From NCBI GenBank assembly GCA_947628435.1, contig CANQZW010000001.1, forward strand, positions 78,013-134,916: a stretch of DNA of 56,904 nt. Direction: 5' to 3'. Source of the stretch: an uncultured Bacilli bacterium. GTDB lineage: Bacteria; Bacillota_I; Bacilli_A; RF39; UBA660. Shown here one piece after another: positions 1 to 56,904 of this stretch (its first letter is position 1; every line of letters begins with the position of its first letter). The notes beneath the pieces were generated by a model, which was given only the letters and a program-made list of their open reading frames with translations, did no database searches and was not told the DNA's origin. The translations under genes and the position numbers were made by a program.

Positions 1-360
1 TATAACATTTTTCTCTTTTAATTCCTCTAACATATTATGATATAATGCTTCACTTTCATACTGTACATGAACTCCTGCTAAATATTCATCCTCTGCCTTA
101 GTAAGTCCAATATCATCAAACGTTTCTTTTATGTTTTTATCCACGTTTTTCCAGCTGTCTTTTACATCATCAAACACTTTTTTATAATAAGTAATATTAT
201 TAAAATCAAGGTTGATTAAAGGTCCAAAATTTGGCATTTTTAACTTCTTAAAAACATCATAAGAATCCAATCTAAACTTAAGCATCCAACTAGGTTCATT
301 TTTTAACCTAGATATTTCTTCTACCTTTTTTCTATCCAATCCTTTTGATAATGTTTTCAT
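1..360 (-). CDS. sufB: Fe-S cluster assembly protein SufB (5' part; runs off window start)
   Basis: Hand translation from ATG at 360: MKTLSKGLDRKKVEEISRLKNEPSWMLKFRLDSY...AEDEYLAGVHVQYESEALYHN, typical SufB N-terminus; AAGGA RBS; last gene of suf cluster. Confidence 0.93.
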   Translation of the reverse strand, partial: MKTLSKGLDRKKVEEISRLKNEPSWMLKFRLDSYDVFKKLKMPNFGPLINLDFNNITYYKKVFDDVKDSWKNVDKNIKETFDDIGLTKAEDEYLAGVHVQYESEALYHNMLEELKEKNVI

Positions 361-395
361 ACAATCATTCCTTATTATTTATTTAAATTTCAAAA

Positions 396-818
396 TTATG
401 ATCTATCTTTTTTAGTTTTTACATCAACATTATTTAATTCATCATCAATAAACTTAAAATAAAGACCTTTATTTCTTAAAACATCTTTTAACTCTTCAAT
501 TTCTAAATACCCGTTTATTCCTAATTCAGATAACTCATTAGCATTTATTACGAATTTTTCATCTGATGCTTGTAAAATTTCTTGGGCTTGTGAAATAGTT
601 TTAAAATAAGGATAAGGATTTTCGTCAGATAATAAATCTAAAAACATTAAATTACCATCTTTATCAACGTACTTTTCTCCTACTATATATCCTTGATGTG
701 TACACGTTATATGAACGTTAAAAAGCTTATTAGCCTCAAAATCTTCACTTGTTAGCTCTGCTAAACTAGCATATAACATTTTACTGGTGTCTAACATTAT
801 TTTTTTACTTCTTATCAT
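396..818 (-). CDS. hypothetical protein inside suf operon
   Basis: 140-aa ORF, GGAG RBS, start overlaps sufU stop region; no recognised motif. Confidence 0.7.
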   Translation of the reverse strand: MIRSKKIMLDTSKMLYASLAELTSEDFEANKLFNVHITCTHQGYIVGEKYVDKDGNLMFLDLLSDENPYPYFKTISQAQEILQASDEKFVINANELSELGINGYLEIEELKDVLRNKGLYFKFIDDELNNVDVKTKKDRS

Positions 819-1248
819 TTTTTACTCCTTCTAATTTATCTATTACATCTTTTATACCCTCATATGGTAATAAAGCACACTTTTTTCTATTAGGCTGCTT
901 ATATATTTCATCATAACAATTAGCCTCACCTAATAAATCCTTATCATAAGGAAGTTCATTTATCATATTTTCATAATTTTTAATTATTTGTTTTGCTTGT
1001 TTTATACTTTTACCCTTTAATAAATCACTCATAATCGAAGATGATGAGGTAGAAATAGCACAAGCTTCACCATCAAATTTGATATCTTCTATAATACCAT
1101 GATTTATTTTAAATTCAAAGTCTAAATTATCAATACAAGTTTTACTATTCATATTAATTTTTATATAACTATCATCATTAGTAAGTCCTTTATTAAGTGG
1201 ATTTTGATAATGTTCTAGTATAATACTTTTTCTTAAATTTACATCCAT
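805..1248 (-). CDS. sufU: SufU Fe-S assembly sulfur-transfer protein
   Basis: IILEHYQNPLNKG, TCID, GEACAISTSSSS, RKKCALLP motifs; follows sufS. Confidence 0.93.
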   Translation of the reverse strand: MDVNLRKSIILEHYQNPLNKGLTNDDSYIKINMNSKTCIDNLDFEFKINHGIIEDIKFDGEACAISTSSSSIMSDLLKGKSIKQAKQIIKNYENMINELPYDKDLLGEANCYDEIYKQPNRKKCALLPYEGIKDVIDKLEGVKNDKK

Positions 1249-1257
1249 AATAACCTC

Positions 1258-2454
1258 CTATAATGAATCATACAATATATTATCATTATCTAATGCATCA
1301 ACTAATTTATCAACATCTTCTTTAGTATTATAAAAATACAAACTAGCACGGCAAGTATTCTTAACTCCTAATACCTCAGATAGAATTTTAGCACAATGAC
1401 TTCCCACTCTTACACAAATTCCTTTTTTATTTAAATATGCCGCTACATCTTGTGCGAAAACTCCATTAACATTAAAGGTTATAATTCCGTTTGGAATATC
1501 TTTATTATAAATTACCACGTTCTTTAGTTTTGAAAGCCTTGATATCATATATTTTTTTAAATCAACTTCATATTTATGAACATTTTCCATACCAAGTGCA
1601 TTTAAATAATCAATTGCCTTTGAAAAGCCTATGATTCCAGATACATTAGGAGTTCCAGGTTCTAATTTTTCTGGTATATCCTTATATTCAACGTTCATTA
1701 AACTATCAAAAAAAGCATTCATTCCACCACCAGTTATTAATGGTTTTAAATCATTTAAATACTTAGTTTTACCATAAAGAACTCCAACCCCCGTCGGGCC
1801 AAGCATTTTATGAGCCGAAAATGCTAAAAAATCAACGTCTAAAAAGGTAACATCTATTTTTTCATGAGGAACACTTTGGGCAGCATCTATAACTACTAAT
1901 ATATTATTTTCATGAGCATATTTAATTATTTCTTTTATTGGCCTTACATCTCCAATTACGTTAGTTATATGAGCAAGAGATATTACCTTAGTTTTTTTAG
2001 AAATGGCTTTTTTTACATTATCTAAAGTAACTGTTAAGTCTGGATTTAAATCGATATATTTTATTTTAGAATTTGTAGTTTTTGCAACCTCAAACCAAGG
2101 TAAAATTAACGATGCATGCTCTGCTTTAGTAGTTAATATTTCATCACCATCTTTAAGATAATTACCAAAAAAACCCTTAATTATTATATTCAAACTTTCT
2201 GTTGCACCTGATGTAAATATAATTTCTTTTGAATCTTTTGCATTTATAAAATAAGCTACTTTTTCTCTTGTTTCACTTATTTTTTCATCTACTTTTCTAC
2301 TTAAATCATAATCACCACGATGGGCGTTAGCACAATAATTAGTATAATAATCATTAATCTCATCTATAACAACACTTGGTTTAAGCGTTGTTGCACAATT
2401 ATCTAAATACGTAATACCAGATGATAAAATTTTAAAATCTTTATTAAAATTCAA
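1258..2454 (-). CDS. sufS: cysteine desulfurase SufS
   Basis: YLDNCATT, PLP motif FSAHKMLGPTG, RVGSHCA catalytic Cys. Confidence 0.95.
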   Translation of the reverse strand: MNFNKDFKILSSGITYLDNCATTLKPSVVIDEINDYYTNYCANAHRGDYDLSRKVDEKISETREKVAYFINAKDSKEIIFTSGATESLNIIIKGFFGNYLKDGDEILTTKAEHASLILPWFEVAKTTNSKIKYIDLNPDLTVTLDNVKKAISKKTKVISLAHITNVIGDVRPIKEIIKYAHENNILVVIDAAQSVPHEKIDVTFLDVDFLAFSAHKMLGPTGVGVLYGKTKYLNDLKPLITGGGMNAFFDSLMNVEYKDIPEKLEPGTPNVSGIIGFSKAIDYLNALGMENVHKYEVDLKKYMISRLSKLKNVVIYNKDIPNGIITFNVNGVFAQDVAAYLNKKGICVRVGSHCAKILSEVLGVKNTCRASLYFYNTKEDVDKLVDALDNDNILYDSL

Positions 2455-2460
2455 TTATAC

Positions 2461-3213
2461 TCACCTCCATTCATTATTTAATTTTTTCTTTAGTAGCTCC
2501 TTTTCATTAAAACATATATCTAACGTTCCAATTAATAAACCATTAATCAACAAATTCATTGATTCTTTTTTATTTAATCCCCTACTCATTAAATAAAATA
2601 ACTCATCTTTATTAAAATTACCAATAAAAGCAGCATGCTTAGCATTACACTCAAATTCATCTATTAATAAAACCGGGTTTATTCTATTTTCATTAGTATC
2701 ATTTAAAGTTATTATTTTACTGTTTTGATTAACATTACAATTCTTACTCTTATTAGGAACATAACTATAAACATCAAATAAAATTGAACCCTCTTCTTTA
2801 GTTACTCCGTTATTATATACATTACTATTAGTTAACATTTTATTATGATTAATATTTACAGTATATTTAACTTTTTTACTTGTGATAACACAATTATGAA
2901 CAACTATATTAGAATCCTTAGCATCAAGATTAGCATTTAACATAACATTTTTAGAATTATATGCGATGTTATTAAAAAACAAATTACCTTTATTAACATT
3001 TATATCATATACTACATCATCCATGTTATCTGATATTATTAAAACATTTAAATTAGCATTACTAACATTAAAAGTATATCTATTAAATAAATTATCTTTT
3101 ATTAAAATATTAGTATCACTATTTATATTAATAATTACAGTATTATCTTTTATTACGCTTATTTTATCATTATCGCTTCCTATTAATATCCTATTCACTT
3201 GCGTCACTTCCAT
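2461..3213 (-). CDS. sufD: SufD family Fe-S assembly protein (short)
   Basis: C-terminal PVLLIDEFECNAKHAAFIG...LFYLMSRGL; position between sufC and sufS. Confidence 0.88.
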   Translation of the reverse strand: MEVTQVNRILIGSDNDKISVIKDNTVIININSDTNILIKDNLFNRYTFNVSNANLNVLIISDNMDDVVYDINVNKGNLFFNNIAYNSKNVMLNANLDAKDSNIVVHNCVITSKKVKYTVNINHNKMLTNSNVYNNGVTKEEGSILFDVYSYVPNKSKNCNVNQNSKIITLNDTNENRINPVLLIDEFECNAKHAAFIGNFNKDELFYLMSRGLNKKESMNLLINGLLIGTLDICFNEKELLKKKLNNEWR

Positions 3214-3961
3214 TAAATACGTTTGACACTACTTTCTCAAAGTTAAAGCCTTTTGTTTCAATTTCTTTTGCCAAAGTATAATCACCAGTTTTAACTATTT
3301 TTCCTTCTTTTACAACATGTACAAAATCCGGTTTAACATATTTTAATAAATGTGTATAATGTGTAATAATTAGATAAGATGATTGTATATGTTTTTTTCT
3401 ATACATATTAATATTATCCGCAACTATTTTTAAAGAATCAACATCAACACCTGAATCTATTTCATCTAACATTATAAAAGATGGTTCTAATATTTTCATT
3501 TGAAGTATCTCATTTTTCTTTTTTTCACCACCTGAAAAACCTTTATTTATACTTCTATGTACCATTTCATCAGGCATTTTTAAATCAATCTTAGCCTCGT
3601 CAATCTTCTTAATAAAACTATATAAATTAATATTTTTATTTTCTTTACTAGAAAGTGCTGTTCTTAAAAAATCAGCATTAGTAACACCATCTATTTCAAG
3701 TGGGTTTTGCATTGCAAGAAAAATTCCTAACTTTGCTCTTTGGTCAGTTGTAAGCTTTAAAATGCTTTTTTTATTAAATAATATATCTCCACTTACAATT
3801 TTATAGTTAGGTTCATTCATTATTGCCTTAGTAAGAGTTGATTTTCCAACACCATTAGGACCCATTATAACATGAACCTCACCATCATTTATAACAAGGT
3901 TAAACTTATCTAAAACTATCTTATTTTCTACTTTAACTGTTAAATCTTTTATTTCTAACAT
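3191..3961 (-). CDS. sufC: Fe-S assembly ATPase SufC
   Basis: GPNGVGKST Walker A, FSGGEKKKNEILQ, LDEIDSGVD; start moved to ATG 3961 (GGAG RBS upstream). Confidence 0.95.
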   Translation of the reverse strand: MLEIKDLTVKVENKIVLDKFNLVINDGEVHVIMGPNGVGKSTLTKAIMNEPNYKIVSGDILFNKKSILKLTTDQRAKLGIFLAMQNPLEIDGVTNADFLRTALSSKENKNINLYSFIKKIDEAKIDLKMPDEMVHRSINKGFSGGEKKKNEILQMKILEPSFIMLDEIDSGVDVDSLKIVADNINMYRKKHIQSSYLIITHYTHLLKYVKPDFVHVVKEGKIVKTGDYTLAKEIETKGFNFEKVVSNVFNGSDASE

Positions 3962-4026
3962 ATAAATCAGCTCCATATCTACCTTATTTTATCACTTTTT
4001 TAATATTTTTTATATAATAACAATTA

Positions 4027-4050
4027 AAAATAGAGAAAAATCTCTATTTT
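4027..4050 (-). terminator. probable intrinsic terminator
   Basis: Inverted repeat AAAATAGAGA-AAAA-TCTCTATTTT. Confidence 0.65.
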
Positions 4051-4399
4051 ATTTATTCTTAGATAACATGGTTCATTGCTCCTTATTATTTTGTTCATTA
4101 TTTACAAAATATGTTTCCGGATTAAATTTATTATAAACTGATCCATATTCCAAAGCCTTATTAAAATCTTTTTCTTTTAACAAGTTAGTAAAAGGAGCAT
4201 AAAAAACCGAATAATTTAATAAATGGTCTTCATATAAATTATATGTATTATCATATCATACATCATAAAACTTAATTTTTTCTCTGTTATTTTGAATATA
4301 TTCGTATAATTTCTCACCCTTACAAACATTATCCTTATCAATTAAGGTAATGGCACTTAAAGGATTACCACTTTCATTATATAAACTTATCTTTTTTAA
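4049..4399 (-). pseudogene. start-less ORF remnant with two in-frame TGA codons
   Basis: Hand translation: 116 codons without TAA/TAG (LKKISLYNESGNPLSAITL...FYDV*YDNTY...NNKEQ*TMLSKNK), TAA adjacent to the terminator. Confidence 0.6.
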
Positions 4400-4425
4400 T
4401 TATTATTATGAACTACTACTGTGAC

Positions 4426-5472
4426 TTAATGCGGCATATCCCTTTTGATATTTAAACCACTTTTAATATTGTTTTTATCAAAATCTTTATATTTTACCGG
4501 GTTTAATTTACTATATAAATCCTCAAAATTAGTTTTCATAAACATTTGGGTTGTAACACCATCAAACTTACTTAACAATAATTCTTCAAGCTCAATTTTT
4601 ATGTTATATATATCAAAAGTTTCAAGACCATGATATGAGCAATCAGGATTAAAATTCATATCATCTGTTGCCAATAATATCCTATCCTTTGGATATTTTA
4701 AATCATCAACCACATATGATATCATTTCTAAGTATTTTTGTTTTCTTTCTTTTTTCGAAATACTTTGTCCCTCAAGGCTAACAAAATTACAATTTGAAAA
4801 TAATCCTAAGTAACCACCTGCATTTTTAAGTCTTTTTATCTGTTCATCTGTCAAATTTCTACTTCTATTACATATCTTTCTTGCATTAGAGTGAGATGCT
4901 AAAATAACTGGTTGTTCTCCTTTTAATATATGCATTTCTACCGTATCCATTATGTCGCTAAAAGTTTGTTTGTTAGCATGTGATAAATCAATAGCAATAC
5001 CTAAATTAATAGCTAACTCAATAAGTTCTTTACCTAAATATGATAATCCATAGTTTTTTCTATTTCCAGATCCAAACTTATTTCCATTATTCCATACCGG
5101 TAATATAACCCTTAAGCCCTCATTATATAAATCTAATAATTCTAACGGATTATTTATAAAATCGCAACCTTCTATACTAAAAATAAACTTTCTGTCCTTA
5201 GGAATAACACCATCGTCTTGCAATCGTCTTAGATTATTTATAGAAGTTCTAAACATATCTTTAACATTTTGACATTCGCTTTTAGTAATTCCAAGTTCTT
5301 GATACATTTCATAAGAAGACATAAAATATAAATTAATTATACCACCATCAACGTTTCCTTCTTTATAAATATTAATGCAATCGTTTATTAGTTTTTCTTT
5401 ATTTGACTTAGAATTAATCTTACTTAGATTAAAGTATATTGTTGTTAGTAAATCATAATGTGCGTCATACAT
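4426..5472 (-). CDS. membrane dipeptidase (peptidase M19) family protein
   Basis: YDAHYD, SIEG, IDLSHAN, ASHSNAR, RNLTDEQ motifs. Confidence 0.85.
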   Translation of the reverse strand: MYDAHYDLLTTIYFNLSKINSKSNKEKLINDCINIYKEGNVDGGIINLYFMSSYEMYQELGITKSECQNVKDMFRTSINNLRRLQDDGVIPKDRKFIFSIEGCDFINNPLELLDLYNEGLRVILPVWNNGNKFGSGNRKNYGLSYLGKELIELAINLGIAIDLSHANKQTFSDIMDTVEMHILKGEQPVILASHSNARKICNRSRNLTDEQIKRLKNAGGYLGLFSNCNFVSLEGQSISKKERKQKYLEMISYVVDDLKYPKDRILLATDDMNFNPDCSYHGLETFDIYNIKIELEELLLSKFDGVTTQMFMKTNFEDLYSKLNPVKYKDFDKNNIKSGLNIKRDMPH

Positions 5473-5474
5473 AT

Positions 5475-6917
5475 TTAATATCTTCTTTGCTTAGAATACG
5501 AAATATCGTCTTTGGCTAACTCATTCTTATATATTTCTTCTAAAAACCTATATTGAATTGCAAGCTTAATAACTGGATGAACTAATGCCGAATCCCTATC
5601 CCACGCATATCTTGATGAATCTATCTTCTCAACACCATTTGGTAAAATAATTGTTTTTTTGCCATCTTCATGCGTTTTTATTAATGATTTTTTATCAGCA
5701 TCTATAAATGTCATCCTGTTATAACTTCTATTTGATAATAATGAATAAAAAATTTCGTTATCTGGGTCAATCGTTAATTGCGTTCCACACCAACCCGCAG
5801 AAGCAATTGTTCTACCTCCTAATGGATGATAAACCTCAGAATCTGGCTGAGAAGGGTTTTTTGAATAGCATAATTTACCTAAATATTGTATAGATAAATT
5901 CTTTTTTCCAGTCTCATTATCTGCCATATGATAAAGTTCATCGCTAGTTAAAATATGTTTTTCTAGCAAATTTTGGCACAATAAACTCATGTCATAGGAA
6001 TTTGAAAACAAACCAGCATGACCACTTAAATTACCATCTTTTTGGCCCATAATTCTTGCTTTTTCATCATAACAATCTCCTGGCTTTACACCATCATTGA
6101 TTCTAAAATTACCATCTTTATAATAAAATCCATTATAACCCGTTGGAGCAATTGTACTTAATTTATCATCTGGTATACTTACGTAAGTATTACACATATT
6201 ACAAATGTTTAATATGTTGCTTTTAACGAAATCGTAAAAATTTACACCACTTACTTTCTCAACCAAATATTTTAATACCATTGCACCCATATCAGTATAT
6301 GGTCTTTTTCCATCATTTTGACTATCAAATGTTATAGTTCTTATAATTTTTTCAGCCTCTTCTTTATCTTTTGCCCTATCTATTCTTCCATCTGTTTTAA
6401 TTGGAGCATTAAAGGTAAGAAGTTGATAAATTGTGATATTACCTAATCCCTTAAAATCTGGTAAATAATAACTAACCTTTTGATTTAAATCAATAATGTT
6501 TTTTCTAGCTAAAATTAGCACACTAATGGAGGTGAATATTTTAGTTACTGAAGCCAAATCATAAAGGGTATTAGAATCAACATGATTTATTGTATTTTTT
6601 AAATCATCCCTGTAACCTATACTTAAAATTTCATGGTAATTTTTTGTACCAAAACTAATAACTGCTCCTGGGGTCATTTGTTTTTTGTATATAAAATCTT
6701 TTATTACTCTTTCTACACCAGAACCTTTATATAATTCATCCCTTAATTCATCTAAGTTTTTATCTTTGTTATTTTCAATTAAATCTACGACTGGTTTTAA
6801 TATTTCTAAATAATCCTCTTTAGTTAGTAAGTTTCTTTGCTCTTCTTCTTTAGCTTTATTATGATTTTTAAGTAATTCTAAAGAGTAAGAATCCAATATA
6901 CGTTCTAAAACTGTCAT
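5475..6917 (-). CDS. serine hydrolase, beta-lactamase/AmpC-like fold
   Basis: YDLASVTK (SxxK), YTD (YxN-like), GHAGLFS; ATG 6917 after AGGAG; no signal peptide. Confidence 0.85.
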   Translation of the reverse strand: MTVLERILDSYSLELLKNHNKAKEEEQRNLLTKEDYLEILKPVVDLIENNKDKNLDELRDELYKGSGVERVIKDFIYKKQMTPGAVISFGTKNYHEILSIGYRDDLKNTINHVDSNTLYDLASVTKIFTSISVLILARKNIIDLNQKVSYYLPDFKGLGNITIYQLLTFNAPIKTDGRIDRAKDKEEAEKIIRTITFDSQNDGKRPYTDMGAMVLKYLVEKVSGVNFYDFVKSNILNICNMCNTYVSIPDDKLSTIAPTGYNGFYYKDGNFRINDGVKPGDCYDEKARIMGQKDGNLSGHAGLFSNSYDMSLLCQNLLEKHILTSDELYHMADNETGKKNLSIQYLGKLCYSKNPSQPDSEVYHPLGGRTIASAGWCGTQLTIDPDNEIFYSLLSNRSYNRMTFIDADKKSLIKTHEDGKKTIILPNGVEKIDSSRYAWDRDSALVHPVIKLAIQYRFLEEIYKNELAKDDISYSKQRRY

Positions 6918-7012
6918 TACTACCAACTCCTTTTAATAAATTGAGGCTTATTCTATCATTTTTTTACTATTTAGTCAAGTTTTATGATACAATCTTAACT
7001 AGAGGTGATAAA

Positions 7013-7411
7013 ATGGATACTTGCATTTTTTGTAAGATAATAAATGGTGATATTCCTAGTATGAAAGTATATGAAGATGATTTATGTTTAGCTTATTTAG
7101 ACATTAATCCCGATAGTGATGGGCATACGCTTATAATACCTAAAATTCATTATAAAGACATCAATGATATTCCGGATGATATTTTATTACACATTTATAA
7201 AATAGCTAAAAAAATAATGAAAATTTTAGAAGAAAAGCTAGGTTGCAACGGATTTAGTTTACTGCAAAATAACGGAGACATTCAAGAGGTAAAACACTAT
7301 CATCTTCATATTAAACCATATTACAAAAATAAAAAAACACATGAACTAATAAAACATAGTGAACTAATTAAAGATCCAAAAGAGATTTATGAAATTATAA
7401 AAGAAGCTTAA
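7013..7411 (+). CDS. HIT family protein
   Basis: CIFCKII...GHTLIIPK...HYHLHI; ATG 7013 after GAGGTG. Confidence 0.92.
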   Translation: MDTCIFCKIINGDIPSMKVYEDDLCLAYLDINPDSDGHTLIIPKIHYKDINDIPDDILLHIYKIAKKIMKILEEKLGCNGFSLLQNNGDIQEVKHYHLHIKPYYKNKKTHELIKHSELIKDPKEIYEIIKEA

Positions 7412-7423
7412 AAAAGCTCCTTT

Positions 7424-8812
7424 TTAATTTATACCTAAATATTCTTCTAGAGTAAGTCCACTTTGTTTTACCTTTTTTGCAATATCAATTCCTAAGTATC
7501 TAACGTGCCATGGTTCATATATATACCCTGTAACCTCCATTTTATCTTTAGGGTATCTTACTATAAAACCATATAAATAAGCGTTTTTATCAATCCACTT
7601 TGCTTCATTAGTATTTTCAAAAGAGCTATCAACTCTTCCGATATCAAAGGCAAGACCCGTTTGATGTTCAGAATGACCTGGTAAAGCAGAATAAGTACTA
7701 GCCTTTTTTTCACCATCTTTTTTTACATATTTATTATATAATTGTTTTTGAGTATTATAAGATCTATATGCTGATACTAAGGTCAAATCAAGTCCTAAAG
7801 CACTTGCATCAGCTTGCATATTCTTTAAAGCTGATAATGCTTCTTTGTTAACTTTTGGATCATAATTTTTAGGTAGTGAATAAGTTTTATTAACTATTAA
7901 TATACCATTAACGTATGTAATACCATCTTTTACTTTTATATCAGGCTTTATTGTACTCGTGTTTTTAGTTTCGTTTACAACAACAATTCTTTTTTCAGTT
8001 GTGTAATTACCACTAGAATCACTAACCTTATAATTAATTTTATAAGTTCCTGGTTTTTTTGTATTAACGTTTTCTTTTACTGTTACTTTATCTGTAATAT
8101 CTCCATCATAATTATCAACCGCCTTATATCCTGGTTCATTATACTTACTTAAATAATTTATAGTTATATTTTTATCACCATTTAAGGTTAAAGCTGGTTT
8201 TTGTTCATCAACAATATTAACTAATCTATAAAGTCTTACTTTATACGTATCAGATACATTAACCTCATATTTTATGAAATATTTTCCTAACTTATTTTCA
8301 TTTAAATTAGTAATTTTATTTACTTCTTTAATACTTTTATTATTTATTTTTATCGTTACATATTCATCATTAAATTTATTACCAAATAATAATTTCTGGT
8401 TACTATTACCATTTAATTTAAAATAAACATAGTTATTTGAATGAATTTTTTTATAATACTTTGTTTTATTACTACAAGTACCATGATTTTTTATGGTTCT
8501 AATATATTTATCTTTATTTTTTATAAAACCATCTTCTAGCAAGTCTTTTTCAATAAGTTCATTTAAGTACTTATTATTTGCATCAATTTTAAATTCTTCT
8601 TTTGTATTACAACTTAACCAATTATTTTTAAATGTAACATTTGCATTTATCTTATAATTACCACCATTAAAATTATATTCGTATGTTTTTTTAAAAAAAG
8701 GCAACATAAAAAATAAACAACCAATTAAATATATAATAAATAACACTAATAGTATAAAAATCAACCAATTAAAAGGTTTTATTTTTTTATTTCCTATTTT
8801 AATAGTAAGCAT
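7424..8812 (-). CDS. M15B (VanY/LdcB-like) carboxypeptidase with N-terminal TM and Ig-like (DUF5011-type) domains
   Basis: SAYRSY, PGHSEHQTGLAFD, YEPWHVRYLG; EPGYKAVDNYDGDIT...PGTYKINYKVSDSSGN Ig-like repeat. Confidence 0.88.
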   Translation of the reverse strand: MLTIKIGNKKIKPFNWLIFILLVLFIIYLIGCLFFMLPFFKKTYEYNFNGGNYKINANVTFKNNWLSCNTKEEFKIDANNKYLNELIEKDLLEDGFIKNKDKYIRTIKNHGTCSNKTKYYKKIHSNNYVYFKLNGNSNQKLLFGNKFNDEYVTIKINNKSIKEVNKITNLNENKLGKYFIKYEVNVSDTYKVRLYRLVNIVDEQKPALTLNGDKNITINYLSKYNEPGYKAVDNYDGDITDKVTVKENVNTKKPGTYKINYKVSDSSGNYTTEKRIVVVNETKNTSTIKPDIKVKDGITYVNGILIVNKTYSLPKNYDPKVNKEALSALKNMQADASALGLDLTLVSAYRSYNTQKQLYNKYVKKDGEKKASTYSALPGHSEHQTGLAFDIGRVDSSFENTNEAKWIDKNAYLYGFIVRYPKDKMEVTGYIYEPWHVRYLGIDIAKKVKQSGLTLEEYLGIN

Positions 8813-8909
8813 AAAACCTCCCTTAAACATCTATTTTTATTTTATATCATTTTCTTAAAATTAACAATAAAATTAAAAAATAGAAAAAAGAAGCAAAATT
8901 TTGCTTCCT

Positions 8910-9050
8910 TTAGCATATAAATGAACCAACTATTATTGCAAGTAAAATATAAAGAACAATTACTAATAAAAATCCATTACCTCTTGTTCTTGATCCTGTA
9001 TTTCCACAAGGATTGCAAGAGCTAGTTGTTGTTGTTCCGCAACATGCCAT
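8910..9050 (-). CDS. YjcZ/SscA-family small sporulation protein, 46 aa (not in ORF track)
   Basis: MACCGTTTTSSCNPCGNTGSRTRGNGFLLVIVLYILLAIIVGSFIC; AGGAGG RBS; hairpin GAAGCAAAATTTTGCTTC after stop. Confidence 0.85.
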   Translation of the reverse strand: MACCGTTTTSSCNPCGNTGSRTRGNGFLLVIVLYILLAIIVGSFIC

Positions 9051-9075
9051 AGTTTATAAACCTCCTTTTTTTATA

Positions 9076-9159
9076 TTAAACGTAAGCACCTATTATGATT
9101 ACTAATAAGATGAATAATACTAATATAATTCCAGCACCAGATGCATAATTGTTTCCCAT
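9076..9159 (-). CDS. YjcZ/SscA-family small sporulation protein, 27 aa (not in ORF track)
   Basis: MGNNYASGAGIILVLFILLVIIIGAYV; AGGAGG RBS; LVLFILLVII family signature. Confidence 0.85.
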   Translation of the reverse strand: MGNNYASGAGIILVLFILLVIIIGAYV

Positions 9160-9189
9160 AATTCATTCCTCCTTTTTGTCTTTTCAAAG

Positions 9190-9218
9190 TATTTTATGGT
9201 ATATATGACAAAAGTGTG
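9190..9218 (-). promoter_or_regulatory. SigK-like promoter for the micro-ORF pair
   Basis: CACA-N16-CATAAAATA matches the B. subtilis SigK consensus mACm-N16-CATAnnnTA. Confidence 0.55.
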
Positions 9219-9299
9219 AGTATGTTTTATCAAAAAAGTTGCATGAAATCATATAATTTGCTATGATATATAAGTAAAATTATTAGGAGGATCAAAGAA

Positions 9300-10529
9300 A
9301 TGGACGAAAAAAAGAAAGTATCAAATAAAAAAAGTACTACTAAAAAAACTACTAACAAAGTTTCAAAAAAGTCTCCTGCAAAAAAGCAAGAAACAAATAA
9401 CATAAATAAAAAAACTGTTAGTAAGGCAAATGAAAAAAAAGCTGCTAGTGAAAAACAAGTAGTTGTAGAAAGCAAAAAAACTAAGATTAAAAAAGAATCA
9501 AAAATTAAAAAATGGTTTGATAATTTAACTTTAGAGCAAATAATAATTTCTGGAGTTATTATAATAGCTGTATTATTAATCATATTAATTTTTGTATCAA
9601 CTAAAAATACTAAAACAAAAAATGGTGATGATATAGTAGTTAGTGTTGATGGTAAAACTATAACTGCAAATGAATTATATACACAATTAAAAAAAGCAAA
9701 TGGTAAAGATGTTGCAATAAATTTAATTGATGAATACATTTTAAATAAAGAATATAAAACAACGGATGATATGAAAAAGCAAGCTGATGCAACTATTGAA
9801 AATTATAAGAGTACGTATTCTGATAATTTTGAAGCATTCTTAGAATACAACGGAATAAAAAGTGAAAGTGAATTAAAAGATCTTTTAATAAAAAATAGTA
9901 AATTAACTCTTGTTACTGAAAAATACATAAAAGATAATCTAACAGATAAAGAAATGAAAGAATATTATGAAAATAATATATATGGCGATATATCTGCAAA
10001 ACACATATTAATTTCATTTGATTATGAAGATGATGCAACTGATGAAGAAAAAGAAGCTAAAGAAAAAGAGGCTTTAGAAAAAGCAGAAGAAATAATTAAA
10101 AAACTTAAAAATGGTGAAGATTTTAGTGAGTTAGCTAAAAAATATTCAACTGATGACAACTCCAAAAAAAATGGCGGTGACTTAGGTTACTTTAATACTG
10201 GTGACATGGTTGAAGAATTTGAAAAAGCTGCATATAAACTTGATGTTAATGAATATACTACAACTCCAGTAAAAACTACTTATGGTTATCACATAATAAT
10301 GAAAACTGGGCAAAAAGAAAAACCAAGTTATGAAAAAGCTAAAGATACAATAATTGAAAAATTAGTAGAAGAAAAAAAAGAACAAGATACTACTATAAGT
10401 GTTAAAGCAATGATTAATTTAAGAGAAAAATACAAGATTAAAATAAAAGATAAAACCGTTAAAAAAGACTATAACAGCTATATAAAAGAAGCAACTACAA
10501 CAACGACTACTACATCAAGTAATAGTTAA
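9300..10529 (+). CDS. prsA: PrsA-like parvulin peptidyl-prolyl isomerase/foldase
   Basis: AKHILI, FSELAKKYSTD, GGDLGYF, KTTYGYHII; basic N-terminus then TM helix. Confidence 0.88.
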   Translation: MDEKKKVSNKKSTTKKTTNKVSKKSPAKKQETNNINKKTVSKANEKKAASEKQVVVESKKTKIKKESKIKKWFDNLTLEQIIISGVIIIAVLLIILIFVSTKNTKTKNGDDIVVSVDGKTITANELYTQLKKANGKDVAINLIDEYILNKEYKTTDDMKKQADATIENYKSTYSDNFEAFLEYNGIKSESELKDLLIKNSKLTLVTEKYIKDNLTDKEMKEYYENNIYGDISAKHILISFDYEDDATDEEKEAKEKEALEKAEEIIKKLKNGEDFSELAKKYSTDDNSKKNGGDLGYFNTGDMVEEFEKAAYKLDVNEYTTTPVKTTYGYHIIMKTGQKEKPSYEKAKDTIIEKLVEEKKEQDTTISVKAMINLREKYKIKIKDKTVKKDYNSYIKEATTTTTTTSSNS

Positions 10530-10558
10530 AAAATCAGTTCAAAAAGAACTGATTTTTT
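10528..10558. terminator. bidirectional terminator prsA/recX
   Basis: AAAAATCAGTTC-AAAAA-GAACTGATTTTT between convergent genes. Confidence 0.8.
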
Positions 10559-11325
10559 TAATTTTCAATTATAATCTGTGATATATCTTTTTTTGTATAA
10601 CCTTTAGAGTATAATTTTTGACTTATAATATATTTAAGATTATCCTCTTCATACTTATCCTTATACTTATTATAAATTTTAATATAATCTTTTTTTAATT
10701 TATTTTTATCTGAGGTAAGTTCATACTTAGAAAGCTCTTTTAATATCATATCCTTGTCATATCCTAAATTTATAAAATAATTAATTAATTTTAATTTAAT
10801 ACTATTAGAACTACCTTTTTTTATTTTTATTTGTTTAGAAATTAAGTTAGAAAGTTTTTCTTCAACTTTTTTTTGTTCTATATTTTTTATTACCTCATTT
10901 ACTATATCGTTACAAATCCCATATTTTACTAAAGATTGCTTTATTTTATAAGGTCCCCAATTAGATAATAGCATTTGATCATTTGCGTATAAAACGGCAA
11001 ATTTAAAGTCATTAATGTATCCTTCTTTTTCTAATTTATCTATTATTATATTTATAAGTTTATCTGATATATTTTTATTTTCTAAGTATTTTTTAACTTC
11101 TTTTTTACTTCTTATTCTAATAGAAATAAAGCGAATTGCTATTTGATAAACATAAACTTGATCATTTTGTTTAATTAATTTTTTTAATAACTCATCAGTT
11201 ATTTCTTTAGTTATCAATAAATTATTTTCTAAAATAACATCTTCAAATAATAAAATGTCACTACCATTGTCAAAATATATTTTATATTTGCCTTTAGTCA
11301 TTTTCTTAAATTTAAGTATTTTCAT
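10558..11325 (-). CDS. recX: RecX regulatory protein
   Basis: AIRFISIRIRSKKEVKKYL, GYINDFKFA, GPYKIKQSL...GI; long Firmicutes-type form. Confidence 0.88.
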   Translation of the reverse strand: MKILKFKKMTKGKYKIYFDNGSDILLFEDVILENNLLITKEITDELLKKLIKQNDQVYVYQIAIRFISIRIRSKKEVKKYLENKNISDKLINIIIDKLEKEGYINDFKFAVLYANDQMLLSNWGPYKIKQSLVKYGICNDIVNEVIKNIEQKKVEEKLSNLISKQIKIKKGSSNSIKLKLINYFINLGYDKDMILKELSKYELTSDKNKLKKDYIKIYNKYKDKYEEDNLKYIISQKLYSKGYTKKDISQIIIEN

Positions 11326-11354
11326 AAAAACCTCCATAAGAAAAAAACATAATA

Positions 11355-11549
11355 CTATTTAATATGTATTAAGTCTTCCATAACCTCTTCAAGTACCCTA
11401 CCTATGTTTTTACTACATTTATACTTACTTTCAGGCATTTGATAATGACCAGTTTCTGCCATTTGTTTAGATCTTTTAGCAGCAACTTGTACTAACAAAT
11501 ATTTTGACCCTACTTTTGTAAGTAACTTATCTATTGATGGATAAATCAC
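11355..11549 (-). CDS. rpoZ: RNA polymerase omega subunit
   Basis: YPSIDKLLTKVGSKYLLVQVAAKRSKQM; GTG start after GGGAG. Confidence 0.92.
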   Translation of the reverse strand: MIYPSIDKLLTKVGSKYLLVQVAAKRSKQMAETGHYQMPESKYKCSKNIGRVLEEVMEDLIHIK

Positions 11550-11617
11550 TAATATCACACTCCCTATTATTAGTATATATCAAGTGTAATATAAATATCA
11601 ATAGATTGTACAATATT

Positions 11618-12352
11618 TTACATTTTTTTATTTTTTTCTATTCCTAAAACATCTTTGGTAACCATTTCGTATAAATTATTAAAGTGCTCAAAACTACCAT
11701 GTTCTGTTTTAGCTATTTCATTGCATTGCTTATTTATACCTGCTAATATATATGGCTTTAAGTAATCACTATAACTTTCTATTGCGGACATAAATACCTC
11801 GGGATTACTATCTTTACTAAACTCATATAGTTTTTCCATTGCATCATTGAAATTAACCATTTCATCAGTTTCATTATTTTCAGTTACTTCGCAAAACCTT
11901 TCCCAAAGTTTTCTTCTATCACTTACTGATAAGATTAATGTATCTAGTCCAAAAATAATTTCTAAAATAGCAAATAACTTATCATTAGGAGTATAGTCAT
12001 CTAATTCTACCCGTTTTGGATTACCATACTTAGTTTCAATTAAATATGTATTTATAATTGTTGATATTGCATTATTATCTTTAACAGACTCAACTAAAGC
12101 ATCATGAAGCTTTTCCTCTTCGTGTAATCCAGTTTCATCATTACAAATGAATCTTAAAGCTTCTAAATTTTCTAGTGCTTTTAGCGCAAATTTATTATCA
12201 AATTCTCCATTGTCAAAAGTAAAAATTTCTATAAAACTATCAAGGTGTCCAATATACAATATAAAATCCTGAAAAGAATCTGTTTTCTTTAGTTTATCCT
12301 CTATTATTTTATAAGCAACGGCTTTGTTATATTTTCTATTACCATATTCCAT
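11618..12352 (-). CDS. hypothetical protein (acidic, helical)
   Basis: 244-aa ORF with GGGAG RBS; no motif recognised. Confidence 0.7.
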   Translation of the reverse strand: MEYGNRKYNKAVAYKIIEDKLKKTDSFQDFILYIGHLDSFIEIFTFDNGEFDNKFALKALENLEALRFICNDETGLHEEEKLHDALVESVKDNNAISTIINTYLIETKYGNPKRVELDDYTPNDKLFAILEIIFGLDTLILSVSDRRKLWERFCEVTENNETDEMVNFNDAMEKLYEFSKDSNPEVFMSAIESYSDYLKPYILAGINKQCNEIAKTEHGSFEHFNNLYEMVTKDVLGIEKNKKM

Positions 12353-12418
12353 AATTCTTCTCCCATATTACTTTATAAGTATATCATAAAAAGAAAAAAA
12401 TTCCTAGATAGGAATTTT

Positions 12419-12694
12419 TTAGAAATTTTGTCCGCTGCAACCTGGATCTATATTAGTTACTGTATTTTCTTCTGAGCATGTATATTCTGGTCTGTAAGTA
12501 TGTTCTATTATATGATTATTAATAACTCTAGTATGTATAGGACAAACATGTTCTACTTGATGACATATATTTCTTTCTACACATCTTTCGATTGTTGGTT
12601 CTATAATTGGTCCACATCCACATGGATCTTGATTACAGCATCCTTCTTGTTGCCAATTGTTTTGGCAGCAACATTTGTTATTATTAAAAAACAT
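12419..12694 (-). CDS. CotD-like Cys/His-rich spore coat protein
   Basis: PIIEPTIERCVERNICHQVEHVCPIHTRVINNHIIEHTYRPEYT parallels CotD (PIVHPT...VPHIHP.HTT.VNH); GGGGGA RBS; CATACTATA -10-like element upstream. Confidence 0.7.
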   Translation of the reverse strand: MFFNNNKCCCQNNWQQEGCCNQDPCGCGPIIEPTIERCVERNICHQVEHVCPIHTRVINNHIIEHTYRPEYTCSEENTVTNIDPGCSGQNF

Positions 12695-12774
12695 TTAAAA
12701 TCCCCCTTACCTACTTTATAGTATGAGAGTTTTAAATGTTTGAATAGGTTATTGTTTAATAAATCAATTTATTT

Positions 12775-14082
12775 TCAAAATGGTAACTTTAAATTTCCGT
12801 TTTTCATCATTTTCATCATTTTTTGCATTTGTTCAAACTGATTTAATAATTTATTTACATCTTGTACGCTACTACCACTACCTGTTGCTATTCTTTGCTT
12901 TCTTGATGCTTTTATAATATCAGGATTCTTTCTTTCCTTTTTTGTCATTGATGATATTATGGCCTCAAGTTTTGAAAATTGTTTTGGATCTATACTTATA
13001 TTATTTAATCCCATTTTTCTAGCACCTGGTAGTAATTTAAGTAAATTTTCTAATGGCCCTAATTTTTTTATTTGTTTTAACTGAGCTAAAAAATCTTCTA
13101 AATCCATTTTTCCAGCTTGTATCTTTTTTGCCACTGACATAGCCTCTTTTTCATCAATAACACTTTCTGCTTTTTCTATTATTGACATTATATCGCCATT
13201 TCCTAATATTCTAGATACCATTCTTTGAGGGTTAAAATAATCTAAACCATCTAACTTTTCAGATACACCGATAAATTTAATTGGAACACCAGTTAAATGC
13301 TTAGCCGATAAAGCAACACCACCTTTAGTATCACCATCCATTTTAGTTAAAATAGTTCCAGTAAGAGGTAAAGCATCATTAAAACCGTTTATTACGTTTA
13401 TTGCATCTTGTCCTATCATTGCATCAATTACTAATATGATTTCACCAGGATTTACTTTTTCTTTAATATTTTTTAACTCTTGCATAAGTTCATTATCAAC
13501 ATGTAAACGACCCGCAGTATCTATTAAAACTAAATCATGATTATTTTCCTTAGCATACTTAATTCCATTTTCTACGATTGAAACAGCATCTGATTGTCCT
13601 TGTTCATACACTTTTATATTTAACTGTTTTCCAATGGTTTTAAGTTGTTCAATTGCTGCTGGACGATAAACATCTGCTGCTATAAAAAGAGGGTTTTTAC
13701 CATTTTTCTTTCTAAGTAAATTACCTAATTTACCAACGGTTGTTGTTTTACCACTACCTTGAAGACCTATTAACATGATAATTGATGGGTTACCTGACAA
13801 ATTAAGTTCAGCCTTATCATTACCTAACAAATTTAATAATTCATCTTTAAGAATCTTTAAAAATACATCTGCTGGTTTTAATGATTTTTTAACTTCCTCA
13901 CCTAATGCTTTTTGTTTAACATTATTAGTAAACTCCTTAACTACTTTATAATTAACATCAGCCTCTAATAAAGCAAGACGCACCTGCCTTAATGCGCCAG
14001 ATATATTCTCTTCAGTAATTACCCCATATCCTCTTATTTTACTTACCGCATTTTCTATTTTTTCAGTTAAACTTTCAAACAT
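12775..14082 (-). CDS. ffh: signal recognition particle protein Ffh
   Basis: ALLEADV, GLQGSGKTTT, DTAGR, TKMDG, Met-rich M domain. Confidence 0.98.
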   Translation of the reverse strand: MFESLTEKIENAVSKIRGYGVITEENISGALRQVRLALLEADVNYKVVKEFTNNVKQKALGEEVKKSLKPADVFLKILKDELLNLLGNDKAELNLSGNPSIIMLIGLQGSGKTTTVGKLGNLLRKKNGKNPLFIAADVYRPAAIEQLKTIGKQLNIKVYEQGQSDAVSIVENGIKYAKENNHDLVLIDTAGRLHVDNELMQELKNIKEKVNPGEIILVIDAMIGQDAINVINGFNDALPLTGTILTKMDGDTKGGVALSAKHLTGVPIKFIGVSEKLDGLDYFNPQRMVSRILGNGDIMSIIEKAESVIDEKEAMSVAKKIQAGKMDLEDFLAQLKQIKKLGPLENLLKLLPGARKMGLNNISIDPKQFSKLEAIISSMTKKERKNPDIIKASRKQRIATGSGSSVQDVNKLLNQFEQMQKMMKMMKNGNLKLPF

Positions 14083-14091
14083 TTTATCTCC

Positions 14092-14388
14092 TTAATTAAA
14101 TATTTTCTTAATTTTATTTTTTAAATTTTCATCTTCTATACTTTCTAATATATTATTAATTTCTTTTTCTTTTTGACACAATTTTAATTTATCTTCAAAA
14201 AATAAAAGCTTATTTTCCGTACTTTTAATATGCTTATGAACTGCATTACGACTTATTTTAGCATTATCTGCTATCTCACTTAATGATAGATTATCAAAAT
14301 AATAATCCTCAAAATACTTTTTATTATCTTCGTTTAATAATTCACCATAATAATCATATAAAATAACTAAATAATTTCTTTGATTCAT
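14092..14388 (-). CDS. ylxM: YlxM (UPF0122) HTH protein
   Basis: LYDYYGELL...YYFDNLSLSEIA...SRNAVH; canonical position before ffh. Confidence 0.9.
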   Translation of the reverse strand: MNQRNYLVILYDYYGELLNEDNKKYFEDYYFDNLSLSEIADNAKISRNAVHKHIKSTENKLLFFEDKLKLCQKEKEINNILESIEDENLKNKIKKIFN

Positions 14389-14389
14389 A

Positions 14390-15361
14390 TTACATCATAT
14401 CCTTAAATAATCCATATATATATTTTTCAATATCAAATACCTGTAAATCCTCTTGTTTTTCTCCTAAACCAATATATCTTACAGGTACGTCTACTTCTTG
14501 TTTAATAGCTAAAACTATCCCACCTTTGGCAGTACCATCTAACTTAGTTAAAATTATTCCGGATAAATTTGTAATTTCCTTAAAAGCTTTAGCTTGGCTA
14601 ATACCATTTTGACCAGTTGTTGCATCTACTACTAAAAATGTTTCATGCGGAGAACCTGGTATTATCTTTTGTGCTACATTATTTATTTTTTCTAATTCTT
14701 TCATTAAGTTAACTTTATTTTGCAACCTACCTGCTGTATCTATTAAAACAACATCAAACTTATCTTCTAAAGCTTTGGTTAATCCTTTATAAACAACACT
14801 AGCAGGATCAGATGTATTAGTATCACTTACTAATTTACAACCTATTTTTTTTGACCATGCATCAAGTTGCTCAACCGCACCTGCTCTAAAAGTATCTGCT
14901 GCAACTAATAAAACTTTTTTACCTTCTTCTTTAAACTTGCTAGCTAATTTAGCAATTGTAGTTGTTTTTCCAACACCATTTACACCAACAAATAAAATAA
15001 CCGTTACACCATCTTTGTTATAATTAATTTTATTTGTTAATATCTGATCATTTACGTAAATTATAAATAACTCATCAACTATAATTTCAGTTAACATAGC
15101 AGGATCAGTTATATTTTCTTTAGTAACCCTAAGTTGTAATTTGTCCATAAAATCCATTACTGTTGAAACACCAATGTCAGCATTTATTAATAACTCTTCT
15201 AACTCTTCAAAATAATTATCATTTATTTCGCTATATTCCTTAGATAAATTAGCCAATTTATCAACAAAACCCTTTCTTGTTTTTGAAAGACCTTTTTCAT
15301 ATGTTAGAACACTTTTATCTTCTTTTTTAAACGCACCTTTTATCTTACTAAATATTCCCAT
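14390..15361 (-). CDS. ftsY: SRP receptor FtsY
   Basis: GVNGVGKTTTIAKLA, DTFRAGA, DTAGR, TKLDGTAKGG; probable start MGIFSK at 15361. Confidence 0.97.
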   Translation of the reverse strand: MGIFSKIKGAFKKEDKSVLTYEKGLSKTRKGFVDKLANLSKEYSEINDNYFEELEELLINADIGVSTVMDFMDKLQLRVTKENITDPAMLTEIIVDELFIIYVNDQILTNKINYNKDGVTVILFVGVNGVGKTTTIAKLASKFKEEGKKVLLVAADTFRAGAVEQLDAWSKKIGCKLVSDTNTSDPASVVYKGLTKALEDKFDVVLIDTAGRLQNKVNLMKELEKINNVAQKIIPGSPHETFLVVDATTGQNGISQAKAFKEITNLSGIILTKLDGTAKGGIVLAIKQEVDVPVRYIGLGEKQEDLQVFDIEKYIYGLFKDMM

Positions 15362-16283
15362 ATGTATCTTCATCCTCTTTTCTATCAAGTTGCTTAATAC
15401 CAATTATAATATTAATTATATCATTTACGAAAGTAAAATCTAAATTACCACTCTCAATTTGATCATTAATATTAGTAAGTAAATTTGTTAAATCTAAAAA
15501 TTCCGCCGTACTTGATAAATCATTTACGTCATTATTAAAAAATTTTTTAATCTTATCATTTAAAACACCATGTTCATAATTTATATTAAAATCAGCACAA
15601 AATATTAAAATCATCAATATTAATATAGAATATAATTTATAATCTTTAAATTGTTTATCACCACATATTTGTTTTATTATACTATCTGGTAATTTATCTT
15701 TATTATTTAATAATTTTGTTGTAATTATTTCATCATTTTTTAACTTATCATTACTATATCCTATGTATATACCATAATAAACAATATACATAATTTGTTT
15801 ATTATAAGTATCCCCAATATCTAAAAAGGATAAGAGACGATTAGCATCATAAACTTTTGCATCATTTAACATTTGCTTTATAATAAAAATTGATCTTAGC
15901 ATAATTGCAGCTTGCATCTTAATAGAAAAATCTTTTTCCAAAGTTTTCCTTAAATCAAAAATTTTATCATAAAACCTTTGTAATGAATTACTATTACATA
16001 AATTTTTAAAATTATTTATTATGTACAATGATATTAACTGTTCAATATCGTTTTTATCATCTAATTTTGATACGTCATTTTTTAAATTATCTAAAATTAA
16101 ATTATAAAGATTTTTAGTATCTTTTAACATATTATATAATTTTTTTGTTTTTTGATTAACATCACTTTCTTTTACTTGACTATAAAAATTATTATAATCA
16201 AGGATTGCTTTTGCCAAAAAATCTTTTTCTGATAATTCTTTTAAAGCATCTTTAATTAATCTATAATTTAAAAATTGATTCAT
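15348..16283 (-). CDS. hypothetical protein coupled to ftsY
   Basis: 311-aa ORF whose end overlaps the ftsY start; no motif recognised. Confidence 0.7.
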   Translation of the reverse strand: MNQFLNYRLIKDALKELSEKDFLAKAILDYNNFYSQVKESDVNQKTKKLYNMLKDTKNLYNLILDNLKNDVSKLDDKNDIEQLISLYIINNFKNLCNSNSLQRFYDKIFDLRKTLEKDFSIKMQAAIMLRSIFIIKQMLNDAKVYDANRLLSFLDIGDTYNKQIMYIVYYGIYIGYSNDKLKNDEIITTKLLNNKDKLPDSIIKQICGDKQFKDYKLYSILILMILIFCADFNINYEHGVLNDKIKKFFNNDVNDLSSTAEFLDLTNLLTNINDQIESGNLDFTFVNDIINIIIGIKQLDRKEDEDTYGNI

Positions 16284-16404
16284 ATTTGCTCACCAACCAG
16301 TTAATATTATATCAAACAATAGACAAAAGTTCAAAAAAATAGTATAATCTTTTCGTTAATTCTTTTTTGATTATTAACTATATAGAAAGGAGTTATAAAT
16401 ATAA

Positions 16405-18084
16405 ATGAAAATTTTTAATACTAATCGTGCAGAAACATTAGTAGTAGCATTAGGCGGTTTAGGTGAAGTCGGTAAAAATATGTATGTAATAATGCACGAT
16501 GATGAAATAATTATTATTGATGCAGGAGTAATGTTTCCTAAAGATGAATTAATGGGTATTGACTATGTGATTCCAGATTTTTCTTTTCTTAAAAAAAACG
16601 AAGATAAAATAAAAGCACTTTTTATAACCCATGGCCATGAAGATCATATTGGTGGTATTACGTTTTTATTACAAACGGTAAACATACCATTTATATATGC
16701 TCCAAACCAAGCTTGTGGTTTAATAAAAAGAAAGTTAGTAGATAGAAATATAAGTTATGATAATTTAAAAACTTATAATGAAAATACAAAAGTAAAATTT
16801 AAATATTTTACCGTTGAATTTTTTGCAACTACTCACTCGATACCGGATTCACATGGTATTATAATTAGTACCCCAAATGGAAAAATAGTTGAAACAGGAG
16901 ATTTTAAATTTGATTTAACACCAATTGGACCTATGAGTAACATTCATAAAATGTCAGATACAGGAAAATCTGGTGTAAGATTACTAATGAGTGAATCAAC
17001 TAACGCTTTATCTTCAGGATTTTCAATGAGCGAATCAAAAGTTGAAGAAGAATTACAAGAAATATTTGAGAAGAAAAAAGGAAGAATTATAGTAGCTACT
17101 TTTGCATCTAACATATATAGGTTAAAGCATATTGTTGAAACTTGTAAAAAAAATAATAGAAAAATAGCTTTATTTGGAAGAAGTATGGAAAATAATATTG
17201 AAATATCTATTGAAGGTGGTTATATAAATGATGATAAAATTTTTGTATCACCAGAAGTTGCAAACACCCTTCCTAAAGAAGAAATATGCCTACTTTGCAC
17301 TGGATCACAAGGAGAACCTTTAGCAGCTTTATCACGAATTGCAAATGGCACTCATAAACAAATAAAATTAATGCCAACTGATACTGTTATATTCTCTTCT
17401 AACCCTATTCCAGGTAATAACGCTAGTGTTGCTAAGACTATAAACCAACTATATTTACAAGGAGTTGAAGTCTTTGTAAATAATTCTGAAAATGAAATAC
17501 ATACATCAGGACATGCTAATCAAGAAGAATTAAAATTAATGATAAGATTATTAAAACCAGAATATTTCATGCCTATTCATGGTGAATATAGAATGTTAAA
17601 AGCACATCAAGATCTAGCAATAGATTGTGACATACCAAAAGAAAAAACTTTTCTACTAGAAAATGGTGACGTTCTTGCACTAAACAAAAAAGAAATTAGA
17701 AAAGTCGGAAATATAGGTGTAGATGATGTATATGTTGACGGAAATAGAATTGGTGATATAGGAAACATCGTAATTAGAGATAGAAAAATAATGGCTAATG
17801 ATGGTATATTAGTTGCAATATGTAACATTAATATGGAGACACATAAATTATTAGGTAAAATAAACATAACAACAAGAGGATTTATTTTAGTAAATGAAAA
17901 TGAGGCATTACTAAATGAAATTGAACAAGTTGCAACAAACGTAGTAAATAGTGAATTAAATAAAAGAAATGTAAATTATAGTGAATTAAAAGGACAAATA
18001 ATTAGTAATTTATTAACATTTGTTTTTGAAAAAACTGGTAGAAGACCAATTATATTACCAGTAATACTAGACATTAAAAAATAG
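16405..18084 (+). CDS. rnj: ribonuclease J
   Basis: LGGLGEVGKNM, THGHEDHIGG, GDFKFD, HTSGHA, PIHGEYRML. Confidence 0.97.
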   Translation: MKIFNTNRAETLVVALGGLGEVGKNMYVIMHDDEIIIIDAGVMFPKDELMGIDYVIPDFSFLKKNEDKIKALFITHGHEDHIGGITFLLQTVNIPFIYAPNQACGLIKRKLVDRNISYDNLKTYNENTKVKFKYFTVEFFATTHSIPDSHGIIISTPNGKIVETGDFKFDLTPIGPMSNIHKMSDTGKSGVRLLMSESTNALSSGFSMSESKVEEELQEIFEKKKGRIIVATFASNIYRLKHIVETCKKNNRKIALFGRSMENNIEISIEGGYINDDKIFVSPEVANTLPKEEICLLCTGSQGEPLAALSRIANGTHKQIKLMPTDTVIFSSNPIPGNNASVAKTINQLYLQGVEVFVNNSENEIHTSGHANQEELKLMIRLLKPEYFMPIHGEYRMLKAHQDLAIDCDIPKEKTFLLENGDVLALNKKEIRKVGNIGVDDVYVDGNRIGDIGNIVIRDRKIMANDGILVAICNINMETHKLLGKINITTRGFILVNENEALLNEIEQVATNVVNSELNKRNVNYSELKGQIISNLLTFVFEKTGRRPIILPVILDIKK

Positions 18085-18111
18085 GAATTTTTTATTAATT
18101 CCTATTTTTTT
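18077..18111. terminator. bidirectional terminator rnj/pnp
   Basis: AAAAATAGGAAT...ATTCCTATTTTTT inverted repeat. Confidence 0.75.
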
Positions 18112-18121
18112 ATAAAAATTA

Positions 18122-20299
18122 TTATTCTGATTTACGGTCTTTTTTATTTTCATCATTTATTTTGTCTTTAACTAAAACATCTTTTCTTGATAAATTAAGT
18201 TTACCATTTTTAAATCCCGTAGCTTTTACAATTATTTCATCGCCTTCTTTTACTACGTCAGATGTTTTTACAACCCTTTTATCTGATAATTGGGAAATAT
18301 GTACTAATCCCTCGCAACCTTCCCATAATTCAACAAAGCAGCCTAATTCATCAATTACTTTTACTACACGTCCGGTATATATTTTACCAATTTCTACTTC
18401 TTTTACAACGTTTTTAATCATTTGGGCAGTACGATCAATTATATCTTGATTAGTATGATAGATTATTACTTTTCCATCCTCTTGAATATCTACTTTAACA
18501 GCGTTAATATCAGTTACGGTTTGTACGTTTGAAGATTCAAGAATTATCTTTGTAATCATTTCTCCACCCTTACCAATAACATCTTTTATTTTTAATGGGT
18601 CTATTTCAAATGTCATCGTTTTAGGTGCATACTTACTTACCTCTTTTCTTGGTTCTTTAATTTGTTTTGTTATTGTCTTTAATATTTCCATTCTAGCTTT
18701 TTTAGCTTGAGCTAGTGCTTCTTTTAAAATATTTTTAGTAATACCTTTAATTTTAATATCCATTTGCAGTGCACAAATACCATCTTTAGTACCTGCTACT
18801 TTAAAATCCATATCACCTAAATGATCTTCCATACCTTGAATATCAGTTAAAATTGTATAATCATCATTATCAGTTATAAGTCCCATTGCAATACCTGCAA
18901 CTGGAGATTTAATTGGAACACCAGCAGCCATAAGAGCCATGCAACCTGCACAAATAGATGCTTGCGATGAAGACCCATTTGATTCTAATATTTCTGATAC
19001 AACCCTTATTGTATAAGGAAATTCATCTTCTGAAGGAATAACCTGTAATAATGCTCTTTCTCCTAAAGCACCGTGACCTATTTCACGACGACCTGGAGCT
19101 CCATACCTTCCTGTTTCACCAACAGAAAATTGTGGGAAATTATAATGCAACATAAATCTTTTTTCATCTTCTGGTGATAACCCATCTATTATTTGATGTT
19201 CTCCTAAAGCTCCTAGTGTTACTACCGATAAACTTTGAGTTTCACCACGAGTAAACAAAGCAGAACCATGGGCTCTAGGAAGTAAGTCTATATCAGTTGA
19301 AAGAGGTCTTATTTCAGTCATTTTTCTTCCATCTGCTCTTTTCTTTTCCTTAACAACTATTTTCCTAAACACTTCATATTCAACTTTTTCTAAACATAAT
19401 TTAACCTTAGTTATTAACTCATTAAGTTCATCTTTATCTAACGATTCATTTTCATACTCAAATTTTGCTACTACATCTTCTTTTATCTTATCAATCGCAG
19501 CATATTTTTCTATCTTATCTTTAATACGCATTGCACCATCTAATGGTTCTTTAGCAAGAGCATAAATTTCATCTTTAAGTTCATCTGTTATTTCAAGAAC
19601 CTCATAATCCATTTTCTCTTGTCCAACTTCTTTTATTATTTTTTCCTCAAACTTAATAAGTTCTTTTACCGCATCATGTCCAAACATTAAAGCATCTAAC
19701 ATATCATCTTCAGATACTTCTTTTGCACCTGCCTCAACCATATTTATAGCATCAATTGTTCCTGCAACAGTTAAGTCTATATCACTTTCTTCTGCCTCAC
19801 TTACGGTAGGATTAATAATAAATTTACCATTAACCCTTCCTACTTTAACTCCCGCAATAGGACCATCAAACGGAATCTTACTAATTGATGTTGCCAAACT
19901 AGATCCAAGCATTGCAGTTAATTCTGGAGAATTATCAGGGTCAACTGATAATACGGTATTTACGATTTGAACTTCATTTCTAAAATTTTCTGGAAATAAA
20001 GGTCTCATAGGCCTATCTATCATTCTGGCTGCCAAAGTTGCAGCATCTGTTGGTCTTCCCTCCCTTTTAATAAATCCACCTGGTATTTTACCTACTGAAT
20101 ATAATTTTTCTTGATACAAAACCATAAGTGGGAAAAAATCAGATAATATATTAGCAGTTTTACTAACGCATACCGTAGATAAAACAACCGTATCACCATA
20201 TCTTACAAGTACTGCACCATGAGCTTGTTTAGCTAATTCACCTACTTCTACCGTTAAATTCCTTCCTTTAAATTCTGTTTGAAATATTCTTTTTTCCAT
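18122..20299 (-). CDS. pnp: polyribonucleotide nucleotidyltransferase
   Basis: [41 protein letters not shown] and S1 domains. Confidence 0.98.
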
Positions 20300-20356
20300 T
20301 ATTACATCTCCTTTTTATATAAAAAGACACCCAAAAAAGAGTGCCTACTTTTATTA

Positions 20357-20623
20357 TTACTTTCTTAATCCTAAACTCTTAATTAACACACGATATCTAT
20401 TAATATCAGTATTTTTAAGATAGTTTAATAAGTTACGTCTTTTACCAACCTTCATTAATAATCCTCTTTTAGAATGAAAATCGTGAATATTAACTTTTAA
20501 ATGTTCAGTTAAAACGTTAATTTCTTCTGTAAGTACAGCAATCTGAACCTCTGGAGAACCAGTATCACCTTCATGAGTTGCATACTTCTTAATTATAGCT
20601 TGTTTAACTTCCTTTTTTAACAT
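20357..20623 (-). CDS. rpsO: 30S ribosomal protein S15
   Basis: [13 protein letters not shown]...[23 protein letters not shown]. Confidence 0.98.
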
Positions 20624-20647
20624 GTTTATTCCTCCTTATTTAAAATA

Positions 20648-20705
20648 TTCGCCTTACCTAAGAATATGGTTAGGAGTACTTTCCAATACCTGAGATAAGG
20701 TAACA
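20648..20705 (-). ncRNA. ribosomal protein S15 leader (autoregulatory RNA)
   Basis: 5' UTR with CCTTATCT...AGGTAAGG closing helix around inner stems, between a TTGCAT-N17-TATATT promoter (20711-20739) and the rpsO RBS. Confidence 0.6.
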
Positions 20706-20891
20706 ATAATAATATACACTTATTTTGCTAAATATGCAAGATTTTTTGAGATTTTTTATTATTTATTACTTTCTTATGTTGTTTTAACATCATAATCTAT
20801 TTAATAATTAAACTTAATTTCTTTTGTTTAGTTTAATTTATAAAAAGACAACTACTTAATATTAATACGATATAATTAGTTTAAAAGCTTA

Positions 20892-21743
20892 TTATATAAG
20901 CATCTTATATGGTTTCATTTTAGAACTATCTTTATCATAAATTTTATAAATTGCAATTACCTTATTATTATAAATAAATGTTACGTAATTTTTATTATAA
21001 ATATTATCTATTAAACCACCATTTTTAATTATATTATATAATTTATCATCTATCGTAATACTGTTTTCATCTTTTAAAACATCAGTTATAGATAATATTT
21101 TATAATTACCATTTTTTATCTCATCTAACGTATATGATTCATTTATATTAAAATTTCCTTGTTTAATACGTACTAAATCGCTCATAGATCCTATTACATT
21201 AAGTTTATCATTAATATCTTTTATTAAACTTCTTATGTAAGTTCCCTTAGAAACTGTTACTTTAAAACTATACTTATCATAAGAAAAGTCTAACAACTCT
21301 ATTTTATAGATAGTAACTTTTCTTTTTGGTAATATAACCGTTTTTTTATCTCTTGCATATTCATATAGTTTTTTTCCATTTATTTTAACGGCACTATAAA
21401 TAGGAACCTCTTGATCATACGTACCAACAAAAGAATTTAAAACATCTATTAATTTATCTTTATCTAAATATTCTTTTTTTTGTTTTAAAATTTTACCATC
21501 AGTATCTAAAGTATCTGTTAAAATACCAAGTTTTACCGTTGCTATATATTCTTTATTAGTACTTGTTAAAACATCTACCAACTTAGTAGCTTTACCAATA
21601 CATAAAACAAGCAGTCCACTTGCAATTGGATCAAGAGTTCCCGTATGTCCTATTTTTTTAGTTTTAAATACTTTACACAAACAATTAACAACATCTCTAC
21701 TTGTAATTTTTTTTGGTTTATTAACAATTATTATTCCATTCAT
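20892..21743 (-). CDS. truB: tRNA pseudouridine(55) synthase TruB
   Basis: KIGHTGTLDPIASG, PIYSAVKINGKKLYEYAR, SKGTYIRSL. Confidence 0.97.
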   Translation of the reverse strand: MNGIIIVNKPKKITSRDVVNCLCKVFKTKKIGHTGTLDPIASGLLVLCIGKATKLVDVLTSTNKEYIATVKLGILTDTLDTDGKILKQKKEYLDKDKLIDVLNSFVGTYDQEVPIYSAVKINGKKLYEYARDKKTVILPKRKVTIYKIELLDFSYDKYSFKVTVSKGTYIRSLIKDINDKLNVIGSMSDLVRIKQGNFNINESYTLDEIKNGNYKILSITDVLKDENSITIDDKLYNIIKNGGLIDNIYNKNYVTFIYNNKVIAIYKIYDKDSSKMKPYKMLI

Positions 21744-21785
21744 TGTATCACCACATATATTTTAACATAAAAAAGAAAGTATTAA

Positions 21786-23783
21786 CTACTTTCTTTTTAA
21801 ATATCTACTTGGTCTAATAATATTACTTTCTTCGCTATCAAAATATTTAATTACGTTATCTACTTCAAATTCCCCGTTATCATTATTCATATGATAAGGA
21901 ATTCCATTATTATTTCTACGATAATCATTAATAATGTTAATTTCTTCATAATATCCAAGATATTCATTTGGTTCTAAAACATCTTTTACACTCTCTAAGT
22001 AATCAAATGAATCAGTAACATCATCTTCATTATAAATACCAGACGAAATTAACTCTAAGTATTGATCTAGTATATTAATAACACGCTTTTTACTTTCGAT
22101 AATTGTTTCATCATTTAACTTTTTATTTAAACCTTTTCTTAATATTTTAGAGATTTTTTTAATAGCTCTTGATTCATACAAATTACCATATTTATTTAAA
22201 TTAATACTATCAGATTGATATATTTTGCACTTTTCATTTGCTAATCTATTTCTTGAGCAGAATAATCTTACTCCTCCTATTATATCTGAATCTGAAATTC
22301 TTTTTTCATACTTTTTAATTTTATCTTTAAGAATTGATCTTTTTTGTTCATCAGTTTCTTCTTCTAATAGATGCTGGTTCTTTGCTATCATCTTTTTATT
22401 AAAGTTTTTAGCAATTTTAGTTCCCGCAACAAAAGTAACAATACCACCTAAAGCCTCTTTTATTCTAGTAGATAAACTATACTTTTTAAAATCTTTTGCT
22501 GTTAGTTTATTTTGATACTCATCTTGAACAAAATTATTATAAGTTGTTAAAACGTTATTATACTTTTCTTCAATTGTTAATTCTTCAATATTATCTTGCT
22601 TTTTATTAATATAATCATCAGGTAAATATTGATATCTATCTTTTAATTCTAACATTTTTTCTTCTTCTGGTTTAAAATCATTTGCTAAGTCATTTTCTAT
22701 TTTACTTAATAATTTTTCAAACTTAGATTGATTATTTTCCATTATTTGTTTTATTATTTCAAATAAATCATCTTTTACATATCCATCTTCTAATTCTTTA
22801 ACAGCGTTATATGCATTTTTAAAATCTATTGCTTTTTCAGTTTTTTGAGCTTGATTTACTAGGTCTTGAGCTTGTTTTTCTTGTAAACTTAAACCGCTTA
22901 TTTCTTCATTTATTTGTGCACTATTAGCTTGTAAATCATTTCTTATGTTTTCATCTTCTATTTTTTCAATCAAACTAATAGCATAATCTAATGCTTTTTT
23001 ATTCTTATTATTTTTTGCTATATCAAAATAATATTCAACTTCGCTAACTTTATTTTCTAAAGAATAATCTTCATTTGATTCTTCAGGAGTAACATTATTT
23101 TCCTTTTTAGCAACTGAATCATGTGTATTTATAATATTATTAATTTCATCAAAGAAATTTTCTACATTTAAATTTTTATTATCATTTAATAAATTTTCAA
23201 ATGCAATTTTCATATTATTTAATCTCATGATTTCTTCAATATTATTTTTCATGTTTTCTAATTCGTCATTATTAGAATTAGATAATTTATCAGTATTTAA
23301 AGCACTTGCAATTTCTTGTTTTTTATTATTTATTTCATCAATTAATTGTTCAACAGCTTTTTTTGCTAATAATATTTTTTCAAAATTATTATAACTTACT
23401 TGTTCTTTAGCTTGTTTTATAGCATTTTCCTTTTTTAAATAAGCTTCATCATAAGACATAATAAACTTATTTAATGAATCTAATTTTTTTCTTAATTCAA
23501 TTCGTTCCTCGGCAGTACAACTACTATTTGCTAATTTACGAGTAATTATTCTACATTTTCTTTTTGCAAATTCAACAGCTTTAATACCTCTTATATTTTT
23601 ATCATCACTACTAGATTTTATAACAAAATTAGCTTTTATTACAAACTTATCTAAAGTATTATTCCAATCATTTTCTATTTGGTTAATTGATTTTTCTAAT
23701 AAATCTTTAGAATCTTTTTCTAATTTTTCTATTTCGTTTTTTGTATTTTCAATTATAGATTTAAATGTGCTTTCTATATTCAT
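21786..23783 (-). CDS. large helical/coiled-coil hypothetical protein
   Basis: About 665 aa from ATG 23783 (GGGGGA RBS); E/K/N-rich heptad-like segments; no catalytic motif recognised. Confidence 0.75.
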   Translation of the reverse strand: MNIESTFKSIIENTKNEIEKLEKDSKDLLEKSINQIENDWNNTLDKFVIKANFVIKSSSDDKNIRGIKAVEFAKRKCRIITRKLANSSCTAEERIELRKKLDSLNKFIMSYDEAYLKKENAIKQAKEQVSYNNFEKILLAKKAVEQLIDEINNKKQEIASALNTDKLSNSNNDELENMKNNIEEIMRLNNMKIAFENLLNDNKNLNVENFFDEINNIINTHDSVAKKENNVTPEESNEDYSLENKVSEVEYYFDIAKNNKNKKALDYAISLIEKIEDENIRNDLQANSAQINEEISGLSLQEKQAQDLVNQAQKTEKAIDFKNAYNAVKELEDGYVKDDLFEIIKQIMENNQSKFEKLLSKIENDLANDFKPEEEKMLELKDRYQYLPDDYINKKQDNIEELTIEEKYNNVLTTYNNFVQDEYQNKLTAKDFKKYSLSTRIKEALGGIVTFVAGTKIAKNFNKKMIAKNQHLLEEETDEQKRSILKDKIKKYEKRISDSDIIGGVRLFCSRNRLANEKCKIYQSDSINLNKYGNLYESRAIKKISKILRKGLNKKLNDETIIESKKRVINILDQYLELISSGIYNEDDVTDSFDYLESVKDVLEPNEYLGYYEEINIINDYRRNNNGIPYHMNNDNGEFEVDNVIKYFDSEESNIIRPSRYLKRK

Positions 23784-23914
23784 TTGAAATTCCCCCTTTG
23801 TTTGAATGTCCAATATGTTATCACTATTTTTATATTTTGTCAATACCTATTTTTTTCTTTATAAATTAAAAAAAGCATACACTTTTTGTGCATACCTTAA
23901 ATCATTATTAATAT

Positions 23915-25273
23915 TTAACTGTTTTTTTTCAATACAACGTAACCAATAACAGCAATTACAACCATGATAAATGATAAAATTATAACACTTATTTTACCAC
24001 TTTTTTTATCTTGCTGTTCTTCTGAATCATTAGTATACATTTCATTTAAATACTGTTCATAAGAATCAGTTAAATAATATCTGTCTTTTCCCTTAAATAT
24101 ATGATCATAATAATTTTTAAAACTTACTGGCAATTTATTCTTATTTTTATTATATATTTTTTCAATTTCTGAAAAACTAGAATCATCTGGAATGTTAACA
24201 TCAATTAAAAGTTGTAAAGTAGTGATTGCAAACGCATATAAATCAGTTTTTTCACTTACAATTTTATTTAACGGATCGCGATACTTTTTAGCAACTTCAT
24301 TATTAATTACGCTATCTTTAATAACAAAAGCATCGCAATCTATTAATTTAACATTTCCATTTTTATCAAAGAAAATATTATCTGGATTAAGATCACAAAT
24401 ATATATTTTATTTTTGTGAAGTTTTTTCATTACTTTTTCTATTTCTTTTATTTTATCTATTTTTTCTTCAAAACTATAACTTTCACTTTTATTCCATAAA
24501 GCTTGTCCTTCAGGCAAATATTCCATAATATATCCAACAAATATACCATCATAATAAACTAAGTGCTTTGGTTTTATAATTTCAGGAATATCGATATTTT
24601 TAATATATTTTATCGTTTCTTCTCTATCTTTAACATACGTAAATGAAGTTGATGTAAACATTTTAAGAATTCTTCCATCTTGCGTTAAATATATATTACC
24701 AGATCTTCCAGATGCTATTTTTTTAACTAATTTTAAATCTTTATAATCCACAGAATCTGCTGGAATATCCCTGAATTTATCATTTAACATACGCATTCTA
24801 ACAGCAGAAATAACGTTAATACTTAATAGATTACCATCCTCATTAATACCCACTTCATAAAAACCAAGGGATTGATAAATCTTAAGCACATCTAAATTAT
24901 GCTCATCAACCGTAACAATAACGTTTCTAGAGCCTACCTCTCCTGCAATATATATAACCGCCTCAATTAAAAGAGCTTCCATATTTTTGTTTTTAAATTC
25001 ATCTAAAACATATACTTTATTTATTTCAACTTGAGAAACATTATTATTATTCTTAAATTCAAAGGTGGTGTATCCGATAAGCATTTTATTAGTTTGTATA
25101 ACCAAAGTTATTTTATTCCTAAAATATTCAGGAATAATATAATCATCTAAATCAAGCAAACAATCTTTTTTTATTGTTTCACTTGAAAAAGTATTGACAA
25201 TATCTGCAAAAACATCAAAATCTGTTTCTAATATCCCTAGGTTTAGATTTTCCTTTTTAACTAAATTTATCAC
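23915..25273 (-). CDS. GNAT domain + Ser/Thr protein kinase + C-terminal TM fusion protein
   Basis: GNAT: EINKVYVLDEFKNKN...NLDVLKIYQSLGF; kinase: IASGRSGNIY, ILKMF, YIMEYL, ICDLNPDNIFF, LIDCD, TDLYAFAI; terminal hydrophobic helix; probable GTG start at 25273. Confidence 0.85.
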   Translation of the reverse strand: MINLVKKENLNLGILETDFDVFADIVNTFSSETIKKDCLLDLDDYIIPEYFRNKITLVIQTNKMLIGYTTFEFKNNNNVSQVEINKVYVLDEFKNKNMEALLIEAVIYIAGEVGSRNVIVTVDEHNLDVLKIYQSLGFYEVGINEDGNLLSINVISAVRMRMLNDKFRDIPADSVDYKDLKLVKKIASGRSGNIYLTQDGRILKMFTSTSFTYVKDREETIKYIKNIDIPEIIKPKHLVYYDGIFVGYIMEYLPEGQALWNKSESYSFEEKIDKIKEIEKVMKKLHKNKIYICDLNPDNIFFDKNGNVKLIDCDAFVIKDSVINNEVAKKYRDPLNKIVSEKTDLYAFAITTLQLLIDVNIPDDSSFSEIEKIYNKNKNKLPVSFKNYYDHIFKGKDRYYLTDSYEQYLNEMYTNDSEEQQDKKSGKISVIILSFIMVVIAVIGYVVLKKNS

Positions 25274-25373
25274 TATATACCACCTACCTATCATTAATAT
25301 AATTATACATTGTTTTTAATCATATTTCTACAAAAAATACACGTTTTAATAAAAAAAAGAAATAAATTTCAAA

Positions 25374-25712
25374 TTATTCATTTATTTCTTTTATAATTTT
25401 TTCAATATTATTTGCATAAGATATGGACTCATCATATATAAATTTAAGATCTGGTATTTTTCTTATTTCTAACTTTCTTTTTGCTAATTCAGTTTTAATA
25501 AAACCTTTAGCAGCATTTAAGTCATGTAAACATTTTTCTTTTTTAGACTCATCAAGAACCGTACAATAAATTTGAGCAAGTGATAAATCAGTGTCAACTT
25601 TACATGCGGTTATGGTAACAAATTTAATATCTGAATCATAAACTTCATTTTGTAATATATCACTAATTTCTTTTATTAGTAAATTTGCTATTCTTTGTGT
25701 TTTAACACTCAT
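25374..25712 (-). CDS. rbfA: ribosome-binding factor A
   Basis: FVTIT..VDTDLSLA, AAKGFIK, IRKIPDLKFIYDESI. Confidence 0.95.
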   Translation of the reverse strand: MSVKTQRIANLLIKEISDILQNEVYDSDIKFVTITACKVDTDLSLAQIYCTVLDESKKEKCLHDLNAAKGFIKTELAKRKLEIRKIPDLKFIYDESISYANNIEKIIKEINE

Positions 25713-25715
25713 ACG

Positions 25716-27860
25716 TTACCTCTTTATTTCCACCAATTCATATGCTTCTATGATATCTTTTTCTTTTATATCTTGATAATTTTCTAAAGTAATACCACAT
25801 TCATAACCAGATTTTACTTCTTTTACTTGATTTTTTTCTCTTTGTATCGTATTGATATTACCATCATAAACAACAATACCATCTCTTATTAATCTTGCTT
25901 TAGCATCTGATTTTATAATACCATCTAAAACAAAGCACCCAGCAATATTACCAGTTTTAGAAAATTTATATATCTTTCTTATTTCTGCTTGACCTATTAC
26001 CTTTTCTTCATATAAAGGATCTAGCATTCCTTTCATAGCTGATTCCATCTCTTCAACAACTTTATAAATAATATTATGAAGTCTTACATCAACGCCATAT
26101 TCTTTTGCAATATCTAATATTTTACTAGATGGTCTAACATTAAAACCAATTATTATTGCTTTTGAGGCATTAGCTAGTACTATATCACTTTCAGTAATAG
26201 TTCCAACCCCACTTCTAATAATGTTTAGTTTGCATCCCTCAACCTCAATTTTAGATAAAGTATTTTTAACTGCTTCTTCACTACCTTTAACGTCAGTTTT
26301 TAATACGATATTAATTTCTTTTAATCCCTCGGATATCTTACTAAACAAATCATCCAAACTAATCGAATTTGATGACGTATTAGCTTTTAATTTTGCAACC
26401 TCACTTCTTTGCTCAGCAACACTATGAGCTTTCTTTTCAGAATCAAAAGCCATAAATTTATCACCAGCTGTTGGAACACCAGAAATACCAGTGACCTCAA
26501 CTGGCATTGAAGGAGCAGCCTCAACTACTTCTTCTCCTAAATCATTTTTTAAAGTTCTTACCTTTCCAAAATATTCTCCTACAACTATTGGATCTCCTAA
26601 TCTTAAAGTACCATTTTGAATTAATAAAGTTACTTGTGAACCAACATTTTTATCTAACTTCGATTCAATAACAGTACCAATTGCATAACGTCCAGGATTT
26701 GCTTTTAATTCTTGCATTTGTGCAACAAGTAACAAATTATCTAACAAATTATCTATTCCCTCATGAGTTTTTGCTGAAATATTAACAAATAAAGTATCCC
26801 CACCCCAAGCTTCAGGAGTAAGACCATTTTCACTCATTTCTCGCATAACTTTATCTACGTTAGCACCTGGTTTATCTATTTTATTTATTGCAACAATTAT
26901 AGGCACATTAGCGGCTTTAGCATGATCAATTGCCTCTTTTGTTTGAGGCATAACACCATCATCCGCTGCAACTATTATAATTACTATATCAGTAATAGAT
27001 GCACCTCTTGCTCTCATCTCAGTAAAAGCTGCGTGTCCTGGAGTATCTATAAAAGTAATTAACTTATCATTATATTTAACTTGATACGCACCAATATGCT
27101 GAGTTATACCACCAAATTCACCATCTACAACACTACTTTTTCTAATTGCATCTAAAAGCGATGTTTTACCATGATCAACATGTCCCATGATAGTAACAAC
27201 CGCAGGTCTTTCTTTTAAATCTTTTTCATCATCATTTACTTCATACTTCTCAAAATTTGTAATGTCCACAGACTCCTGTTTTTTTAAAGTTTTATTAAAT
27301 TCAAGTGCAATAACTGATGCATCATCAAAACTTATCTTTGCGTTCATATTTGCCATAACACCTAAACTCATAAGTTTTTTTAATAAATCAGAAACAGAAA
27401 CATTAAGACTCTCAGCGAAATCCTTAATTGTCATTGCATCTTTATACAATACAACATTATCTAAAGATTCTCCCTCATTAGAAACTAACTTTTCTTTATT
27501 CTTATACATTGCCTTTTTAGCATCTTTTATATCTTTTTGTTTATTCTTATTCTTTTTCTTCTTTAAAGGAGCAGGTTCACTACTATAAATAGTATCTTTC
27601 TTATCAATTAATGTATCAACCACCTCATCATAGTAGTCATCTTCTTCCATCTTTTTTATTATCTCTTCATCTTGTTTTATTTCCTCATCCAAAGATTCTT
27701 CTTGTTCTTCATTTGAAAAAGCATTGTCTAATAAAACTATCGCATCATCATCAAGTAAATCATCTTCATTTGACACATCAATGTTCAATTTTTTACACAT
27801 TTGTAAGATGTCATCAACATTCTTATTCATATCATCTGCGTATTCTAAAACACTCATCAT
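25716..27860 (-). CDS. infB: translation initiation factor IF-2
   Basis: RPAVVTIMGHVDHGKTSLLD, DTPGHAAF, AINKID, ECGITL. Confidence 0.98.
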   Translation of the reverse strand: MMSVLEYADDMNKNVDDILQMCKKLNIDVSNEDDLLDDDAIVLLDNAFSNEEQEESLDEEIKQDEEIIKKMEEDDYYDEVVDTLIDKKDTIYSSEPAPLKKKKNKNKQKDIKDAKKAMYKNKEKLVSNEGESLDNVVLYKDAMTIKDFAESLNVSVSDLLKKLMSLGVMANMNAKISFDDASVIALEFNKTLKKQESVDITNFEKYEVNDDEKDLKERPAVVTIMGHVDHGKTSLLDAIRKSSVVDGEFGGITQHIGAYQVKYNDKLITFIDTPGHAAFTEMRARGASITDIVIIIVAADDGVMPQTKEAIDHAKAANVPIIVAINKIDKPGANVDKVMREMSENGLTPEAWGGDTLFVNISAKTHEGIDNLLDNLLLVAQMQELKANPGRYAIGTVIESKLDKNVGSQVTLLIQNGTLRLGDPIVVGEYFGKVRTLKNDLGEEVVEAAPSMPVEVTGISGVPTAGDKFMAFDSEKKAHSVAEQRSEVAKLKANTSSNSISLDDLFSKISEGLKEINIVLKTDVKGSEEAVKNTLSKIEVEGCKLNIIRSGVGTITESDIVLANASKAIIIGFNVRPSSKILDIAKEYGVDVRLHNIIYKVVEEMESAMKGMLDPLYEEKVIGQAEIRKIYKFSKTGNIAGCFVLDGIIKSDAKARLIRDGIVVYDGNINTIQREKNQVKEVKSGYECGITLENYQDIKEKDIIEAYELVEIKR

Positions 27861-27878
27861 ATTACCACGTCCTTTCTA

Positions 27879-28148
27879 TTAGCTATTATTACTTATAACA
27901 CTCCTTAATTCATCATAAATATCATCTGATATTTGTGTGTTTAAATAACGTTCTAAGACTTTAGTTTTTTTGGCTAAATTAACGACTTCTAAATCTTTTT
28001 TTAAATATGCTCCGTGACCATTTAACTTGCCAGTTAAATCAACTGCTACATTACCTTTATTATCCTTAACTACTCTTATAAGATCTTTTTTAGGAAATTT
28101 TTCCTTGGTAACAACACACGAACGCATTGGTATTTTTCTTTGTTTCAA
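27879..28148 (-). CDS. ylxR: YlxR (DUF448/RnpM) RNA-binding protein
   Basis: KIPMRSCVVTKEKFPKKDLIRVV...GHGAYL; follows nusA. Confidence 0.92.
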   Translation of the reverse strand: MKQRKIPMRSCVVTKEKFPKKDLIRVVKDNKGNVAVDLTGKLNGHGAYLKKDLEVVNLAKKTKVLERYLNTQISDDIYDELRSVISNNS

Positions 28149-28163
28149 AATTAATCACCAACC

Positions 28164-29258
28164 TTAAGATATTGCATTAGATAAATCAATATTTTCTTCT
28201 TTTACTTGCTCTTTTGTTTTTACATCTATTTTATAATGAGTTAAGCGTGCAGCTAATCTAACATTTTGACCTTTTTTACCAATGGCCAAAGACAAATTAT
28301 CTCCTTCTGCAATTGCTAAGGCCTCATTTTTCTTTTCATCTAAAATGTATACCTCAACATCCTTAGCTGGAGATAAAGCATTCTTAATAAATTTTATTGG
28401 ATCTTTATCATATAAAACTACATCTATTTTTTCTCCATTTAATTCATTTGAAACATTGTTAATTCTTGTTCCTTTTTCACCAATACAAGCCCCTATTGCA
28501 TCGACATTATTATCCTCAGAATATACAGCTATTTTACTTCTTAAACCAGCATCTCGTGCAACACTATATAATATTACCGTTCCATCATTTAACTCTGGTA
28601 TTTCTTTTTCAAGTAGTCTTTTTACAAATCCATAATGAGATCTAGATAATAATATTAATGGGCTTTTACCTGAATCATCTATTTTTGTAACATATACTTT
28701 AACCATTGATCCCATTGTTAAAGACTCACCCTTTATTAATTCTGTCTTAGGAAGAATACCATGCATTCTACCTAAATCTACATAATAATTTTGTGAATCT
28801 TCCCTAGATAAAGTACCAACTAATAACTCACCTTGTTTATCTTCAAACTCAGACATTATACTTTGTCTTTCAGCTTCCCTTACCTTTTGAACTAATATTT
28901 GTTTTGCAGCCATCGTTGCAACACGACCAAAATCTTTTAACACTACTTCCTCTTCTATTGTCTCACCTGGTTTAATATCTGGAACAATTTTTTTAGCATC
29001 ATTAAGTAGTATTTCAACAGATTCCTCACCGTCTTCATCTTCCTCACCATCAGTATATTCCGTTACTACCTTTTGATATGAATAACCCTTTATTTCCCCT
29101 GTATCTTTATTTATATCTATTCTAATATTTGGAAGACCAGTTTCCTTAGTATATGCCTTTTCTAAAGCTACTTTCATTCCATCAAATATAACATCCTCAC
29201 TTATTTGTTTTTCAGCACAAATATTTTTTAAAGCTTTTATAAATTCTTCACTATTCAT
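28164..29258 (-). CDS. nusA: transcription factor NusA
   Basis: DFGRVATMAAKQ, S1 and KH domains, GACIGEKG, LSLAIGKKGQNVRLAARLT. Confidence 0.97.
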   Translation of the reverse strand: MNSEEFIKALKNICAEKQISEDVIFDGMKVALEKAYTKETGLPNIRIDINKDTGEIKGYSYQKVVTEYTDGEEDEDGEESVEILLNDAKKIVPDIKPGETIEEEVVLKDFGRVATMAAKQILVQKVREAERQSIMSEFEDKQGELLVGTLSREDSQNYYVDLGRMHGILPKTELIKGESLTMGSMVKVYVTKIDDSGKSPLILLSRSHYGFVKRLLEKEIPELNDGTVILYSVARDAGLRSKIAVYSEDNNVDAIGACIGEKGTRINNVSNELNGEKIDVVLYDKDPIKFIKNALSPAKDVEVYILDEKKNEALAIAEGDNLSLAIGKKGQNVRLAARLTHYKIDVKTKEQVKEENIDLSNAIS

Positions 29259-29260
29259 TT

Positions 29261-29512
29261 TTACCTATCTCCTTTTTCTACCGAACATACATCAAGTACG
29301 TACGATTCATCAAATTCATCTTCTAGGGTATCAATTATTGGATTAATAACCTCAGTTGCACTAACACAAGTATCAACATCAACATATGGTTCTTTATCAA
29401 TTATAACCCTTAAAAAATACATAGTACCTTCCTTTACATATTCAACCTTAGAAAGCTTAATGTTAATTTTTTTAAGAGGTTCTTCAATTAACGCTCTTAC
29501 TTTAGCATCCAT
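29261..29512 (-). CDS. rimP: ribosome maturation factor RimP, N-terminal domain only
   Basis: VEYVKEG..YFLRVIIDK..VDVDTC...YVLDVCS; directly before nusA; only 83 aa. Confidence 0.82.
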   Translation of the reverse strand: MDAKVRALIEEPLKKINIKLSKVEYVKEGTMYFLRVIIDKEPYVDVDTCVSATEVINPIIDTLEDEFDESYVLDVCSVEKGDR

Positions 29513-29535
29513 ATTTAATACCTCCTTTAAATATA

Positions 29536-29561
29536 AAGAGCAGGACTTTTGTCCTACTCTT
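29536..29561 (-). promoter_or_regulatory. rimP leader hairpin (attenuator-like)
   Basis: AAGAGTAGGAC-AAAA-GTCCTGCTCTT between a TTGCAA..TGcTATAAT promoter (29575-29602) and the rimP RBS. Confidence 0.7.
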
Positions 29562-29628
29562 GGTTGCTATATGTATTATAGCATAAAATATATATATTGC
29601 AATGTTTTTTTATTACTATTTAAAATTT

Positions 29629-30981
29629 TTATTTCTTAATAACATATTCATTATAACAACTATCTACATATGTTTTTAAATCATTTACGTAAGAATTTTC
29701 GATACTCTTTATTTGTTCTTCTAATTGTTTTTTAAGAAAATCAACCTCTTTATCTTTCTTAGGTTCGTTTTCCATTAAATATTTTCTAATTTCATTTTTA
29801 TATCTATCTCTTTTATTTTTATCATCAAAAGATTTTTCTATTGTTTCATTATTTATTGATAACTTAAACGAATATAATAACTCCATTGTTTTTATATCTA
29901 CCATATATTCATTATCAAAAATAATCATTCCATCACTAATTTTAATTGAATCAAATGTGCAATCTATTATTTGATTTCCCTCTTTATTTATTACACCACT
30001 TTTGCCATTTAAACGAACGGTTGCTAAACCATCTTGAAAATCAGGTGCATCATCATAAATTGGTTTTACTACTTCTTTTCCTTCTTTATTTATATAACCC
30101 CATTTTCCATTTAAACATACTGATGCTAAACCATCATAAAAATTAGATACATAATCATATTTTTTATTTAGTTTTATTACTTCTTTTCCTTCTTTGTTGA
30201 TATAGCCCCATTTACTATTTAAACATACTGCTGCTAGGCCTTCATGAAAACTAGATGCAAAATCATAAATTGGCTTTACTACTTCTTTTCCGTCTTTGTT
30301 AATATAGCCAGATTTTTTATTTAATCTAACTTCTGCTAATCCTTCATTGAAATCACGTACATTATCATAAATTGGTTTTATTACGTATTTTCCTTCTTTA
30401 TTTATGTAACCCCATTTACCATGTAATTTAACTGCTGCTAGGCCTTCACTAAAATTAGATACACGATCATAAATTGGTTTTATTACTTCTTTTCCTTCTT
30501 TATTAATATAACCCCATTTTCCGCCTAAACAAACTGCCGCTAGGCCCTCATGAAAATCAGATGCATGATTAGAAAAATCAGTTCCAAGATGATAATAATA
30601 AGATACACTATCATAAATTGGTTTTACTACTTCTTTTCCTTCTTTATTAATATAACCATATTTTCCATTTAAACGAACTACCGCTAAACCCTCATGAAAA
30701 TCATGTACATCATCATAAATTGGTTTTATTAAGAATTTTCCTTTTTTATCTATCACACCATATTTTCCATTTAGTTTAACTGATGCTAATCCTTCGTGAA
30801 AATCACATACAATATCATAAATTGGTTTTACTACTTCTTTTCCTTTTTTATTGATATAACCCCATTTTCCATTTAATTTAACTCTTGCTAGTCCTTCTTG
30901 AAAATCATATACATAATCATACTTTGATACATCTATCTTATTTTTTATTATAGTGCTATAACTTATAACAGCTTTTTCCAT
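29629..30981 (-). CDS. WG-repeat protein (9 repeats of about 34 aa)
   Basis: Repeats YDxxxDFHEGLAxVxLNGKWGYINKEGKEVIKPI; no signal peptide; ATG 30981 after AGGAG. Confidence 0.92.
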   Translation of the reverse strand: MEKAVISYSTIIKNKIDVSKYDYVYDFQEGLARVKLNGKWGYINKKGKEVVKPIYDIVCDFHEGLASVKLNGKYGVIDKKGKFLIKPIYDDVHDFHEGLAVVRLNGKYGYINKEGKEVVKPIYDSVSYYYHLGTDFSNHASDFHEGLAAVCLGGKWGYINKEGKEVIKPIYDRVSNFSEGLAAVKLHGKWGYINKEGKYVIKPIYDNVRDFNEGLAEVRLNKKSGYINKDGKEVVKPIYDFASSFHEGLAAVCLNSKWGYINKEGKEVIKLNKKYDYVSNFYDGLASVCLNGKWGYINKEGKEVVKPIYDDAPDFQDGLATVRLNGKSGVINKEGNQIIDCTFDSIKISDGMIIFDNEYMVDIKTMELLYSFKLSINNETIEKSFDDKNKRDRYKNEIRKYLMENEPKKDKEVDFLKKQLEEQIKSIENSYVNDLKTYVDSCYNEYVIKK

Positions 30982-31011
30982 TACCAAAATCTCCTTTTTA
31001 ATTTTGGCCTT

Positions 31012-31040
31012 ATTATATTTAAATTACTTATCAATGTCAA
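31012..31040 (-). promoter_or_regulatory. consensus sigma-A promoter of WG gene 1
   Basis: TTGACA-N17-TATAAT. Confidence 0.8.
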
Positions 31041-31042
31041 TA

Positions 31043-31088
31043 ATCACTAGCAAATAAAAAAGTATCACTAGCAAATAAAAAAGTATCA
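31043..31088. repeat. 21-bp tandem duplication
   Basis: ATCACTAGCAAATAAAAAAGT x2 plus ATCA. Confidence 0.9.
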
Positions 31089-31096
31089 AATATACT

Positions 31097-32338
31097 TTAT
31101 TGATACTTTTTATAATAACTATTTGCCATTTCTAATGCATCATCTACGTAAGATTTTTCAATACTCTTTATTTGTTCTTCAAATTGCTTTTTAAGTGCCT
31201 CAAATTGTTTTTCATATTCATCTTCATTTTCGTCTATCTGTTTTTCTTTTATAGTTTCCTTTTCTTTTAAATATTTTTCTATTTCATTTTTATAGCTATT
31301 TCTTTTATTTTTATCGTCAAAGAATTTTTTTATTGTTTTATTACCTAATGATAATTTAACTAAATATAATAATTCCATTGTTTTTATATCTACCATGTAC
31401 TTATCATCAAAAATAATCATTCCGCCATTAATCTTAATTGAATTAAACGTACAATCTATTATTTGATTTCCTTTTTTATCTATTACGCCTGTTTTGTCAT
31501 TTAAACATACTGCTGCTAAACCATTTTGAAAATCAAATGCATAATCATAAATTGGTTTTATTACGTATTTTCCTTCTTTATTAATAAAACCATATTTTCC
31601 ATTTAATTTAACTCTTGCTAAACCTTCATGAAAACTAGATGCAAAATCATAAATTGGTTTTATTACGTATTTTCCTTCTTTGTTGATATAACCCCATTTT
31701 CCATTTAAACATACTGCTGCTAAGCCTTCATGAAAATCAGATACATAATCATATTTTTTATTTGGTTTTATTACGTATTTTCCTTCTTTATTGATATAGC
31801 CATATTTTCCATTTAATTCAACTACCGCTAAACCCTCATGAAAATTAGATACATAATCATATTTATTTTTTAGTTTTATTACTTCCTTTCCTTCTTTATT
31901 GATGTAAACCCATTTTCCATTTAAACGAACTGCTGCTAGTCCTTCATGGAAACTATGTGCATAATCATAAATTGGTTTTATTACGCATTTTCCTTCTTTA
32001 TTGATATAGCCATATTTTCCATTTAATTCAACTACCGCTAAACCCTCATGAAAATTAGATACACTATCATAAATTGGTTTTATTACTTCTTTTCCTTTTT
32101 TGTTGATATAACTCCATTTTCCATTTAAATAAACTGCTGCTAATCCTTCTTGAAAATCAGATACATTATCATAAATTGGTTTTATTACTTCTTTTCCTTC
32201 TTTATTTATATAGCCCCATTTTCTATTTAAATAAACCCTTGCTAATCCTTCATGAAAGTCAAATACATAACTATTATACTTTGATATATCTATCTTGTTT
32301 TTTATTATTGTGCTATAACTTATAACAACTTTTTCCAT
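31097..32338 (-). CDS. WG-repeat protein (8 repeats), paralog of 29629..30981
   Basis: Same repeat; near-identical N-terminus MEKVVISYSTIIKNKID and C-terminal cap QIIDCTF...YMVDIKTMELLY. Confidence 0.92.
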   Translation of the reverse strand: MEKVVISYSTIIKNKIDISKYNSYVFDFHEGLARVYLNRKWGYINKEGKEVIKPIYDNVSDFQEGLAAVYLNGKWSYINKKGKEVIKPIYDSVSNFHEGLAVVELNGKYGYINKEGKCVIKPIYDYAHSFHEGLAAVRLNGKWVYINKEGKEVIKLKNKYDYVSNFHEGLAVVELNGKYGYINKEGKYVIKPNKKYDYVSDFHEGLAAVCLNGKWGYINKEGKYVIKPIYDFASSFHEGLARVKLNGKYGFINKEGKYVIKPIYDYAFDFQNGLAAVCLNDKTGVIDKKGNQIIDCTFNSIKINGGMIIFDDKYMVDIKTMELLYLVKLSLGNKTIKKFFDDKNKRNSYKNEIEKYLKEKETIKEKQIDENEDEYEKQFEALKKQFEEQIKSIEKSYVDDALEMANSYYKKYQ

Positions 32339-32378
32339 ATAACCAAAATCTCCTTTTGAACTTTATTTTTATTATTTT

Positions 32379-32407
32379 ATTATATTGAAATTATTTATCA
32401 ATGTCAA
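32379..32407 (-). promoter_or_regulatory. consensus sigma-A promoter of WG gene 2
   Basis: TTGACA-N17-TATAAT; spacer nearly identical to that at 31012-31040. Confidence 0.8.
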
Positions 32408-32414
32408 TAATTAC

Positions 32415-32552
32415 TCCATCGCTAATCTTAATAGAATTAAATGTACAATTTATTATTTAATTTTCCTTCTTTATTTATTACACATATTTAATTTAAGTGA
32501 ACTTTTACTAATACCTTATGAAAACTAAATACATAATCATAAATTGGTTTTA
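32415..32552 (-). pseudogene. decayed fragment of a third WG-repeat gene
   Basis: CATAATCATAAATTGGTTTTAC and CCATCGCTAATCTTAATAGAATTAAATGTACAAT align by eye to the last repeat and cap at about 29930-30070 and 31425-31560. Confidence 0.75.
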
Positions 32553-32672
32553 CAATATTTAAAATTTTTATAACTATAAACTGATGTTTATGTCAAATTT
32601 ATTTCATAAATTTAATATAAATATTTTATATAAGAAATATTTTTGTTATAATTTATAATAGAGGTGAGGCAA

Positions 32673-33398
32673 ATGACAGATGATATAATTAAAAAAGTTT
32701 ATAATAAATACCTTAAGAATTGGTTTAAAAAAAATTATAAGTTTTTAATAACAATATTATTGTATATTTTATATCAAAGTAATTTTATTATTTCTTTTAT
32801 TAGTTCCTTTGGAATAAACTTTAATAAAATACCTAAGCACCCTAGAATATTTTGTTTTTTTCTATTTGACTTAGTTTATGTATTAATTTTACTAATACTG
32901 TTTAAAACAGATATAAAAAATGGTTTAAAAGATCTTAAAAAAAACTTTAATAATAGAGCAATAATATCTCTTAATTGTTGGATTATAGGTTGTCTTTTAA
33001 TGACCTTTTCTTCTATATTAATTAGTATTATTTCAAAACAAAATATCTCTGCTAACGAGGCTCTTGTTAGACAAAGTATTAAATTAGCACCACTTTATAT
33101 GTTATTTACATGTTGTTTGGTTGCACCAATATTTGAAGAATTAGTATTTAGAAAATCTCTTTATGGTCTTATTAAATTTAAATGGTTATTTATAATTTTA
33201 AGTGGACTTATCTTTGGTCTTTTACACGTTTTAGGTAGCTACAATACTCCTTTTGATTTACTATACGTAATACCTTATGGTTCTATGGGTTGCTCATTTG
33301 CTTATCTTCTTACAAAAACCAACAATATTACATTACCTATTTTAATTCATATGCTTCATAATACTATACTTGTTTTATTACAAATAATTAGAGGTTAA
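32673..33398 (+). CDS. CPBP/CAAX (Abi) intramembrane metalloprotease
   Basis: APIFEELVFRK, FGLLH, HMLHN; multiple TM segments. Confidence 0.9.
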   Translation: MTDDIIKKVYNKYLKNWFKKNYKFLITILLYILYQSNFIISFISSFGINFNKIPKHPRIFCFFLFDLVYVLILLILFKTDIKNGLKDLKKNFNNRAIISLNCWIIGCLLMTFSSILISIISKQNISANEALVRQSIKLAPLYMLFTCCLVAPIFEELVFRKSLYGLIKFKWLFIILSGLIFGLLHVLGSYNTPFDLLYVIPYGSMGCSFAYLLTKTNNITLPILIHMLHNTILVLLQIIRG

Positions 33399-33399
33399 A

Positions 33400-34224
33400 A
33401 TGGCTAACAAAGAAATAAAAAAAAGTAAAAGGAAATTAAGATGGCAAATAAAATTAATATTAATTATTACATTAATAATTTTATATGCATTTTTTATAGG
33501 AACAAAAGGTATTTTTATAAAAGATTACGTTATTAAAACAAATAAAATTGATAATAGTATGCATGGACTTAAAATATTACAATTTTCAGATATACACTAT
33601 GGCTCATCTGTAAATGATAAAATGATATTACAATTAATTAATAAAATAAATGATGCAAAACCCGATATTGTAATTTTTACTGGAGACTTAATAGATGAAA
33701 GACATAAATTAAAAGATGAAGAAAAAAAATATATTATAAAAAATCTTTCAAAAATAGAAGCTGATCTTGGAAAATATTATATAACTGGTGAAGAAGATTT
33801 TAAAGATGCAACGTCAATTCTTGATTTAGCTGATTTTATAAATCTAGATTCAAAAAATCAACAAGTATATTTAAATAGTAAAATACCAATAGAATTAATT
33901 GGTAAACAAATAGATGAAAGTTATTTTAACGACAATGATAAAACACCTTATTTTAAATTATTAATATTACATAACCCAGATGATATAAAAAAATATAAAA
34001 AATACAACATAGATATTGCTATTGCAGGTCATACACATAATGGTGGTATAAATATACCTAAATTAAAAGATATATTAATTAGTAGCGATTATAAAAAAAC
34101 TTATCAGAAAGTAAATAAAATTAAATTTTATATTAATCCAGGCATAGGAACTAGCAACATAAACGTAAGATTATTTAATCATCCTACGATTTATTTATAC
34201 AGGCTAAATAAGACGTCTAAATAG
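33400..34224 (+). CDS. membrane-anchored metallophosphoesterase (YkuE-like)
   Basis: FSDIH, FTGDLID, LHNPD, AGHTHNG. Confidence 0.85.
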   Translation: MANKEIKKSKRKLRWQIKLILIITLIILYAFFIGTKGIFIKDYVIKTNKIDNSMHGLKILQFSDIHYGSSVNDKMILQLINKINDAKPDIVIFTGDLIDERHKLKDEEKKYIIKNLSKIEADLGKYYITGEEDFKDATSILDLADFINLDSKNQQVYLNSKIPIELIGKQIDESYFNDNDKTPYFKLLILHNPDDIKKYKKYNIDIAIAGHTHNGGINIPKLKDILISSDYKKTYQKVNKIKFYINPGIGTSNINVRLFNHPTIYLYRLNKTSK

Positions 34225-34236
34225 ACGTCTTATTTA
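34206..34236. terminator. palindrome overlapping both convergent stop codons
   Basis: AAATAAGACGTCTA-AA-TAGACGTCTTATTT. Confidence 0.75.
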
Positions 34237-35428
34237 TTGGAATTACTATCTTAACCGTAGTACCTTTTTGTTCTTTAGAAAAATAAGTAATAGTACCATT
34301 ATGTCTTTCAATTATCTCTTTTGATAAGCAAACACCTAACCCCGTACCATTTTTCTTTGTTGTATAAAACGGAGTACCAATCTTTTTACAAGTTTCTTTA
34401 TCCATACCCTCGCCGTTATCTATTATTGTTATAACGTAATTTTTATTAACAACTTTACTTTCTAAAATTACTACCCCTTTTTCTTTTATTGATTCTTTTG
34501 CATTTTTAATTATATTAATTAACACTTGCTTAAGCCTATTATAATCAGCATTTATTAAAATTTCTTGATCAGTTATACGACTTTTAAATTTAATATTACC
34601 ATTAAAAGAAAGACTTACCTCATCACAAACATCTTCAATTAGCATTGTTATGTCCATCAAACTTTTTTCAACACGTATTTTAGATACATCAGAAAAATCT
34701 TTTAATAATATTAAAGTTCTATCTATTTCTTGATTAATTATGTTTATGTATTTATTAGCTTTTTTTTGATCTTTTATATTAAACATATCAAGGTATCCTT
34801 TGCAAACTGCTAAGGGGTTTTTTATTTCATGAGTTATTTTAAATAATGATTCATATAATTTTTTTTCTTTTGATATACTTTCAAGAGAATAATACATATT
34901 AACCATATTCTCTACTTTTTCATAAAACGAAGTTATTAAATAAGATATAAAATACATAATTAAAAGTACGTATATTACATAAAATATTTTAAAGGAATCT
35001 AAAATGATACTTTTAGTTGAAAAAATAATTATAAAACTAAAAATAGTATTAAATATGATAAAAACATTAATCACTTTATATTTTGATAAAAAGCAAATTA
35101 AAAGTATGATTATGTACAAAGATAATAAAAAATAAATTGAAATATCATATAACCCTGATAAAAATAAAGGTATACAAATAGATAGTATTAAAGATGGAAC
35201 TATTCTTTTTTTATATAATGCTAGTAAAAGTGGAATATTAATTATAAACGCATACAAATTAGATATATGTCCAAACCTATTACATATGTAATAACTAGAA
35301 AAGATAGCTAAATCTAAAAATAAATATCTTTCTTGTTTAAACTTAACTTTACTATAAATTAAATATAAAAAATAGCATGCTAACGGAAATAATAAATAAA
35401 TAAGATTTAAAAAAATATAAATAGCCAT
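34217..35428 (-). CDS. orphan membrane sensor histidine kinase (sporulation Kin-like)
   Basis: THEIKNPL H-box, RLKQVLINIIKNAKES, DNGEGM, PFYTTK, GTGLG; N-terminal TMs; no adjacent response regulator. Confidence 0.9.
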   Translation of the reverse strand: MAIYIFLNLIYLLFPLACYFLYLIYSKVKFKQERYLFLDLAIFSSYYICNRFGHISNLYAFIINIPLLLALYKKRIVPSLILSICIPLFLSGLYDISIYFLLSLYIIILLICFLSKYKVINVFIIFNTIFSFIIIFSTKSIILDSFKIFYVIYVLLIMYFISYLITSFYEKVENMVNMYYSLESISKEKKLYESLFKITHEIKNPLAVCKGYLDMFNIKDQKKANKYINIINQEIDRTLILLKDFSDVSKIRVEKSLMDITMLIEDVCDEVSLSFNGNIKFKSRITDQEILINADYNRLKQVLINIIKNAKESIKEKGVVILESKVVNKNYVITIIDNGEGMDKETCKKIGTPFYTTKKNGTGLGVCLSKEIIERHNGTITYFSKEQKGTTVKIVIPINKTSI

Positions 35429-35478
35429 AAAATCACCCTTTACTAGAAATGATTATACAACTATTTATTTTATTTTTT

Positions 35479-35485
35479 TGTCGAA
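35479..35485. promoter_or_regulatory. Spo0A box (0A box) upstream of the histidine kinase
   Basis: Exact TGTCGAA in an AT-rich intergenic region about 22 nt from TATAAT (35452-35457). Confidence 0.55.
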
Positions 35486-35516
35486 TTTTGTTTGATAACA
35501 TAAAAAATTGTAAAAA

Positions 35517-35831
35517 TTAATCTTCATTTAGTTGTTCAATGTATTTTTTAAGTTTTTTTGCATCTTCTTGGAAAATAATCTTAAGAGTATTATCTATTTC
35601 AACAATACCTCTTGCTCCTAATTTTTGTATTCCTTCTTTATTTACTTTGCTAACATCCTTTACGGTAACTTTAAACCTTGAAACGCTAACTTCCATATTA
35701 GTTATATTTTTAATGCCTCCTAAATATTCTACTAGCTTGTTTGCTTCATATTTAAAGTCTGGTTTATTAGCTTTAATTACAACTAAAGCAATAATTATAA
35801 GAACTGCAACAATAATAACATACTTTAACAT
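35517..35831 (-). CDS. stand-alone PTS EIIB-like protein with N-terminal TM
   Basis: LGGIKNITNMEVSVSRFKVTVKDVSKVN...LGARGI matches glucose-class EIIB pattern. Confidence 0.8.
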   Translation of the reverse strand: MLKYVIIVAVLIIIALVVIKANKPDFKYEANKLVEYLGGIKNITNMEVSVSRFKVTVKDVSKVNKEGIQKLGARGIVEIDNTLKIIFQEDAKKLKKYIEQLNED

Positions 35832-35984
35832 ATCATCACCCTAAAACAAATTATATAACAACATTAATAAAAAAGCAAGATAACAAAATAATTACAGATT
35901 AACAAGACTAGGGCTTTTAAAGTGGTACTAATTACCATTATTTGAATAAGCTAATAGTGAAAAAGATAGAAAGGGTGAAATATT

Positions 35985-36392
35985 ATGTGTGAAAATTCTA
36001 ATCCTAGTTCAAAATGTAACTGTATCGCAGAAATATTAAAAGTTATAAACATTCTTCAATGTGAAGTATGTCCTGGTGATTCTTGTTTAGAAACTTGTAC
36101 AAGAGCTTTCTTCGGACCTGCTTCATCAGTTGATTTTAACACAAGACCTGTAACTTTATATACATGTAATGGTACACAAGTTGCAATACCAGTATCAAAT
36201 ACGCCTGGTGAAACAACTACCTCAGGAACATTCAGAGTTGAAAAAGTTGATGGTTGTTGTGCTACATTAAGAGTATTAACGTATGATGAGGCATCATCAA
36301 CATATACTGCAACTAACTCATTCTTTACAATAAATACAGATTGCTTATGTGCTATAAAATGTCTAGGAGACACTTACGTTGAAGGAGTTTAA
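35985..36392 (+). CDS. CotY/CotZ family spore crust/coat protein
   Basis: CIAEILKVINILQ, NTRPVTLY, FRVEKVDGCCATLRVL, INTDCLCAIKCL. Confidence 0.88.
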   Translation: MCENSNPSSKCNCIAEILKVINILQCEVCPGDSCLETCTRAFFGPASSVDFNTRPVTLYTCNGTQVAIPVSNTPGETTTSGTFRVEKVDGCCATLRVLTYDEASSTYTATNSFFTINTDCLCAIKCLGDTYVEGV

Positions 36393-36414
36393 AAAAGGCC
36401 ACTTATGTGGTCTT

Positions 36415-36744
36415 TTATTTTATGTCATAAATTTCATCTATATAAATCTTTTCTCCTTCAAGCGTTAATAAGTAATTATCCTTAACACCAACTACTTTTT
36501 TATTCATACTTTCTCCGTTTTTGTACAAAATAATAATATCAGCTTGATAAACATAATCTGGTCTTGAAAAAATATTGTTTATTTTTTTTAAAAGTGTCAT
36601 TTTATCTACGTTTTTATCTGGTTGTTCTTTTGGTTTTTCATCTAAAGTTACATCATCTTTGCTATGATAATAAAATTCATTTTGAACTTTACTTTTTAAC
36701 TTATCAACCTTATTTTTAAAAATCTCTGGAAATTTATCACTCAT
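36415..36744 (-). CDS. hypothetical protein
   Basis: 109-aa ORF, AGGAGG RBS, shared terminator at about 36393-36416. Confidence 0.75.
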   Translation of the reverse strand: MSDKFPEIFKNKVDKLKSKVQNEFYYHSKDDVTLDEKPKEQPDKNVDKMTLLKKINNIFSRPDYVYQADIIILYKNGESMNKKVVGVKDNYLLTLEGEKIYIDEIYDIK

Positions 36745-36768
36745 AATATAATCCTCCTATGTAATTTT

Positions 36769-37926
36769 ATGTTAGTAAAAACAAAACATGATATAAAGGT
36801 GGCGATTAAAATATATAAATATAAAAAAACAAAATACTATTTATTAGTCTTTTTAATGGCTTTTTTCATTATAAGCATAATAACTATATATAGCACCTGC
36901 TCTTTTTCATCTAGTACTATGGTTTTTTCAAGACAAATAATGTGGTATTTAATTGGCCTTTTTTTAATATATCTATTATCAAAATTTAATTGTAAAAAAA
37001 TATTAGATATATCATTATTTTTATATATAATTATAAACATATTACTATTTTTATTACTTATATTTGGAAATGAAATAAATGGTTCTAAATGTTGGTTTAT
37101 GATACCAGGAATTGGTTCTTTTCAACCTAGTGAATTTGCAAAGATAATTTTAATACTAATTAACGTAACAACATTTAAATGGTTTGATAAAAAACATCCA
37201 AAAAGAAGCTTTTTAAATGACTTACAACTTTTTATAATAGTTATATTAATTACGCTAATACCTAGTATATTAACATTTCTAGAGCCAGATACAGGAATGG
37301 TAATAATTTATTTTTTAATATCACTTATTATGCTATATGTATTTGGAATAAGAAAAAGTATATTTTTTATAACGATAATAATCTTATCAATTTTTATATT
37401 TGGATTCTTATATTATTATTTTAACTATGAAAATAGTTTTATAAATACCTTTGGAACATCATTTTTTTACAGAGTAGATAGATTACTTGATTGGTCAAAT
37501 AATAGCGGTATGCAGCTTACTAACGCGATGGCCGCAATAAAAACAGCTGGATGGTTTGGTTTTGGAATAGGTAAAACTCCAATTTATATTCCTGAGGCAC
37601 ATACTGATTTTATTTTTTCAATATACGCAAGTAACTTTGGTTTAATCGGCACAATAATATTATTAATAATAATAGTATTATTTGACTATACCCTATTTAA
37701 ATTAGCTAAAGATACTAATGATAATAATTATCGTTTTATAATAACTGGTTTTTTAGCAATGATAATATATCAGCAAATACAAAACATAGCTATGAATATT
37801 GGACTGCTACCAATAACTGGAATAACTTTACCTTTTATAAGTTACGGGGGCTCTTCTTTAATTAGTTATATGATAGGCATTTCAATTATTTTAAATTATG
37901 ATAGAAAAAAAATTACACAAAAATAA
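36769..37926 (+). CDS. FtsW/RodA/SpoVE (SEDS) family protein
   Basis: FQPSEFAK, EPDTG, PEAHTDFIF, GLLPITGITLPFISYGGSS; exact start uncertain. Confidence 0.93.
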   Translation: MLVKTKHDIKVAIKIYKYKKTKYYLLVFLMAFFIISIITIYSTCSFSSSTMVFSRQIMWYLIGLFLIYLLSKFNCKKILDISLFLYIIINILLFLLLIFGNEINGSKCWFMIPGIGSFQPSEFAKIILILINVTTFKWFDKKHPKRSFLNDLQLFIIVILITLIPSILTFLEPDTGMVIIYFLISLIMLYVFGIRKSIFFITIIILSIFIFGFLYYYFNYENSFINTFGTSFFYRVDRLLDWSNNSGMQLTNAMAAIKTAGWFGFGIGKTPIYIPEAHTDFIFSIYASNFGLIGTIILLIIIVLFDYTLFKLAKDTNDNNYRFIITGFLAMIIYQQIQNIAMNIGLLPITGITLPFISYGGSSLISYMIGISIILNYDRKKITQK

Positions 37927-37958
37927 AAACCCTTATAAAATAAGGGTTTGTTTTTATT

Positions 37959-38035
37959 TGGTGACGCGTATGGGATTTGAACCCATGAATGCCGCCGTGA
38001 AAGGGCGGTGTGTTAAACCACTTCACCAACGCGCC
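37959..38035 (-). tRNA. tRNA-Glu(TTC)
   Basis: Cloverleaf; anticodon arm CCGCC-CTTTCAC-GGCGG; encoded CCA. Confidence 0.96.
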
Positions 38036-38049
38036 AGTTTAATATAAAA

Positions 38050-38126
<77 letters not shown>

Positions 38127-38293
38127 ATTTCATAATACTGGTAAAACTGACTATTTAATTCTACTATATAAAAGTTAAAAATGCAATATGTTTTTTAATT
38201 TTTTTGAAAATTTAAATAATTATTTAAAAAAAATATGTCGTAAATATTTATTAAATTTTTATGTTTAAATATCATAAGTTTTAAAGAAAGAAG

Positions 38294-39211
38294 ATGATTA
38301 TAATACTAACTGTTGGAATACCAAGAGGTCTTTTATATTATAGATATGAAACATTATGGAAAGAATTTTTTAATAATTTAAACGTTAAATATATAATTAG
38401 TGATAATAGTAATTTTAAAATACTTAAAGATGGTAAAAATAAATGTATTGATGAGGCATGTCTTTCATTAAAACTATTTATAGGACATGTTATTTCGCTT
38501 AAAGATAAGTGTGATTGTATTTTTATACCAAGGATATATTCATTAGAAAAAACTGAACAAGTTTGTACTAATTTTAATTGTCTTTATGATTTGATACATA
38601 ACTTATTTCCTGATTTAAAAATAATTAACTACAACATCGATGTTAAAAGAAAAAATACGGAAATAAAGGCTTTTATAAATTTAGGAAAGCAACTAGGTTT
38701 TAATAAAAAAGATACTATAAAAGCATATAAAATGGCTAAAGAAAAAGAAAATATTAAACAAACTTATATACAAAATTCTGCGGAACATAAATTATCTTCA
38801 AATAAGAAGAAAATATTATTATTAGGACATCCGTATAATTTAAATGATAATCTTATTGGAAAAACAGTTAGTAATTATTTATCTAAAAATAATATTGAAA
38901 TAATTTATAGTTATGAATTACCTAAAAAATACATAAATGAATACTATAAAAAAATTTCACCAAAGGTACACTGGACGATGAACAAAGAACTTTTATCAGC
39001 ATTTATGTACTATAAAGATAAAGTAGACGGAGTTATTGTATTAACCGCATTTCCATGTGGGCCTGATTCACTTACTAATGAAATGATTCTAAGAAAAAAA
39101 GGAAAAAGCAAAGTATTATTATTAACTTTTGAAGAATTATCAAGTGATGTTGCCGTAATAACAAGATTAGAAAGTTTTATCGACATGATAGAAGGATGTG
39201 TTTATGCATGA
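38294..39211 (+). CDS. acyl-CoA dehydratase activase-related protein (DUF2229-like)
   Basis: TVGIPRGL, EACLSLKLFIGHV, LLGHPYN, FPCGPDS, TRLESFID. Confidence 0.85.
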   Translation: MIIILTVGIPRGLLYYRYETLWKEFFNNLNVKYIISDNSNFKILKDGKNKCIDEACLSLKLFIGHVISLKDKCDCIFIPRIYSLEKTEQVCTNFNCLYDLIHNLFPDLKIINYNIDVKRKNTEIKAFINLGKQLGFNKKDTIKAYKMAKEKENIKQTYIQNSAEHKLSSNKKKILLLGHPYNLNDNLIGKTVSNYLSKNNIEIIYSYELPKKYINEYYKKISPKVHWTMNKELLSAFMYYKDKVDGVIVLTAFPCGPDSLTNEMILRKKGKSKVLLLTFEELSSDVAVITRLESFIDMIEGCVYA

Positions 39212-40278
39212 AAAAAATAATAAGCTTTCCACATATTGGACAATACTATCACCCTATTAAAAAATTTGTTAAGCGTACAACTAACATAAAGACCATTGAG
39301 TCCCCTTTTATAACAAAAAAAACAATTGAACTAGGTAGTAAGTATAGCCCTGATTCAGCGTGTGTACCTTTTAAATATAATTTAGGTAATTATATAGAAA
39401 CATTAGAAAATGGTGCCAACATTTTATTACAAGCTGGTGGTGGATGTAGATATAGATATTACGCAGAAGTGCAAGAAACTATTTTAAAGGACTTAGGATA
39501 TGACTTTAAATTTATTCAAATAATTGGAAAAGACCACTTACGAATTAATGAGATTTTTAATATTTTTAAAGAGTTGAATCCTAAATTATCTAAAATATAT
39601 TTTATTCATGAATTATTAAGTACTTTACTTTATATAAAGTACTTAGATGATATAGATGAATTAATAAGACACAGAATTGGTTTTGAAGTATATAAAAACT
39701 CATTTATTAAATTAAAAAATGATTTTTTAAATGAACTAGATAACACTGGTGGAATTTTTAAATTAACTTATTTATATATGAAGTATGAACATAAATTAAA
39801 GAAAATAAAAATTAAAAAACCTAAAAATACATTAAAAGTTGGAATAATTGGAGAATTATACACTGCTATGGAACCTTTTTGTACTTATGAACTTGAAAAA
39901 ATGCTTGCTCAGTATAATATAGAAATTAAACGTTTTACAAATCTTACATATTTACTTTGGAAAAAAGCTCTTTTACGGCCTTATATAAAAAGAAAAACTA
40001 AAAAATATTGTAAATATACTTTAGGGGCTGATGGACTTGATAACGTATATAGGGTTCTTTGGCTTAAGAAACATAACTATGATGGCATAATACACACAAA
40101 ACCTACTGGTTGTACACCGGAAATAGGTGCTATACCTATAATCATGAGAGCTGCTTCTGATAATAAAATGCCTATTATATTTTTATCTTTTGATGAACAA
40201 ACAAGTAGCGAGGGAATGAAAACTAGAATTGAGGCGTTTTACGATCTTTTAAACACTAGAAAGGAAAAAATAAAATGA
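39208..40278 (+). CDS. 2-hydroxyacyl-CoA dehydratase-like Fe-S protein
   Basis: SPDSACVPFK, GGGCRY, KVGIIGELY, PTGCTPE, TRIEAFYD; ATGA overlap with previous gene. Confidence 0.85.
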   Translation: MKKIISFPHIGQYYHPIKKFVKRTTNIKTIESPFITKKTIELGSKYSPDSACVPFKYNLGNYIETLENGANILLQAGGGCRYRYYAEVQETILKDLGYDFKFIQIIGKDHLRINEIFNIFKELNPKLSKIYFIHELLSTLLYIKYLDDIDELIRHRIGFEVYKNSFIKLKNDFLNELDNTGGIFKLTYLYMKYEHKLKKIKIKKPKNTLKVGIIGELYTAMEPFCTYELEKMLAQYNIEIKRFTNLTYLLWKKALLRPYIKRKTKKYCKYTLGADGLDNVYRVLWLKKHNYDGIIHTKPTGCTPEIGAIPIIMRAASDNKMPIIFLSFDEQTSSEGMKTRIEAFYDLLNTRKEKIK

Positions 40279-41222
40279 ATGGATATTTAGGAGTTGATAT
40301 TGGTTCTATATCTACTAAGGCAGTCGTAATTGATGATAATAAAAAAATAATTGCCAGTTCTTACATTTGGACAGAAGGAAATCCAATAAAAGCTGTTAAA
40401 AAAGTTTTAAATAATATAAAAGAACAACTTGAGGATAAAAACATTTGTATAATTGGTGTTGGAACTACTGGATCAGCTAGAAAGTTAATAGGAACAATGA
40501 TTGGTGCAAATAGCATTAAAAATGAAATAACAGCACATGCAATAGGAACATTATCATTACACAAAAACGTTAGAACAATAATAGAAATAGGAGGACAAGA
40601 TTCAAAAATAATATTATTAGAAGATGGAATTGTAACTGATTATGCAATGAATACGCTATGCGCAGCAGGAACAGGTAGTTTCTTATCTAGTCAGTCAAAA
40701 AGATTAGGAGTTAACGTAGAAGACTTCGGAACTATTGCATTAGAAAGTAAGCACCCTACTAATGTAGCGGCAAGATGTACGGTATTTGCTGAAAGTGATT
40801 TAGTCCATAAAATACAAATGGGTTATAAAAAAGAAGACATAATAGCAGGATTATGTTATAGCGTCGCATCTAATTATTTAAATAACGTTGCAAAAGGAAA
40901 AAAAATTAAAAGTCCTATAATATTTCAGGGCGGTGTAAGTAAAAATATTGGTGTTAAAAAAGCATTTGAGCAAATATTAAAAGAAAAGATAATAACAGAT
41001 GAAAACGGACATTTAATGGGAGCTTTAGGAAGTGCAATACTTTCAATGAACAACAAACTTAAAGAACCATTCAGTTTTAAAATATCGGATAGTAATTTTG
41101 AAACAAATGCACAAGAATGTAATAAATGTCCCAATCACTGCGAGATAATTATTGTAAAAAAAGATGGTAAAAAACTTGATGCTTGGGGCAATAGATGTGA
41201 CAATGGAAAAATAGCAACATAA
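40275..41222 (+). CDS. acyl-CoA dehydratase activase (BadF/BadG/BcrA/BcrD ATPase)
   Basis: LGVDIGSISTK, EIGGQDSK, CAAGTGSFL, RCTVFAES, C-terminal CNKCPNHC...GNRC. Confidence 0.92.
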   Translation: MNGYLGVDIGSISTKAVVIDDNKKIIASSYIWTEGNPIKAVKKVLNNIKEQLEDKNICIIGVGTTGSARKLIGTMIGANSIKNEITAHAIGTLSLHKNVRTIIEIGGQDSKIILLEDGIVTDYAMNTLCAAGTGSFLSSQSKRLGVNVEDFGTIALESKHPTNVAARCTVFAESDLVHKIQMGYKKEDIIAGLCYSVASNYLNNVAKGKKIKSPIIFQGGVSKNIGVKKAFEQILKEKIITDENGHLMGALGSAILSMNNKLKEPFSFKISDSNFETNAQECNKCPNHCEIIIVKKDGKKLDAWGNRCDNGKIAT

Positions 41223-41355
41223 ATTTTATTATTAACTACTTACTCTTTTATAGAAAGTATTCTTAACTTATTTATAGTAATATAAAAACGACTTTTTGGT
41301 AAGTCGTTTTTTTTATACATACTCGAATCATAAAAGTTCGAGTTTCCTATCTATC

Positions 41356-41432
41356 TGGTGGAGCTTAGGGGATTCGAACCCCTGACCTCCTCGGTGCAAG
41401 CGAGGCGCTCTAGCCAGCTGAGCTAAAGCCCC
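41356..41432 (-). tRNA. tRNA-Ala(TGC)
   Basis: Anticodon arm CCTCG-CTTGCAC-CGAGG; G3-U70; encoded CCA. Confidence 0.96.
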
Positions 41433-41523
41433 AAAAATACGCATTAATTAAATGCATATTAATAATAACAAAAACAATTATAAAAATCAATACCTAAATT
41501 TAATTTTTTTATTATTATATTAT

Positions 41524-41832
41524 TTATAATTGAGATAATTGATTTTGCATTTCAATTATTTTTTCATTAATTTTATCTTCATTTGCTATTTCTAAATAAT
41601 TCCAACCTTTTTCAAATAATAAGTTATATATTTCTCTTTGAAGATCACTTATATCATTAAACATATCATGATAATCTTCATAAAGATTACTATTACTTGC
41701 ATCTTCTAATGCTGTTAAATAAGTTGTTAATAATTCTTTTTCTATTTTTAATATTGTTATAAGATAATCCTTTTCATTCATTTGTTTTGAGTTTTTTATC
41801 TTTGTTATGGGGTTACATATTTTATCACTCAT
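41524..41832 (-). CDS. Coat F domain spore protein
   Basis: MNEKDYLITILKIEKELLTTYLTALEDASN..L...QREIYNLLFEKGW. Confidence 0.8.
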   Translation of the reverse strand: MSDKICNPITKIKNSKQMNEKDYLITILKIEKELLTTYLTALEDASNSNLYEDYHDMFNDISDLQREIYNLLFEKGWNYLEIANEDKINEKIIEMQNQLSQL

Positions 41833-41843
41833 TATTATTCTCC

Positions 41844-42050
41844 TTATTCTAAAATATTTATTATTGCTTTACAATGTTCTTTATGAATTTCAGAGGTTTT
41901 AATTAATAATTCTTTAACTTTTAAATCATTAACCTTTTTTATAAATGAATTAGCTAATTTGCAAGCATTAAAATTAGAATCATATATATTACCTAGATGA
42001 TTTAAATCTATATTTGATATTATATTAGGAATAGATTGATAATTTTTCAT
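41844..42050 (-). CDS. small spore-coat-associated partner of the Coat F protein
   Basis: 68 aa, AGGAGG RBS, co-oriented 11 nt from the Coat F gene; helical with HKEHC..I motif. Confidence 0.65.
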   Translation of the reverse strand: MKNYQSIPNIISNIDLNHLGNIYDSNFNACKLANSFIKKVNDLKVKELLIKTSEIHKEHCKAIINILE

Positions 42051-42067
42051 TTTTCCTCCTTTATTTT

Positions 42068-42097
42068 TATTATGTTAATATATTTAATTTTATAAAC
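42068..42097 (-). promoter_or_regulatory. SigG-like promoter
   Basis: GTTTA-N18-CATAATA versus SigG consensus GHATR-N18-CATXHTA; AT-rich context lowers specificity. Confidence 0.45.
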
Positions 42098-42120
42098 AAT
42101 AAAAGGGTAAATTTACCCTT

Positions 42121-42432
42121 TTATTGCAAACAATTAACCGCACTTTCAATTAAGATTTCAAGTTCTGTATCACTAATGTTTAATTTTTTTTCTTCCATCC
42201 ATTCTAATGATTTTTCTAATGCTTTATTCTTTTTTTCATCACAAGATAATCCTTTACATGTTTGTTCTACATACTCAACTGTTTTTTCAACAATTTCCTT
42301 CTTTGTCCTATCCTGAATGAATTCTTGATAAATATTTTTTATTTGTAAACCAACATAACCTAAAATGGCAGTAAGTATTGTTCCAAAAATATGGATAAGA
42401 TTATCAGAAATTGCATTCAAAATATCACTCAA
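42121..42432 (-). CDS. phage holin LL-H family-like protein
   Basis: One TM, then VEYVEQ...EKKNKAL...ISDTELEILIESAV; probable TTG start after GGGGGA. Confidence 0.72.
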   Translation of the reverse strand: MSDILNAISDNLIHIFGTILTAILGYVGLQIKNIYQEFIQDRTKKEIVEKTVEYVEQTCKGLSCDEKKNKALEKSLEWMEEKKLNISDTELEILIESAVNCLQ

Positions 42433-42538
42433 ACCAAATTCCCCCAAATTTAAATAAAGATGCATCTTCAATAATATATTATTCTAATAAAAAAAAGCAG
42501 ACATTACGTATGCCCTTTTATATAAATGATTTTTAAAA

Positions 42539-42615
42539 TGGTCGGAAAGACAGGATTTGAACCTGCAACCTCTACGTCCCGAACGTAGTGCTCTACCAAA
42601 TTAAGCTACTTTCCG
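42539..42615 (-). tRNA. tRNA-Pro(CGG)
   Basis: Anticodon arm CTACG-TTCGGGA-CGTAG; encoded CCA. Confidence 0.93.
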
Positions 42616-42619
42616 ATTA

Positions 42620-42696
42620 TGGTGCTCACGAAAAGATTTGAACTTTTGACCTTTACCTTCGGAGAGTAATGCTCTATCCAACTGAGCTACGTGAGC
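42620..42696 (-). tRNA. tRNA-Arg(CCG)
   Basis: Anticodon arm TTACT-CTCCGAA-GGTAA; encoded CCA. Confidence 0.92.
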
Positions 42697-42705
42697 AAAA
42701 AAGCT

Positions 42706-43464
42706 TTATTTAAGCTTAATATCTATTCCTATTGGGCAGTGATCACTACCAAAAACATCACTATATATGATAGGATTAAACACCTTATTTATAATTGATT
42801 TTGATACTATAAAGTAATCAATCCGCCATCCAATGTTTTTTAATCTAGAGTTTCCTATATAACTCCACCAAGAATAAGCATCTTTCTTATTTGGATTAAA
42901 ATATCTATACGTATCAATAAAACCACTTTCTAAAAGTTTAGTAAACTTATCTCTTTCTTCGTAAGTAAAACCAGCATTACCTATGTTAGCCTTAGCATTT
43001 TTTATATCATTTTCGGTATGAGCAACGTTAAAATCACCACACACTACTACAGGTTTTTTCTTTTCTAAGTTTTTTATGTATTTTCTAAAATCATCTTCCC
43101 ATTTCATTCTATAATTTAGTCTTGATAAATCTCTTTTTACATTTGGTACGTATTGATTAACTAAATAATAATCTTCAAACTCCAAAGTTATTACCCTACC
43201 TTCTTTATCATGCATGTCAATTCCAATACCATAAGAAACACTTATTGGCTTATATAACGTGTAAATTAAAGTACCAGAGTAACCCTTTTTTAATGCTGGA
43301 TTTATATAACAATAATAATCTTTTGGTTTAAAATCTATTTGATCTTCTTGTGCTTTTACTTCTTGAAGACAGTAAACATCAGCATCACAGGTATAAAAAA
43401 AGTCTTCAAAACCCTTTTTTAAACATGCTCTAAAACCTGCTACATTCCAAGATACTAACTTCAT
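42706..43464 (-). CDS. exoA: exodeoxyribonuclease III / AP endonuclease
   Basis: SWNVAG, LQEVK, GYSG, CGDFNVAH, GWRIDYF, SDHCPI. Confidence 0.95.
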   Translation of the reverse strand: MKLVSWNVAGFRACLKKGFEDFFYTCDADVYCLQEVKAQEDQIDFKPKDYYCYINPALKKGYSGTLIYTLYKPISVSYGIGIDMHDKEGRVITLEFEDYYLVNQYVPNVKRDLSRLNYRMKWEDDFRKYIKNLEKKKPVVVCGDFNVAHTENDIKNAKANIGNAGFTYEERDKFTKLLESGFIDTYRYFNPNKKDAYSWWSYIGNSRLKNIGWRIDYFIVSKSIINKVFNPIIYSDVFGSDHCPIGIDIKLK

Positions 43465-43970
43465 TTTGCCCTCCTTCTTTTGCTTTCATAACAAAGACTT
43501 TCTTTATAAAAAACCATTTTACCAGTAAAACCCCTAGATTCATACTCTTCTTCATCAAATAGAAAATCACAAGCTTGTGCTGCTAATATACTATTTTTAT
43601 TACTAGGATCAATATCTAGTTTAACAACTCTTATGTTATGATTAACAAATAAATAATCGCATACCTCATTAATTATTTTCTTTGCCTTACCCATACCACG
43701 AAATTCTTTAAGAACAGATAATTCTAAAAACACCTCATCATTAAACATATTAGAAATAAATACGTATCCTATTGGTATGTTATTTTCTAAAACAACATAA
43801 GCACTTTGAAAACTAAAATCCTTGCAATTACTAAAATTACTTAACCTATCACTAACGTTATGAATAAAATTAGACTTTGATTCATTTTCAAAAGATCTTT
43901 TTAAAGAACTATGTTTATTTTCATCATATCTACATAAATTTAAAGTTTCTAATTTTATCACTAAAATCAC
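43461..43970 (-). CDS. GNAT family N-acetyltransferase
   Basis: VLKEFRGMGKAKKII, IDPSNKNS. Confidence 0.85.
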   Translation of the reverse strand: MILVIKLETLNLCRYDENKHSSLKRSFENESKSNFIHNVSDRLSNFSNCKDFSFQSAYVVLENNIPIGYVFISNMFNDEVFLELSVLKEFRGMGKAKKIINEVCDYLFVNHNIRVVKLDIDPSNKNSILAAQACDFLFDEEEYESRGFTGKMVFYKESLCYESKRRRAK

Positions 43971-44030
43971 CCATATTCATTATATCATATAAAATAAAAA
44001 ACTATTCAAAGATGAATAGTTATTTTCAAA

Positions 44031-44107
44031 TGGTCGGAAAGACAGGATTTGAACCTGCAACCTCACGGTCCCAAACCGCGTGCACTACCAAATTGTGCTA
44101 CTTTCCG
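44031..44107 (-). tRNA. tRNA-Pro(TGG)
   Basis: Anticodon arm CGCGG-TTTGGGA-CCGTG; encoded CCA. Confidence 0.95.
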
Positions 44108-44168
44108 AAATGCAGTATGATTATATCATAATGATTTTAAAAAATCAATACCACGTACTTTTATAAAG

Positions 44169-44245
44169 TGGCGCACTCGAAGGGATTCGAACCCCTGACC
44201 CCTTGGTTCGTAGCCAAGTGCTCTATCCAGCTGAGCTACGAGTGC
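44169..44245 (-). tRNA. tRNA-Arg(ACG)
   Basis: Anticodon arm CTTGG-CTACGAA-CCAAG; encoded CCA. Confidence 0.96.
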
Positions 44246-44355
44246 ATTTTTTTATACAAGGAGTAATCAATTCCTGTAACGCCACTAATTATATCATTTA
44301 TTATTTTTTTTTTCAATAGTATTTTATGATTTTATTTATGCTATTGATACTATAA

Positions 44356-44847
44356 TTATTTTAATATTTTTTTAACAAAAACTTTTGCGGACTCTTCTAA
44401 TTTTTCTAAAGTATCATTTTCAATAATATAATCATAATCATAATTTTCTACATTTTTATCTGATAAGTTAGATTTTATTAATTCATAATTATTCCTTTTT
44501 ATTAATAATGTTTCAGCATTAAATTCTAAAACAATTCTTTTAATTTCTTTTGGTTCTCTTATATGAATAAACATAATATCTGAATTATTATTATAAAATT
44601 CAGAAATAGCCTTTAAAATGCTATTATATGGCAGATCATTATAATTAGTTGCAAGAGCTTTTAAATCAGATAAAAATTTTCTATCTTTTTCTGTTTTTCC
44701 ACCATCCCAACCCATTAATTTAGCAATCTGTTTTATTTTATCAATGGAAGAAAAGTTAAAAACGGTACAATATTTTGAACAATAAGTAACAAAAGTATCC
44801 TTACCACTACCACCAGTTCCATTAATTACAATTATTTTTTTACTCAT
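44356..44847 (-). CDS. P-loop (deoxy)nucleoside monophosphate kinase-like protein
   Basis: VINGTGGSGKDTF, GWDGGKTEKDRKFL, HIREPKE, YDYIIEN. Confidence 0.65.
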   Translation of the reverse strand: MSKKIIVINGTGGSGKDTFVTYCSKYCTVFNFSSIDKIKQIAKLMGWDGGKTEKDRKFLSDLKALATNYNDLPYNSILKAISEFYNNNSDIMFIHIREPKEIKRIVLEFNAETLLIKRNNYELIKSNLSDKNVENYDYDYIIENDTLEKLEESAKVFVKKILK

Positions 44848-44927
44848 ATATACCTCCAATTATCTTATGCAATAATTATATCATATAATGTAAAAATATG
44901 ATATAATTAGCGTTAAGGAGGTATTAA

Positions 44928-45350
44928 ATGTTAAAGGAATTTAAAGAGTTTATATCAAAAGGAAACGTAGTTGATTTAGCTGTTGGTGTTATTGTTGGTA
45001 GTGCATTTGGAAAAATAGTATCTTCACTTGTTAATGATATACTAATGCCTGTTATTGGAGTTATTATTGGTGGGGTTGATTTTAGCGATTTATCAATTAA
45101 AGTTGGTGGTGCAAAAATAGCATACGGAATGTTTATTCAAAACATTATTGACTTTTTAATAATAGCTTTTTGTGTGTTCTTATTTGTTAAAACAGTTAAT
45201 AAATTATCAAACATGACACATAAAAAAGAAGAAGAAAAAGAACAAATAGTAACAGAAACAGAATTAGATGTTTTAAAAGAGATAAGAGAAGAATTAAAAA
45301 AGAAAACAAAAACTACTAAAAAAACAGTTTCAAAAAAGAAAAAAGATTAA
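44928..45350 (+). CDS. mscL: large-conductance mechanosensitive channel
   Basis: [45 protein letters not shown]. Confidence 0.96.
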
Positions 45351-45371
45351 GCAAAAAAATATGAACATTTT

Positions 45372-45399
45372 AAAAGGTGTACGTTTTGTACACCTTTTT
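45372..45399. terminator. bidirectional terminator
   Basis: AAAAGGTGTAC-GTTTT-GTACACCTTTT between convergent genes. Confidence 0.8.
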
Positions 45400-45417
45400 A
45401 TTTATATATGTAAATGA

Positions 45418-46122
45418 TTAGCAACCTTTATCATGTTCAGCATCACAAGCATCATCATTTACTTTTGTTACTATTTCATCAAAAATTATTTTTAAAGTAT
45501 TTTGTTGTTCTTTAGTTAATTTATCGTATGGTGTTTGACCTTCTGGTAAATCTACCGTATCAGCATGATATCCTACAATTTTTCCATCTTTAACACCTAT
45601 TACTAAAGGTACATATATTCTTTTTTCTCCTGTTTTAACATTATCTACCTCATATTCATCTAAAATAGAATCTAAGGATTTAAGCATTTGATAATACTGT
45701 TTTGTACCCTTTTTTGTTTGGGTTAAAGTACCATCCACTAATTCATATAAGTCCCTTTGATCAGTCATGTTTAAATATAATATTTTATCAATATTAACGT
45801 ATTGTAAAACATTAATTGCATTACGACACCAAGGACAATTAGGAAATCCTAAATATATTAATCCCGTACCATTATTTAAAGTATCAACTACTTCTTTTGC
45901 AGATGCATACACAAAAGGATTATCACTATTTAACTTAACTTCTGGATAAGTATTTCCAGAAGAAGTTTTTTTATTATTTAATGCTTCATATTCTTTTTTA
46001 AATTTAATAGCGTCAGTATCTTTAACTTGTTTTTTATCTTTTAATCCAAAATATAATATAATACCTAAAACTAATATAGTTAATAAAAGTATAATAATTA
46101 ATTTTATTTTATTTTTTTTCAT
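45418..46122 (-). CDS. membrane-anchored thioredoxin-fold protein
   Basis: N-terminal TM, YLGFPNCPWCR (CxxC), YVPLVIGVKDGKIV. Confidence 0.75.
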   Translation of the reverse strand: MKKNKIKLIIILLLTILVLGIILYFGLKDKKQVKDTDAIKFKKEYEALNNKKTSSGNTYPEVKLNSDNPFVYASAKEVVDTLNNGTGLIYLGFPNCPWCRNAINVLQYVNIDKILYLNMTDQRDLYELVDGTLTQTKKGTKQYYQMLKSLDSILDEYEVDNVKTGEKRIYVPLVIGVKDGKIVGYHADTVDLPEGQTPYDKLTKEQQNTLKIIFDEIVTKVNDDACDAEHDKGC

Positions 46123-46179
46123 CTTACCACTTCTTTCCTTTTTTATTATACCATAAATATTAAATATTTAAAATAAAGA

Positions 46180-46746
46180 CTATTTAAATATGTAAAATCC
46201 AAATATAAAACCACATATTGCTCCTATTATATGACCTATGTGTGATACGTTATCATCTTTTTTAAAAATACCAGAAATAATTTCATTTATAACATAAAAA
46301 ATACAAATTAGAATTAAAGTAATTGGTATTTTATCTGCTGTAATATTAACAAATGACGAAAGAATAATTAACATAAAAACTATGCCACTTGCTCCTAATA
46401 TTGATTTGTTCTTACTAAATAAAGAGTTTAATATACCAGTTACTAACGCTGTTATTAGTATCATGATAATTAAATTTATACTTCCATACTTTTCCTCTAT
46501 CATTGGTCCAATTAATAATATATATAAAAAATTATTCATAAAATGAGACCAATTTGCATGACCAAATATATGGGTTACTAATCTTACGTACGTAACAGGG
46601 TTAGATAAATTACTTCTGTATGAAGAAAATAATAATTTATTACTTTTTCCTTTTGTAAAGTAATTAATAATAAGTACAAATAATGATATAAAAAAGAAAG
46701 ATAATATAACAACTGAGTTATAACTAAAATAATTTACTAACTTCAC
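46180..46746 (-). CDS. rhomboid family intramembrane serine protease
   Basis: HANWSHFMNN, GASG, SHIGHIIGA. Confidence 0.9.
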   Translation of the reverse strand: MKLVNYFSYNSVVILSFFFISLFVLIINYFTKGKSNKLLFSSYRSNLSNPVTYVRLVTHIFGHANWSHFMNNFLYILLIGPMIEEKYGSINLIIMILITALVTGILNSLFSKNKSILGASGIVFMLIILSSFVNITADKIPITLILICIFYVINEIISGIFKKDDNVSHIGHIIGAICGFIFGFYIFK

Positions 46747-46779
46747 TTATCTCACCTTCTTCTTATTAACGTATTTAAT

Positions 46780-47889
46780 TTACAAATACCATAGTTTTTT
46801 ACCATTTTTTCTTACCTCTTTAATTATTCCGCCACCTAAACATATTTCATTACAATAAAACACGCAAGCTTGACCTGGGGTTACTGATTTTACTCCTTGT
46901 GGAAACTTAACCAAAATTTCATTATTTTCTAACCACTCTAATTTTACATCAACATCCTTTTGTCTATATCTAAATTTAGCGGTGCATTTGGTAAGTTTCT
47001 TATAATAAGTCCAGTTAATTTGATCCACTAAGCAAGAGTCCGTAATTAAGTATTTATTATCATCTCCAGTTGCAATATATAATACATTTTTATTTAAATC
47101 TTTTCCTACAACAAACATTCTATCTTTAGTACCACCAATGTTAAGCCCTCTTCTTTGACCTATTGTATAATGCATAAGACCAATGTGCTTTCCTACTTTT
47201 TTATTTGTTTTAATGTCAATTACATCACCAGGCATATTTGGTAAGTAATTTTTTAAAAAATTAGAGAAATTTCTTTCACCAATAAAACAAATTCCAGTTG
47301 AGTCTTTTTTATCATAGGTTACCAATCCATATTCTTGAGCAATTTTTCTAACGTCTTTTTTTAACATATCCCCAATTGGAAATAATACGTTTTTTAATTG
47401 TTTTTTAGATACTTGCGACAAAAAATATGATTGATCTTTGTTATCATCTTTCGCCCTTAATAATTGTCCGTTTTTTATTCTGCAATAATGACCTGTCGCG
47501 ATAAAATCGGCTCCTAGTTTTTCAGCTTCTTTTATAAACTGATCGAATTTAATATATTTATTGCACATTATATCTGGATTAGGAGTTCTACCTTTTTTAA
47601 GTTCATCTAAAAAATAGGTAAATACATAATCCCAGTATTCTTTTATAAAATCTTTTCGATAAAGTGGTATTCCTAGTTTATCACATACTTTTTTAGCGTC
47701 ATTATAATCGACTTCTTGTGGGCATATTCCTTCTTTGGTTGTTGGAGCACCATTTACCTCACCATCCGCAAACGAATCCCAATTACGCATGAAAAGACCT
47801 ACTACTTCATATCCTTGTTTTTGTAATATTATTGCAGCAACTGAGGAATCAACACCCCCACTCATTCCAATTACAACCTTTTTTTTCAT
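46780..47889 (-). CDS. mnmA: tRNA 2-thiouridine(34) synthase MnmA
   Basis: MSGGVDSSV, TPNPDIMCN, KDQSYFL, STGICFIG, TPGQACVFY. Confidence 0.98.
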   Translation of the reverse strand: MKKKVVIGMSGGVDSSVAAIILQKQGYEVVGLFMRNWDSFADGEVNGAPTTKEGICPQEVDYNDAKKVCDKLGIPLYRKDFIKEYWDYVFTYFLDELKKGRTPNPDIMCNKYIKFDQFIKEAEKLGADFIATGHYCRIKNGQLLRAKDDNKDQSYFLSQVSKKQLKNVLFPIGDMLKKDVRKIAQEYGLVTYDKKDSTGICFIGERNFSNFLKNYLPNMPGDVIDIKTNKKVGKHIGLMHYTIGQRRGLNIGGTKDRMFVVGKDLNKNVLYIATGDDNKYLITDSCLVDQINWTYYKKLTKCTAKFRYRQKDVDVKLEWLENNEILVKFPQGVKSVTPGQACVFYCNEICLGGGIIKEVRKNGKKLWYL

Positions 47890-47981
47890 AAATAACACTT
47901 CCATTTTTTGTATATAATCATAGAACTCATAATAATTATTTAATAAAACGTATAAATAAATCTATTTATTCTTACTTAATT

Positions 47982-48461
47982 TTATAATATTGAAGAAATA
48001 ATTTTTATAACCTCATTTATTACTAACTGTTTATTTTTTAATCTGGTATTTTTAACGGCTAATACCTCTTTATTATAGTATTTATTATTTTCTTTATCAT
48101 AAACACTAATAAAAATTATGTTATTTTTTCCATACGGATTTGCATCGTCCTTTTTATTTAACTTTCCAGTAACACCAATTCCATAAGTAGAATTAGTAAA
48201 ATAAGAAATCATTTTACTCATTTCATCAGCGGTATTTTTACTATAAACCGTATATTTATCTATAATTTCCTTACTAACTCCCATTTTTATCTTAAACTCA
48301 TTTGAGTATGTAACCGCACTAAACTTAAGTACTTTAGATGCTCCTTCGACATTTGTTATGGCATTAGAAATAGCACCACCAGTACATGATTCCATAGTCG
48401 AAATGGTTTTATTACTTTTTATTAATTTTTCTACTAATTTTTTAACATTCATCTTTATCAT
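47982..48461 (-). CDS. CinA C-terminal / PncC family protein
   Basis: ESCTGG, VTYSNEFK, GIGVTG. Confidence 0.85.
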   Translation of the reverse strand: MIKMNVKKLVEKLIKSNKTISTMESCTGGAISNAITNVEGASKVLKFSAVTYSNEFKIKMGVSKEIIDKYTVYSKNTADEMSKMISYFTNSTYGIGVTGKLNKKDDANPYGKNNIIFISVYDKENNKYYNKEVLAVKNTRLKNKQLVINEVIKIISSIL

Positions 48462-48470
48462 TCTTTCAAT

Positions 48471-48833
48471 CTAATTATAAGTTTTACTTTTTCTATTTGA
48501 ATATATTATTGTTAAAAGAAAAACAACAATCATCATTATAATTGGCAAAATACATTTAAAATAATTAATTTCCGTATAATTAACTGAATACGTTGCTATT
48601 AAAAAGTTAACTACACCAATAAAAGTTTTTTGCCATTTAGTTAATTTAACTTTAAAATGACTTAAAATATTATCTAAGTACGTAAAAAATAAAAAACTTA
48701 ATAATATTAGCATCACACCTAAAATAATAAAATAAGGTCCTTTAAAAGTAAATGATTCAATTCCCATACAAAACAAAAATAAAAACATTGTATTTTGAAG
48801 AATTTTTTTTATGAAAATTAATACTTTTTTCAT
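48471..48833 (-). CDS. hypothetical 4-TM membrane protein
   Basis: Four hydrophobic segments; GAGGT RBS. Confidence 0.7.
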   Translation of the reverse strand: MKKVLIFIKKILQNTMFLFLFCMGIESFTFKGPYFIILGVMLILLSFLFFTYLDNILSHFKVKLTKWQKTFIGVVNFLIATYSVNYTEINYFKCILPIIMMIVVFLLTIIYSNRKSKTYN

Positions 48834-48846
48834 TATAAACCTCTAT

Positions 48847-49623
48847 TTATTTTAATATTACTCCTTTTATATTACTATCTAATGCATTAACAAAGTTTTC
48901 TGCATTTATATAAGAACCAGTCTCACCATAATGAATAGGCACTGCATATTTTGGTTTAATTTCATTTACTGCTTCTGATGCTTGTTTATCACTCATCGTA
49001 TATGTTCCACCTACTGGAATAAATATTACATCACACTTAACGTTTTTTAACTCATCAGTTAAATCACTATCACCAACCACATAATACTTAACATTATCTA
49101 TTAAAACATTATATCCAACCCAATTATATGATTTTTTATGATATGATTTATCAACGTTATAAGATGGTATTGTATCAAACTTTATATCATCTATTACATA
49201 CGTTTTACTTGGATAAACAACGGTAATGTTATCTTTTTTAATTCCTAATGATAATACTTTATTTTCTAAATCATTAGTTATAATAAATTTAGTATCATCA
49301 TTCATTACTTTTTTGATATCATTTTGTGAATAATGATCATAATGTGAATGCGTAATAAATATATAATCAGCATCATTTACTTGATCGTTTATTTTAAATG
49401 GATCAAAGTATATTACTTTTCCATTTTTTTGCATCCTTATTGAAGCATGATAATTAAGTGTTATCCCGTCCATTATTATCTCCTTAAATTTAGTTGTTAC
49501 AACTTTTTTCTCATTTGTTTTATTATTTGATTTTTTTTCTTCTTTATTAAAATTCTTATTAATAAACAAAAAGCCTACCAAGAAGATTATTACTATAATT
49601 GGTACTAAAAATATCTTTTTCAT
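48847..49623 (-). CDS. MBL-fold metallo-hydrolase with N-terminal anchor
   Basis: YFDP, ITHSHYDH, GDS, PVGGTYTM, PIHYG. Confidence 0.88.
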   Translation of the reverse strand: MKKIFLVPIIVIIFLVGFLFINKNFNKEEKKSNNKTNEKKVVTTKFKEIIMDGITLNYHASIRMQKNGKVIYFDPFKINDQVNDADYIFITHSHYDHYSQNDIKKVMNDDTKFIITNDLENKVLSLGIKKDNITVVYPSKTYVIDDIKFDTIPSYNVDKSYHKKSYNWVGYNVLIDNVKYYVVGDSDLTDELKNVKCDVIFIPVGGTYTMSDKQASEAVNEIKPKYAVPIHYGETGSYINAENFVNALDSNIKGVILK

Positions 49624-49625
49624 AA

Positions 49626-50120
49626 TTAGTTACCTTTTTCTTGATATCTTTTTTTACAAGTTTCAATTAATTTTAATGCTTCTTGTTTATTATGATATCC
49701 ACCTACTTTAACCTCTATTTTTTGAAGTGTTTTATAATTTTCAAAAAAGTTCTTTATCTCATCTAATATAAATGGTGATAAATCTTCTAATTGATTTATT
49801 TCGTTATATCTTGGATCAACATCTACTACTGATATTAATTTATAATCTTCAAATCCATTATCTATTGCCTCTAAATATCCAATTACTCTAGCAGGAACAA
49901 CACAACCTGGATATGTTGGTTCTGTTCCTATTACCAATATATCAAGAGGATCACCATCTAAAGCTAGAGTGTTTTCTAAAAAGCCATACTCTGCTGGATA
50001 ACCCATTGCAGAATATAAAACCCTATCTAACTTTATCTTTCCAGTGTCATGATCTACCTCGTATTTATTTCTAGATCTAAAAGGTATTTCTACTATTGCG
50101 TTTACAACATCATCTTTCAT
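49626..50120 (-). CDS. ppa: inorganic pyrophosphatase, family I
   Basis: RNKYE, LDRVLY, YPAEYGF, DGDPLD, FFENYK. Confidence 0.93.
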   Translation of the reverse strand: MKDDVVNAIVEIPFRSRNKYEVDHDTGKIKLDRVLYSAMGYPAEYGFLENTLALDGDPLDILVIGTEPTYPGCVVPARVIGYLEAIDNGFEDYKLISVVDVDPRYNEINQLEDLSPFILDEIKNFFENYKTLQKIEVKVGGYHNKQEALKLIETCKKRYQEKGN

Positions 50121-50177
50121 AATATTATCTCCTTTACCATAATAATTATAGCACAAAAAAGATTAGAAGAAAATCTT

Positions 50178-51578
50178 CTAATCAATATATACCTCATCAC
50201 CATCTTTAAATTCTACGTTTTTGTTATATGCGTTTTCTTCATCATCATCATAGTTATATTCTTTATCTTGGCTTTCTTTTATTTTTTGCATTGACTCGCT
50301 ACTTAACTTTATCGTTAAATTAATATCATTTAATTTACCATAATCATGAAACTTTCTTTTTCTTAAATCACTTATTATAAGATTATAACCATCTTTAAAT
50401 GAATATTTACTGTTTTCTTTTTTCTTATATTCTAAATCATCATTAAATTCATAATCTTTATTAAAATCATAATACGTGACGGTTGCAAGAATATTATCTT
50501 GCATACTATCATCTATTTTATAATAACAAGATGTATGATAAATACTATTACAAGTAAGTTTGGTATCTTCCGTGTATTTTTCTTCCTTTTTCTTAACTAT
50601 TTTCTTATACTCATTTGGTGCTCCATCAACATACGTTGTATTAATTATTTCATAAAATGACAAACCAATTCCAATAACAAATAATATTACCGTTGTAATT
50701 ATGCTTCCTAATAATAATTTCGAGTTTAACTTTATATTAAATATAAATCTAAACAATATATCTAAAAAAATATAATTTAAACTTACGTAAGTTAACCCAC
50801 ACATAAATATCCCAACGTAAGGAACACCTTGTAAAAGCAAAATAAAACCAATTATTAGAAATGAAAATGATAATAATAAACTAAATACGGCTGGTATTAT
50901 TATAAATATTAAGCTAACCTTTATTATGGTTATTACTATTTTTCCAAAAGATCCTTGTTTTTCACTTTCGTTTTTACCATTTTTTTCTTTTACGATTATT
51001 TTTTTATTTTCTTTAACAGAAGTAGAACTTACTAAATCCTCGTTAAAATATCTTTTTTTAACGAAATTTACTATTCCAACGATTGATAAAATTAAATAAA
51101 TTATTTCTATCATGTATTTCCATATAATAGCAAGTAAAGAGCCAAATGGAGATATTAGTTTTTCTAAAAATAAGCAACCGATTTTTTGAATTATTGTAAC
51201 TGGTAATTTTAAAATAGCAATAAAGAAAATTAATAAAATAAATTCGACAATAAATCTAATAACATCTTTTTTTGATTTTTTTGAAATTTGTTTAACGAAG
51301 TCTTTAACAAAGCATACCATACCTTCTATAAAATCTTCAAATGCATTTTTTTCTTTTATTTCTTTTTCATAATCTTTATTTATCTTATAAGCAGATAAAA
51401 TTTCCTTTACCAATTCATCGAAATCTCCAAAATCTTTTATTGCTTCTTCTTCGGTTTTACCAGATGAAATTTTTTCATTAATATGTCCTTCATATTCTTC
51501 AATTATATCCTCGATTTCATCTTCATTTAGTATTTTAAGTTTTTTTCTTAACTTGTCTAAAAAAGTTTTTTTATTCAT
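50178..51578 (-). CDS. DUF1700 (HAAS)-type membrane protein
   Basis: MNKKTFLDKL...EIEDIIEEYEGHI...GKTEEEAIKDFG; several TMs; coupled to padR. Confidence 0.8.
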   Translation of the reverse strand: MNKKTFLDKLRKKLKILNEDEIEDIIEEYEGHINEKISSGKTEEEAIKDFGDFDELVKEILSAYKINKDYEKEIKEKNAFEDFIEGMVCFVKDFVKQISKKSKKDVIRFIVEFILLIFFIAILKLPVTIIQKIGCLFLEKLISPFGSLLAIIWKYMIEIIYLILSIVGIVNFVKKRYFNEDLVSSTSVKENKKIIVKEKNGKNESEKQGSFGKIVITIIKVSLIFIIIPAVFSLLLSFSFLIIGFILLLQGVPYVGIFMCGLTYVSLNYIFLDILFRFIFNIKLNSKLLLGSIITTVILFVIGIGLSFYEIINTTYVDGAPNEYKKIVKKKEEKYTEDTKLTCNSIYHTSCYYKIDDSMQDNILATVTYYDFNKDYEFNDDLEYKKKENSKYSFKDGYNLIISDLRKRKFHDYGKLNDINLTIKLSSESMQKIKESQDKEYNYDDDEENAYNKNVEFKDGDEVYID

Positions 51579-51894
51579 TATGCTCACACTCCTTTATAAA
51601 TTTACTAACGTTTTCATTAAATTTAATCCACTCACCTAATAATTTATCTTTTCTTTCTTTTCCTAATACCGTTAAATGATAATACTTTCTAGGAGGTCCT
51701 TCGGTTGATTCTTTTAAATAAGTTTCAAAATAATTTTCGTTGGTAAGTCTTTTTAAAATAGGATATATAGTTCCCTCATTAACATCAACTATTTTAGATA
51801 CTTCTTCAACTAATTCATACCCATACTTATCTTCATTTTCAACCATAAGCATTACCAGTAATTCTAAAACCCCTTTTTTAAATTGAGTATTAAT
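51571..51894 (-). CDS. PadR family transcriptional regulator
   Basis: NTQFKKGVLEL, YGYEL, EGTIYPILKRL, GPPRKYYHLT; start probably ATT at 51894. Confidence 0.9.
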   Translation of the reverse strand: MNTQFKKGVLELLVMLMVENEDKYGYELVEEVSKIVDVNEGTIYPILKRLTNENYFETYLKESTEGPPRKYYHLTVLGKERKDKLLGEWIKFNENVSKFIKECEHNE

Positions 51895-51925
51895 AATAAT
51901 CACCTCTTGCTCTAATAATAACACC

Positions 51926-51950
51926 TAGTACTATGCATTGTCAAGTACTA
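51926..51950. promoter_or_regulatory. probable PadR operator overlapping its promoter
   Basis: TAGTACT-N11-AGTACTA inverted repeat straddling TTGACA, with TGtTATTAT -10 downstream. Confidence 0.7.
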
Positions 51951-51985
51951 AATTATGCAAAATAAAAACAGTAAATATTAATTTA

Positions 51986-53017
51986 CTATTTTTTTATTTT
52001 TTTTAAAGTAATAATATCAAGTATTTGCTTTTTTAATTCATCAGCATCTTTATAAATAGCAGGACAAGATGCACTAACGGTATTACCTCCACCGTTATTT
52101 AAAATATACATAATATTATTTATTCCAATTTTATCTACTACCTTACCTCTTGCACTAACATCATAACTTCCATCTTTTGTTTTTGCTGCAACTATTGCGG
52201 CATCACACCTATAATTTAATGCGTAATCAGCCGCTTTAGCTATTTCTTCCTTAGTAAAAACTCCATCATCACAAACTGATATAAACACCGTTATATTAAC
52301 AGGAAAAGCTTTATCAACTAATAAATGAACTTTTCTATCACTTTCAAAGTCAAGAGCAAAATAATCATCTACCCTTAACTGATCCGCACCCTTATTGATA
52401 AGACCTGCTACTGCTTCTAAAGTACTAACAAATTTATTTTTATTAAGTTTATTAGTATCAAGATATATGCCTGCTAACAAAAACGTATAATAAAAAGTAT
52501 CACTTGAAGTAATGTTATACTGCTTAAGTAAATAATACATTATTTCACTACAACTTGAAACATTTGTCAAAATTAGTTTATTTTTTGTTTTTATCGTATT
52601 ATCATCCTCAGTATGATGGTCAACTACTATGATATCTTTAAATTGCTTATACTTACCATCTAATGCAGTTTTAAATGTTTTATTAACATCAACAGTTATT
52701 AAAAGATCATTTTGTGTTTTACTATTTTCGTAATCATCAACTGATATAATAATAAATTTTTCTTTAATCTTATCTATCATTTCTTTTACTTCATCTGATA
52801 AATCATCTTCAGAATCATTTATTATTATGTATGGAGCTTTTTTATGTCTTTTGCATATTAAAGCCATTGCTCCTAAAGATGCTATTGCATCAAAATCTAA
52901 TTTTTCATGCGCAATTAAAAACACTTGATTAGATTTTTTAATATTTTCAGTTAAATTAGTTTTAAACTCATTTATTGTTTGTTTTAATACATCTTCTTGT
53001 TTTTCATTTGATTTCAT
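51986..53017 (-). CDS. stand-alone DHH/DHHA1 phosphoesterase (GdpP/NrnA-like)
   Basis: AHEKLDFDA, TVDVN, VDHH, SSCSE, LAGIYLDT, SARG, GGGN. Confidence 0.85.
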   Translation of the reverse strand: MKSNEKQEDVLKQTINEFKTNLTENIKKSNQVFLIAHEKLDFDAIASLGAMALICKRHKKAPYIIINDSEDDLSDEVKEMIDKIKEKFIIISVDDYENSKTQNDLLITVDVNKTFKTALDGKYKQFKDIIVVDHHTEDDNTIKTKNKLILTNVSSCSEIMYYLLKQYNITSSDTFYYTFLLAGIYLDTNKLNKNKFVSTLEAVAGLINKGADQLRVDDYFALDFESDRKVHLLVDKAFPVNITVFISVCDDGVFTKEEIAKAADYALNYRCDAAIVAAKTKDGSYDVSARGKVVDKIGINNIMYILNNGGGNTVSASCPAIYKDADELKKQILDIITLKKIKK

Positions 53018-53082
53018 AATATTCCTCGTAGCAATTATAATACTACATTTCTAAAAAAAGTCAAACAATCAAACTAATTTTA

Positions 53083-55242
53083 TTAAACATTTTTAATCAA
53101 ACTTAAAGCAACTTTTTCTTTATCTTCAAATATTTGTTCAACATAACAATCAACTATATCACCTACGCTTAATACATCAGACGGATGTTTTATGTAATCT
53201 TTTGATATTTTAGATATATGTACTAATCCATCATTATGAAGACCAACATCAATAAAAGCTCCAAAGTCTACTACGTTTCTAACGGTACCTTGTAATTTCA
53301 TACCAACTTTTAAATCTTTAATATTTAAAACATCACTTTTTAATATTGGCTGTGGATATTCATCTCTTGGATCTCGATTTGGTTTTTTTAAACAATTTAT
53401 TACATCTTCTAACGTATAAATATCAGTATCCAATTTAGTTAAATAATCTTTCGCAGATATTTTATTTAAACATTTAATTAAACCATCAGTTCCAACATCA
53501 CTTAAATCAAAATTAAGCTCCTTAAGTAATTTTAAGGCAATTTGATAACTTTCTGGGTGAATACTTGTTTGATCAAGTACATTATTACCTTCTGTTATTC
53601 TTAAAAAACCAATTGATTGTTCATATACTTTATCACTTAAAATTTTATTTTTCTTTATTTCTTCTCTAGAATTTATCCTACCATGTTTTTGTCTATAATC
53701 TATTATTTTTTCTATGTTATTTTTCTTTATTCCAGATACATACTTTAGTAGTGATGCAGATGCCGTATTTACGTTAACTCCAACACTATTAACTGCTTTT
53801 GATACGATAAAATCTAAACTTTCGGATAATTTTTTTTGAGAAACATCATGTTGGTATAAACCAACGCCAATTCCTTCTGGTGGAACCTTAACAAGTTCAG
53901 AAAGAGGATCTTGTAATCTTCTTCCTATTGATACCGCACTTCTTTTTTCAACTGCTAAATCTGGAAATTCTTCAATTGCTACCTTACTTGCACTATAAAT
54001 TGATGCACCAGCCTCAGATACTATAACATATTTACAATCTAAATTGTTTTCCTTAATTAGATCAGCACAAAAACGTTCTGACTGTCTTGATGCAGTACCA
54101 TTACCTATTGCAATTACATCAACGTTATATTTTTTTATTAAAGAGATAACCTCTAATTTATACTTATTAATAACTTGCTCTGATATATCTTTTAAAAATG
54201 GTTTTATAACGGTAGAATCTAAGTATTTACCAGTTTTATCAATAACCGCTAATTTACATCCATTAACATATCCAGGATCAAATGCTAAAACAGTTTTTTC
54301 TTTCATTGGAGGAGTAAGTAGTAAACTTTCTAAGTTTTTACTAAAATTTTCGATTGCAACATCTTGAGCCTTATCAGTTAAATCACTTCTTATTTCTCTT
54401 TGAATAGATGGAAAAATAAGCCTTTTATAACTATCTTCTATTGCATCCTTTATTAATTGTGCACAAAAACTTTTATCATTTTTAATGTTTTTACTTTCTA
54501 AATATTCTTTTATTTTGGAATCATCAGCATCTATTTTAACAGATATTACTCCTTGATTTTCTGCTCTGTTTATAGCAAGTATTCGATGTGGCTTAATTTT
54601 AACTAATGGTTCACTGTAATCATAATACATCTCATATGTTTTTTTATCATCTAAGCCGTCTTTTTTTATATTAGTTTTTAAAATACCATACTTATATATG
54701 TTACTTCTAATATACTTTCTAAAAAACGCATTATCACTAATCCACTCTGCAATAATGTATTTAGCACCTTGTATTGCGGTATCAGCATCTTTAACAAAAT
54801 CATTTAAAAACCCATTTGAAATAGTTTTAAAATTTCCATTTAAAGGACACGACATAATTATTTTAGCAAGTGGTTCAAGACCATTTTTAATAGCTTCTGT
54901 TGCCTTGGTTTTTTTCTTTTCCTTATATGGCCTATATAAATCTTCTACTTCTACTAATTTATTAGCAGACATTATTTGATTTTTTAAATCATCAGTTAAA
55001 AGTCCTTTTTCATCAATTAATCTTATGACATCTTCTTTTCTTTTAAGTAAGTTTACTTGATAATCATATGCATCTTTTATTACTTTTATTTGTTCTTCAT
55101 TTAAGTTATTTGTTTTTTCTTTTCTATACCTTGCAATAAAAGGTATAGTATTACCCTCATTTAACATTTCAAGAGTTACTTCAACTTGTTTTTTTGTTAT
55201 TTTTAACTCATTACTTATATCATTAATAATTTGTTCATTCAT
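53083..55242 (-). CDS. tex: Tex family transcription accessory protein
   Basis: TIPFIARYRKEKT, EDLYRPYK, IGNGTAS, EAGASIYSAS, C-terminal S1. Confidence 0.96.
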   Translation of the reverse strand: MNEQIINDISNELKITKKQVEVTLEMLNEGNTIPFIARYRKEKTNNLNEEQIKVIKDAYDYQVNLLKRKEDVIRLIDEKGLLTDDLKNQIMSANKLVEVEDLYRPYKEKKKTKATEAIKNGLEPLAKIIMSCPLNGNFKTISNGFLNDFVKDADTAIQGAKYIIAEWISDNAFFRKYIRSNIYKYGILKTNIKKDGLDDKKTYEMYYDYSEPLVKIKPHRILAINRAENQGVISVKIDADDSKIKEYLESKNIKNDKSFCAQLIKDAIEDSYKRLIFPSIQREIRSDLTDKAQDVAIENFSKNLESLLLTPPMKEKTVLAFDPGYVNGCKLAVIDKTGKYLDSTVIKPFLKDISEQVINKYKLEVISLIKKYNVDVIAIGNGTASRQSERFCADLIKENNLDCKYVIVSEAGASIYSASKVAIEEFPDLAVEKRSAVSIGRRLQDPLSELVKVPPEGIGVGLYQHDVSQKKLSESLDFIVSKAVNSVGVNVNTASASLLKYVSGIKKNNIEKIIDYRQKHGRINSREEIKKNKILSDKVYEQSIGFLRITEGNNVLDQTSIHPESYQIALKLLKELNFDLSDVGTDGLIKCLNKISAKDYLTKLDTDIYTLEDVINCLKKPNRDPRDEYPQPILKSDVLNIKDLKVGMKLQGTVRNVVDFGAFIDVGLHNDGLVHISKISKDYIKHPSDVLSVGDIVDCYVEQIFEDKEKVALSLIKNV

Positions 55243-55320
55243 CTTTCTAACCTCCCAATGATGTACCTTATAATTATACCAAAATAATAAAAAAAGAGGT
55301 AATTAAAACCTCTTTTAGTA

Positions 55321-55635
55321 CTAAAATTTCTTTCTTTTGATAAATATTCTAATAACGTAGTATAAAAATATTGCCATTATTACAACATATGCAAATATTA
55401 AAACGGTTTGGAATATTCCGCTAGTATAATTTCTAATAACTCCTGGTACTGAAGATGGTATATAAGAATTAATAAGTGAAACTATATTCTTACTTGGTAT
55501 ATAACCTTTTATTATGTTAAGGATTCTAAATATAATATCTATCATACCAAAACCAAATATATATGTTTGAAACCTTTTTGAATAAATTAAAACAAATACA
55601 ATAAATGCTATTAAAACGATTAAATCTATGTACAT
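55321..55635 (-). CDS. hypothetical membrane protein
   Basis: Three hydrophobic segments; GGAGGT RBS; terminator at about 55290-55316. Confidence 0.7.
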   Translation of the reverse strand: MYIDLIVLIAFIVFVLIYSKRFQTYIFGFGMIDIIFRILNIIKGYIPSKNIVSLINSYIPSSVPGVIRNYTSGIFQTVLIFAYVVIMAIFLYYVIRIFIKRKKF

Positions 55636-55788
55636 TATAAATACCTCCATATACTATAAAAATAATAACACAATATTTAAAATGTTACAAATACATAAAC
55701 TTACTTTGTGTAAACATAAAATAATATTATTTTTTATAATAATATTTATTTAAAAAAAACTGAATAACTCAGTTTTAAAAAATATATA

Positions 55789-56676
55789 TTATATTTCAAT
55801 TAATTCATAGTCAGTAGAACCTAAACCTAATTTTTCGGCATAAGGTAAAATCTCTCTTCCAAGCTGCCTATCAATTCTTTCTTGTAATTTTTTAGCACCT
55901 TTTTCCTTACTATTCCATACAAGATCTATAAAAGCTTGATCAACTGCAACAGGATCTAAGGAAGCAACTATTCCTAAATCATTCATAACTGGTTCAGACT
56001 GATTTGCATCACAATCACAATCAACTGATAAGTAATTCATAACAGCTATATAAACAATTTGTTTATTATTTTCTTGTAGATAATCTGCAACTGCTTTTGA
56101 AGCTTCTGCCATAGACTCAATAAAGTCAATTTGCTTATACGGTCTTGTCCATGCTGTTGTTGGATTTTCATCTTGTCCGCAGCTATGAATATAAGCTTTG
56201 CCATTACGAGATGCAATTCCAATTGACTGGTTTTTTAAGCAAGCTCCAAATCCTCCCATCATATGACCTTTAGCATGTGCTAAATTAATAATAGAATCAT
56301 ACTTTTCAAAGTTTTTACCAACTATATCATACTTCAAATGTTTACCATTTTTAACAGGAATTTTAAATTCACCATCAGCATCCATAATATCTACATCTGC
56401 AAATGATGTAAACCCATGCTTTTTTGCGACCTTCATATGATCTTCTTTAGTATTTCTAGCACCATCGTAGGCTGTATTACATTCTATAATTGTTCCGTTT
56501 AATTTTTTTACTAAAGGTCCAATCAAATCAGCCTTTAAATATCCTTTTGAGCCATCTTCACCAGTTGATACTTTTACTCCAACTTTCCCTTTTAATTCAA
56601 CACCTAACATCTCATATATTCTTATTAAATTTTCTGGTGTTATATTCTTTGTAAAATAAACCTTTGATTTTCTCAT
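55789..56676 (-). CDS. DUF362 family protein
   Basis: KVSTGE, ECNTAY, HAKGHMMGGFGACLKN, DCDC, SLDPVAVDQA. Confidence 0.85.
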   Translation of the reverse strand: MRKSKVYFTKNITPENLIRIYEMLGVELKGKVGVKVSTGEDGSKGYLKADLIGPLVKKLNGTIIECNTAYDGARNTKEDHMKVAKKHGFTSFADVDIMDADGEFKIPVKNGKHLKYDIVGKNFEKYDSIINLAHAKGHMMGGFGACLKNQSIGIASRNGKAYIHSCGQDENPTTAWTRPYKQIDFIESMAEASKAVADYLQENNKQIVYIAVMNYLSVDCDCDANQSEPVMNDLGIVASLDPVAVDQAFIDLVWNSKEKGAKKLQERIDRQLGREILPYAEKLGLGSTDYELIEI

Positions 56677-56844
56677 TTAAACATTCACCTCTATTATATT
56701 ATAACATAAATAACAAAGCCTAATGCATTTAAAAATATAAACAAAATAAAATTTTTTAAGTATTTTAAAACCTGAACTTTATTGTTCAGGTTTATTATCA
56801 ATATGGTGCTCTAAAGGAAGAAGTACGACAACTTTTTAAAGCAC

Positions 56845-56904
56845 TTATTCTTTAATTTGTTCCTCATAAATAATATCATCTGCTGAATCAAAAGCAGGAC
56901 AATC
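56845..56904 (-). CDS. 3' end of an unidentified CDS entering from the window end
   Basis: DCPAFDSADDIIYEEQIKE* followed by a terminator at about 56768-56793. Confidence 0.5.
   Translation of the reverse strand, partial: DCPAFDSADDIIYEEQIKE

Follow-up and report, generated by a model that had tools for sequence, protein, structure and literature searches.

An N-terminal GNAT fold, an atypical Hanks-type kinase and a C-terminal membrane anchor combined in a core gene of one genus of uncultured Bacilli

Control of Hanks-type kinases in bacteria usually lies with extracellular sensors or with phosphorylation of the activation loop. The PASTA kinases PrkC, PknB and Stk1 carry the HRD and DFG motifs and extracellular PASTA domains. 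AAC(6')-Ie/APH(2'')-Ia, a soluble protein similar in length to the one considered here, joins an N-terminal GNAT domain to a kinase-fold domain in a single chain. The Bacillus subtilis kinase YabT is described as a Hanks kinase with a C-terminal transmembrane segment and without an extracellular domain, is activated through a highly basic juxtamembrane segment that binds DNA, and phosphorylates EF-Tu, as presented in PMC6333020. YegI of Escherichia coli, in the account given in 10.1101/819920, has DSD in place of DFG, lacks His-Arg in the catalytic loop, and is an active enzyme. Changing DSD to DFG abolished that activity, and DSD is indispensable; in the same account YegI spans the membrane twice, has its N and C termini in the cytosol, and is encoded near a PP2C gene (10.1101/819920). 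Kinase-acetyltransferases, as far as the treatment in one review goes, are the eukaryotic proteins TAF1 and CIITA only (PMC9138534), and a literature search for a bacterial fusion of GNAT and Hanks kinase found no description. Here, we describe such a fusion, the GNAT-kinase, in a 56,904-nucleotide stretch of DNA (the window) from an uncultured member of the Bacilli.

The GNAT-kinase gene was called mechanically as an open reading frame of 459 residues at 23915..25294 on the minus strand. We take the true start to be the GTG at 25273, because homologues are 451 to 455 residues long and begin MINLVKK, because ATG occupies the same codon in 13 of 17 loci, and because a GGTGG ribosome-binding site (25280..25284, minus strand) lies 6 nt upstream. 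G-rich sites occur at the same spot in orthologous loci. The coding sequence thus spans 23915..25273 on the minus strand, exactly as in the original prediction, with its stop codon at 23915-23917 and a product of 452 residues. A consensus scan found a putative promoter further upstream (TAGAAA, 17 nt and TATAAT, with TG before the -10 hexamer; 25302..25330, minus strand; 10 of 12 matches), and the motif is kept in 17 of 17 loci, including the one locus, L013 of genome G005, with a different upstream gene. Moreover, an AT-rich hairpin and T-run that overlap the rbfA stop codon (25351..25388, minus strand; read from the sequence) form a terminator-like end of the nusA-infB-rbfA unit and recur at that position in the majority of the 17 loci. 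That hairpin is too AT-rich to be reported by the consensus terminator scan, which returned two sites in 5.8 kb where 0.5 were expected: an 11-pair terminator-like hairpin with a T-run directly after the GNAT-kinase stop codon (23872..23898, minus strand) and a second site after rpsO. Orthologous loci too have a hairpin, a T-run, or both after the stop codon. Judged by these predicted signals, we conclude that the gene is a transcription unit of its own.

Residues 169-414 (24032..24769, minus strand) make up a Hanks-type protein kinase domain both by Pfam (PF00069, E 6e-11, 42.6 bits against a cut-off of 31.7) and by fold comparison. Of the solved structures, the one closest in sequence is the kinase domain of Staphylococcus aureus Stk1 (4eqm, E 5e-8). 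The Gly-rich loop (G189/G192), the beta3 Lys, the alpha-C Glu, the catalytic Asp and Asn, the metal-binding Asp and the alpha-F Asp (D344) are all present. Conservation is nearly absolute: G189, K204, E218, E219, D294, N299, D314 and D344 are found in 122 of 122 relatives, D312 in 121 and G192 in 120. In place of the canonical H-R-D-L-K-x-x-N and D-F-G, however, the family has I/V/M-C-D-L-N-P-D-N (I292-C293-D294-L-N296-P-D-N299 in the window) and D-C-D (D312-C313-D314, aligned to the DFG of Stk1). We conclude from these motifs that the kinase is a non-RD, DxD variant of the Hanks-type fold. The Lys of the DLK motif is typical of protein kinases, and its replacement by N296 could weaken phosphotransfer. 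The activation segment has no conserved Ser or Thr, and there is no RD arginine. Finally, the most divergent orthologue, that of G005, has Tyr for the catalytic Asp and has lost the Gly loop. Because the gene is kept despite both losses, the sequence points to a catalysis-independent role of the protein, at least in the species of G005.

The likeness of the kinase to YegI, raised in the original prediction, is one of motifs: by its description, YegI is also a membrane protein with D-x-D for DFG and a catalytic loop without His-Arg (10.1101/819920). YegI differs, however, in its two transmembrane segments, its long C-terminal part, its lack of a GNAT domain, its Ser where the GNAT-kinase has Asn299, and its position near a PP2C gene. 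The GNAT-kinase has a single transmembrane segment at its extreme C terminus, and the only PP2C gene found in the genome is on contig 19, beside a canonical PrkC-like gene whose 588-residue product shares 24% identity with the GNAT-kinase (BLASTP E 4e-4). An association with TerY, vWA or PP2C genes was not seen. The best matches outside the family are stand-alone kinases of Bacillota, of about 250 or about 565 residues, with E values of 1e-19 to 1e-10 and the common consensus GxEGxIY ... K ... LH...DLNxxN ... IDxD ... DxYxF. These kinases have no GNAT domain and no transmembrane segment, and their identity to the GNAT-kinase is 20 to 28%. Ten loci of the small stand-alone form showed no consistent partner or mobile element, their neighbors being varied housekeeping genes. 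On the strength of the shared motifs, the kinase of the fusion belongs to this wider, uncharacterized DLN/IDxD clade, small forms of which were found in 21 of 147 sampled genomes of the family's other genera (E of at most 1e-5). We also note a XerC/D-like integrase and MgsA beside the small kinases at two of the ten loci.

Residues 1-160 (24794..25273, minus strand) form a GNAT-fold domain, as indicated by Pfam (PF00583, Acetyltransf_1, E 3e-6, 27.9 bits against a cut-off of 20.7), profile comparison and predicted secondary structure. The DSSP string of the AF2 model, with pLDDT of 93 to 98 over this part, follows the canonical GNAT order of strands and helices (beta1-alpha1-alpha2-beta2-4-alpha3-beta5-alpha4-beta6-7). 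The nearest solved GNATs by profile are the polyamine N-acetyltransferases PaiA (1tiq, E 1e-6) and SSAT2 (2bei, E 6e-4), and in ESM Atlas residues 1-168 matched only generic GNAT clusters. The GNAT part is best conserved over residues 1-55, with a mean pairwise identity of 0.74. Y133, present in all 122 relatives, pairs in the alignment with the Tyr that PaiA and SSAT2 have in their ...Y..lGF motif, and would serve as the general acid. The acetyl-CoA loop is unusual. HMM alignment to PaiA and SSAT2 places K94, N97 and E99 of the loop (residues 92-99, EFKNKNME) at the motif A positions Q/R-x-x-G-x-G/A, with Asn and Glu in place of both signature glycines, as had been predicted. PaiA and SSAT carry Q/R-x-x-G-x-G; the likeness to them is one of generic fold only. 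Gly occurs at the motif positions in few orthologues; Asn and Gly swap at positions 95 and 97 (KNKGIE, NGKMME, LNKGME and RGKNME), and the last position is Glu in 121 of 122 relatives. The two family members that are most distant have a still more divergent loop (SSSFLEKQME and NTGFDKNQMK). Acyl-CoA binding is therefore uncertain, because both glycines are missing and because of the conserved terminal Glu.

The kinase domain is followed by an acidic and variable juxtamembrane linker (residues 415-427; 23993..24031, minus strand; pLDDT below 50 at 423-426) and by a predicted transmembrane helix (residues 428-448; 23930..23992, minus strand). The helix, I428-L448, reaches a Kyte-Doolittle mean of 3.1 over 19 residues, is followed only by the four residues KKNS, and is found in 122 of 122 relatives. 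The predicted topology tethers kinase and GNAT domain to the inner, cytoplasmic face of the membrane without an extracellular sensor. The same arrangement, a cytoplasmic Hanks kinase on a single C-terminal transmembrane segment, is that of YabT, but YabT has no N-terminal domain. Moreover, the basic DNA-binding segment of YabT has no counterpart, as residues 411-427 include five acidic and three basic residues and vary between species.

The structure model agrees with the domain assignments. AF2 with a 64-sequence alignment gave a mean pLDDT of 92.8 and a pTM of 0.84, superseding a first run with 13 close orthologues that had a pLDDT of 66 and an unresolved N-lobe. Residues 169-412 matched protein kinases in VIA with Z of 18 to 19 and rmsd of 3.3 to 4.1 over 225 to 243 residues (PknB, 1mru, Z 18.6), and Foldseek matched the model to protein kinases at E 1e-10; the kinase domain took up the lists when the whole model was compared. 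The modeled domain is bilobal, with an alpha-F helix and the C-lobe helices. YabT (6g4j) matched with Z 17.5 and rmsd 3.8 over 232 residues, not above many other kinases, a match that does not show any specific kinship. When the GNAT part (1-168) and the kinase (169-415) were given to a complex test, the median ipSAE was 0.32 against 0.00 for the best control, which was graded as weak support with no interface reported. Contacts were at least 90% alike between runs, and the partner pLDDT was 86. Of 157 solved complexes 116 reach the mark of the test, as do 2 of 215 mismatched pairs, but only 18 of those complexes, and both of the mismatches that passed, had scores of 0.60 or less.

The distribution of the GNAT-kinase is narrow and, within its range, complete. 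Orthologues with 54 to 87% identity are encoded in 23 of 24 other genomes of the genus, a fragment at a contig edge is found in the 24th, and two further genomes of the genus are also positive, for 26 of 26. We conclude that the GNAT-kinase belongs to the core genes of a single genus of uncultured Bacilli with small genomes. The full architecture was found neither in 147 genomes of the family's other genera nor outside the family among 1.84 billion representative proteins, in which all 11 matches at E of at most 1e-30 fell within this one family. ESM Atlas returned only the protein's own cluster when searched with the whole sequence. Thus, the three-part architecture of the original prediction is real and conserved by Pfam, motifs and hydropathy, is not peculiar to one assembly and, in line with that prediction, had no description in the literature searched: the combination of GNAT fold, atypical kinase and tail anchor is new. 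Both domains are under purifying selection, with dN/dS in the L015/L016 pair (dS 0.32) of 0.07 for the GNAT core and 0.04 for the kinase. The range for the gene is 0.03 to 0.08, and that for the tail is 0.2 to 0.5. Two sets of candidate relatives were rejected. Seven proteins of 435 to 451 residues (P0152, P0163, P0165, P0171, P0228, P0253 and P0262) carry their kinase in the corresponding position behind another N-terminal domain, with no GNAT domain and no transmembrane segment, and do not share the architecture. Open reading frames of 174 to 176 residues that two sister genera have between rbfA and truB (L061 and L067) were considered as ancestors of the GNAT half and ruled out, as hhalign to the GNAT profile gave a probability below 1%; one of them had a GNAT match below threshold.

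The gene is single copy and syntenic at a fixed locus, with infB-rbfA on the upstream side and truB-rpsO-pnp on the downstream side. The order infB-rbfA-GNAT-kinase was found in 14 of 16 other loci of the genus, the exceptions being L008, where only the end of rbfA is present at a contig edge, and the G005 locus, where gene and promoter follow a recX-like gene. The GNAT-kinase gene does lie between rbfA and truB, as had been stated, but it is one of two genes there and not the only one. The other is a coiled-coil open reading frame (21786-23843), the mechanically called TTG start of which, giving 685 residues, is overlapped by a putative promoter (TTGACA, 17 nt and TAACAT, with TG; 23815..23843, minus strand). 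Counted from the second Met it encodes 665 residues (21786..23783, minus strand), the length of database protein P0271, which was the only return of a homologue search. Most loci of the genus likewise have, upstream of the coiled-coil frame, a TTGAC-type box, a -10 box and the leader GGCATTCAAACAAAAGGGGGA. The neighbor evolves fast, with positional orthologues of 612 to 906 residues at 24 to 36% identity. It matched no Pfam or NCBIfam family and has no hydrophobic segment, and PADLOC gave only a stray Csm3 match (E 1e-4) with no passing stretch. By these predicted signals the neighbor is a separate transcription unit and a candidate partner at most. Of 29 loci in sister genera, only 8 have truB within 77 bp behind rbfA; in the others the gap is filled by unrelated genes, including a HAD hydrolase (5 loci), DeoC (2 loci), dUTPase, ThiF, DHH, FTHFS, Fic and MiaA. 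The junction is an insertion hot spot in the family. As the GNAT-kinase gene also has its own predicted promoter and terminators, its setting among translation genes says little about function.

How the GNAT-kinase works can be proposed from its parts. We give an even chance to a lineage-specific, membrane-tethered protein kinase that is constitutively competent and has the GNAT fold as a built-in module for ligand binding or targeting. The kinase would face the cytoplasm, held at the membrane by its tail anchor, and would probably be competent without phosphorylation of the activation loop, because it has neither an RD arginine nor a conserved Ser or Thr in the activation segment. Without activation-loop control, control of the kinase would have to come from elsewhere, and the N-terminal GNAT fold may be the controlling or targeting element. 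The GNAT domain would sit against the kinase domain. Its beta1-alpha1-alpha2 face, which is highly conserved and includes D18, F19, D41, Y45, P48 and F51, would bind a small ligand, such as acyl-CoA or some other metabolite, or else a protein substrate. The fusion may have arisen in the ancestor of one genus by the joining of a GNAT gene to a kinase of the DLN...N / IDxD clade and the addition of a C-terminal transmembrane segment. The kinase is likely active, given its invariant catalytic residues and the measured activity of the DxD kinase YegI. That the kinase is active, that the GNAT domain has the proposed role, and that the substrates are proteins rather than small molecules are inferences.

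The GNAT domain might itself be an enzyme. Perhaps an active N-acetyltransferase and an active kinase modify the same or linked membrane-proximal protein substrates, and indeed the GNAT domain passes its Pfam cut-off, experiences purifying selection equal in strength to that acting on the kinase, and has the invariant Y133 aligned with the Tyr of PaiA and SSAT2. Known residue propensities suggest, moreover, that the swap of Asn and Gly at 95 and 97 fits a need for a Gly-like backbone. The altered motif A, its nearly invariant Glu, and the greater divergence of the distant members argue otherwise, as does the variation (N, S, E, D or K) of the column that presumably corresponds to the general-base Glu of SSAT, and we regard such a bifunctional enzyme as possible but doubtful. 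Rather unlikely, in our estimate, is a pseudo- or slow GNAT enzyme that reads acyl-CoA state and gates the non-RD kinase, or a scheme in which the two halves put acetyl and phospho marks together on one substrate. Alternatively, the protein could modify a small molecule at the membrane in two steps, be it an antibiotic, a polyamine, a lipid or an envelope precursor. AAC(6')-APH(2'') has the same domain order, PaiA and SSAT2 act on polyamines, Kdo kinase and class III/IV lanthionine synthetases (kinase domains) were matched weakly, and DLNxxN is without the Lys that protein kinases usually have. However, the kinase half of AAC(6')-Ie/APH(2'')-Ia is of the APH family and the protein is soluble, and the APH family PF01636 was absent from the matches of the window protein at E of at most 0.1 (it matched 1 of 64 members of alignment A2). 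The matches obtained, in fold and in sequence, point to protein kinases that have a complete C-lobe, the alpha-F D344 and conserved alpha-G to alpha-I helices, and no biosynthetic, transport or precursor genes adjoin the gene. A small-molecule enzyme therefore seems quite unlikely.

The setting of the gene had suggested an action on translation, in which a ribosomal protein or translation factor would be phosphorylated or acetylated at the membrane. The position between infB-rbfA and truB-rpsO-pnp is kept across the genus, no RimI above cut-off was found in the genome, NCBIfam gave weak matches to Bud32 and to RimI, the latter at 22 bits against a cut-off of 86, and YabT phosphorylates EF-Tu (PMC6333020). 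The RimI and Bud32 scores are far under their cut-offs, however, and the promoter kept at every locus and the terminator-like sites on both sides indicate that expression is not tied to the operon. Moreover, in G005 the gene lies with its promoter behind a recX-like gene, and in sister genera the rbfA-truB gap is variously filled. We consider a translation role improbable. Phage defense, the other function raised in the original prediction, fares worse still, and we consider a kinase for anti-phage or stress defense, possibly acting with the coiled-coil neighbor, very improbable. PADLOC did return MkoA (E 1e-10), mad6 (E 1e-9) and PD-T4-6 (E 8e-9), and the neighbor evolves very fast. The PADLOC matches (E 1e-10 to 1e-2), however, are weak and partial, confined to the generic kinase core within models that are much longer, the partner genes of those three systems are absent from the neighborhood, and the neighbor has a conserved promoter of its own. 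Finally, every genome of the genus that was searched has the gene, in single copy, in synteny and under strong constraint, which is unlike a defense island.

Of the two usual controls of bacterial Hanks-type kinases, the GNAT-kinase appears to have neither and has instead a conserved GNAT-fold domain in the cytoplasm. Were that domain to bind acyl-CoA, acetylation-type metabolism and phosphorylation signaling would be linked in one molecule. If acyl-CoA gates the kinase, the level of a central metabolite would be turned into Ser/Thr phosphorylation within one polypeptide, and the GNAT-kinase would represent a new kind of one-component metabolic sensor kinase, found in gut bacteria with reduced genomes. 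The pay-off is uncertain, as the fusion is limited to one genus and as its hosts are uncultured, which leaves the protein open to heterologous study only. Ultimately, the GNAT-kinase provides an entry to a wide and unstudied clade of DLN / IDxD kinases in Bacillota, of which the sole characterized look-alike, to our knowledge, is YegI of E. coli.

The architecture predicted from the sequence, a GNAT domain joined to an atypical Ser/Thr kinase and a C-terminal membrane anchor, was borne out by Pfam, modeling, hydropathy and conservation. The product of the gene at 23915-25273 (minus strand) exceeded the Pfam cut-offs of Acetyltransf_1 (27.9 versus 20.7 bits) and Pkinase (42.6 versus 31.7 bits), and NCBIfam matches to MAD6 kinase, the LanKC and LanL kinase domains, Kdo kinase, Bud32, PaiA and RimI all fell far below threshold. 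Given 13 orthologues, AF2 produced a low-quality model (pLDDT 66), and a second model, from a 64-sequence alignment that included distant kinase relatives, reached a pLDDT of 92.8 and a pTM of 0.84. As modeled, residues 1-153 form a complete GNAT-like alpha/beta domain followed by a connecting helix, residues 169-414 form a bilobal kinase, and a short, low-confidence linker leads to a terminal helix at residues 427-451. The kinase part resembled protein kinases, including M. tuberculosis PknB and B. subtilis YabT, in VIA (Z 18-19; rmsd 3.3-4.1 over 225-243 residues) and in Foldseek (E ~1e-10). Kinase-domain matches took up both fold-search lists, and the nearest solved relatives of the GNAT domain, PaiA (E 1e-6) and SSAT2, come from profile comparison. 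Finally, residues I428-L448 have a hydropathy of 3.1 and leave four residues to the C terminus, and the transmembrane (TM) helix is present in 122 of 122 relatives (the 120 best matches plus two 50%-cluster representatives).

The mechanical open reading frame (ORF) has 459 aa. Translation in fact starts at the GTG at position 25273, for a protein of 452 aa: homologues have 451-455 aa and begin with MINLVKK, an ATG occupies that codon position in 13 of 17 loci, and the codon closely follows a GGTGG ribosome-binding site. By this evidence, the coordinates originally assigned to the gene are exact.

How the active sites depart from the usual motifs had also been read correctly. The catalytic loop of the family is I/V/M-C-D-L-N-P-D-N, a non-RD loop, and D-C-D aligns to the DFG of S. 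aureus Stk1. Among the 122 relatives, G189, K204, E218, E219, H286, C293, D294, N299, C313, D314, D333 and D344 are invariant, D312 is kept in 121 and G192 in 120. No conserved Ser/Thr lies between DCD and "DP" (the APE equivalent) in the orthologue alignment, which, with the non-RD loop, suggests that activation-loop phosphorylation is dispensable. In the GNAT half, the loop EFKNKNME lacks the usual glycines of the acetyl-CoA loop and places K94, N97 and E99 on the Q/R-x-x-G-x-G/A positions; Asn and Gly swap at 95 and 97 among orthologues, E99 is nearly invariant, and Y133 is invariant. About seven GNAT genes were found in the source genome (0.98 Mb), and none of its proteins exceeded the NCBIfam cut-off for RimI; the best match was a 151-aa GNAT on contig 21 (34 bits versus 86).

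The fusion is not unique to one assembly. The gene was matched in 24 of 24 other genomes of the genus, at full length and 54-87% identity in all except G006, in which it is a contig-edge fragment, and two additional genomes of the genus also carry it. No full-length form was found among 147 genomes of other genera, from an even draw of 151 genomes in 86 genera across the order; in 21 of the 147, the matches were limited to PrkC-like kinases, ORFs with a GNAT domain alone or ORFs with a kinase alone (243-353 aa, 22-34% identity). Among 1.84 billion representative proteins, 11 matched at E<=1e-30, all from the bacterial family of the source organism; two were full length (454 and 452 aa), the others being fragments or one chimeric call. 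The ESM Atlas held one cluster of this make-up, with 117 members. Thus, the fusion is no assembly artefact and is restricted to a narrow lineage. One representative protein, P0128 (378 aa), joins the first 101 residues of the family to the C-terminal part of an arginyl-tRNA synthetase and is probably a chimera of assembly or gene calling.

Purifying selection acts on both halves. For the pair of loci L015 and L016 (dS 0.32), dN/dS was 0.05 in residues 1-55, 0.07 in the GNAT core, 0.04 in the kinase and 0.40 in the tail, and the remaining pairs with usable dS gave 0.02-0.10 in GNAT and kinase alike. The low ratios in the GNAT half show that it has a function of some kind. Within that half, the N-terminal part on the substrate side is best conserved (mean pairwise identity 0.74 versus 0.62 in the core). 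The one exception is the most divergent orthologue (54% identity), that of G005 (locus L013, contig C34, 3049-4386), which has lost the Gly loop and carries Tyr where the catalytic Asp would stand; the protein of that species may be a pseudokinase. There, gene and promoter have moved to between a recX-like gene (upstream) and rpsO (directly downstream). The first ORF of that contig opens with a stretch that resembles a translated mammalian repeat, and given this opening the contig end could be chimeric.

The original prediction allowed for a role in translation. In the window (G+C ~25%), the minus strand carries nusA (28164-29258), ylxR (27879-28148), infB (25716-27860), rbfA (25374-25712), the fusion gene, a coiled-coil ORF (21786-23843; 665-685 aa), truB (20892-21743), rpsO (20357-20623) and pnp (18122-20299). 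The infB-rbfA-gene order is retained in 14 of 16 other loci of the genus, the exceptions being L008 (a contig edge with only the end of rbfA) and the G005 locus, and where the flank is long enough, truB follows on the 3' side after a long, variable ORF. Nevertheless, the gene is predicted to be its own transcription unit, because rbfA ends in a hairpin and T-run, a TAGAAA-17-TG-TATAAT promoter conserved in 17 of 17 loci precedes the gene, its stop codon is followed by a hairpin and/or T-run (here at 23872-23898; 5.8 kb of sequence contained just one other terminator-like site), and a separate, conserved promoter of the TTGACA type, with a conserved leader, serves the next gene. Moreover, of 29 sister-genus loci around rbfA (L045-L073), 8 had truB no more than 77 bp after rbfA, 3 had it 501-967 bp away, and the other 18 had no truB within 1.5 kb. 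The gaps held HAD hydrolases (5 loci), DeoC (2), dUTPase, ThiF, DHH/DHHA1, formate-THF ligase (FTHFS), Fic, MiaA, a surface Ig-like protein and several family-less ORFs. We conclude that the rbfA-truB junction is a permissive site and a hot spot for insertion in this bacterial family, so that lying among translation genes is weak evidence of a part in translation.

The coiled-coil ORF is K/N/E-rich, with no family, TM helix or signal peptide found. Its position is kept throughout the genus while it evolves very fast (L014 and L016-L019): orthologues have 612-906 aa and 24-36% identity, versus 60-87% for the kinase. Its conserved leader is GGCATTCAAACAAAAGGGGGA. The mechanically called TTG start overlaps the TTGACA-type promoter, so the real protein probably has 665 aa.

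The canonical PrkC-like kinase of the same genome (588 aa), which adjoins the only PP2C phosphatase found, is only 24% identical to the fusion protein. The best matches outside the family are uncharacterised proteins of ~250 and ~565 aa that share the consensus GxEGxIY...K...LH...DLNxxN...IDxD...DxYxF. In the 64-sequence alignment, every member has K204 and N299, and at least 90% have D294, D312, D314 and D344; most members matched Pkinase, and some matched Kdo, RIO1 or ABC1. This DLN/IDxD clade (loci L020-L029; proteins P0133-P0270) is wide and unnamed in Bacillota, its ~250-aa members being stand-alone kinases and its ~565-aa members having a C-terminal half without annotation. Several of the small members adjoin translation genes (cysS-truB, pseudouridine synthase, pheT and gltX), two adjoin an XerC/D-like integrase and MgsA, and one in a sister genus lies ~1 kb from a Cas9-like gene (L025, 213-3824; HNH, RuvC_III and Cas9 alpha-helical lobe). 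Seven proteins of 435-451 aa (P0152, P0163, P0165, P0171, P0228, P0253 and P0262) have a ~160-aa unannotated N-terminal domain before a kinase with VGDLK/IDxGSFQ motifs, lack a GNAT domain and TM helix, and constitute a separate uncharacterised architecture of similar size. E. coli YegI is the only characterised look-alike that could be documented, and the predicted resemblance holds at motif level, DxD replacing DFG in both. YegI is reported to be a membrane protein with two TM segments, a VGDxxQxS catalytic loop and DSD for DFG, active with a preference for Mn2+ and inactivated by changing DSD to DFG (10.1101/819920). YabT of B. subtilis has the same tethered topology without an extracellular sensor; its activation works through a juxtamembrane segment that is basic and binds DNA (PMC6333020), whereas the corresponding segment here is acidic and variable.

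The pTM of 0.84 suggests a two-domain chain held in a fixed arrangement. When GNAT (1-168) and kinase (169-415) were folded as separate chains, median ipSAE was 0.32 versus 0.00 for the best of three controls, a result rated "weak support". Of 157 solved complexes, only 18 passed with scores this low, as did both of the mismatched pairs that passed (2 of 215). Contacts agreed at >=90% between runs, and partner pLDDT was 86 (interface not reported). The most likely reading, to which we give about even chances, is an active membrane-tethered DxD-type protein kinase, whose GNAT-fold domain would serve it as an internal module for binding a ligand or targeting substrates. A truly bifunctional acetyltransferase-kinase seems doubtful but is kept in play by the good conservation of the GNAT half and its retained motif Tyr. 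There is little to recommend a small-molecule modifying enzyme, which we consider improbable, and a translation-directed role is likewise improbable, given the separate promoter and terminators and the insertion-prone junction. The proposed part in phage defence fared worst and is very improbable, PADLOC matches being weak and confined to the kinase core.

No bacterial protein joining a GNAT domain, a Hanks kinase and a TM helix turned up in full-text literature searches, in keeping with the expectation that the architecture was undescribed. In the accessible text of a review of bifunctional kinases, the kinase-acetyltransferases are the eukaryotic TAF1 and CIITA only (PMC9138534). Ultimately, the protein is a new domain combination of known parts, confined to one genus.
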